NCBI RefSeq assembly: GCF_009914755.1
Contig: NC_060947.1
Length of the DNA stretch: 64,000 nucleotides
From: the human T2T-CHM13v2.0 reference genome, Homo sapiens
Reading direction: 5' to 3' (one strand)
Part shown: positions 1 through 64,000 of the stretch, one piece after another
Layout: every line of letters begins with the position of its first letter
Position numbering within the stretch: the first letter of the stretch is position 1
The notes under the pieces: model-generated
What the model was told of the DNA's origin: nothing
The model's database searches: none
The model's input: only the letters and a program-made list of their open reading frames with translations
Made by a program: the position numbers and the translations under genes

Positions 1-1380
1 TAAAGAGCACTATATCAATCAGTTCACTAAATAAGGTTCCAAATATGAAGAAAAGCAAGCATAACGTGAAGCCATAACAGTCATTGTTTTTAATTGTGAT
101 CAATAATCTGTGTCGAGAACAAGTTTTTGTTAATTCTAGAAAAAAGATATGACAGACAAGTTGTCCTTAAACATAAGAGAAACAAGATCGATTTCATATT
201 CACTGTCACTGTGGGTGACATTCTTCTGAATAAGATTTCAAAATAAATGCTGCAAAATTTCAGGATAAAAAATAGAACATTAGCATTAATCATATTCATG
301 CTCACTTCTCTATTTTCTCCACCTTTGCCTTCTACAGTCTTCAGCTATACAGGTGATACGCTTGTTCCATTTCAAGTCAAATGACACCATTAGTTAATTA
401 GTGTTGCAAGTCTGGCAAATGAGATCTGAAACGAAACACCTGTCCTTTGACCCTAACTTGTTCCTTGCTTATGCAAATGAAGAGAGCAGTTTAAGCATTT
501 TAAATGTTTTATTTCTCGTATTATGCTGCAGGTTTTATGCTGACAAGGAACACTTAATGTGTGTGAAACTAGTTCTGATCATCTGGTTTCAGCTTTTTAT
601 TTATTGAATGGATTTTCAGTGCTGTCATTTTCTTTTTACCTGAAGATCACATAAAGGTTGCACAGGTTTACGTTTGCGCATAAGGACCAGTTTGGTTTTA
701 AGTTTAGCTGTTTGAGTAACTTCATGAAATAAATTAGAAATATATCTGTTAAATTTACCCATATGTTAAAATAGCTTTTCGGTTTATGCATTATGACTAT
801 TGCAATATGCCACACTAATATATGAACATTTCTATAACTAATATATGTTTTTAAAATAGAAAATTAAACGTGAAAGGTTTTTTATGAAATATATTTATCA
901 GCATGAATCTTTACTCACTGAGCACCATTTAATAAGCATACTGATTGTAATGATTGCATTTTCTCCACTAAAGTTCTCAATAACAACCCTTGGATATAAA
1001 AATAAATTCACTTTCGTTATTTTAAAGCAAGTCAACAAAATAAAATTATTTTGGATAAATTGTATAACTGAATTTTCATAATGATTTATCTCAGTAAGAA
1101 TAGAAAATATTATTACTGTGCAGATAAGGTGACAATGGAAATCCAATGAGAAATAAAGGCTATGAACATTGAATGCAATATTGTTATCTGTTTGCCTTGA
1201 TTCATCAAGGGGTTTCCAAAATGTTTTTACAAAGTTCTTATTTTCAATAAATCACATCATAAATAAAACCTCATTAACATGAATAGAGGGTTATTGCCTT
1301 GAAAACTGTCTATTGGAATTCTTGGCAGGAAAGTGAGACTAGTAGTTATTTATTTATGTATAGGTTTTTCTTTGCATATA

Positions 1381-1907
1381 CAGTAGTCTCTCCTGGTCCC
1401 TGGTTTCTCTTTCTGTGGTTTCAGTTACCTGAAGTCAACTATAATCTGAAATATTAAGTGGAAAATTACAGAAATGATTTCTAAAATGTAAATTGCACAT
1501 CATTGTGAGTAGCATGATAAAATCTTGCATTGTCCTGCTTGTCCTACCCGGGACATAAATCATCTCTCTGTCTAGTCACCATATTCAAGCTGTACATGCT
1601 ACCCACTCTTTCATCATTTAGTAGCCTTCATGGTATCACAGTGCTTTTGTTCAAATGACCCTTTTTTTACTTCATAATGGCCTCAAAGCACAAGTACAGT
1701 GATGCCGGCATACTGTTGTAATTGATCTATTTTATTATTAGTTATTGTTGTTAATATCTTACTGTGCCTGATTTATAAATTTGATTTTATCATATGTACA
1801 TATGTATAGGAAAAACATAGTATATATAGGCTTCAATACTGTCTGCAGTTTCAGGCATTGACTGGGGGTCTTGGAACATATATCCTGTGAATACGGAGGG
1901 ACTACTG
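1381..1907 (+). mobile_element. MER44B-like (Tigger7-derived) non-autonomous DNA transposon
   Basis: Terminal inverted repeats CAGTAGTC...GACTACTG, flanked by TA on the left and TG on the right. Internal sequence resembles recalled MER44 (gtttcagttacc, aatggcctcaaagcacaag, actgggggtcttggaac). Confidence 0.8.
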
Positions 1908-2434
1908 TGTTTTATGGAAAAATGGAAATTATTTTTATTAGAAAAGTTTTAACAAAAGGAGAGCAGAGCAAATATTTCCTGTAACAGTGGGAAACTTGTT
2001 TTGTTATGCATATGGCTTTCTAGGTAGAAAGAATGCTTTTGGGGAATTTTAAATAAGTTGGGATGAAAACTTGACTTCTTTAACTCTAAAAGATGCTTTG
2101 AAGTTTTAGTTTTTAGTTTTTGTAATGCCAATCGTGTAAGATAAACAACTTTGAAACCCCATATTTCAGCTTATCAAAAATATTTAAAATGTTCAATCCC
2201 ACCATTTAAGAATTATTATATACAGAAGTATGCATTATACAGTAATTCCTACTGGGAAGCTTAGAGCCTTTAGATATTTCCCTCTCTTAAAGAGTGGGAG
2301 AAATTCCAAGTTATAATTTTTTAGTATTACATATTTCAGTGTCAAAAAATTCTCATGAACAACTAAATGTACAGAATTCTCTTTGATATACCAAGATATG
2401 ATTTTACAACTTCTTTTAATGTAATACATTTTAG

Positions 2435-2768
<334 letters not shown>

Positions 2769-3099
2769 TAATTTTAGAAATTCTACTCAATCCAAGTAAA
2801 GTATATGTATTCCAGACCTCTGCCCTATTAAAAATGGAGAATCATATTCCCAATTAAAAAAATTATAAGCACAAAGGTTTCTTTAAAAATCCTTAACTTT
2901 TTTTTTTCTGTTGACTTCTTCACTTAACTAAATAAATACCAATTAAAAGTTTGCTCTCATGGCATTGTACAGTTGATGGAAGTGGGTCAAATGAGTGGGA
3001 GCTATTTTACTGGTCCAGGGAAAAGATGATGATCACTTAAATTTAGATGGTGCAAAAGGAAAACAAGAAAAGTGCACAGATTTTGTTTGTGGGTGATTG

Positions 3100-3570
3100 T
3101 TTTTACTGTGGTAAATAATCGCATAACATAAAATGTACCATTTTTGCCATTTCCAAGTTTACAGTTCAGTGGTATAAAGAATATTCACATGGTTGTACAA
3201 CCATTACTACCGTCATATCTTCAAAACTGAAACTCTGCACCCATTCAACGTCTTCCCACTTCCACTCCTTCTAGCCCCAGGCAACAACCATTCTATTTTC
3301 TGTCTCTATGAATTTGATTTCTGTCGGTACCTCATACAAGTGGAATTATACACTATTTGTCTTTTTGGGTACTGGCATATTTTACTTATCATAATGTCTT
3401 CAAGGCCCATGCATGTTGTAGCATGTATCAGATTTGCTTCTTTTTGAAGCTGAACAATATTCCATTGCGTATATATACAACATTTTGTTCACCCATTCAT
3501 CCATAAATGAGCCCTTGGGTTGTTTCCATGTCTTGGCTATTGTGAATAGTGCTACTAGGACCGTGGGAGT
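3100..3570 (-). mobile_element. Old L1 (L1MB-like) 3' fragment
   Basis: Typical antisense L1M 3' end (cataacataaaatgtaccatt, ccaggcaacaaccattctatttt, ggttgtttccatgtcttggctattgtgaatagtgct). Confidence 0.75.
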
Positions 3571-3869
3571 AGTGGACAGAGTTGAAATATATTTTGTTAC
3601 GTGCTGATGAATTGAATATGAAGACTAATAAATTGTCAGAAATACCTATCCAAAAGTATAGAATATGATTTAAAATTTTTTTCTTCTGAATATCATATGA
3701 TCTTTTAGGATACTAACTATTACATAATGGAAGCTCAATAAATATAATTTTATAAATTAGTCCATGAAAGGCATCTTTAAAAACTGCTTTAAATGTCTGT
3801 TAATCCGTTAGGGTATCAATTTTATTGGCCTTATTTCTGCAGTTTCAAATTTGCTTTATTTAATTTTCT

Positions 3870-3972
3870 CATTAAAATTGTTTATATTTAAGGTATATAG
3901 CATGATGTTTTGATATTCATGTACGTAATGAACTGATTACTACAATCAAGCTCATTAATATATTCATCTCTT
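3870..3972 (-). mobile_element. L1MA-like 3' terminal fragment
   Basis: aaattgtttatatttaaggtatatagcatgatgttttgata...tacaatcaagctcattaatatattcatc resembles the L1MA 3' end also seen at 9655. Confidence 0.6.
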
Positions 3973-3985
3973 TAAAAGATGCTTT

Positions 3986-4649
3986 CTTGGGGTTCAAAAA
4001 CCGGTACCCCACAATATGGCACTTTGACATGTTGGACTAAAGAAACATTCTCAAGGTCTCTCTTTCACCCCACCCCACCCCTCCCAGCATCTCTCAACCT
4101 TCTGTCTCTCTCAAAGCACAGGATGAAGGTTTTCTCTGAAGTTCCCTTATCAGCCTGAAGCCTGGACCCACCAAAGAAGAAAACAGTTACCTCTGGTCCC
4201 TTCCCTGAGTTTCATTAACTTAACACATATTGCAGGAAGAAAGACAAGTCTGTCAGCACACCTGGACAGACTTTCAAAAAACTATCGTCTTCTATTTCAT
4301 TCCCATTCAGGATTTCAAAGAGAATCATTTACCAGCCATTGTCTGCTCTGCAGGCCCAATAGGCTTTGTTCCAGGCCATTGTATGTTTTCCAGGTTCACT
4401 CATTTTCCCTTAAAAATATTTACTATCCCTCAAATTGCCACATTTCCTCCACCTCCCCTCCCCTTATGAAGAAGAATATATAAACATTTTTACCCCACTG
4501 TGTTGTTGGGTCATTCTCCTGTGATTCCCCTTTGCCATGCACATTAAAATACATTTTATATGCCATTTCTCCTATTAATATGCCTTTTGTCAGTTAATTT
4601 TCAGCAAACCTTCACAGGTGAAGGGTCAATATTACCCTTGGCCCCTACA
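3986..4649 (+). mobile_element. MER39/MER34-family ERV1 solo LTR
   Basis: Starts ggggttcaaaaaccggtaccccacaatatggcacttt, has TATA-like and ATTAAA signals, and ends ttttcagcaaaccttc...cccttggcccctaca. Confidence 0.7.
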
Positions 4650-5119
4650 GTTTTAACTTATTTTTCAGGAGACGCACATTTGTTTTTTTGTGCATGGGTA
4701 CGTAGGTTTCTGTGATGATTTTACTAACTAAATGGGACAACTATATCGTTACATACCATGGTTTCACTCATTCTTTTAAAATTATTTTTACTACTCTAGT
4801 TAAATATAAATACCATAAAATTTGTTATTTTAACCATTTTAAAATGTATACTTCGGTGGCATTAGATACATTCACATTGTTGTGCAACAGTTTCACTCGT
4901 TTTACCAAATTGAATGTTTTGTCTACTGGCCAGGATTTATTGATTGTTGTAATGAAAATCTTTTCACTCATAGTTTAGCAATCCTTTTGTAAATGCCCTA
5001 AATCTGTATTTATTGTATAATTAAATACCTTAGCAAATACTTTTAAACTGAAAATCCCGGTGTACTAAGTTCATTCATGTTTTTCACTCTCCTTTTTTTT
5101 TTTTTTTTTTTTTTTTTTG

Positions 5120-6410
5120 CATTTCAGTTTGGCAAGTTTCTATTGATTAAGTGTCAATAGACTTTTCTTGGTTGTGTCAAGCCTACTGATGAGCTCATCA
5201 AAGGCATTCTTTATTTCTGTCATAATGTATTTGATCTCTAGCATTTCCTTTTGAGTCTTTCTTAGAGCCTCTATCTCCTTTTAATTACTCATTTGTTCTT
5301 GAATCTTGCCTACTTTTTCCTATAGCCATCAACACATTAATCACACTTATTTTAAATTCTCTAGTAATTCCAACATCAATGTCATACCTGAGTCTGATTC
5401 TGATGCTCGCTTTGTCTTTTCAGACAATGTTTTATCTTTCTTTTTTGTGTGCCTTGCACTTTTTGTTGAAAGCCAGACATTTTGTCTTGGGTCATAGGAG
5501 CTGAATAGGCCTTTAGTGTTAGGATTTATGTTAATATGGCTAGGAGTTGGGCTGTATTTAATGATTTCTGTAGCTGTTAGGTGCCCATGGCTTCCGTTTC
5601 CTCTAGTGTGTTTGTTTTTAGCTTCCCAGTTTTCTTTTGTCTTCCCTAAGAAGTTTTTCTCAGATAGAGTCTGTAACTTTTGGTTCTTTCAGCTGTAATC
5701 CACTGTCATTATACTGGGGCCCCGTTAGTTTGGTTGTAGAGTGTTGAGGAGAGGAAGCATTCTATCATCATAAATTAAATCACAGTCTTTTAGTGGGCCT
5801 GTGTCCCTGGACTGTGAAACACACTCATAAACGTTTCTTAGCTTTTTGCTTCCCCTCTTAGGTGAGACAGGAAAACCAGAGGGAGCTGGAGTTGGGAAAA
5901 TATTCTTCTTTCAGATGGGATAAGGCTCTGATACAGCTTTTTCCTCCTGGAAAATAGGACTGTATTATGGAGAACACTCATACTCTGGGCATAGTTCACA
6001 ATGTTTTCTCATCCTGTCCCCCTGCCAGAACCACCAGAGGATCAATCTTGGCTCTTCACTGTGAGAACAGGAGGGGTGGGGTTCTTAGAGGTAAAGTACA
6101 GATAACTGTAGAGGCCACCAGGAAATTTCTGACTCTCATACTAATCCACATTCAGTTTCCAGCAATTCATAAAAATTACGGTTTAAGGATTCTTACAAGT
6201 TTATGGATCCAGTGGCCTTTTTTTTTTTTTTATTCGAGGGAAACTAATTGCTGCTTTGACTCTGTATTTGCCTGTATCTCTGCATTTCAGTGTGGAAGTT
6301 TGCTTTGTGACCTCAATTTTCTGATGGATCCAAGAAAAGTCAATGATTTTTAGTTTCTTTGGCTTTTTCTTGTAAGCATGACTTCCTAGCTCTTTACATG
6401 TTGGAGCTCT
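5120..6410 (-). mobile_element. Ancient L1M (L1MC/MD/M4-like) ORF1/5' region
   Basis: Antisense L1M ORF1-type sequence (caagcctactgatgagctcatcaaaggcattct, ctgagtctgattctgatgct). The ORFs here are degenerate. Confidence 0.6.
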
Positions 6411-8657
6411 TGGGTGGCCTTTTAAACTACTAACTAGTAGAATGGAATGCAGTAAAACCAACAAAAACGATGGAACAACAGAGCCTGGACCATTAATCGC
6501 GCCATCCAATCTAGAGTAGAAAAGACAATGTAAGTAAGGCAAGTGACCTTTTAGGTCCTAAAAGCAACTTTATCACCAGCCCCTGTAAACTTTTAGGAAA
6601 AAAAGATTCAAAATTATAATAAATAATATTCATACATATTTGAGTGAGATCAATGATCTGGCTTCTTAAATTCTTCATGGAATATCAATTTTGACATTTC
6701 TTTGGCTCATTTCCACAGTGGCTGAATCTGTTCTCAGTCAGAAAGGAAACTCGTATTTTCTTTTTTCAAACTTTGTAATTTTCCAACTTTCTAATGAAAC
6801 ATTGTAGGCCTTCATTAGAAAGATTACCTCAGACTAACTTACTGCTAGCCATGTCCTTCAACAGTGCACCTAAGATAATTTATTGAAGTATCTTCTCTCA
6901 GATGGCAAATGTTTCTTCATTCACTCTCTTAGCATTTTAAGTTCCACAGTAGGAGCTATGTAAGTCTCCTAAAGCCCACAATTTTTAGCCCTAAAGAGCA
7001 TTAATGTCCCTCTAATATACAGTTGATCCATAATGGTGTGCCTTAAGCTTTCTTCAAAAATTGCCTCAAAAAAAAAATCAGTGATGTGAATCTGCACTTA
7101 CTGTAATACTGTGGTAACTGGGAGTGGGCCATGTGTATACTCATGTACATAAACACACTACACATTCCTAGTTTAACTATTTGCTAACCCTGTCCATTGA
7201 TTTTCACAGTATATTTTTTTCTCCTCTCAATAGTTTTTAAGGCTTCCTAAAATAAAAATTGAAATAACCTTTTGCTGCAGATATTATGGAATCCAGGCAG
7301 GCCTGCAAGTCTGTGCAGAGTTTACTCTCTGGCAATAAGACTGAGAATCCCCTTTAACAGGCCCTGCCAGACCACCTGTTATATTTGAATAATTCACAAA
7401 CAGCTTTTCCCATTAATTCATGCCAGGCCTCTAAATATAATCCAAAATAAGTCATGTTATAAGGCATTTGGATTAGAAATAAAGTCATTATAACCATATG
7501 CCTGCATTTATAAATGTACTTTTAGACAACATAGTACCATTCTAAATTTTCACCACAGGATCTGTTTGACCTACAGAGATATTTGGGTATCTCTAACTTA
7601 AGGAAAAAGGCCGTGAGGCAACCATTTTAAAATACTTACAGACAGTGAGTTTGAAGAACTTTGAACTTGTAGTCTCCTGATGCCTCACTGATACATCCAT
7701 TTCAAGGCAGACAATTGCCTTCCTTAAGGCCAAAGTTAGAAAAAATGAACAGGACAGTTTTTCAGGTTTTGTCTCAATTCCTGTTCATGCACAGTGCAAT
7801 TTTTGCCACACTATCCTCATCTCTTGAAGAGATGGCTAGCCATTTCTTCTGTGATGTCTCAAATGTGCTTCAAAGTTCATTGTAGCCCTTATCACACTGA
7901 AACCTACCTGTGTGCACATCTGTCTCTTTCAGTTCTTTAAATGGTATGAGAACATGTTAAGATTAGCTCTATAATGAGTCATTTCTGCATCCGTCAGATC
8001 CCTGGTATTGAACTTGACACGTAATTTGTATTTGGTGTGGTTATTCAGTGAGTAATTGACAAATTCAATGATCCATATTATGCATGTCACATTTTAGCTT
8101 CCCTTAAAGAAAAGTTTTTAGGAAAGGAAAAGAACACTGGGGAGGGGGGAAACAAAATTAACTTGGCCATGCTGAGAATTGCAGGAATGTGCACTGTGCA
8201 AACAAGTTAAGTAAGCACAGTGTCTTCCTTACTTCCATCAGAGACCTTGCTTGGCTAAAAAGCAAGAGTGGAGCCCACTCTCTGTATTCATTTGCATAAT
8301 TTGTTCACACTCTGCCTTAGCCACAGAAGTGGAAAGCCTTTCCTTTCCTGGTAGTCCCTAGGACATGTCATCTACCTCCCTCGTGAGTTGTAATATGGGG
8401 AGGACTGGAAGGCACAGCTTAGAGCCCCATGGTGTCCAGTCAGGGGAACATGGGGATAATGTGTCCATTCACTGACACTAGCGCTTTTCTCCAATATGGT
8501 TAACAGTCGAAATTTGATTAAAGCAAGTTAGGAAACTCCAGTAAGGCTAATTTTCTCTTGAACTATATATGGTGTCTGTTGGCAAGAAAACAAGAGTTAC
8601 ACATTTAAGTAGGTTAATATCAACTGAGAAACTCTTAAGAATCATAGTTTAAGATCA

Positions 8658-9000
<343 letters not shown>

Positions 9001-9126
9001 CTACAGTGTGGGAACAACTTTTTGAAAAGTGTAATAGGTTTGAGAAAAATGGCTTAATTTAAAATATGTATTTTCTATTATATGTGCATGATTTTTATGA
9101 AGATATATTCTCAGAATTCTTTAAAT

Positions 9127-9290
9127 TAGTGGTTCTCAATTCAGTCTATGTATCAGAATTGCTTGTGAAGCTTTCAATTAATACATATGGATACCTAAAC
9201 CTAACCCTTGATTCTGATTCATTTAGTCTGGAGAAAGGTTGGACATTTTTTAGCAACTTTGTTTTTGATTTAGGATTGAATATCACTGCC
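9127..9290. mobile_element. MER5-like hAT MITE
   Basis: agtggttctcaa...tcagaatt...gattctgattc...atcactgc, the typical MER5 layout, but strongly diverged. Confidence 0.5.
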
Positions 9291-9654
9291 CCAGGATTAT
9301 GAAGAAATTCATCATCATCCTAAAAATATTATAGTACTTCAGCCCTTTATTATAGTCATTTTTCCATAAGTGGCAAATAATAAGAATCCAAAGAAACATG
9401 TTGTGTATGCGTGGGGCCATCTCGATACAGCTGATGACAATTAAGTTGTTGGCTGTCTGGTTTTAAAGATATTTGGAAAGACAATTCCTTTTATAAGAAA
9501 ACCAAACAAATTCCAGCCAATGAATGGTCTTAGGCGGTCAAGAATTTTATTCTGGCTTACTGACATCCTCAAGATCTCAAGACACAGATTAGACTATGAG
9601 AAGACACAGTAAAATACTCCATCTTTATTCTTAGAGATTCTATTCTGAATCCCA

Positions 9655-12600
9655 CTTTTTTCAGTTTTATTGAGATGTAGTGACAAAAAATTGTATGTAT
9701 TTAAAGTGTACAACACGATGTTTCGATGTAAGCATACATTGTGAAGTGATTGCCATAATCAAGCCAATTAACATATTGATCATCTTACATAGTAGCCATA
9801 TTTTGTGTGTGTGTGGTGAGAACACTTAAGATCTATTTTCTTAGCAAATTTCAGGTGCACAATACAGTATTATTAACTATAGTTACTAGCTGTACATTAA
9901 ATTGAGATAACTTATTCATACTGCATCACTGAAACTTTGTACACTTTGATCAACATCTCCCCATTTTCCCTACTCTCAGCCACTGGTAACCTCCATTCTA
10001 CTTTCTGCTCTTAGGAGTTTTAATTTTTAGATTCCAGATATAAGTGAGATTATGCAGTGTTTGTTTTTCTATGTTTGGCTTATTTTACTTAGCATAATGT
10101 CTTCCAGGTTAATCTGTGTTGTCACAAATGGCATGATATCCTTTTTTTTAAAAAAAAATGCTAAATAATATTTTATTGTGTGTGTGCATGTGTGTGTATA
10201 TATATCATTTTCTTTACGCATTTATCTGTGAATGACACTTCTATTGTTTATGTATATTTGCTGTTGTGAATAATACTGTAATGAACATGGGAGTGCAGAT
10301 ATCTCTCCCAATCACTGATCTCATTTCCTTTGGATATACACCCAGAAGTAAGATGCTGAATCATATGATAATTCTATTTTTTCATTTTTTGAGGAACCTC
10401 CATTATGTTTTTTGTAATAGTTGTACAAATTTTCATTCCCACCATCAGTGCACAGAGGTCTCTATTCTCCACATCCTTGCCAATACTTCTTCTCTTTTCA
10501 CATTTGATAATAGCCATTGTAACAGTTGTGCAGTGATATCTCATTGTGGTTTTATTTGCATTTCTCTGATGATTAGTGATATTGAGCACCTTTTCATCTA
10601 CCTGTTGATCACTTGTATGTCTTCTTTTGAGAAACATATATTAAATTCTTTAGCCAATTTTAAGTAGGCTTATTTGTTGTTGTTGTTTGCTATTGAGTTG
10701 TTTGAGTTCCATATATATTTGGATATTAACCTTTTATCAGATGCATGGTTTGGAAATAAATTTTTCCTGTTTCATAGGTAGTCTCTTCACTCTGCTAATT
10801 GTTTCCTTTGCTATGCAGAAACATTTTAGTTTCACACAATCCCACCTGTTTATTTTTGCTCATGTTGCCTATATTTTTGGAGTTATGTCCAAAAAGTAAT
10901 TACCCAGACCAATGTCAAAAAGCATTTCCCTTATGTTTTCTTCCAGTAGTTTTAAAGCTTCAGGTATTAAGTATTTAATCAATTTTGAGTTGGTTGTTGT
11001 ATGTGGTGTAAGATAAGGGTCCAATTTTATTTTTTTGAGTGTGGATATACAATTTTCCCAGCATCACTTGTTGAACAGACTGCCCTTTCCCCATTGTTTC
11101 TTAGCATGCTTGTTGAAGATCAGTTGACTATAAATATGTGGATTTATTGCTGAGATCTTTATTGTGTTTCATTGCTCTGTATGTCTGTTTTTATGTCAGT
11201 ATCATACTGTTTTGTTTACTATAGCCTTGTAGTGTATTTTGAGATCAGGAAATGTGATGCCTCCAAGTTTGTTCTTGCTCAAGGTTATTATGGCTATTCA
11301 AAGTCCTTTGTAGTTACATATGAATTTGGGGAAATGCTATTGCAAATTTGATAGGCATTACATTAAATCTGTATGTGGCTTTAGGTAGTATGGACATTTC
11401 AACAATATTAATTCTTCCAATTGATGAACATGGAATATCTTTCCACTTATTTGCGTCCCTGGAATAGATCCAACTCAGTCATGTTTTAATTTGCTGGTAA
11501 ATTCAGTTTGCTAGTATTCTGTTGTGGAATTTTGCATCTATGTTCATTAGGAATTTTGGCCTGTACCTTTCTTTTCTTGTAGTGTATTTCTCTGGCTTTT
11601 GTATCAGGGTAAGGCTGGCCTTGTGAAATGATTTTGTAAGTATTACCCGCTTTTCAAGTTTTTGGAAAAGTTAACATTAACAAAAAATTGGCATTAATTC
11701 TTCTTTAAAAGTTTGGTAGAATTCCGCAGTGAAGCCATTTGATCCTGGGCTTTTCTTTATTGGAAGGTTTACTTTATTACTGATTCAGTCTCCTTACTTG
11801 TTAGTGTTCTGCTCAGATTCTGTATTTCTTAATGATTCAGTCTTGGTAGGCTATATGCTTTTAGGAATTTATTCATTCCTTCTGTTAGACAGTCTACTTT
11901 GTGATTTGACAATGTATTTTCAGTAGTATGCTTTGATTCCTTTCTCTTAGATTTTGTGTATCTACTAATTTTTTTTTTCATTGTGGTTACCATGAGGTTT
12001 ACATAAAACATCTAATAGTTAGTTATGTCTATTTTAAGCTGACAACTTAATTTTGACTTTGTACAAAAGCTCTATACTTTTATTTCCACCTTTCACATTT
12101 TATGTAATTGATGTGACAATTTATATCTTTTTATATCATATATTCATTAAGAAATTATTAAGGCTCTAGTTATTTTTAAAACTTTTCTCTTTTAACTTTT
12201 ATATTGGAGTTACAAGTGACTTATGCACCACTATTACAGTATTATTCTGAATTTGGCTATGTACTTACCTTTACCAGTGAGTTTTATATTTTTATATGTC
12301 TTGATGTTACTAACAAGTGTCCTTTTATTTATATTTGAATAAGTATTTTTCGCATTTCTTGTAAGGCAGGTGTTGTGATGATGAACTCCCTCAGCTTTTG
12401 TTTATCTTACAAAGTCTATCTCCTCTTCATTTCTGAAGAATTGCTTTGCTGGCATAGTATTCTTGGTTGACATTTTTTTCCTCTTGTACTCCGGATATAT
12501 AATCCCATTCTCTTATGGCCTGGAAGGTTTCTGCTGAGAAATCTGCTGATAGCCTTATAAAGAATCCCTAGTATGTGATGAATCATTTCCCCTTATTACT

Positions 12601-14155
12601 TTCAAAATTCTTTGACTTTTGATAATTTGATTATAATGTCTTGATGTAATCTTTGAGTTTTTGTATTTGTGTACTTTTGAGCTTCATGAATCTAAATATC
12701 TATATCTATCTCAATATTTGGGAAGTTTTCAACAATTATTTCTTTAAATAAACTTTCTGCCCCTTTCTATATCTTTCTGGAACTCCCGTAGTGAATGTAT
12801 CGGTTCTCTTCATGGGAAGCTCTAAATTCTGTAGGCCTTCTGTACTATTTTTTATTTCTATGTTTGTTTCTCCTCTGACTGTGTAATTTCAAATAATCTT
12901 TCTTAAGTTCTTATATATTTTCTTCTGCTTTATCACGTCTGCTATTTATGCTGTTCATTGTATTCATTATATTCTTCAGCTCCAGAATTTCTATTTGGTT
13001 CTTTTTTTATGATTTCCATATTCATTGAACTTTTTTTGTGAATTGTTTTTCTGATTTTGTTCATTTGCCTATCTGTGTTAGTTTGTACCTCACTGAGCTT
13101 TTTGTAAAGAGTTACTTTGAATTATTTGTCAGGCAGTTCTTAGATCTTTATTTATTTGGTGTCAGTTACTACCAAAATTGTGAGTTGTTTTTGTTGTGTT
13201 ATGTTTCCTTGATTTTTCATGTTCCTTGGAGTTTTGCATTGCTGCCCTCACATGTGAACAAGGAGTCACCTCCTCCTTCAATCCTTACTAACTGACTTCA
13301 GGATACAAAGACTTTCATTAGTCAGCCTGACATTCTAGGGGTCTCGCAGACCTTTACTATGGATACACCTGCCCCACTCCTCTTGTTTCCTCTTCAAGAA
13401 GAAGCTTTATGTTTGAATGTCTTCTCTTGATCCTGCAAAGCCAGGCTGGGTGCTGACTGCCTCTCTTTTGTTTTTCCTAGGGCATTGCCCTGAAGTACTC
13501 AAAGTTAATTGCCTTCTCCCAGTCCCAGAGAGTTAAGCCAGATGTCTGTGTGTGCTTGTGCATGATTTGCAGAGGCTATGGGTAGGGATGGACAGAAGGG
13601 CATGCAGAGTGCTTGGAGACACATACGAGAAAGTTAAATGGGTCCACAAGTGTTGCATCTTTTGATGTTCATGGGCAGGGTTCATGGAGTTCATGATGCA
13701 ATGAGTAGAAACAATGGCCCTTTGTTTAGTTCTTTACTGAAGTTGCTGTGAGCTCTCACCCCTTTTCCCTGTTCTTAGCTTTCCCAAGACTATTCAACTG
13801 AGCCAGTTTCTTCTGTGTTATGGGTGAAGTGAGATAAAAGTAGGCCTCTTGGGCAACATTCTGACTAGCTATGCTTTCACTTTCCCCTGTGAAACAAATC
13901 GTGGGCCAAGAATGTCTCTCTTGGCACTGAGCTGTGTGCTGCCTTGGGAAAGGGGTGATGCAAGTAAAATGAAACTGTTTTCCTTACCCTCTTCAAGGTA
14001 ATCGTGGATCATTTTTTTCTCCCATGGTGCGTTGGGACCTCTCCCCTGGTCCCTGGGCTCTACCTAATATACTTTTGTCTGTGGGTAGTTGTCAAAATTG
14101 GTGTTGCTATGGGGATAAGAACTGAAAACTCTTATCCCACCATCTTTCTAATGTC
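9655..14155 (-). mobile_element. L1MA8/9-like LINE-1: 3' end, ORF2 remnant, ORF1 and 5' UTR, with internal deletions
   Basis: Antisense L1MA 3' UTR at 9655. ORF2 C-terminal remnant in ORF 10374-10637 ([16 protein letters not shown]). Abrupt jumps near 11460 and 11880, then ORF1-type and 5' UTR-type sequence to about 14150. Confidence 0.85.
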
Positions 14156-14325
14156 ACTCTTCTCTGAATGGATTACATTAGAAAAGAACAAGGTGTTCAC
14201 CTTCTTTAATGATGTAGTTACAAGGAATCTACCTCTGGGAGAGACAGTTATGTTTTCATAAATCCTAAGGCAAAACATTAGATATGAATTCTTTTTATTT
14301 TTATATTTTCTTTTTCTTTTTCAAT

Positions 14326-14365
<40 letters not shown>

Positions 14366-14398
14366 ATCTATCTGTCTATCTATCTATCTATCTATCTA

Positions 14399-14459
<61 letters not shown>
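14326..14459. repeat. Compound (TCTA)n/(GATA)n tetranucleotide microsatellite
   Basis: About 134 bp of TCTA units interrupted by two extra A bases and one TCTG. Confidence 0.97.
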
Positions 14460-14562
14460 GTAGAGACAGGGTCTTACTGTGTTGCCCAGGCTGGTCTCAA
14501 ACTCCTGGGCTCAAGTGATCCTCCCACCTCAGCCTCACAAAATGCTGCCACCATGCTCAGCC
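14460..14562 (-). mobile_element. FLAM_C-like Alu monomer
   Basis: tagagacagggtcttactgtgttgcccaggctggtctcaaactcctgggctcaagtgatcc. Near-perfect TSD AGATATGA(A/G)TTCTTTT at about 14280 and 14563 encloses both the monomer and the STR. Confidence 0.85.
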
Positions 14563-17035
14563 AGATATGAGTTCTTTTTCTAAAGGAAGGGTTTATTTAA
14601 AAGGAGTCATAGACCATCACTGGATTCTAGTTTCCTGAGAGACATAGAGGGTACTCTGGCATTGAAGAGAGACACTAGAAGGATGGACATTTTTGGAATG
14701 TTTAACAAGTCTCTCACTTTACAGCATCAGCAGCAGAGAGTGTTAAGCTTGAAAAAATAAGAAAAAAGTATAAAATTATGATCTTAGTGAATTAATGACA
14801 TATTGCCAAGACTTAGGCCATCATTTATATATTAACATTAATGGGATGTGAATGTTTATAATAAAAGACAAAAAGATGAGCTTAAAGAAATTAGACCTAT
14901 TACCCAAACATAAATATTTACTTTTACATGTTGTCAGAGAGTATTTGTACCTGTCATATTGCTGTTTTGCAAATTAGAGAGTTAAATTGACTCCTTTTTA
15001 TAGATATTCTATTTCCGTCCTAAAACTCTTTCCATCACTAAATCTCTCACTAAACTTTGTGGTGTTACATAATCCTCACTTTCTAGTTAGTGGCAATCAT
15101 AAAAACAGATAAAAAGGCTTTCATTATTAGGAGTGGCATGGATGAAGTAGTTGATACTATTGGCAAGATAGAACATGACAAAGAGAGCATGACCATTATG
15201 ACTTATGCATTAAGTGAGGTGTTTTGGGCTCTTTCTGGCTATGCACCATATGGTAAGGAAATGATATCTCTGTCAGGATAGACTAGATTGTAATGCAGTA
15301 ACAAATGACCCTACTTAAAAAAAATTATTGTTATTTGAATATTTGCAAAATTTAAGGATCATGACATCATGATGAACATCTATAGAAATACATAGCTCTC
15401 TACCTAAGTACAAAATAGAGATATAGAGATAAAGTACAACTGATTCAGATAGTTAAATTATTATGCTATTATTTAATGTTCTCATGTGCAGTTTTATGTA
15501 TTCCAGATAATCTTTCTAAATAACTTATGTAGACATTTATATTTTGGTCAGTCTATTTTTTTATTTCCAAGTAATTTAATTTTTGTCCCAATTGAATTTT
15601 AAGAATAGAGCTAAATTAAAACTGTTACTCAGAGCTTTTTATTCACTTTTATGTTAATAAAGGGTTCCTTAGAGATGATATACCTAGTTTTCTGTAAGTG
15701 GTTTTTATTTTCTTGGTAATCTACAAGTCAGATTTTAGGCAACACCTGTTGAAAAAAGGTTAGGGCACCATTTACATGTTTTTCAAATTGTAAAGTTCTA
15801 ATGCAGGTTTCTGCAGTTAGAATATTCATGACACAAACTGTTTCAAATACAACTTAAATTGAGATTCAGGTTTAAATGTTGATTTATGAAAGTTCTTCTT
15901 TAATGAAACTTGTTTTTATGAGATCTCTGAATTGCAAGAAGTAGGACTTCAGCTTTGGAACTGAAATAGCTCTTGGCTATTTGTTTTAATCACTTTCCAC
16001 ACAAACCTCACTTCTGAACGGTCATCTTATTTAGAGTTATTATCAACTTACTTGCCTTAGTGCTGACATTGTTGATGGATTCGAAGAAGTGAAATTGGCA
16101 ATCCTGTATCTAATGCTAGTGTCTTTGGAACAACAAAAGGAGTTTCAAAGGGAGGCTGAAATTGAACACTTAATATTATAAATCATGATATATGTATTTT
16201 TTTGTTTTGTCTTGTCTTTTACTTTGGAGAGGGGTTTCTTTACTGCATGGACAGTTGTATTCATTAAATATATAGAAAGGTCATGGCTTTCCTAAAACTT
16301 TGGGCTGTTCTTTAAAAATTAATCTTATTCTCATCAGGAGTTTGTCACTTCTAAACTGATCTGAGTTAATTTATTGGAACTGTGAGTAAGAGACATTACA
16401 TAATTTGGGCACAAGGAGAGAATCTGTGTCCTGGAACTTGCTGATGGCACCTTCAAAGGTGACCCAGTTGACCAGAAAGTGTTGATTTCCACTTTGTAAT
16501 TTTAAAAATATATGACAATCAAAGGGCATTTCATGACCCAGGAGGGAGTGGAAGTAGCAAATAAGCATGATTATTGCAAAAGCTTACTAGATTGAGTAGA
16601 AGGAATATGCACTGCTGTCAAAAAGTTGCAATGTAAAATAGTCAAAACTTTTTCTATGGCTCTGATGATAGCAATCAACAAAATGAGGAAAATGATGTGG
16701 CAGGATTCAGAATCTGACTAAGGAGTACTAACAGAGAAAATTATCATGTTCTTGGCTTTAGAGACAAATAAATGGGCCATGTGGGCCCAATCTTTTGTAA
16801 CTTAAAAAATGGGAAAAGCTACGGGAGAGTTAACGTTACCATTTTATGCCTTAAGTGAGATGTTTTGGGCTCTTTCTGGCTACAAGGTTTGGAACCACAA
16901 TTGGATTAATGGTAGTTGGCTTTAATGGTCCGTGGGAAGCTAAAGGTTACAGGCAATCATTTCATCAGCCTCCTGGCTGGCCTCAATGGAAATAAAATTG
17001 TCAGACTGTAACTTTAAGGAGGCTGAGTTAGCAAA

Positions 17036-17360
17036 TATATTAATTTCCTATTGTTGTTGTTATAAATTATTACAAATTTAGTGGCTTAAAACAACACAAA
17101 TATATTATGTCACGGTTCTATAAGTCAGAAGTTCACCATGGGTCTCACTGGGCTAAATCAAGGTATCCACAGGAGGCTGCAGGAAACACGTTTCTTTGCC
17201 TTTTCAGGCTTCTAGAAACTCCGTGCATTCCTTGGCTCATGGCCCCTTTTTCCATCTTCCAAGTAGCAGTATAGCATTACCACAACTACTTCACTGACTC
17301 TGCTTCTGTGGTCATACTGCCTTCTCTCGTCTGTAACCTGACCCTCATGCATCCCTCTTT
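17036..17360 (-). mobile_element. MLT1 (D/E-like) MaLR LTR fragment
   Basis: aaatttagtggcttaaaacaacacaaat...ctcactgggctaaatcaagg...cattccttggctcatggcccc. Confidence 0.75.
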
Positions 17361-18185
17361 TCATTTACTGAAAAAGCAATGACTGTGACATGACTAAATA
17401 AAGAAAATTTATCATATTTCTTAAAATAATGTATCAAAATAATTGTATTTATCAAAATGACAGCAAATTAAAAATTTAAAAAGAAAACAGATAACAAATC
17501 AATACGCAGGGTATGAAATTACTCCAGATGAAATGAATGGACAAGTGATTAGAAAATAATTATATTCATGGTTGCTCAAGATATAAAGAGATAGCAGTTA
17601 CTAAAAAAAAAAAACACAAACATTTAGAGTCGCTAAAAATCTCAAAAGAACACAACTAGTGAGTGTGTAAAAGAAATTCTAGTCAATATGTATAAAACAA
17701 AAGATCACTATTCGGAATATGCAGATACCTCTTATTTATTAATAATGAACAAATGACCTAATAGAAAAATGGAGAAAATATTTAAGCAGATAATCAAAGC
17801 AGCCAATAAGCACATGTAGTTTTTCAGCTTCACTGTTAATCATGAAAATGTCAATTAAATATATATGTACTATTTTCTACTCACCAGATTGCGTAAATTC
17901 TAAATTGTCAGACAATTGAAAGGTTGATGAAAAATGGCTACAATTTTGCATATTGATTAAATCTAAAAACTAATCACCCAGAAATTAAAACTTTTGGTAT
18001 TTACCCTTGAGAAATACTAATACATGTATATAAAAAGACGTGCACAGAGATATTATTTATTTTTATGGTTGTTTGTGGTAGGGAAAAATTAACATCAAAA
18101 CAAACATAAAGGCCATCAAAATGGAGTAAATAAATAAAATGTGGTAAGACATGTAATGAAGAAATACTATTCTGAAATTAAATGA

Positions 18186-18517
<332 letters not shown>

Positions 18518-18594
18518 CATGTGGGGAAATTTAAAAAAGATAGTGAGTAAATGATATGAAATATTTATGTAAACTAAAGCACAGCCTTTCTGTA

Positions 18595-18720
18595 GCCAGC
18601 TAGGTGGTCCGCACCTATAATCCCAGTTATTTGGGAGGCTGAGACCAGAAGATAACTTGAGTCTAGGAGTTTGAAGCCACCTTGGGCAACATAGTGAAAC
18701 TCCATCTCATAAAAAAAAAA
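18595..18720 (+). mobile_element. FLAM-type Alu monomer
   Basis: cacctataatcccagttatttgggaggctgag...ggagtttgaagccaccttgggcaacatagtgaaactccatctc followed by an A tail. Confidence 0.8.
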
Positions 18721-20395
18721 TTAAAACACAAAATAACACTAGATAATTTGATTGGCTACATATTCATATGTTCAGAAGTTTGAAAACTAATTGAGGGATA
18801 AATAGCAAATTTCTAATAGTGTTTACACCAGTGTAGACGAGGAGTGGATCATCAAAGGAGGTGAGGATAGAAGAGAGCCTGGCTAGATGAGTGATATCTC
18901 TAATTATTTTCTGTCGAAATATACCTGTATTCATATTTTCAGTAGTTTGTGAAGTATGCACATGGGGGGAAATGTGTTTATGAGTAAACTAAATAAAGTA
19001 TAAAAAGTGGTTAATTCTGGAAGCTAGCAATATAGGTTATTAATATTATTTCTTTTTTATGTGTTTTCTAAGTTTGTAAATATTTTATCAGGATAATTAT
19101 ACCAAAAAAAGTAGTTTTAAAAAACAGTGCAGCAGATTAACTTCAGAACATACAGAGCCACTGGGCAAATTCCTGAGCAGAGGAATTTATATCAAAAGCA
19201 GGATACAGAGGCAAAGAGATCTTAAAAAGACAGTTAAGAGATGAGTATAGCTTTTGAAGCTCCAACATAGATCTAACTGATTATTCATAAGAAATTAATA
19301 AAGAGAATAAAAAGAAGGAATATTTGAATTGATAATGTCAAATAATTTTTCAGAACTGAAAAATAAGAGTAGAGTCCACTGTTTAAAAGTATGCATTGAA
19401 TGCCCAGTATGATAAGTAAAAATAAATCCACCTATAGAAATCAAGGTTAATGAGAACATCTTATTAGATACCAGAAAGAAAAGACAGACTACCTACAAAA
19501 AAAAAAAGACAATTAGAATGACACCAAGCTTCTCGTTAGCAAGGAGAGATGCCAGAAAACAACTGAGGATAAAATATTTCAACCTTAAATTCTATGCCTA
19601 CCTAAACAATTGTTAAGAAGACAAAATAAATAAATTTTCTGATGTTGACTAACTAAGACAACTTCTGTCCATAAATTTAGTGGAGAGGAAGGTTTTTTAA
19701 AGCACCAGCAAATGTGAAACCAAAAGACAAAAATAGGATTCATGTAACAATGCATTTTTTCTTCCTCCTCTCGAAAAGAAGTTAAAACTTCTATATTACA
19801 GTCAATTGAATTTCCAGTAATTTTCCTTTTGAGAACAAATAAAGTAAGGAAAATCTTTACATTTTGCCTCCTGTTTCTTGATAAAATGTTAGGAAAAGTC
19901 AAAATAAGTCGAATATTTGATGAAATTGATGCAGTTCATGTCAGTATGCAGTAATTGGAAGCCTTGGAACCCTATGTAGGCTGACATAGAAAGCAATGTA
20001 AAAATGGCACGTGAATTTTCTTTCTTCTTTCTAAAAAGAAGAGCTAGATTTTTAGATAGGAATACAAATGCTTCATTTGTTCATAGGTTATCAAGATTTT
20101 CTTTCATTTGAAGTTTTGTTTGGCAGACATCTTCCTTTGAAAATGGGAGACTTGTGGAGGTTTCAAAGGGACTTGTGAGGAAAAAGTTTTGGACAGAACC
20201 AGAAACTGGCTGGATTGAGAGACAACATTTTTATACAAATGCACATTGAAAGGGAATGAAATAACCCTTAATTCCAACATGATCTGTTTCAGATTACTAA
20301 AGGAAATATATTATATTGTATGGTATATAATGAGCACTCAACAATTTTATGTTGAACTAGTAGCAATTATCTTGTGCTCCCGACCCACTAAGCTT

Positions 20396-20648
20396 ATTTA
20401 AAGATCAAGAATAACAGATTATTCTTGATTTAAAGATCAAGAATAACAGATTATTCTTGATTTAAAGATCAAGAATAACAGATTATTCTTGATTTAAAGA
20501 TCAAGAATAACAGATTATTCTTGATTTAAAGATCAAGAATAACAGATTATTCTTGATTTAAAGATCAAGAATAACAGATTATTCTTGATTTAAAGATCAA
20601 GAATAACAGATTATTCTTGATTTAAAGATCAAGAATAACAGATTATTC
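20396..20648. repeat. Perfect 32-bp minisatellite (7.9 copies) with a palindromic unit
   Basis: Unit ATTTAAAGATCAAGAATAACAGATTATTCTTG. Period 32 checked (aagatcaaga at 20401, 20433 ... 20561). No variant copies seen. Confidence 0.98.
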
Positions 20649-23251
20649 ATTAGATTATTTATGTACTAGATAATTAATTCAGTTTAATATAAGAATAATG
20701 AAATAGATTAAAAGAGAGCCATGCATGGGTTAATGATATTAAAATGTCACAAACGAATAATTATACCAATTGTGTACACAGGAGCTTTTTGAGAAAAAAG
20801 TAGCGGATTTTATGTTCTGTTGAAAACTGTAAAGTTCTATATAAATGTTATTTCAACAGCATTGAAATGGTGATTTTCTGAGAAAATTTTCTGTACTAGT
20901 TTAACTAAATTATACATGGAGATCAAATGAATTCTCAAGTGGGCCTATTTATTTTGAATCAGGAATTATATAAAATATGGAGGACATTATTAAGAAAAAT
21001 AGCATTTAAGACTAGGCCTAATTAATATTTTCAATGAGGGTAATTTCATAGGATTGAAGAGAGAATAGGATTTTTATAACTGAATATGGTATAATAGAGA
21101 CCAAGAGTTTTCTGGTCATTCATTACCAAGAAAATTTTAATTATGTGGAAAAAAGCAAAAGAACAAGAAAGTCAAGAGGATCTGAAGCAGAGTATTTATC
21201 CAGCCCAGTGTCACTTGATTAAAATAGAGATGTTGTAGTCCTTTAGAATGTCCATAGAGACAACTGAAACTGACCTTTAAAAAGTGTTGACTATAGGTTT
21301 TGTTGTTACTGAGCTTTGATAGCCACTTTAAATCCCTTCTGATGCAATTTATGCCCTCCCTTCTTTATCAAAAAGGAAAAAAATTGTTTAGTAGATAATA
21401 TGGAAATATGCCTCATTTCTCTACAGTCTAGCACCACTGAACTAGAAAATATAAGGCATTTATATTTTCTAGTTTGGTGATTTCGACCATTGAAGTGTTC
21501 TTCATTCCACGCTTTGGAATGGAAACTTGAAAATGATGTAGGAATATAGTATAAACATTCTGACTAGAGTATGATTGAAAAAAATGTAACTAGAGTGGTT
21601 TTCTCTTTTCTGTAGACTGTTCTTTCAGTGCACCTCTTAATATGATTATGGCTCCAATCTCAGAGAGCCTGAGAAACTTGCCCAAGTCCACATGGCTAGA
21701 ACATAACATGATTCATTCAGGGTATATTAACAATAAGGTTTATTTTCGGGTTAAGAATAAGAAAATGCCTTATATTTTTTGAGTGTTCGTTTAAAGTCCA
21801 CAGTCAAAAAATATTATATGACTTCATCAAGGCCTAACTCTCTTCACTTTATCACATTGCTTCAACAATAGACTGTTAAGGCAGTGGAATAATCTGGGAT
21901 GATTAATTTTCTTGTAATCATTGAGGACCATGAATAAAATTGCAAAAAAAAAAAACAACTGCCATTTTTTCCATTTATATTTTTAATTAGAAAGCAGGCA
22001 TTTAATGAGAAAAATTCACGTTTGCCTTGCAACTACTTATGGTCGCGTTAAAATGTCTATCAATGTAGGATAAATGGAAACATGTTAAGATTTGATTATT
22101 AAGCTTTGCTTAATTAATATATTTCCAGGAAAATATCAGACTACTGATTTGGGCTACAAATAACACTGCCTGGTTTTTTGTAGCCAGGTAGTGTTATTTG
22201 CAGCTGAAATCAGTAAGTTTGTAATTTAGAACCTGTTAGCCTAATAAATCATCATGTGTTACTATGAATATGTGAAGGCATTTAACTAAAGTCTAAGTAT
22301 GATCCATCATATGGAAATACGTGAAGGCATTTCCAGTCTTTAGTAAGGACATGGCAATGTCACTATCATATAGAACAGTGGAATGGCTATTATTTGCCTC
22401 ATCAGACGGATGCATTCTTAATAAAAGATAAATTAGATTGAACCCATAAGCGGATGTCAGGAACTGTGAGATTTACATTTTAGAAACATTTCCTAGAAAT
22501 ATCATGGGAAAACTTATCAAATGGATTTTTATTATCAAAAATAGCTGAGAATTGTTCGTACATCTACATATGCTCATGTTCCTTAATTCTAAATTTGCTT
22601 CAGAAACAAGTCAGTAATTTAAATGACAAATAAAACATTGGAAAAATATTTTCAATGCATATAAGCTAATTTTTATTTTAATACCAATAGACATTACATG
22701 CTTTCTTAGAAAAAGAACTGAATGTGAAAACGAAACAGTTTAATCTCTGCTCTGATATCACGCATTTCACTGGTGAGTCTACTATTTTTTTCTCATACAT
22801 TACTACTTAAAAGTATGGGAGTTTGATAAATTCAACAAAATACCTTTTATTGTAGCCTTAGGTGGCTTCCTTTGTTTTCTCAGTTAAGAAGAGGACATTA
22901 ATGAGTATGAAAACATCTAAGATTGTTGCTTTATTTACTAAATGCTGGGCTGATTAAATAGTAAGTCTGCCAAAGATCACAGCCTTGAACAAAAGGCATA
23001 GATGCATATCACAGAGTACCAGGAGGGGATTCCATTCCTATTCCATTTGAGTCTCCCCTGACAAATGATACTGAGCACTACGTTACATTGATTCACTTGC
23101 CCACAAAAGGTTGTGATAAGAGTGTCTAATCTTTATGCTTGAATTGCCTTATTGTACTTGTAGAAATGAAAGCAGAAGAAAATATATGGAAAACAGATTG
23201 TGTATCTTATTTGTCTTCTGTCCAAAGGATACATTTAAAATAATTTGTCTA

Positions 23252-23700
<449 letters not shown>

Positions 23701-25247
23701 TTAGCAAAGTCTAGGAGGCATCAAGATAAGATTAGTTCCTAGTAGTTACTCTTTGTTAATTAACTCCCTGAAGAAACCTGAGAACATTTGATATTAAAGA
23801 AAATATAGTAGTTCATTTTCAGATAGATTGAAGTTTTCCTTGCTCTTCTAATAGATGTCTTCCTAATATAGTTTCCATAATCTCTAAATATCATACCCTG
23901 CTTTTATTCTCTTGTATATTTCCCCTCCCATATATAAAGTATATAATGTACTGAGAAACATAGAAATAATTGCAATATACAATATTCCTAGTTACATTTC
24001 AGTAATTGTTTTGTGGCATACAGTTACATATTCTTTCTGGGAGAGTGTGATGAAGGATATAGATGAAAGATTGGTCATTTCAGTGCCAAATCATCTTAGA
24101 CTTTATGTCCCTTCCTCCCTACAATGTCACCATCCTCTGTAACGCTTTTCTCAGAATTGAGACTCCCTGAAGGTCTTAGAGTTTAACGATGCCCTTTTTG
24201 TCCATTAGTTTATTTAATAAATGATTATTGAGCAACTATATGGCAAGTACTGTTCTTGATTGTAAAATCTGGCAAGGACCTTTAAGGTCCTCCCAGGGTC
24301 TTTTATCTTATAAGTTGTCAAAAAGGCTTAGTAGTAATTATTTTATTTGAGTTCACATAAGGATATTACAAGGTTAAGACTTTTATCGTGACAAAAGTTT
24401 TTGTGTTTTATTTTTCGTGTCTCTAGTTATTTTTGTTTCATTTTTATTCTCAAACCAGTTTTGAATCAAGGGATTTTATTTTTGTCCAGCATTTCACTTT
24501 AAGACAGTTAGAGTTTCTTACAATTCCTGTGCTCATGAATGAAAATTAAAGCATATAATCATTCAACTAAAGCGTATTGCTTGTCATCTTAAAACCTATT
24601 TTAGGATGTGAAGTATTATTTATTGAAATTTTAAGTTAGCAGTGTTTGACGTAGTTTGTATCAGATACTCTCCAAAGTCATTTTCTGATTAATGGAGACC
24701 ATTTAAATATATAAATAACTGATACAGAATGAATAGCACTGGCTATTACAATTTCTTTGTCTTTAAATTCACAGGAGAATGGTGTTGCCTAAGAATTGTT
24801 GGCATTTTTTAATGAAAATTTGTTTATACATTTACATAATAAAATTAAAACCCTTTTTCAAAGGCACTTGACATTTAGAGGCATTGTTTAAAAATATTTT
24901 CCAGCATCTTCTAGATTTTACACCAAGTGAATGTTCTGTTTAAAAATGGTTCTATGGTCAAACAAGTTTATGGAATGATGCCTGCTTATTCTCCCTGTAG
25001 AAATTCATAATGCCCATTTCTGTATCAGAAAAATCTTAGAGAATCTTGCTTATCTTTATGTTTCCCTTTAGAAAATGAAAACTATTTCAAACATTTTATT
25101 AGTATGTAGAAAATACTATGACAGCAGAAGTATTTTATCAGTCTTTAAATTTTTCCCAAATAGCAATACATTCCAGTTGCATGCAAATGTAAATACCTTC
25201 TCTCAATTGCCTGAAATTAATACATTAAAATAACAGAAAAATAGTGT

Positions 25248-25599
25248 TATCTTAGTCTGTTTGGGCTGCTATAACAAAATACTTTAGACTTGTAATTTAC
25301 AAACAATAGGAATTTATTTCTCACAGTTCTAGATGCTGGGAAGTCCAAGATCAAGGCACCAGCAATATCAGTGTCTGGTGAGAGCTCTCTGCTTCATAGA
25401 TGGTGGCTTGTTGCTGTGTCCTCACATCATGGAAGGACAAACAAACTCTCTCAGGCTTCCTTTATAAGGGCATTAATCCCATTCAGGAGGGTTCCACCCT
25501 CATGATATAGTCACTTCACAAAGGCCCCACCTATTAATACATTTGGGATTGCATTTCAACATATAAATCATTGAGGGACACAACATTCAGACCATAACA
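25248..25599 (-). mobile_element. MLT1A0-like MaLR solo LTR
   Basis: tcttagtctgtttgggctgctataacaaaatac...gggaagtccaagatcaaggc...acattcagaccataaca, about 350 bp. Confidence 0.85.
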
Positions 25600-26301
25600 A
25601 GAATAAGCTTGGATTTGGAAAGAATTTGAAAAGGAAAGTAGGAATACAATTGACTTTCCCAAGTTCATAGGTAGTAACAAAGAATGAGCAATAATCAAGA
25701 TGCCTTTGTTCTTATCTTTCCCCAACTCAAATAAGTTATATATAAAAATTCATTTCTTACTAGGTCCATTATACTTGTCTATCTCTTGAAAACTTGAGTG
25801 TCCTAATGAAATGAGACTTCTATTTTGTAAGATGAGAGAAAGGTGAGGCAAATATTCTGAGGCACCTTCTAGACTGCAGAGCAACATGCACTGAGTTTTT
25901 TGAAAGATTTACCAGTTTTAAAAAATAAATGCTGTCTTGTTCTTCATCATCCTCCCATCACTGGCATATCTTGGTAAAAGTGAGATGTTATCAGTGAGAG
26001 CCCTTTAGGTAGATCCTCGTAAAAGTTACCATTTTGAGAATTGTATTTATGATTGTTGGTGTGTTAACAAAATCATGTTGCAAGAGAAATGGACTTTTGG
26101 CTAACTGCCTAGCTCTATTATCCTAGAAACTAGTTAAATGGTATATGTCAACTATTTTATGATAAAAATGTCCCCCGTGGATGGATGAGATGTATCTAGG
26201 TTGGAAGAACCATAAATACTTGAGAAGAAGTCACAGCTTTGGGTGTTCCTAGGTGCAGGGACTCTTGATATGGGGCATATCCCTTGAAGGTCTTTGGAAG
26301 C

Positions 26302-26693
26302 TGTATTAGTCCATTCTCACATTGCTATAAAGAACTACCTGAGACTGGGTAATTTATAAAGAAAAGAGATTTAATTGTCTCATGGTTCCACAGACTGTAC
26401 AGGAAACATGGCTGGGGAGGCCTCAGGAAACTTATAATCATGGTAGAAGGCGAAGGGGAAAGCAAACATGTCCTATGTGGCTGGAGCAGGAGGAAGAGAG
26501 CAAAGAGCGAGGTGCTACACAACCAGATCTCCTGAGAACTTACTCACTATCATGAGAACAGCAAGGGGAAAATCTGCCTCCATGATCATGTCTAAATTGC
26601 ATGTCAGATTGTAATTCCCAGGCCCTTCCTCCAATACTGGGAATTACAATTTGACATGCAATTTAGACAGTGACACAAATCCAAACCATAACT
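26302..26693 (-). mobile_element. MSTA-like MaLR LTR (3' LTR of the composite element)
   Basis: tgtattagtccattctcacattgctataaagaactacctgagactgggtaatttataaagaaaagag...acaaatccaaaccata. Confidence 0.9.
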
Positions 26694-27503
26694 TTCCGTC
26701 CCTGGCCCCTCCCAAATCTCATGTCCTTCTCACATGGCAAAATACAAGTATCCCTTCTCAACAGTCCCCCAAGTCTTAACTTATTCCAGCATTAACTCAA
26801 AAGTCCGCAGTCTGAAGTCTCATGTGAGACAAGGCGAGTCCCTTCTACCTATGAGCCTGTAAAATAAAAAACAAGTTAGTTAATTCCAAGATACAATATG
26901 TCTTGGCTATTAGCATTCGGCTCCTCTTTACTTATGCAAATCTCTGCAGCCAGCTTGAGTACTCCCCAGAAAACAGGTTTTTCTTTTCTACCACATGATC
27001 AGGCTGCAACTTCTCCAAACTTTTACCCTCTGCTACCCTTTTAAATATAAGTTCCAGTTTCAGATCATCCCTTTGCTCATGCATATGCTGTTAGAAGCAG
27101 CCAGGCAACATCTTGAATGCTTTGCTGCTTAGAAATTTCTTCCACCAGATACTCTAAATCGTCTCTCTCAAGTTCAAAGTTCCACAGATCCCTAGAGCAG
27201 GGGCACAGTGCTGACAGTCTCTTTGCTGAAGCATAACAAGAGTGACCTTTGCTCCAGTTCCCAATAAGTTCCTCATCTTCATCTGAGACCACCTCAGCCT
27301 GGGTTTCATTGTCCATATCACTATCAGCATTTTGGTCACAACAATTTAACAAGTCTCTAGAAAGTTCCAATCTTTCCCTCAGCTTCCCATCTTCTTCTGA
27401 GCCCTCCAACTGTTCCACCCTCTGTCCATTAACCAGTCCCGAAGCTGCTTCCACCTTTTCAGGTATCTTTATAGCAATGTCCCATTTCCCAGTACCACTT
27501 TTC
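26694..27503 (-). mobile_element. MST internal sequence, internally deleted (~0.8 kb)
   Basis: Polypurine tract (minus strand gggaggggccagggacggaa) next to the MSTA LTR, and a PBS-like gaaaagtggtactgggaaatggg at the other end. ORF 27077-27454 is the MaLR gag-like remnant (EELIGNWSKGHSCY...LCPCSRDLWNFELERDDL). Confidence 0.9.
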
Positions 27504-28032
27504 TGTATTAATCAGGGTTCTCCAGAGGGACAGAACTAATAGGATATGTGTATATATCAGAGGAAGTTTATTAGGGAGAACTGGCTCACATGAACCCAAG
27601 TCAAAGTCCCCAAAAGTCTCCAAGCTGGGAAAACAAGGAAATAGTAGTGGCTCAGTCCGAGTCCAAAAACCTCAAAAGCGGGGAAGCCAGCAGTGCAGCC
27701 TTCAGTCTGTGGCTGAAGGGCTGACAGCCCCCAGCAAATCACTGGTGTATGTCCAAGAGCCCAAAGGCCAAAGAACCTGGAGTCTGATGTCCAAGGGCAG
27801 AAGACTCCACAAGCCAGCTTATCCCACCTTCTTCTGCCTGCTTTGTTCTAGCTGCACTGGCAGCCAGTTGGATGGTGCCCACCCACATTGAGGGTGGATC
27901 TTTCTCTCCTATTCCACTGACTAAAATGTCAATCTCCTCTGGCAACACCCTCACAGACACACTCAGAAACAATACCAGCTAGCTAGGCATTCTGCAATCC
28001 AATCAAGTTGCCACCTAATATTAACCACTACA
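27504..28032 (-). mobile_element. MLT2A (A2-like) HERV-L LTR, in the 5' LTR position of the MST internal sequence
   Basis: tgtattaatcagggttctccagagggacagaactaatagga...ggcaacaccctcacagacacac...caatccaatcaagttgccacctaatattaaccactaca. Confidence 0.88.
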
Positions 28033-30209
28033 GAAGCTGTCAGTGGTGTTGTCCTGAATGACGTTGGCCTGTACCTGTTAGGGTGATAGCTCTTCTAAAT
28101 CAGAACAATTTCCCCATCTCAATAATGTGGATCTGTTTCCTTGAACCTAAACTGTGTCTCTGAGGGTATAGCTTCCAGAGGGCTGTGTGAGCTGTCATAC
28201 ACATGAAATGCAGCAAGGACTCTTATGGAGAGGACCTCTATCACCTGACGTAGTTTCTGAGAAGACTCATGGCAACAGCGCCTATCATAGTTTTGAGTGT
28301 CTGAATGTTTAATTAAATCTACAGTGACCCCTTGGAGGGTGATTGAATGATATTTCTCTACTCTCCAAATATGCAACTTCGTTCTTACCCTCTGCATCAT
28401 CATTTATAAAATAGAAAGACTAGAGCTGGTTTTCTCCAGGTGTGGATCTCTGATAATCCTCAGCAGAGTCACTTGGGATACAGATTCTCAGGTCTCAACC
28501 AAGAGAAATTAAATCAGGATCTTTGAGGTTAGGGTCCTGTAATCTTCTTTTTTAACACCTTCTCCTCCCCATGGTACTTGAATACACAGCTGGACAAGAT
28601 GCTCATTAGTTTATTTTCTATTTTAGCCCTTGACCTTATAATTCTAATGATTTGTTCCTCCCATTCTACATAATGTCTTAATGCAATTCAAATCTCATTT
28701 CTTCAGAAGACCATCAAGGAATAAATAACTGGGAGTTTCAGAAATGGCAACAGTTTAGGGAAAATCTCTGTAGTTAAGTCAGGTTTGAGAAACCCCTGGA
28801 ACAATTTGTTGTAATTGTATACTTTTTTAAAGATCCTTTTGGTCCCCTGTAATCCTTATGATTATTAAAACATACAGGTCCTTAGCACCATATAACGATT
28901 CTGTTTAAACTGTTGGCTTTTCTTTTTTTTCAACATGCTATCACCATTGTCACTGTTGCCTTGACTGTAGGGTAGTGACTTGCTAGAAGGTCAGAGATTA
29001 TATTAGGTCTTACCAAACAAGTGAAAATCAATATTTTCACTCTCTTTAGGAGAATGAGTTTCATATATACTCGAGATGAAAGAAAAATTCCCTTTGTTGT
29101 TCTGCTGAAGTTGTCAAGCCTTCCATTAGTCTAGGTTAAGTTTCTGGGGTTATGAATTTAATTTTGGTTTCTAATATTGATTTATATTTCATAAAGACTT
29201 TGTTGGTTACAAAAAAAAAATCCTCAGTAAATTTTTCTACTTCAAGGGCAGTGCTTTAGTTTAGAAAAAGATGTGTTTCTCAGTGATTTAGTTTCCATTT
29301 CTGGACTTAACAATAATGAGTGAAACAGGAAATTTTGCTGTGAATTATGAAAGGTTATTATACAGTATTTCCAAGCCACTCAAAATTATGCATTCATCTT
29401 AGGCTCTTAAATTTAACAAAACTGAATGAGATTCAATACTATTTTCTCTGTTTTATCAAAATGTTATTGAAAGTTGTTTAAGATTTTATACTCCTCGAGG
29501 GCACATATCTTTTGTCATCTTTGCATTTTCAGTAGTGTTTTTATACTGCAGATAATTTATGCACATTTTATAAATGAGTGAACAAATAGATGTTATGAAA
29601 AAAAAGTACTGTTATCAGATTCCAGGATAAAGTAAAAAGCAATATTTAGCAATCCTCCATATACTACAATGCCCTACCCAAGCCTGTTAATTCCACTCCT
29701 CATCCTCATCCTGCCACAAACATTTTCAGAAGTCCTCAGACATCTCTGCTATATTCCCTAACTTGCCCCAAACTCCCGTGATCCAAAAGTAGGCTTCCCT
29801 TTCTCAATTAAACTTCCCTTTCGCTCAGTACCCCAATCTGAGCTTGCTATCCTGCGGAGAGTTACCTGGGAAATGAAGAGATGCAGCTGTATGATATATA
29901 TGAACAAGTTTACCCTTACTGGGGAGATTTGTATTTTAAAAGATGGTGATGGAAAACTACAGTGATATATACATGCTAACTTTTCCCAATGTTCAAATTT
30001 CAGGTAGTGGGACATATGGCAAAGGTATTTTTCAATAGCAACCTAAAGACCTCTCAGGGAGGTGACCTCCTTTTCTGCCTCCAAGTATTGCTGGTTCTGC
30101 TATAACCTGATATGATTTTTTATTTATAGAGTGCTTTTTATAAGTTGCCTTCTTCAGGAAACATAAAAGAGTGGGAGGGGAAATGAATAATCTCTCATGC
30201 TTTTGTATC

Positions 30210-30370
30210 AGTTATTATCAACTTTGGCTGTACATTAGAATCACCTGGGGAGCTTTAAAAAAATCCTTGTGTCCAGGCCATCCTCCAAGCCAATTAAATC
30301 AGAATCTCCAGGGATGGAGCCCAGGTATCAGTATATATAAAGTTCCCAGGTAATTAGATTGTGAGGCCCA
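30210..30370. mobile_element. MER5A-like MITE
   Basis: caactttggctgtacattagaatcacctggggagctttaaaaaa...aaatcagaatctccagggatggagcccagg. Confidence 0.7.
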
Positions 30371-30599
30371 CTAATCTAAATGAGGATGAGGAATGCAGTA
30401 GATCTCTGATGCTTACAGAAGACAATAGTTATAAGAAAAAGCCATGTGAGAAAAATTGGAAATGGTTGACCCTTTGGGAACTGGAGAGCAAAGACAGTGG
30501 CTACTGAGCTCCAACCAAGTGTTGCACCATGGGAGGGAAGGAGCAAGATGATTAAGAGGATCAGCCCTAGTGGCAGATCCCCTGAGGTTAAAGTACTTT

Positions 30600-30790
30600 T
30601 CTGCCCTTCACTATGTGAGTTTGAATGAGTGTCTTCTTTGTACTTGTTTTCTTATTAGCAAAGTGAGGATGATGATTATACCTATCTCTTAAGGTTGTTG
30701 TGAGGATTAAATGAAATCATAAGCATAAATCACTTAGCATTATGTTGGGCACGTAACAAACATATTCTACACTTTTGAACTATTTTGTTA
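30600..30790 (+). mobile_element. MIR
   Basis: MIR core-like tacctatctcttaaggttgttgtgaggattaaatgaaat...cacttagca. Confidence 0.7.
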
Positions 30791-31114
30791 TGATGATCAA
30801 CTTTGAAATACTAGAGTTCACTTGTCTTCTTTTCAGTAGGAAGTTGGCTTCCAATCTAGGGAGAGAGAAGGAAGAGAAGCAAGAGCTAGGGAGATGATAA
30901 TCAAATGGTTCTGAGAATGATCTTAAATTTTTAAGATTTTTAAATTTTTAAAAAGGCTTTCTATCCCCTTGTTCCCACCCTCAGCCCTCAAGAATTTCTT
31001 ACTGTCTTTATTTCCTGCCATTTCTTGTTCTTTTATAATCTTGTACCTCTAGTTTCACTATACATCAAAAAGATGGGAAGTGATATGCTAACATAAATGG
31101 GTGAATTTGTAGAT

Positions 31115-31575
31115 GTATCAGTTGAGATTTTGCTGTGTAGTAAACTACCTCAGAACAAACAATAATTATTTTGTAGCTTAAAACAACTATTTTGTTTGTG
31201 CCTCATTAATGAATGGGCAATTTGGGCTGTGTTCTGCTGGGTGGTTGTTTTTATGGCCTTACTCATGTATCAGTGTCAGCTGTTGGTCATCAGGGACACT
31301 CTTTATTTCAGGATGGACTGGCTGAGGCTGGGATGAAGGGGTTGACTGAGCCATGTGTCCCTCATTATATAACTAGTTAACCTTGGCTTATTTACATGAT
31401 GGAAACAGTTTCCAGGAGTGGAAGATTGGAAGCTTTTAAGATCAAGGCTGATAACCAGCACTGCATACTTCTCCCAATTTCTTTTGGGCATAAAAAATCA
31501 TAAGGCTAGCGCATATCCAAGGGAAAAGTAAGATGAGAGTTGCTTCAAAGCGTTATGGCCATTTTTTGGTAATCT
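31115..31575 (-). mobile_element. Old MLT1 LTR
   Basis: tgtatcagttgag...tgctgtgtagtaaactacc...gcttaaaacaac...gggcaatttgggctg, diverged. Confidence 0.6.
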
Positions 31576-34500
31576 TTGACAATAACCTGTTGAAATAAAG
31601 CAAATGGGAGGAAATGAGGTCACAGTGAGGCTGATAGCATTGGACATATAAAAGTCATATTATAGATAGGCTTTGGCAGATGACTGGGTATGTGTGGTGA
31701 GAGATAGAAAAAAATTAGTGGAAGTTGCAGACTTAGTAATTATGAGAATTGAACTTTGATTAACTAAAATAGGAAAGCCAGAAGGTGACAAAGTAGCACG
31801 GAGGCTTACCTATATATTCTCTTACAGAAAACTTTGTACTGTATTCCTTTTCTAAAATTGCTTTTGTTTTTTAATAACCATTTTTTCCCAAGGGCAAGAT
31901 GTGTTTTAAAATTCATTAGTTAAGGACTCAAATGACCAATTCGATTTTTCTACTTCTTAGTTGACTCCTTCATGAACTTTTGGAATAATAATAAAATGTA
32001 TAAATAGTGTATGTACTTTATGCTTTAAATGAATATTCCTCTAATATCAACTCCAAAGCAGGTTATTCAAAGTATGAAAACCAACATATCTAACTCTGTG
32101 CTCAGACCAAGATTTGTGTAGCATCTCTAGAGAATCTGAGAGAAATCTATGAGAATAAAAGACAGTGGCACTGAGACATTATCTTTACATATGTGCTTAT
32201 TGAATCTGTATAGAATTCTTCTATAAAAATTATAGACTTTTTTGTTACAGATTTGCTCTCATGAATTTAATTTTATATTGCCTTACTCTTATATTGTCAC
32301 TTTATATAGGCCACTAGACTGTGAAATAAAATCAGATAAAGGTAGATGTTTTCCACCACTACCCCTTCTCCCCAATTTAGTATTCACAATTATTTTGCTA
32401 TAGCAAGATGGTCTCTCCTTTTTACTGGTATTTTCCCTCAGAAAGTCTTTTTTTTTTTTTTCACTTTGACGTGCATTACGTTAGGTACTTTAAAAATAGC
32501 ATATTTTCCTAAATTAATAGTCTTTAATATTCATTTATAAATACCCAGCACCACTTAACCTAGTGCTTTAAAAATTGATTATTATTTATTATTGCCATTA
32601 CTTAAAATGTGCTTTTAAATAATTAAATGACTTTTTAATATTCCCCTCTCTCTCTCACTAACTTGAATACATTTTACCAGCCTTGATTTGTGGAGATGTC
32701 TCCACATGGATAGCTAGCTCTACTGGACAGGATAGCTTGTGTTACTAGCTCAGGCATAAATAATTATTTACTTTTGTTCTCTTACAGTATTTTCCTGATC
32801 TGTTACTTTGCTACTTCCATATTATTGCTGCATAATAAACTATCTAAGTACTCAGTGGTTTCCAATAACAATCCTTAATTCTCACTCCGTTATCCGTGGA
32901 TCTTCTGGGGGTTGGCTATCTGTAAGGGGCTTAGCTGAGTTAGACTCTAAGATGTAGGTTGAGTCTCGGTCTGTGTCATATAACTCATTCTCTTTAAACC
33001 CATCATAGGTTTGAACATGGTATGGTCTAGGAAGATGACTCTGACAGCACTTTTTCTCTTTGCCAATTTGAACGCAGATGACTAGACATCTCAATGTATA
33101 AGATGTGAAACAGGAAACAACATGCAAATATACCTTTATTGACTTATAACAGATGACAGCAATTCCATTTTCCTCTACTATTGCATTTTCTACTCTATTT
33201 GTGAATGTGAGCTTTCCTCATCAATTTATAGAATCTCTGTATGACTCATTCTGTCTTAATCTAAAACTGAAATAACTTTATATTGTGGAAATAAAATATC
33301 TTACATCTCAATGTAGTCTAAAATAGGTTAAATGAGATGGTTCTTCCTGAGCAAGCACAGCAGGTCTGCAATACATCTTCTTTCTCCACATACATTATGT
33401 CAAGTATTCCTTTAGCATTTATATAAGTTGTATATGTCACACAGATATGGATCTATAAATGCAAACAGAGCACAGATGCTGGCACGATACACACTTAAAA
33501 TTGTTTTATAGCTTTTGGATTTTATTTGTGTCGACTTAAAAGCAAATTTATAAATATTTTTTATTTAAGTAAAAGATGTGAGCTGCTATTAACACTGAAA
33601 GTGATTTTAGAGATCATATATTCTACCTCCCACATTCGTCACATTAGGGAGTACAATTCAGATGTGTCAAGTGGCTTATCAGAGGTTGGACTGTGAGTTA
33701 GTAGAAGACCTGGAAATGAACTCCAGCTCTCCTGACTACCCAGTTGGCTTTTTCCATCCTATTGCCATATCTCCTAGGCCTCTGCCAGGACAGAGTGCCA
33801 CAGAACTGTCAGATGGGGAAATGAGACACAATTGTTTCCTGGATTCTATTATTGTTGAGATTTTTAAAAATGTGTTTTAATTCCTAACCTAGCTTTGCAG
33901 GCACATCAAAGCTGAGTGCATGTCCTTCCGAAATCTTCCCTGGTATCCTGTAATGGACACTGATTTTTTTTTTAAATCTTCGAATTCTTGTAACACTTAA
34001 ACATTTTGGTGTGAGGATAGTAAAATCATTAAGAATAGGAAGCATATCTCTTGCTCCTTCTGCACCCTCTCACAGAGATTAGGGCAGTTCTGGCTGTTTA
34101 ATATTATTGACAACTCCCCAGAAAGATGAACACAATAAACTGTTGATTGAGCACAGCCAAGTTTACTAGATCAACTACAGTAAGAGAGAGCACCATCTGA
34201 ATGGAGTCTTGGTAATGTGTCAAAATATGATATTTTTAAGAGTTTCAAGCCCAGGCTGTATAATTTTAGGGTTGGTCTTGCAAAATGGGTAGTTAGTTGA
34301 GGCTTGGGCTGAGTTTATGTCCTAACAGGTTTGAATGGGTGAGAACAACACTACAAGAACCCATGATATGATTAGTGATGGGTAAGGTATTCCAGTATTT
34401 TTAGTGCAAGACGAGGAAAGCATGCATCTTCCCAGAATTGCTTAACGTGGGAAAACATAGTGGTATCAGTTTTTAATATTTGCTTATGGACAGGTCATTA

Positions 34501-34662
34501 TTACATAATCCTAAAAATGAAACTGGGTAAACCCCAAGTTATATGTAGGAGGCATTTCTAAATAACACTCAGAAATTGGAAACTATGTAATTAATCAATT
34601 AATTAATTAATTTTTGGTATACAAATATAGCTCTATTAAACTAATGATAAAGATAGCATCTT

Positions 34663-36214
<1,552 letters not shown>

Positions 36215-36906
36215 TAATTGTGGCACAACAAAGTGATCTCTGTGCCATATCATTTGTCCTACAGTGCATGCTTTCTAGTTTCCTTTGCCTTGACTTCATA
36301 GTAACCTCCTAGATAGAGTCTAAGATTGCTCCTCTGGCACTGGTCCCTTGCTTACTTGTGCTTGGCCTGTCTGTTGCTGACTTCATCTCAGACTTCAGCC
36401 TACAGCCCTGATCCCTGCCTTCAGTCCATATCCTTGGTTTGGTAACTTGTTTATGCGGTCTTCCCAGTATGTAACCACTGTCCATACTCTGTCCATATCA
36501 CTGCTCCAAGGTGGCTTATGGTACTATATTTCCAAAAGCCTGCTAAAGGTCATCACTACAGCAATTCTCCTTTTTCTCCCATCATCAATTTTCTCTTCTC
36601 TACTGAATATTCCTGAAAACATACGAACAGTCCATTGTTTTTCCCATTCTAAAAGAAAGAAAACCTTTCTTGACTCCAATTTCCATTATATTTAACTCCT
36701 TATTATCTCTTTTCCATAATTGCAATATGCCTAAAATTTCTTCAATTTCTTTAATTAATTTATCTCCTCCCATTCTTACCTGAATCTACCCCAATCAGGC
36801 CTTCAACTCCACCGCTTTGCTCAAAGTGTACTGGTGAAGTTGAGTCTTGATTTCCATGTTGCTAAATTCAGTAGTAATTCTCAGTCTTCATCTTACTTAA
36901 AATTAT

Positions 36907-37165
36907 CCAGGCTGGAGTGCAGTGGCAAGATCATGGCTCACTGCAGCATGGACCTCCCAGGCTCAAGTGATCCTCCCACCTCAGCCTCATGAATAGCTAG
37001 GATTACACATGTGCACCACCATGCTTGGCTGGTATTTTTTATTTTTTGTTGAGATGGGGTCTCACTATGTTGCCCGGTCTAGTCTTGGCTCCTGGACTCA
37101 AGCTATCATCCCGCCTTGGCCTCCCAAAGTGTTGGGATTACAGGCATGAGCCATCATACCTGGCC
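36907..37165 (-). mobile_element. AluJ lacking its 3' end and poly(A), inserted in L2-like sequence
   Basis: AluJ-type diagnostics (gctcaagtgatcctcccacc, gtctcactatgttgccc). TSD CATC(T/C)TACTTAAAATT at 36889-36904 and 37166-37181. Confidence 0.88.
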
Positions 37166-37339
37166 CATCCTACTTAAAATTTCAAGAACACTTCACACAC
37201 AGCTGATCAATCTGTTCTCTGTGAAACATTTTATCCTCTTAGCTTCCAACATAATCACTTGCCTGTTTTTCCTTCTAGGTATCTAAATGCTCATTCTCAG
37301 ATTTGTTTTTCTTACTGGTTTCTCTTAATTTCCTCATCT

Positions 37340-39365
37340 TCTTTTTTAAACTGTATTTTATTGTGTTGAGAACACTTAACATGAGATCTGCCCTCTTAAA
37401 AACTTTTGAATGTACAATACAGTATTGTTGACTATAGGTACAATGTTATACAACAGATCTTTATCTTATTTAACTGAAACTTTATGCATATTGATTAGTA
37501 ATTCCCATTTATCCCCACCTCTATCCCCTGGAAACCATCATTCCACTCTGATTCTATGAATTTGGCTATTTTAGATACTTCATGTAAGTGGAACAATTCA
37601 TTATTTGTCTTTCTGTGACTGGCTTATTTTAATTAGCATAATGTCCTCAAGTTTCATTCATGTTGCCATTTATTACACAATTTCCTTCTTTTTAAAAGGT
37701 GTATTCCATTGTATATATGTATCACATCCTCTTTATCCATTCATCTGTTAATGCACATTTAGGTTGTTTCCACATCTTGCTATTGTAAATAATGCTGCGA
37801 TGAGCTTGGGGTCATTGATATACTGATTTCCTTTTCTTTGAATAAATACCCAGAGTTGGATTACTGGATCATACGGTAGTTCTATTTTCAGTTTCTTGAG
37901 GAACCTTCAAACTGTTCTCCATAACAGCTGTACCATTTTACATTCCCACTAACAGTGTGCCAGGGTCCTAATTTCTCCACAACCTTGCCAACACTTGTTT
38001 TCTTTCTCTATATTAACCATCATGACAGGTATGAGGTGATGTCATATGTCATTTTGATATGCATTTTCCTGATGATTAGTGACATTGAACATTTTTCTCA
38101 CATACCTGTTGGCCATTTGTATGTCTTCTTTAAACATCTGTTCAAGTCTTTAGCCCATTTTAAAAATTAGATTACTAGTGTGTTTTTCTGTTTGTTTGTT
38201 TGTTTGTTTGCTATTGAGTTGTAGGAGTTCCTTATGTATTTTGGAGATTAACTCTTTATCAGATAAATGGCTTGTAAATATTTTATTCCGTGCTATAAGT
38301 TGCCTCTTCATTCTCTTGATTGTTTTTTGTTGTTGTTGTCGTGTAGGAGCTTTTCAATTTTAAGTAGTCCCTCTTGTTTATTTTTGGTTTGGTTGCCTAT
38401 GCTTTTGGTGTCATATTCATGAAGCAATTGGTAAGATTAATGCATGAAACTTTTCCCCTGTGTGTTTTCATAGTAGTTTTACAGTTTCAGGTCTTATATT
38501 TAAGTTTTTAATTCATTTTGAGTTTATTTTTCTGTATAGTGTAAAACAAGGATCCCATTTTATGCTTTCATATGTGGATATCTAGTTTCCCCAATATCAT
38601 TTGTTAAATAGACTGTCCTTTCTCCATTGTGTATTTTCGGTACTCCTGTCAAAGATCAATTGGTTGTATATACATGGATTTATTTCTGGGTTCTCTATTC
38701 TGTTAGATTGGCCTATATGGCTGTCTTTATGGCATTACCATATCTTTTGAATACTGTAGATTTGTAATATGTTATAAAATCAGGAAGTGTGAAACCTCTA
38801 ACATTTTCTTTCAAGACTGATTTCATCGTTTATGGTCTTTTATGGTTCCATATGAATTGTAGAATTTTTTTTACCTATTTCTGTAAAAATGCCATGGAGA
38901 TTTTGATATGAATTGCATTGAATCTATAGATTGCTTTGGGTAGTATGAACGTTTTAACAATATTAATTCTTCCAATCCATGAACACGGATATCTATTTGT
39001 TTGTGCCTTGCTTATTTTTTTTAATAGATGTTTTGCCCTTTTCAGTGTACAACTCTTTTGCCTCCTTAAGTTTATTCCTAAGTATTTTGTTGTTTTTGGT
39101 GCTAATGTAAATGGGATTATTTTATTAATTTCTTCTTTAGATATTTTGTTTGTTAGTATATAGAAACACAGCTAATTTTTGTGTGCTGATTTTGAATCCT
39201 GCAACTTTACCAAATTCGTGTTGTAGCAGGTTTTTGGTGGAATCTTTAAGATTTTCTTTATATAAAATGTTGTCATTTGCTAATGGGAACAGTTTTTTTC
39301 TTTCAGATTTGGATGCTTTTTGTTTCTTTTTGTTGCCTAATTACTCTGGCCAGGACTTTAAAACC
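37340..39365 (-). mobile_element. L1MA9/10-like 3' ~2 kb
   Basis: gagaacacttaacatgagatctgccctctt 3' end, continuing into antisense ORF2. Confidence 0.85.
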
Positions 39366-39631
39366 ATATAATTTAGTCTGCAGACATCGTTAGCCATGAA
39401 ATTCACAGGTCTTATGCAAAGCTGGGACTGCTGAAAGTGCCATTTGAATTTTAAGAAACAACAGAGGAGTTTAGTCAGTTATTCTTTCATGTGTTATTGA
39501 AACTCAGTTTTGAGTGCCATCTCAAAACTAACAGAATAAAAAGAATGTGGGAAAATTCTGTATGTACTCAATCTCAACTTTCCTCCTTGAAAGTTAATAT
39601 TTAGTAAAATGTAGTCTGAAAGAAGGAAGCC

Positions 39632-39985
39632 ACTAGAAGTCATAGAAACAGAGAGTAGAATGGTGGTTACCAGGGGTTGAGGTTGTGGGCGGGGGGTTGG
39701 GGGGCATTGGAGTATGTTGGTCAAAGGGCACAAAATTTCAATTAGATAGGAAGAGTAAGTTTAAACGATGTATTGTATAACATGGTGACTGTAGTTATTA
39801 ACAATATTCTTGAAAATTGCTCAGAGTAGATTTTAAGCATTTTCAATGCAAAAAATAAGTTTGTGAGTTAATACATCTGTTAATAACTTGATTAGCCATT
39901 CCACAATGTATATGTACTTCAAAACATCATGTTATAACTATAAATATAAACAACTTGTATTTCTCCATTTAAAAAATAATAAATA
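39632..39985 (+). mobile_element. L1MA-like 3' UTR fragment
   Basis: catagaaacagagagtagaatggtggttaccagggg...ccacaatgtatatgtacttcaaaacatcatg followed by an A-rich tail. Confidence 0.8.
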
Positions 39986-41819
39986 ACTATTTATAGAAAA
40001 GGAAACCACTGGGCTCCCCCTTGCACTATTGGTCTTATCTGGGGAAACTGTTAGCAAAGGCGAAATAATATGCCAGATGTTCCAAATGGATACGTGATAC
40101 CAACAGGCTTCTGTTAGAAACTATCTCCTGCCTACAATCCACCAACTGCAGTAGTGCTTTTGTGTCCTGCATGTGTACTGTCGAATGCCAAATTATAGCT
40201 CCATTTTCCCTCAGCTTTTCTCTATTCAAACTATTGCAGGAAGTTCACTTGTACATTTTGTTTTGTTTTATCCACCCAGTGCTACTATTTGGCTCCAATT
40301 CTACCATAAGCACAGATATATCCCCATGCACTGAAATCTTGTGGCAATGCTTACAGTGGTTAATATTTTTGGATTATCTTCAAAATGAAAGCAGCACACT
40401 ATTTTTAAATTGTTCTTGAGAACCCTCAAGCCTCAATTTGAAAGATACTGCCCTAGAGACCTAACATAAACATGATTCTCTTTTTAACATGCAAACATTC
40501 ATTCCTTCAGTAAATATTTATTCAGCACCTACTATGTGTCAGGCATTGTACTTTGCACTGGAGATTCAATGGGAAGCAACAATGGATAAGGCTGTTGCCC
40601 TATGAATTTATGGTGTAATGGATAAGGCTTTCCTTGAATAAGTCACAATTATAATGAACCAGGCAGCTAAGGACATGTTCACATTTTTATGTAGTATGAA
40701 CAGCTGTAGTACCTCAAATTGATAGAAGCTATGAGTTATATGCAACTTAAACTTGAAGTATTTTTACCACTGAAATAGTCTAGAAGCTGTTCCTGAGAGA
40801 TTAAGTTGTTTTGCATTATCATTACCTTGTCATCATCAGTGGTATGTGGATGTCATGGTTAAAAGAGGAAATATAATTTCGGAATTTGTGGCTTCTCAGT
40901 AGAGAACACATTTAAGGAATGATCTCTAAACTACTATACTACGATGGAAGAGAGAGTTCTAAGAAGTGAAAGAGGATAACAAGAAGATTATTAGGAGGCA
41001 ACAAAGATAGGCTTGGCCTCTGTTGATATTTTCTAGTGATAAGTGCCTGGGGATCATCTAGGTGAAGCTCTAGGCGAATAGTCAGAAGTTGTTGATGTCT
41101 GGTAAGTTATATTAATGTAAAACCAGGCACCAGCTGATTTAAAACATACATAATTCAATAGAACACTTCTATATGTTAATCAATAACATCAGGTCTGATC
41201 ATTTAGGCTACTTGGGTTCTATGTTATTTGGAGCAAGCCGTGCTCCAGATCCTACGAGACAGGTACACTGAGGATACCTAGCAGAGTCCAGCTCTGCTAC
41301 TCCTATGGTCCTTGAATCATCCTGATGGACATAATTGGTAGGCATGTTAAGAGTGCCGAATCTTAGGCCACATTTATACTAAGTCAGAACCTGTATTATA
41401 ACAAGATCCCCAGGTATTTGGAAGAACCTTAATTAAAGTTTGAGAAGCACAGATCTAGTAAACTGACTCTCTCTTAGATCTACTGATAATGCATTTTCCA
41501 AGCCATTGATTCTCATATCAATTTTACCTTTTTAACTCATTTTATAGCATTCTCTGGGCTTATCATTTTTCCCTCATTCAACATCACTTTTTAAGATCCT
41601 TCATTCATACTTTCATGCATTCAATGTATTCATAGTTAGCGAGCATCTTCTATGTGTCAGTCACTGCTCTAGGTGCTAGGGATAGAGGAGTAATCCAAAC
41701 AGGCCATATCCCTGACTTTATGAAGATTTTAGATTATCATATTTTCCATGGCACTCCTATTTTCAGGTATTCTTTATGATCTCAGATCATTGCTCTTGAT
41801 TTTTGGTATAAAATGTTAT

Positions 41820-42062
41820 GTAGCATGACAGAATAAAGTTGATTATACTGAGATTGAAGGAACAGAATGCTTTGAGTCATCACAGACTTTTGTTACAGTC
41901 CTGGATATACTATAGCCTACTAGCTATGTGGTCTTGGGAAAGTTACTTAATCTCTTCGACTCAATTTCCTAAACTGTGCTATTATATATTAATTAGTAGG
42001 ATAAAATAAAATAATATATATTAAATGTCTAGTAGGATATGTGGCCTAAGAGACTTTCAATA
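41820..42062 (+). mobile_element. MIR
   Basis: tactagctatgtggtcttgggaaagttacttaatctct...ctcaatttcct. Confidence 0.65.
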
Positions 42063-42080
42063 AATTGGAGGAAGAACAAC

Positions 42081-42608
42081 TCTGGCTGTTCTTGTATTGC
42101 TATAAAGAAACAACAGACCAACTAATTTCTAAAGAAAAGAGGTTTAATTGGCTCACAGTTCTGCGGGCTTTACAGGAGGCATGGTGCTGGCATCTGCTCG
42201 GCTTCTGGGGAAGCCTCATGAAGTTCACAATCGGCGCAGAAGGTGAAGGGGGAGCGGACACGTCACATGGCTTATGATTAACGTATAGAAGCTTTCTATT
42301 GAATTATGTATGTTTTCACTCAGCTGGTGCCTGGTTTTACATTAATATAACTTACCGGGCATCAACAACTTCTGAGCAAGGAGCAAGAGCAGGAACGAGA
42401 GAGAGAGAGGGAGGTGCTACCTGCCTTTAAACAGATCTCACGAGAACTAACTCACTATCGCAAGGACAGCAGCAAGGGGATGGTGCTGAACCATTTGTGA
42501 TAAATCCACTCCCATGAGCCAGTCACCTCCCACCAGGCCCACTTTCCAATACCAGTGATTATAATTCACCATGATATTTGGGTGGGGAGAAATATATAAG
42601 CTACATCA
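42081..42608 (-). mobile_element. MST (B-like) MaLR LTR interrupted by a ~104-bp non-LTR insert at 42272-42375
   Basis: aaagaaaagaggtttaattggctcacagttctgc...ggcatctgctcggcttctggggaagcctca...ccagtcacctcccaccaggcccac. Confidence 0.88.
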
Positions 42609-44127
42609 GAGCTTATACAAGAAACAGCATGAACTTGCTTGGGGCCAGTTTATTAAATCCAATGAAGCTCTATTAGATACAATAAAATTAGACACTTTAG
42701 AAATGTACAAAAGGCCTAAATTTGGGTAGTCTCATGCCTTCCCAAGGGCAGGTATTTTCCCTCTTCCTCCCTGCCTCTCCCGAGTGATTCCTTGCACACG
42801 TGGAAGGGAGATCTGGCAGGATGCTGAACTAGCCTGACGCTATGCTGGTCATGGCCTCCATGTTTCCTGTGAAACCCACAAGAATAGTTGAGCACAATTC
42901 TTAATAGGATGGCAGTGTCTCTTGCTGACCCGCCCATGCTCCTTGACTCTGCAGAGGGCTTGTAACAGGGGCTCATCCAAGGTCAACCTCAAAACTCCAC
43001 CTCAGACATCAAATGGAGTCTGAAAGAGCCCAAGGAAGCCTGGCTCCTTATAGAAGTCACAGTGATCATTGGAGTTGATGACTGCATAAACTATAAGGTG
43101 ACCACCTGACGACAGAGTAGCACTAACCTGACATCATTAACTCACCTACCACAGCTTCTCTGGCCTCGAAGGAATTTTTCTGCAGTACTGTGCTGTGAAG
43201 TATTCAGGAATTATGTTTTGTGCTGTAACGTGCCATAGCCATAAACCAAAATAAAGTTTTTAAAAATGAGATAGCTACTTAACTAACCTGTTAAGATTTA
43301 GGCTAATGATTAGTTCTCTGGCATTACACATCCTCGAGGCATGCACCGTAGGGTAAAGGACACCAGAATATGAGATATCAGTGGTCTGGACAAACAGATA
43401 CTTTTACTTCAGAGCAGTGGGAGGGGAGATGGAAGTGTTAGTACCATCCTGTGATCACATAAAGGTGACTCTTCACCTGCAGTTGCTAGGGAGAGGCTTG
43501 TTTGTTACTCAAATGAACAGGAAATTAAGAGATGAGCTTAGTTAATGCTAGGAATGCTTCATGGCTCTCTATAAGTAAGCACAAACTTGTGGGGTAGGCA
43601 TTGTGACAACGAGGTGCCTGTAAATATGAAGTTCAGTGCACATGATGTGGCAAAAAAGACTTCTGCGATTCAGACAAGCACTTCTTCCAAAGAGCTCTAA
43701 GCACAACCCTGACGCTGTTTCCTTCATTCTCAGGACACTTCTGTGAATTAGCCAAAGGTCAAACCCAGTCCTTCTGCTTAGACAGAGGTAGAGGGAGAGC
43801 AAGTCACCAGTCGGGAGGAGCAGAGGGGGCACCATAGTGGGGACTGCCTGGCTCGTCCCTCTGCCCTTGTCTTCTTCCTCTGCCGGGCACTCTCCTGTCT
43901 CTCCACAGGGCTGAGCAGGATGTGGTTCTCACAGCCAGTGGCCTAAGTGCCCAGCAGTCACCGGAGAACCAGGCCCACTGAACCTTGGGGGAAGCCCTCT
44001 GCTGTTAGGGAAGGAGACAGATGCAGCTGTTTATTAAGGGTGACCCTGTGCATCCACTGTGCGGAGCAGCAATTTGCAGGCCCAAGTGGACTCAATCTTT
44101 GGGAAAACACAGAGCTAGATGGATTCT

Positions 44128-44240
44128 TATTACTGCCATTTCACACAGGAAGAAACCTGCTCACAGGGAGTAAGTGAAGGTCCAGGATCACATGGCCAGA
44201 AAGTGGTGAACAGGGATCTCCAACCCAAATCCTCTGACCT
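44128..44240 (-). mobile_element. MIR fragment
   Basis: ccatttcacacaggaagaaacctgctcacagggagtaagtgaaggtccaggatcacatggcc. Confidence 0.6.
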
Positions 44241-46099
44241 GCTATTGAATCTGGCTGGGCAGCCTCTGGCCAGCTGTCTATGAAAGGCTGGCAGGCAGCA
44301 GAGTGTGGCCCTAGAGGATCTGATGAACGGGTGAAAACCTAAAATGGGGAAACTCACACAGGATGGGTTCATTTTCTACAATGCTTCAGGTGACACCATT
44401 TTTCTAAGTTTTAACTTAACAAAGAACATGAGAGTGTTAATAAGAATTGTATGTTCTTGGGTACATCACGTGGGACAGAATTTACATAGAATATATATAT
44501 ATATCTTTCAAAACATATATTCAGCCATTGATAACTCTGTTGCTTTATTAAATATTATGATTCTTAGATTAGTTGTATCATCTGTGAATGAGATTGATAA
44601 TTGTGTTTGCAATAAGATATATTCATAAATTCCATTCATTAATAATAACCATTAAGAACTGCTTGAATTTCATGTCTTAGACCATATAGTAGCTTATATG
44701 TAATATTATCATTTAATTCACCAGTGTCCACAGAGAGGACAGAGCAACACATGTCACAGGAAGAATCACAACACTATTTGATAATCCCTGTCTTGGGTTC
44801 TTTTTTGGAATGAGGTGGGGTATATATAAATAAATAGTAAATGAAGTCAACATGACCATGCTTTTGTATATTTCTTTCTGGTTTACCTCGTTTCACCTCT
44901 CTTTTCATATGAAAGTTCTTGCTCCATTAAGTTCATATCAACTGCAATGCCACATTCTCTTTCCCATTGCCATCACCTTCTGACCTTTAGAAGTTCCCTA
45001 TATGAATAATGCCTTCAGCACTTTTGTCATCGTTTTCAGCTTCACCCCAACTGCCAGCATGATTCTGAGATTTTATGGTGCCGAGAGGAGCCCCCCTCAC
45101 CAATGTCCTGGCCTCACAGGCCTTGATTTCCTCAGAGCCAGTGAGGCAGTCCTCTCTCCCCTTCCTCCTCAGCCAGCTCCTTGCACCAGGCCCACAGTTT
45201 ACACTGTCACTGTAAGAAATTGCTGGCCTTCTCTGAATCTCTGGTTTAACCATCCCATGCTGATGCCACCTTCTATCCCTCTTTCAAGGTCTCTGGAGGA
45301 TAGTGTTCCTCCTGCAGAAGGTGATCCACGCTGCTTACAGGGAACTTCACTTCTGTTCTTGCAGAGTGGGAAACAAGTCAGTTTTGCATACCCGTTGGAG
45401 CTCCAACAGTTCTTTTCCCCAGCCATGGTGTTTGCTAGGTTTTGCTCAGATGGGCCCTGCTTGGTTGTCGTATTAGCCTGAGTGTCTAAGGACACCAGTG
45501 TTCATTCCTCCCTCCTCCTCCACTTTATCCCATTCTCCAGCCCCTCGTTAGTCAGGCTTCATGACTCCTAAACTTTGTGATGTCATTGGTGACACTGGGC
45601 TCTGATCAGATCTTGGCATATGGTTCCTACCAGGTTCGTGGTGGAAACCTGATTACCCTAATGGCCGAATCCACTTTTAGAAGGAAGCCTTGACTTTCTA
45701 CATTGTAGGAAAGTAAATGAGGGTTTCAGTGGAAAACTTTGCCTTGTATAGAGTACATCACTCTAGGTTCTCTGACACTAACCTTGCATTTGTCTTTGAG
45801 CTCATTTCTATCATTTTGTAAGTTGTAGGTCACTGACAGACATGCTTAATATCTCGTACAGTGGAGGTTCAGTTGTATCTCCTTTCATGTTATAATAAAA
45901 CCAGTTTTGCCTCCATTTACACGTTCATTTCAATATCCTTGATCAATATTCTAGTATGTATTCTTTATATTCTTTTTTGAACCAGCCACAATTTCTACTC
46001 ATTTACTCATTAGTTAAATAGACTCTTTAAATACATGTTCATTTCATATCTGTATGAGTATCATGATTTTACTCTGTTTGAAAAATATTTTTAACTGTT

Positions 46100-47000
46100 T
46101 TGGAAGTCCCAGTGAGATGCCCAATGTATTCGCTTGCCAGATCCAGATTATCTTTAATGACAAGAAATTGCACCTCCTATGTGGTTAAAACCCAAATGTG
46201 TCTTTTCTTGGCCCTCTTTAGGTGAATCCAAAGCAATGAGAGAACATTGTTCACTCTCTATTTTTCTAGCTTTAATTTCCCTCTCTACTAATTTTGTGTT
46301 TCTCTTTGGTTTTGTTTCATTTACAGCCAATAAGTTATTCTCCTTTGTTGGCAGCAATCGTTGTGAACTTGATTTTAGGGTCTGACGATTTGGAGATCCC
46401 TCTAAGTAGATAAATGGTGTATAGAAATCTAATGACTGTTGAGTGAAAGAGAACAGAGAATCTGGCTTATCTTTCTTTTTGTCTGTCTTTTTTAAATCTC
46501 AAATCAGTGAAGAATTCCATGTCCTCTTACAGGAAAACAGCTCTTCTATCTAGACTGGGGAGTTTTTCTGTTTCTGTGTTGAATTTTGACCCATGTCTGA
46601 ACAAGAATCGAAGCTATAAGTTGTACTTCTCTGTGCCTGTAGGGATACCTTCACCTTTGATTGTGTGAATGTATTGTGTTTCTTAGTTCCATGTGGTAAT
46701 AATATATATTATAAAGTCTCTCAAATTAAAGGAGCCCTGTTCTGATTGGTATATCTGAATACTTGCTTATATAAATAAAAATTGCCTAAAATTCTCTGAA
46801 ATAAATGAAATTGAACTAATACTTTAAATGTGCTAGAATACAATATATATATTCTTCATGAAACCATTCAGAACCATAATAAAAAATTTAACTACACATA
46901 ATTTAAATAAATATTTGGCAAAAATGAATGGTTTACTTTAGAATTTATTAAAAACAGCTATATCTTTTTTGATGTCAGTGTTATTACAAAAGTGTGTTTT
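46100..47000 (+). mobile_element. Probable ERV1 (MER4-group) internal remnant, apparently resuming at about 53420-55260 after the L1PB
   Basis: AT-rich, leader-like ERV internal texture on both sides of the L1. Family not determined. Confidence 0.35.
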
Positions 47001-47014
47001 TTAATGAGTTGGGG

Positions 47015-53406
<6,392 letters not shown>

Positions 53407-54249
53407 ACAAAGGTGTAATTTTTTAACTTGGGTATGTTTTTCCTGAAAGTAAATAGATTTACTAATCACCTAAACTAGCATACTTCTAGTTATTATTTAA
53501 AATTATGAGGAATATAAATTCATGTTTGACTAAATTGAACCATTGTGATGACAGTCTTTTATTTCCAGTTATAACATTTAGTAGTACGTCAACTTAAAGA
53601 AATTTTCCAAGTTGTTTAGATAATCCTTAGATTGATATTGTATTAGTTGATGAACATTAACTGGATGCCTAGATCATTCCTATGTAAGATAAAATACTGA
53701 AATATTAATTATTAAGCATAAATTGAAATTTGTATACTTTGGCTTTTTAGTAGTAAATCCCACAGAGAGGCTGTATTTTAAGGTCTATCAGTGAACATGT
53801 TCCTTTCTGCCATGTTGAGAATTCTATAGGGAAATTGTGCTGCTGTAGAAACCTGGGCTGTATGGGTTCCCCAAAATTACAGAATGTTCACAATTACCCA
53901 CCCTTTAGTTTTCTTTATAAAACAGATGTGACTTTGTATAAAAGTCATAATTAATAATATCTGAATGAGACTCTGCTAGGAGTCTTAAAAAAATGAGACA
54001 TGCTTTGATTAAAGTAAAAGAATATAGAATGCTTCTGTCTATAAGTGAAATGACTTTTGTTCCAGAATAAGAAAGAGGATGGTGAAGGGCAACACAACAT
54101 ATAGAGATCTGTTTGAGGTTCACAGAAAGTGAATCTGAAAGGGACCACAAATTTGTGTTAAAATTTTGCAAAACCTGGTTCGGTTTTGATGGGTGTATTC
54201 ATAAGATTTCCAAATGCAAACCTAGAATTTGGTTTCTTTTCAAATATAG

Positions 54250-54612
<363 letters not shown>

Positions 54613-55294
54613 TAAAAGTTTGCTCTTCACATTAGAGGCCAATTTGCCCAAATAGCAGAGATGCTATATCTCACTAGAATGACGTTCCACACTGTGTTTT
54701 TGACTTTGTCATGCTCTTGATTATTCTCTTAAAAATACAAAAAAATACAAAAATAAAAATAAAAACCCACAAATACTCTCATTACTGAAAGTGTTGAGTT
54801 TTTGTTTATGTAAATATTGTATTGTCACTTTGATTAATAGGCAGCCAAGCCACAGCCATTCGTACACTAAGACACCCATGATCCCAATCTTAAGTGTTCA
54901 AATCTCCTGGCAAATTTTAATTTTGCCTTTCTCAAATCAAATCCTTAATGGAAAAGGAAATAAAAAATATAAAACCTTCACAGTGTCTTTGGCACATTAA
55001 GGTTTCTTTAATATTTCCCAGGCTATCTTAAAGACTTTCCCCTGGAAATTCACAAAGATTTCTTTTATGCCTGATGGAAGGAGAAGTAATAGAAGTAAAT
55101 ATGTTCATTTGTTATGTTACTATTGATGAGTTTCATAATTGTCCAATTAAAAGTAGATGCTACTTAATATCTAGGACTACCCTGAATTTGCATATATCAT
55201 ATAATCATCATTTGTGAATGAATGAGAAAGATTATGATTTTTGATAATTTATTTCAGTGGTTATAATCAAATTTTCAGATAAAATAGTGAACAA

Positions 55295-55594
<300 letters not shown>

Positions 55595-56729
55595 CTGAAC
55601 TAAATGTTTAATAATATTTATGAAATGTAGCCTATGTCACTAGTATGACTTTTTAAAATTATTTAAAGAGATTTTATTTTGTCCAGAATCTTGGCAGTCA
55701 GGAATCCCAAATAAATGCTGCAACTGATAAGTGCATCATTGTTAGCTGATCTTAGGAAACCATCACAGGCATTTCAACTGTGTTTTCCAACATACGGATT
55801 TGTTTGTTGAAATGTAGCTAGTCAATTTTCATTTTTCCACAAGTCAACCAGCTGATCTCGCAGCCCAATCAGTTTTTTTATTTTTATCTTTCCACCACCC
55901 CCCACCACCTCCACTGCTGGAATACATTTGTAGAGAAGTTTTCAAAAGTTTAGAGTTTAAGAATTCTGTTTCTAGATTGTTAATTGTGCATATGTGAGAA
56001 TTATGGGAGATGACACTGATCCTGTTTGGTGACCACATCACATAATAATGGAAATGTTTCCAAACATACCATTTTCAAAATATTTTCTCCATAATAAAGT
56101 TTATTTTTTAAAGCTATATTTTCATTGTTAAAGTGAAACCTCCATTTTGAGTAAATAGAGTATATGTCATTTATTTATTGATTTAATATATTCTAGGAAG
56201 TAAATCACTGACGAAAAGGTGGCAACTTTTGAATTACTCCTCATTTTTATGAAAAGAAAACATACATAACTTCTGTTAAATTTGACAACTCTTTGAAGTA
56301 CTCTACAGTGAGTGAAATAACCAGTAAGCCTCCATATGGCCTGAGGGATTTCCATAGTCACTCTTCATTTAATTGCAGAGTATTGTACAGATTTTACAGA
56401 TTTTTAAGGTAATGAAATCCATAAATTCCTTTACATGGACAATATATCAAAATATGTTAAAGATGTACAAATGATTGAGGCCACATCAACCTCTTTCCCC
56501 TTTCAAACTTCTACTTTCTCCTCTGAATAGCTGCTATGATGTGAATGTCTTATAAGTGTCTGATGTAAACTGGGTGAGGATCAGGATCAATCTATATATG
56601 AAATATTAGCAAAACTTTGAAAACTTTTTGATAAAATGGATAGAGGAAAACCAAAAGCTCTTAATATTTTCTTCTAGTATTCCAATGGATTTGACTTGTG
56701 TGCCTCATTTTTGGAAGTCAGTGGAATAA

Positions 56730-56933
<204 letters not shown>

Positions 56934-57114
56934 TGATCACTTTTCACTTCCTGTTAGTGGCATATTAGTAAGAGTTTCTGATACCATAGGAATGTACAAC
57001 ATACAAGTCATTTTTGAATATTCCAGTGACATAAACTCTTCAGACCATGAACCCAAACTGAGAATGGAATAGAAAGTGCTTTTTTAACCCTAAAGTAAGA
57101 AGACTTCCTACAGA

Positions 57115-57380
57115 AGGTGCTGTTGGTTGCCTATCATATTTCCCAGCTTTGCCTTTCCTAATACAACCCGTATTTTTTTCAGGATCCACCCTCCTCCCAT
57201 AACCCATGTGCTTTCAGGGTGGGCTGACCCTTCTCCACACCCAGGCCAACATGGTGTAAACCAACTCATCCCCAACGTCAGTGATTCATTTTGGAATGGA
57301 TACGTATTACAGTTTGGCTAATGAAATCAGAGGCATAGACTTTTTGGGAGATGCTTCTGTGCTAAAATTTCCTAAGTCTT

Positions 57381-57433
<53 letters not shown>

Positions 57434-57680
57434 GGGAGGGAGGGAGGGAAGGAGGGAGAGAGAGAGACAGAGAGAAAGAGAAAGGTCTCTTTTCCTCTTT
57501 TGTATATTATCAAAGGACATGATGCCTGGAGATGCAGGTGAATAAGGCTGAAGATCACAGAATGGAAGGAAGCCATCATGTCTTTAGACTTACAGTTATG
57601 TGTATTAATAACTTCCCCTTATTTGTTTAAGTAGCTGAATTGAGGTTTTCTGTTTGGTGTAATTTATAACCCACTAACAC
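57115..57680 (+). mobile_element. Old ERVL LTR (LTR16/LTR33-like)
   Basis: tgttggttgccta...cctttcctaatacaaccc...gtttaagtagctgaattgaggttttctgtt, interrupted by simple repeats. Confidence 0.5.
57383..57480. repeat. (AC)24 microsatellite followed by a (GGGA)n/(GA)n tract
   Basis: Pure AC run at 57383-57430, then ggagggagggagggagggaaggagggagagagag. Confidence 0.97.
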
Positions 57681-58609
57681 ATCATAACTTACCAATACAT
57701 GGACTATATACTGTTATATGGTAAGGCTTCACTCATTGTTATTGAGTATTATTCACCTACATTTTTTTTTAATGTGCTTGTTTGGTTTTCCTACACATAG
57801 CACCTTCAAAGCGGGAATCCTTAAGATTAATGCCAGGATATCAGATATTAGAGGATGTTAGAGGCAAACAAATGACTGTGGGGGATATGAAAGCTGACAG
57901 GCTACTTTTGAAGGAAGAAGATGCTAAAAAGAAAAAGAGCTGGGAGACACAGACTTATACTGTAATACACAAAATGGATACTCGTTATTATGGCTTTGAG
58001 ACATCAAGGGAAAAGTTGAATTATCCTTTTTATATAAAGACTGAGAAGTGTATATTTTACAAAGACTTTCATCAAAAAATTCTAAAATGTATTAAATGTG
58101 TAATGTTTTTTGAAGAGGGAAGTTATGCAGAACATTGTTAGGCAGGCAGGATATTCTTTATTTCTCCCAACACCTAGTACAGAGAAAGGGATGAAGGACA
58201 TACTTAAAATTTGTTAAAGGAGTAAAGAGATGGATTTCGAAGACAAATGATATATAACAGAAACATTTCCAAAAACACTGTTTTCGAAGTGTTTTCTCCG
58301 TAGTAAGAAACCTAGCTCTATAACCTAAATCTATTTTGCAGTTTCATAACCCATCTAACATCTGAATGATTACTTCTAAATATTTTTCTCTACTTAATTT
58401 TCTATGATGTCTGTTCCCCAATTTATCTTCTTTGGATGTTTAAGAAAAAATATTACAAAGAAGTTTTGAAGGTTTTCCTTTTTAAGTTATGCATAGAAAT
58501 GTACCTGCCAAATTTCGAATTTCTTGTCAAATTTCATTCATGTAGCAAGATGAGATTTCAGGGTCACAGTGAAAGTCTATGAATGAAAAAAAATGTTAAA
58601 TATTCATAT

Positions 58610-59465
58610 TAGTGATGCATGGGGTAGGAAGTAGTGGGGAGCGGTCCTCCTAATAGGCAGACAATAAAGGGGGAACGTGTTTGTAGAATAATTTAGAAAC
58701 AATAAGGAAACTAACAGGTGATCTACTTTTTATCACCGTACACCAGCAATTCTAAACAATGTCTGTGATGAAGTATTTTCCCCCCAAAATATTCTACTGG
58801 TCTATATTCTAAACAACTGATGTGGCTACTGTTTGTTTTAATCATCTTTATGTGAACTTCAAATTCGCACATTATTGGTCATCCATGAATAAACATTTAA
58901 CTCTACATAGCAGTTAACTTGAAGACCTCCCAATTGCACATACAGTCTCTACCACACAGACTCAACTACATGCATTTATTTTCAGAGTAAATTCATAATA
59001 GTTTGGAATTGCCTGAGCTACCTTTGGGAGAAGTTACTGTATTCCAACCAGTGGTACTAGATTTTTTTTTTTCTTTAAACAGGAGAATTCATGTAATGAA
59101 TGATGGCACAGTAACTTTAAAGATAAAGACATAAAACATGACTTGCTTAAATTTTGACATTGTATGACACCCCTTTAGAATTTTTGTGTTCAGAAAGTTA
59201 AACAGTGAAGCAGGATGTGACCTATAAGGGGTAGTATTTTTGTTTGTAAGGAGTACATTTTTAATGAATGAAATATGTTACTATATTGGAAAAAGACATT
59301 TACAGTGAAAATTATTTTATTGTTTTGAAACTAAGGAAGAAATTCAGAAAATAATGACTATCACTGAGTTTTGCATGATTTTTAGTGACACTAATTTTAT
59401 CATGTAGAGGAAGAGGGTGTTAAAATATGATTCACTTTCGTAGTCGGGTACCCTATTACTTCTCT
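58610..59465 (+). mobile_element. Arthur1-like hAT-Tip100 DNA transposon
   Basis: gggagcggtcc...caataaaggggg...gcaattctaaacaatgtc...ttctaaacaactg matches the recalled Arthur1 5' end. Confidence 0.65.
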
Positions 59466-59899
59466 AGGTCATCCCTCCTATGTAACATGCACACTGTTAA
59501 GGCATGAATTAATTATTTTGGAAGTCAACTTACCAAATAAACCAGTGCTACCATTTTCTAGTCTCCATGGATCAGTTTGAGAGCCATGAAAAGGATTAAA
59601 ATGATCCTTACAATATACAGATAGTCTTCTAGTAAGTCATGACACACTGTAATTAAGTTGTAACTGTTAGTCTCTCTGCTTGTTCCTTTCCTATCTTGAA
59701 ATGAATATGTTCAAGATCAAATATGAACAAGCATTTACTCAGTGGAAGATGAAATGGGTATGATATGAATAGATTAATGACATCACATGTGCCTTCTTTG
59801 AAGAAATTAATTATCCAAATGATGTTAGTGACGTGAAGCCTCCTGGGGGCACTTCTCATTCTACTTTCAGTAATGAGCTGTATCCTGTCAACTTACTCA

Positions 59900-60262
59900 G
59901 CAAAATTCACAGGAATGCATGTTTCTCTTTCATGGGACACTTCTCTGGGACTTAATGATTCCACACTCTTTCTCTTTTTCTACTACCTTTCTGGATTTTC
60001 TTCTCTGTCTCCTTTGCTGGCTGATATTTGTTTTACTAGCCTTTCCACATGAGAGTTTTTTAATACTATGTCCTAGACTTCTTCCTCATCTCATGTTATA
60101 TTCTTATCAAAGATAATCTCATGTATGCTCTTGACTTCAACCAGCATGTATGAGTGGATAGCGTCAAAATTTCTATCTCCAGTCTCTCCATAAACTCCTT
60201 GTAGTCACTAACAGTTGGAGATTGCCACCTGACTGTCTCAGGGACACTTCAAACTCAACCTT
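59900..60262 (-). mobile_element. L2 fragment
   Basis: caaaatttctatctccagtc...gccacctgactgtctcagggacacttcaaactcaac. Confidence 0.55.
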
Positions 60263-60264
60263 TA

Positions 60265-60597
60265 TGTTTCAATTATCTATTGTCGTGTGAATATTATAGC
60301 TAAAACAATGAAGATTTATTATATTTTAAAATTCTCTGCACTGACTGGGTGGTTTTTAATGCTCCACTTGGTGTGGGCTGTAGAGTTACTCGTGCATCAG
60401 ATGGAGGCTGGACTAGTTGGAACCTCTAAGATGTCCCCTCTTTCCACATGATGTCTCTTCCATCAGGGCCTCTTCATATGGCCTCTTTCTTTAACAAGTT
60501 AGCCTGGACTTTTTAATAGCATTACAGCTGGATGTCAAGATTGCAAAAGTAGAAGCTTCCAGGCCTCTTAAGGCCTTGTCCCAGAAGTGGCACAGAT
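60265..60597 (-). mobile_element. Old MLT1 (K/L-like) LTR fragment
   Basis: agttagcctggacttttt...agaagcttccaggcctcttaaggccttgtcccagaagtggcacag. Confidence 0.55.
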
Positions 60598-60690
60598 CAG
60601 GGAAGCCCATTGCTTTAGCCAAGTGCATGTACCTATGAAAATCTTAAGTTTTAGAGATAAAGTAGGTATTACCATCATAGAAGGGGTTTC

Positions 60691-60812
60691 AAAAAAAAAA
60701 AGGAAGGAAGGAAGGATGGGAGAAAGAAAGGAAGAGGAAAGGGAGAAAGAAAGGAAGAGGAAAGGAAGAAAGAAAGGAGGAAAAGTAGGAAAGATGGAAA
60801 AAGAAAAGAAAA
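60691..60812. repeat. Polypurine low-complexity tract
   Basis: About 120 bp of almost pure A/G (GGAA/GAAA units). Confidence 0.9.
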
Positions 60813-60847
60813 TAATCTCAAATCAGCTTCTTAAAATAAGAGGAGGA

Positions 60848-61169
<322 letters not shown>

Positions 61170-62952
61170 TCAGCAATCAGCGTCATTGACACTGACACTT
61201 GATCAGTGTCTGAAGTGAGAGCAGCTGTTAGGAAATCCTACTTCTATCTATCAAGAAGGGTTTATTTAAGAAAATAGATGACATACACGCTATAATTATC
61301 AATATAGTTTCTTCCATGGGCTACCAAGTCCAAAGTATTATTGCTTTTGCATAATTTATGCTGATAACCTTGGAATCATGGTTTGGATGGTTTAAACCTC
61401 TCTCTCCATACCAATTGAATCATTCATCAAATCATATGGAATCTCCCTATGTGTAACCTCCCGTCAAGTCCTCCATTTTAATTTCTGTCACCACTACTCT
61501 GCTGTATTTTCCTTTCGCCTCAAATTTGAGGTATTATAAAAATCTTATAATGGCCTATCCCGGATCTAAGCTATCTTACACATTAATTACACAGATTCCC
61601 CATTGCTTATGTAATACAGGCCAAACATCTTAGCCTGGCATTGAGTGTTCTCTATAAATCGTTGCTTTAACTTTATTTCTAGCTCCCTTATACACAAACT
61701 TCCCTATAAGGCCAACTGGATGAGTTTCCTGTATTTAATTGGTCAAGCTCTTCTCCACCTGAATTGTTCTTCCCTCATACTAATTTTCCCAAATCCTGCC
61801 TTCTTTGTGTGTCTTGGCTCAAGTACCATCACATATCTTTCTGGACCACCCTAGCCTTCAATGATCATCAGTCATCTATGTTCCTCTTAAAATCAGAGCC
61901 AATTGGCTTTTAGTGTAAACCAGTTTACTGTTTCTTAAGGTTTCACGAGTCTTAAATTAGGTAACAAAGTCTTCTGGAATGCATCAATATAATTAGTCAA
62001 AAATAAATGTTCAATGTATTTGTTTTCTTTACTTTTGAGGAAAAAAGAAATTAACAGTCTCGGATTATGTATCTCCTTTATACAAAGCTGCTGTCTGCCA
62101 CCAAACTTATTGGGAATGAAATGAACAGCATAAGAATCTGCTTTTAGAACCAGAGACAGGGCAGATCTAGGGATCCAGGTGTCAAGAACCTCCCAGTATT
62201 TTCAGGTATTGACCATCAGGATGAATTAAATCTTACCATTTTTTTTTATTTTTCTGATACATTTTGTTCATAAATTAATTTGAAGAGAGAGTGATTGGCA
62301 GAGCTTCAACCACACACACTTTCTACTTGAAGTATGAGGGGGAGTGGGTCTGATGAAAACTTGAATGACTTCCTATCAAGACTAGTGAGAGAGAGGTAAT
62401 TCTCCAAAACAGACTAGTGAAGCAGTTATCAGAAAAGAAGGAAGCAAATGTTAGGCAAGCATGTAATTCTTTCTTTATATTAAATCATATGACTTACCTG
62501 TGTTTAATATATTCAGAGCCTGACAATGAGAGAGAATAACTTAGAAAGCAAGGGAGATTAGTTCCAGTAGAAAGACTAATATTTATTTTGTTGAGATGGT
62601 AGGAAGTGGGAGTAGAGGAACAATTCAAAAGCTGTTCTTGACTCGCTTTTAAACTCTTCATGGTGGCCAGAATTGCTTTCAAAAATACTATATTTCCCGT
62701 AGACAGCATATTAATTTGCATTTCAAGCATTTTGATAACTGTTAAATTATTTTTGTCTTGAATACACTATTTTATAGTGTTTTATAATGCTAGTTGAGCT
62801 CTCTGGAATTTCTAAGAAAAGTTCCAGAAATTAAATCTCCTGGGTAATGTGTGAATAACAGAAAAGGATCCAATGTATTCTCACCAAAAGATAACTGTCC
62901 CTAATGTTAAAAAGCAGGGGAAGATGTCATCATTTTATTGTTAACCTGACGG

Positions 62953-64000
62953 TGAAACTGGAGAATTCCCTGAACTCCTTGCAGGTCTTGTGACAGGGGT
63001 GTGACTCGTTTGTTAGTTTGCGCAATTGCTGCTGCACAAACCCCTTACGGGATGGGGAGCACACAGATGGGCAGGTGCAGGAGCCGGGGCAAGCACTTTT
63101 GGGCTCCTGCCCCACAGTGGCGTCTAGGGTTGTGTTACAATTAATGCTCTTTTAGCAGTTGCCATCTGCACATGGCTAAGTGTTGAGGACTAAGCTCTGA
63201 TTTTTTATCTTGCCCAAATTCCTACCTAAGGGGCCTAGGGAGTCATGCCCTACAAACCATGAATTCTCATCAGATGGGTTTTATTTGACCCTATATATTG
63301 TGACTTACTTTTCTATCTGACTCTGGCATAACATTATAAGACAAGGAAAAAATATTTAACCCCAAAATATATTTCCTTGCCATACCTTGAAATTGCCCTG
63401 CAAAGTCTCTTGTGGGAAAAATCCACATTCTATAGAGAATCCCTTTCCCCCTTTGTTTTCCTTCCTTTCCTTCCTGATCCAGGAGATAATCAACTAAGAG
63501 CCAGGTACCCTTTTAGGTCCAATAAGAAACATTTTACAACCTGCTCTCTCCCTCTGAAGTCTTCTGTCTGAGAGCTTCCTCTGCACAGTAAAACTTGGTT
63601 TCCACAGTCTTATACTAACCTGAACATTCCTTTCCATTAATCCCAGGTCTTAGGTAAACTCAACCAATTGTCATTTAAACATTTAAACCAGAAAATGTTT
63701 AAATTTACCTGTAGCCTGGAAGCCCCTGCTTTGAGTTGTGCCACCTTTCTGTACCAAACCAATGTATTTCTTAAATATATTTGATTGATGTCTCATGCCT
63801 TCCTAAAATATATAAAGCCAAGCTGTACCCTGACCACCTTGGGCACATGTTCTCAGGACTTCCTGAGGGCTGTGTCATGCGCCATGGTCACTCTTATTTG
63901 GCTCAGAATAAATCTCTAAAAATATTTTAGAGTTTTACTCTTTTCTCAACAGTGTTAAACTGGCTCAGTGGAGAGTCATAGTGACAGCCTTTTGCACCCT
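62953..64000 (-). mobile_element. MER50-like ERV1 LTR, interrupted by the MER4 LTR and running off the window
   Basis: tgaaactggagaattccctgaactccttgc...gggcaggtgcaggagccgggg, resuming after 63951. Confidence 0.65.
63184..63951 (+). mobile_element. MER4E-like ERV1 solo LTR
   Basis: TG...CA termini (tgaggactaagctctgattt...ctcaaca), TATA and AATAAA signals, 4-bp TSD GTGT at 63180-63183 and 63952-63955. Confidence 0.85.

What the first reader, a model, noticed from the sequence alone, without database searches (positions are those of the whole stretch)
26297..28037. One integration with two different LTRs: MaLR (MSTA) body with a HERV-L (MLT2A) 5' LTR inside a single TSD
Seen in the sequence: GAAGC (26297-26301), MSTA LTR, PPT, MST internal, PBS, complete MLT2A LTR, GAAGC (28033-28037). 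The MLT2A LTR begins exactly where the second MST LTR should be, in the same orientation, and the outer ends share a 5-bp TSD. Established: reverse transcription normally makes the two LTRs identical, ERVL and MaLR elements make 5-bp TSDs, and MaLRs lack pol and are thought to use ERVL machinery. Inference: MST and HERV-L RNAs were co-packaged, and plus-strand strong-stop DNA from HERV-L transferred onto the MST minus strand. The transfer would use the shared U5 end (TAATACA) or the PBS. This would be a molecular fossil of MaLR parasitism of HERV-L particles. Caveat: the spacer next to the LTR (gaaaag) looks MST-like, so the switch point would be at the U5 terminus. Later recombination plus a chance 5-bp match is the alternative.
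Basis: partly seen in the sequence, partly recalled or inferred. Interest (0 to 1): 0.8.

Follow-up and report, generated by a model that had tools for sequence, protein, structure and literature searches.

The report
MaLR element with borrowed HERV-L LTR
An ancient non-autonomous retroelement in a human chrX intron carries one long terminal repeat of its own family and one from a different, HERV-L-type family inside a single target-site duplication, and similar hybrids recur elsewhere in the genome, which fits the two element types having been reverse-transcribed together.

Summary
On the minus strand the order is GAAGC, a complete 529-bp MLT2-type LTR, a 6-nt spacer, a tRNA-Leu(UAA)-type PBS, a MaLR internal region with a deletion of about 0.8 kb, a 392-bp MaLR LTR, and GAAGC again. 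The two LTRs are unrelated. Both have TG..CA-type ends.

A strict 5/5 target-site duplication (TSD) occurs in 3 of 27 copies of the right-LTR family and in 1 of 702 shuffled flank pairs.

The new result is that the architecture is not unique. At least 12 other independent loci join a MaLR internal region at the PBS to an MLT2-type LTR. In all 3 where the far end is visible, the 3' LTR is MaLR-type. One reciprocal junction exists. No 3'-side swap was found, against 1027 typical 3' junctions.

Crossovers fall in two short homologies shared by the families, the U5 end and the PBS. This locus keeps the MaLR-type spacer.

Best reading, about 0.68: one integration of a chimeric cDNA made while both templates shared a particle. 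The exact strand-transfer step is inferred. Subfamily names (MSTA, MLT2A) and orthologous empty sites could not be checked.

The parts
26297..26301 (.). Left copy of the 5-bp target-site duplication, GAAGC
   Evidence: It is identical to 28033-28037. A strict 5/5 match was seen in 1 of 702 shuffled flank pairs.
26302..26693 (-). 3' LTR, MaLR (MST/THE1) type, 392 bp. U5 end at 26302; U3 start at 26693, where TG reads AG.
   Evidence: the 39 other best scored matches are all full-length at 77-80% identity; the same U5 end lies next to the PBS at 1414 sites; the typical LTR/internal 3' junction motif.
26589..26669 (+). 33-nt-arm hairpin inside the MaLR LTR, annotated MIR4666B
   Evidence: arms 97% complementary. 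Hub annotation; only sub-threshold Rfam matches (mir-1267, 52.9 bits against a gathering score of 70).
26694..27479 (-). MaLR internal region. A purine-rich tract lies next to the 3' LTR at about 26694-26713. About 812 bp of the centre are missing between 26898 and 26899, relative to L013.
   Evidence: 84-88% identity to typical MaLR internal regions. The deletion was mapped against L013 (3587 to 4400).
27480..27497 (-). Primer binding site. Matches 12 of 18 to the complement of the 3' end of human tRNA-Leu-TAA.
   Evidence: compared with the tRNA sequence printed in PMC10359600. Less decayed copies match better (L013: 17 of 18).
27498..27503 (-). 6-nt spacer between LTR and PBS. MaLR type (window strand CTTTTC against the family's ATTTTC).
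   Evidence: (typical MaLR spacers ATTTAC/ATTTTC) against (HERV-L-type AAATC)..
27504..28032 (-). 5' LTR, MLT2 (ERV-L) type, complete, 529 bp, TG...CA
   Evidence: full-length alignment to 29 copies, and a terminal branch of 0.095 against a median of 0.090. L065 and L040 carry this LTR type next to the HERV-L-type leader.
28033..28037 (.). Right copy of the 5-bp target-site duplication, GAAGC

Best explanation
This is one integration event of a chimeric retroelement cDNA. The body, the spacer, the PBS-side sequence and the 3' LTR come from a MaLR (MST-type) RNA. The whole 5' LTR comes from a HERV-L-type element with an MLT2-type LTR.

In the standard reverse-transcription scheme both LTRs of one cDNA are copied from one minus strand. 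Two unrelated LTRs therefore need a second template in the same particle. The 5' LTR is laid down at the plus-strand transfer step. If plus-strand strong-stop DNA, or an equivalent plus-sense template, from a co-packaged HERV-L-type genome is used there, the product is exactly this: foreign 5' LTR, own body, own 3' LTR.

The exchange is guided by two short homologies that the families share: the last roughly 10 nt of U5, and about 15 nt of the tRNA-Leu(UAA) PBS. At this locus the crossover lies in the U5 end, because the spacer is MaLR-type. In most other hybrids it lies in the PBS.

Shown: the anatomy, the TSD, the recurrence, the reciprocal junction and the 5' polarity. Inferred: co-packaging and the exact strand-transfer step.
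For: 1. A perfect 5-bp TSD sits at canonical LTR ends. A strict 5/5 match occurs in 3 of 27 real copies and in 1 of 702 shuffled pairs.

2. The join is exact to the base at LTR end / spacer / PBS.

3. The architecture recurs.
- 8 junction-spanning hits among 40 scored. Three of them are paralogous copies, 94-97% alike.
- 1 more.
- 3 more.
- L046.
- chrX:37.87 Mb.
- Total: 12 independent loci besides this one.

4. Their internal regions are not one clone. They are 81-87% alike to each other and 82-88% to a typical element. The best hits for L013's internal region are typical MaLR elements at 85-87%.

5. In 3 of 3 hybrids whose far end is visible (L013, L014, L017) the 3' LTR is MaLR-type. L013 has a 4/5 TSD.

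6. One reciprocal junction exists: HERV-L-type leader and spacer next to a MaLR-type LTR end.

7. Polarity. The 5' hybrid pattern gave 4 hits against 558 typical. The 3' hybrid pattern gave 0 against 1027 typical.

8. Both families share a PBS that matches the complement of tRNA-Leu-TAA.

9. The two LTRs look equally old. Their best genome matches are 78-80% and 78-79% identical. The right LTR's terminal branch is typical of its family.
Against: - The spacer at this locus is the MaLR 6-nt type, not the donor's 5-nt type that a plain PBS-mediated plus-strand transfer predicts. An additional switch in the U5 end, or heteroduplex resolution, must be assumed.
- Of the three hybrids whose TSD could be read, one (L017) matches only 2/5.
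- TSDs of the other 9 loci could not be read.
- From recall, not from any passage read here: plus-strand transfer is usually described as intramolecular in model retroviruses.
- No orthologous empty site was examined.
- That the partner elements encode HERV-L gag-pol was not verified here (searches gave nothing).
Confidence: 0.68

Rival explanations
1. The hybrid arose by chromosomal ectopic recombination after integration. A HERV-L-type provirus and a MaLR element in the same orientation recombined at the short U5-end/PBS homology, deleting what lay between. The GAAGC match is then chance.
For: The families share about 10 nt and about 15 nt of homology around the spacer. One other hybrid (L017) shows no TSD. 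This route would also be 5'-specific.
Against: - It needs a roughly 1-in-1000 coincidence at this locus and a 4/5 match at L013.
- The homology tracts are far shorter than those that usually support non-allelic recombination (established knowledge, recalled).
- Recurrence at 12 or more loci would need as many suitably placed element pairs.
Confidence: 0.12
2. The hybrid is a chimeric cDNA formed before integration, but by another route. For example, the MaLR minus strand could anneal to the PBS of a co-packaged HERV-L RNA and continue on it, with the left end set by plus-strand priming. Or two finished cDNAs could recombine before integration.
For: The same facts as for the best explanation: the TSD, recurrence and crossovers in the shared homologies. 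A route with several template exchanges would account for the MaLR-type spacer more easily.
Against: These routes need more steps to produce a complete foreign LTR that ends exactly at its U3 start. No data here separate them from the plus-strand-transfer route.
Confidence: 0.12
3. Separate events produced the structure. An older solo MLT2-type LTR and a later MaLR insertion lay next to each other, followed by deletion of the MaLR 5' LTR. The TSD match is chance.
For: Nested and adjacent insertions are common. Most copies of this LTR family are solo.
Against: - The join is exact at LTR end / spacer / PBS.
- The same exact join recurs at independent loci.
- The solo LTR's own inner TSD copy is absent, and the 5/5 outer match would be chance.
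Confidence: 0.03
4. The hybrids belong to a self-propagating family that kept an MLT2-type 5' LTR and a MaLR 3' LTR through rounds of retrotransposition.
For: Several loci share the architecture.
Against: - Reverse transcription regenerates two identical LTRs, so the arrangement cannot be inherited (standard scheme, passages read in PMC3187697).
- The hybrids' internal regions are no closer to each other than to typical elements.
- Spacer types differ among them.
Confidence: 0.03

Closest known systems
MaLR elements (MST-int / THE1-int with MST or THE1 LTRs)
   Same: The 3' LTR, the internal region, the 6-nt spacer, the Leu-type PBS and the 5-bp TSD are as in typical copies.
   Different: The 5' LTR is not a MaLR LTR. 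About 812 bp of the internal region are deleted.
HERV-L proviruses with MLT2 LTRs (family and LTR names as tabulated in PMC5753468, passage seen)
   Same: The 5' LTR has the same ends, and the same LTR type lies next to the HERV-L-type leader in L065 and L040. The 5-bp TSD and tRNA-Leu(UAA) PBS core also match.
   Different: There is no HERV-L-type leader or internal sequence. The spacer is 6 nt rather than 5 nt. The 3' LTR belongs to another family.
Recombinant ERVs and mosaic proviruses (e.g. HARLEQUIN; mosaic forms in PMC4724089 and PMC5753468, passages seen)
   Same: Sequence from two retroelement families sits in one element.
   Different: Those are described as internal mosaics or secondary integrations. 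Here two whole, unrelated LTRs bound one body within one TSD, and the swap is confined to the 5' LTR.
Chimeras between a non-autonomous LTR element and its autonomous partner (rice Dasheng/RIRE2; mouse ETn/MusD)
   Same: Hybrids between parasite and helper are taken as a sign of co-packaging and template switching.
   Different: This comparison is recalled. For Dasheng/RIRE2 I saw only a search listing. For ETn/MusD I saw nothing. The host, the families and the whole-LTR swap at the PBS differ.

Membership tests
MaLR non-autonomous LTR element | MaLR-type LTR with the characteristic U5 end next to the spacer and PBS | tested here: met
   The left LTR matches 39 genomic copies end to end at 77-80%. 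Its U5 end is the one at 1414 PBS junctions. This holds for the 3' LTR only.
MaLR non-autonomous LTR element | Short internal region of MST/THE1 type, without pol | tested here: met
   84-88% identity to many typical internal regions. The 3' junction motif is as in 1027 typical sites. The internal part is 810 bp.
MaLR non-autonomous LTR element | Two LTRs of the same family | tested here: not met
   The 5' LTR has no similarity to the 3' LTR and belongs to another family.
ERV-L (HERV-L) LTR, MLT2 group | LTR type found as the 5' LTR next to the HERV-L-type leader, with a 5-bp TSD | tested here: met
   L065 and L040 carry this LTR type next to the leader shared by about 22 of 30 sampled junction loci.
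ERV-L (HERV-L) LTR, MLT2 group | Match to the curated MLT2A model (Dfam/Repbase) | not testable with these tools
   No repeat library was on hand. The LTRs that flank most junction-bearing proviruses align to this one only at positions 1-54 and about 322-524, so the subfamily is probably not theirs.
ERV-L (HERV-L) LTR, MLT2 group | Partner proviruses encode ERV-L gag-pol-dUTPase | tested here: inconclusive
   Pfam on 16 ORFs from the first 1.5 kb gave nothing relevant. The Atlas gave nothing. None of the 150 best dUTPase hits lay near the listed junctions.
Single retroviral-type integration | Matching 5-bp TSD at TG...CA ends | tested here: met
   GAAGC on both sides. The match rate is 1 of 702 in shuffled pairs.
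Single retroviral-type integration | Empty orthologous site with one copy of the TSD | not testable with these tools
   No other primate genome was available.
Reverse-transcription recombinant between co-packaged templates | Crossovers at shared homology, reciprocal products, polarity as the strand-transfer scheme predicts | tested here: met
   Crossovers lie in the U5 end or the PBS. One reciprocal junction exists. The 5' patterns gave 4 hybrid against 558 typical, and the 3' patterns 0 against 1027.
Reverse-transcription recombinant between co-packaged templates | Direct demonstration of co-packaging | not testable with these tools
   This needs an experiment. See the referred step.

The most novel reading that the evidence does not exclude
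Whole-LTR swaps between MaLR and HERV-L-type elements form a systematic class. They make up roughly 1% of detectable 5' junctions, occur in both directions, and affect only the 5' LTR.

If so, they are direct fossil evidence for two things. First, MaLR RNAs were packaged and reverse-transcribed inside HERV-L particles. Second, these particles often made two cDNAs that exchanged strong-stop DNA.

The pairing of LTR subfamilies in each hybrid would then show which HERV-L lineage mobilised which MaLR subfamily, and when.
Probability: 0.5. Interest if true: 0.72.

Novelty: new variant of a known kind. Interest (0 to 1): 0.6.

Why it matters
MaLRs make up about 4% of the human genome and have no pol gene (PMC10735291, introduction read). 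A mouse-focused paper calls them nonautonomous and dependent on endogenous retroviruses for their expansion (PMC5538554, passages). The 2023 primate MaLR history mentions neither HERV-L nor MLT2. It states that recombination was not considered.

Hybrids bounded by one TSD would turn the assumed MaLR/ERV-L partnership into something countable. Each hybrid pairs a helper LTR subfamily with a parasite subfamily at one moment in time.

They would also be natural examples of proviruses with two different LTRs. The standard scheme does not produce these.

For annotation, such loci should be read as one insertion, not as two neighbouring repeats.

Tried and rejected
- **Pfam on the partner elements.** I scanned 16 ORFs from the first 1.5 kb of HERV-L-type partners. 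There was no retroviral domain, only weak DivIVA noise.
- **ESM Atlas.** One 215-aa ORF gave no usable hit.
- **dUTPase search.** A genome-wide dUTPase (PF00692) search was meant to tie the junction loci to ERV-L pol. None of the 150 best hits lay within reach of the listed junctions, so it was uninformative.
- **More sequence from the genome.** I tried to fetch further hybrid and typical loci, to read their TSDs and to date the left LTR. The attempts did not succeed. TSDs are therefore known for only 3 hybrids, and the left LTR's terminal branch could not be computed.
- **Smit 1993.** The paper is not held under its PubMed id.
- **Is the arrangement in print?** Six searches found no description of MaLR/HERV-L hybrids. 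The library lacks most subscription journals, and no supplements were read.
- **Direct repeat 27428-27447 / 28020-28039** (85%). Judged chance. The first copy is ordinary MaLR internal sequence.
- **The extra TGT after each GAAGC** (an 8-nt match). Judged chance: 1 in 64 beyond the TSD.
- **A clonal hybrid family.** Rejected.
Full report
**What is there**

The window is human chrX, inside an IL1RAPL1 intron (hub annotation). The genome search places it at contig 23, 29,140,001-29,204,000. One search shows the following order on the minus strand:
- GAAGC at 28037-28033.
- A 529-bp LTR running from 28032 down to 27504, with TG...CA ends.
- A 6-nt spacer (27503-27498).
- An 18-nt primer binding site (27497-27480).
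- About 790 bp of internal sequence.
- A 392-bp LTR (26693-26302).
- GAAGC at 26301-26297.

The two LTRs have no detectable similarity to each other (E<=1e-3).

**The left LTR and the body are ordinary MaLR**
- The left LTR's 39 other best scored matches are all full-length, at 77-80% identity (40 scored of 7356 candidates).
- The 5' 450 nt of the internal part match many elements at 84-88%. Those alignments stop about 10 nt into the LTR.
- The LTR end / spacer / PBS arrangement of such typical elements occurs at 1414 exact pattern sites. Their spacers read ATTTAC or ATTTTC on the window strand.
- The internal/3' LTR junction motif occurs at 1027 sites.
- Two of the closest relatives of this body, at chr1:50.10 Mb and chr1:53.45 Mb, carry the ATTTTC spacer. 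The first also has an LTR end identical to this element's 3' LTR end.
- Relative to L013, about 812 bp of the centre are missing.
- I recall this LTR and body as MST/THE1-type. The label MSTA was not tested.

**The right LTR belongs to another family**
- Its 39 best other matches are full-length copies of 518-600 bp, at 72-79% identity.
- In the 29 fetched, none has MaLR internal sequence beside it. Most are solo LTRs.
- After dropping two apparent duplicate copies (L064, L076), I scored flanks at strict boundaries in the remaining 27. They match 5/5 in 3 and at least 4/5 in 10. In 702 shuffled left/right pairs, 5/5 occurred once and at least 4/5 in 2.8%.
- A three-point distance estimate gives this copy a terminal branch of 0.095. 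The median of the others is 0.090. It is therefore an average-aged member.
- Copies of this LTR type (L065, L040) sit next to a 5-nt spacer (AAATC on the window strand), a PBS and a leader. That leader is shared by about 22 of 30 sampled loci among 142 exact LTR-end/PBS pattern hits.
- That leader does not BLAST to MaLR internal sequence.
- Most of those 30 loci have a shorter LTR that aligns to ours only at positions 1-54 and about 322-524. Ours is therefore a different LTR subfamily of the same group.
- I take these elements to be HERV-L with MLT2 LTRs. This rests on recall and on the family table in PMC5753468 (passage). Attempts to see gag-pol or dUTPase failed.

**Shared priming site**

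The 3' end of human tRNA-Leu-TAA is printed in PMC10359600 (passage). Its complement is the PBS.
- L013 matches it at 17 of 18 positions.
- The HERV-L-type elements match over the first 15.
- This locus matches at 12 of 18.

The two families therefore share about 15 nt of PBS and the last roughly 10 nt of U5. They differ in the spacer between these two blocks: 5 nt against 6 nt.

**The architecture recurs**
- A 261-nt query across our junction returned 8 other hits that span it, among 40 scored of 2597 candidates.
- Three of those 8 (chr10, chr4, chr2) are paralogous copies, 94-97% alike, and count once.
- A longer query added chr7:31.09 Mb.
- The L013 junction added chr11:21.65, chr4:133.69 and chr1:49.38 Mb.
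- Sampling the 30 pattern loci added L046. It also gave L045, whose internal part is only distantly MaLR-like and is not counted.
- A pattern for MaLR-type spacer plus MLT2-type LTR end found 4 sites: this one, L013, chrX:37.87 Mb and chr11:74.95 Mb. The first three also carry the MaLR internal motif. The last is not counted.
- The total is 12 independent loci besides this one. It is a lower bound, because each search scores only 40 candidates.
- Four of the 12 are known only from an alignment that spans the junction.
- Their internal parts are 81-87% alike to each other and 82-88% alike to a typical element.
- L013's internal part finds typical elements at 85-87%, better than other hybrids at 82-83%. 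They are therefore not copies of one hybrid.

**Far ends and TSDs of the other hybrids**

Three hybrids show their far end (L013, L014, L017). In all three it is a MaLR-type LTR that abuts the MaLR internal 3' end.
- L013 has CTTGC and CCTGC, a 4/5 match.
- L017 matches 2/5.
- L014's 5' LTR is truncated.
- L011, L012 and L046 are cut by deletions or L1 insertions.
- The remaining loci could not be fetched.

**Where the switch lies**
- L011, the L012 group, L017, L046 and chr11:21.65 Mb have the HERV-L-type 5-nt spacer or a one-base variant of it. L014's 5-nt spacer differs from it at two bases.
- This locus, L013 and chrX:37.87 Mb have the MaLR-type 6-nt spacer.
- Crossovers therefore fall in the PBS block or in the U5-end block.
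- One reciprocal junction exists at chr15:56.01 Mb: HERV-L-type leader, PBS and spacer next to a MaLR-type LTR end.

**Polarity**

With matched patterns:
- The 5' hybrid form gives 4 hits against 558 typical.
- The 3' hybrid form (MLT2-type U3 start next to the MaLR internal 3' end) gives 0 against 1027 typical.
- The MLT2 U3-start motif is present in 16 of the 29 fetched copies and the U5-end motif in 11 of 29 (my count from the printout). The zero is therefore not due to a weaker motif.
- At the 5' rate I would expect several 3' hits.

**Interpretation**

In the standard scheme both LTRs are copied from one minus strand (passages read in PMC3187697). An element with two unrelated LTRs inside one TSD therefore needs a second template before integration.

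A foreign plus-strand strong-stop DNA annealing at the shared PBS predicts several things:
- a foreign 5' LTR;
- the element's own body and own 3' LTR;
- the donor's spacer;
- no 3' swaps;
- a reciprocal class.

All of these are seen in the class. This locus deviates only in its spacer. That requires the exchange to lie in the shared U5 end. One way is for the MaLR minus strand to first copy its own spacer and then move to the foreign strong-stop DNA. This step is my inference.

Chromosomal recombination at these short homologies would also be 5'-specific. However, it needs the perfect TSD here and the 4/5 TSD at L013 to be chance. Nested insertion with deletion cannot explain an exact join that recurs.

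**Age**

The best genome matches of both LTRs are equally distant: 78-80% for the left and 78-79% for the right. This is compatible with one insertion time. It is a weak test.

**In print**

Six searches and the passages read gave no description of such hybrids. The passages were from PMC4724089, PMC5753468, PMC6894440 and PMC5538554. For PMC10735291 I read the introduction and discussion. The last of these does not mention HERV-L or MLT2 and says that recombination was not considered. The library is incomplete and no supplements were read.

**Verdict**

This is one member of a recurrent class of 5'-LTR swaps between MaLR and HERV-L-type elements, most likely made during reverse transcription in a shared particle. 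The decisive check is the orthologous empty site.

Noticed in passing
window 26589-26669: A near-perfect hairpin (33-nt arms, 97% complementary) lies inside the MaLR LTR and is annotated MIR4666B. Rfam gives only sub-threshold matches on both strands (mir-1267, 52.9 and 50.6 bits against a gathering score of 70). Full-length alignment of other copies suggests the palindrome is a family feature.
   Followed up: partly
G000 contig 15, 56,009,654-56,009,691 (minus strand): A reciprocal junction: HERV-L-type leader, PBS and 5-nt spacer directly next to a MaLR-type LTR end. It is the only exact hit of that pattern.
   Followed up: partly
G000 contig 23, 37,867,153-37,867,202: A second chrX hybrid, 8.7 Mb away. 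It has the MaLR internal motif, the exact MaLR-type spacer, and an MLT2-type LTR end. It is known from the pattern match only.
   Followed up: partly
L012, L015, L016 (contigs 10, 4, 2): One hybrid element is present in three copies that are 94-97% alike and share flanking repeats. This is a segmental duplication that carries the hybrid. An L1 3' end interrupts its internal region.
   Followed up: partly
L043 / L044 (contig 3, about 6,002,826 and 6,002,988): Two LTR-end/PBS junction matches lie 162 bp apart on the same strand. This suggests a local duplication of the U5-PBS region in one provirus.
   Followed up: no
L029 (contig 1, about 238,311,346): A MaLR LTR in the opposite orientation abuts the PBS of a HERV-L-type junction. 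It is probably a nested insertion rather than a swap.
   Followed up: no
L045 (contig 3, about 15,889,838): A diverged MLT2-like LTR with the 5-nt spacer sits next to an internal region that is only distantly MaLR-like. It could be an older hybrid, or a separate non-autonomous lineage with ERV-L-type LTRs.
   Followed up: no
window 42096-42480: Another MaLR LTR fragment lies in the window, 75-77% identical to parts of the left LTR.
   Followed up: no
window 26297-26304 and 28033-28040: The match at the two ends extends to 8 nt (GAAGCTGT), because the right flank happens to continue with the first three bases of the LTR. Judged chance.
   Followed up: yes
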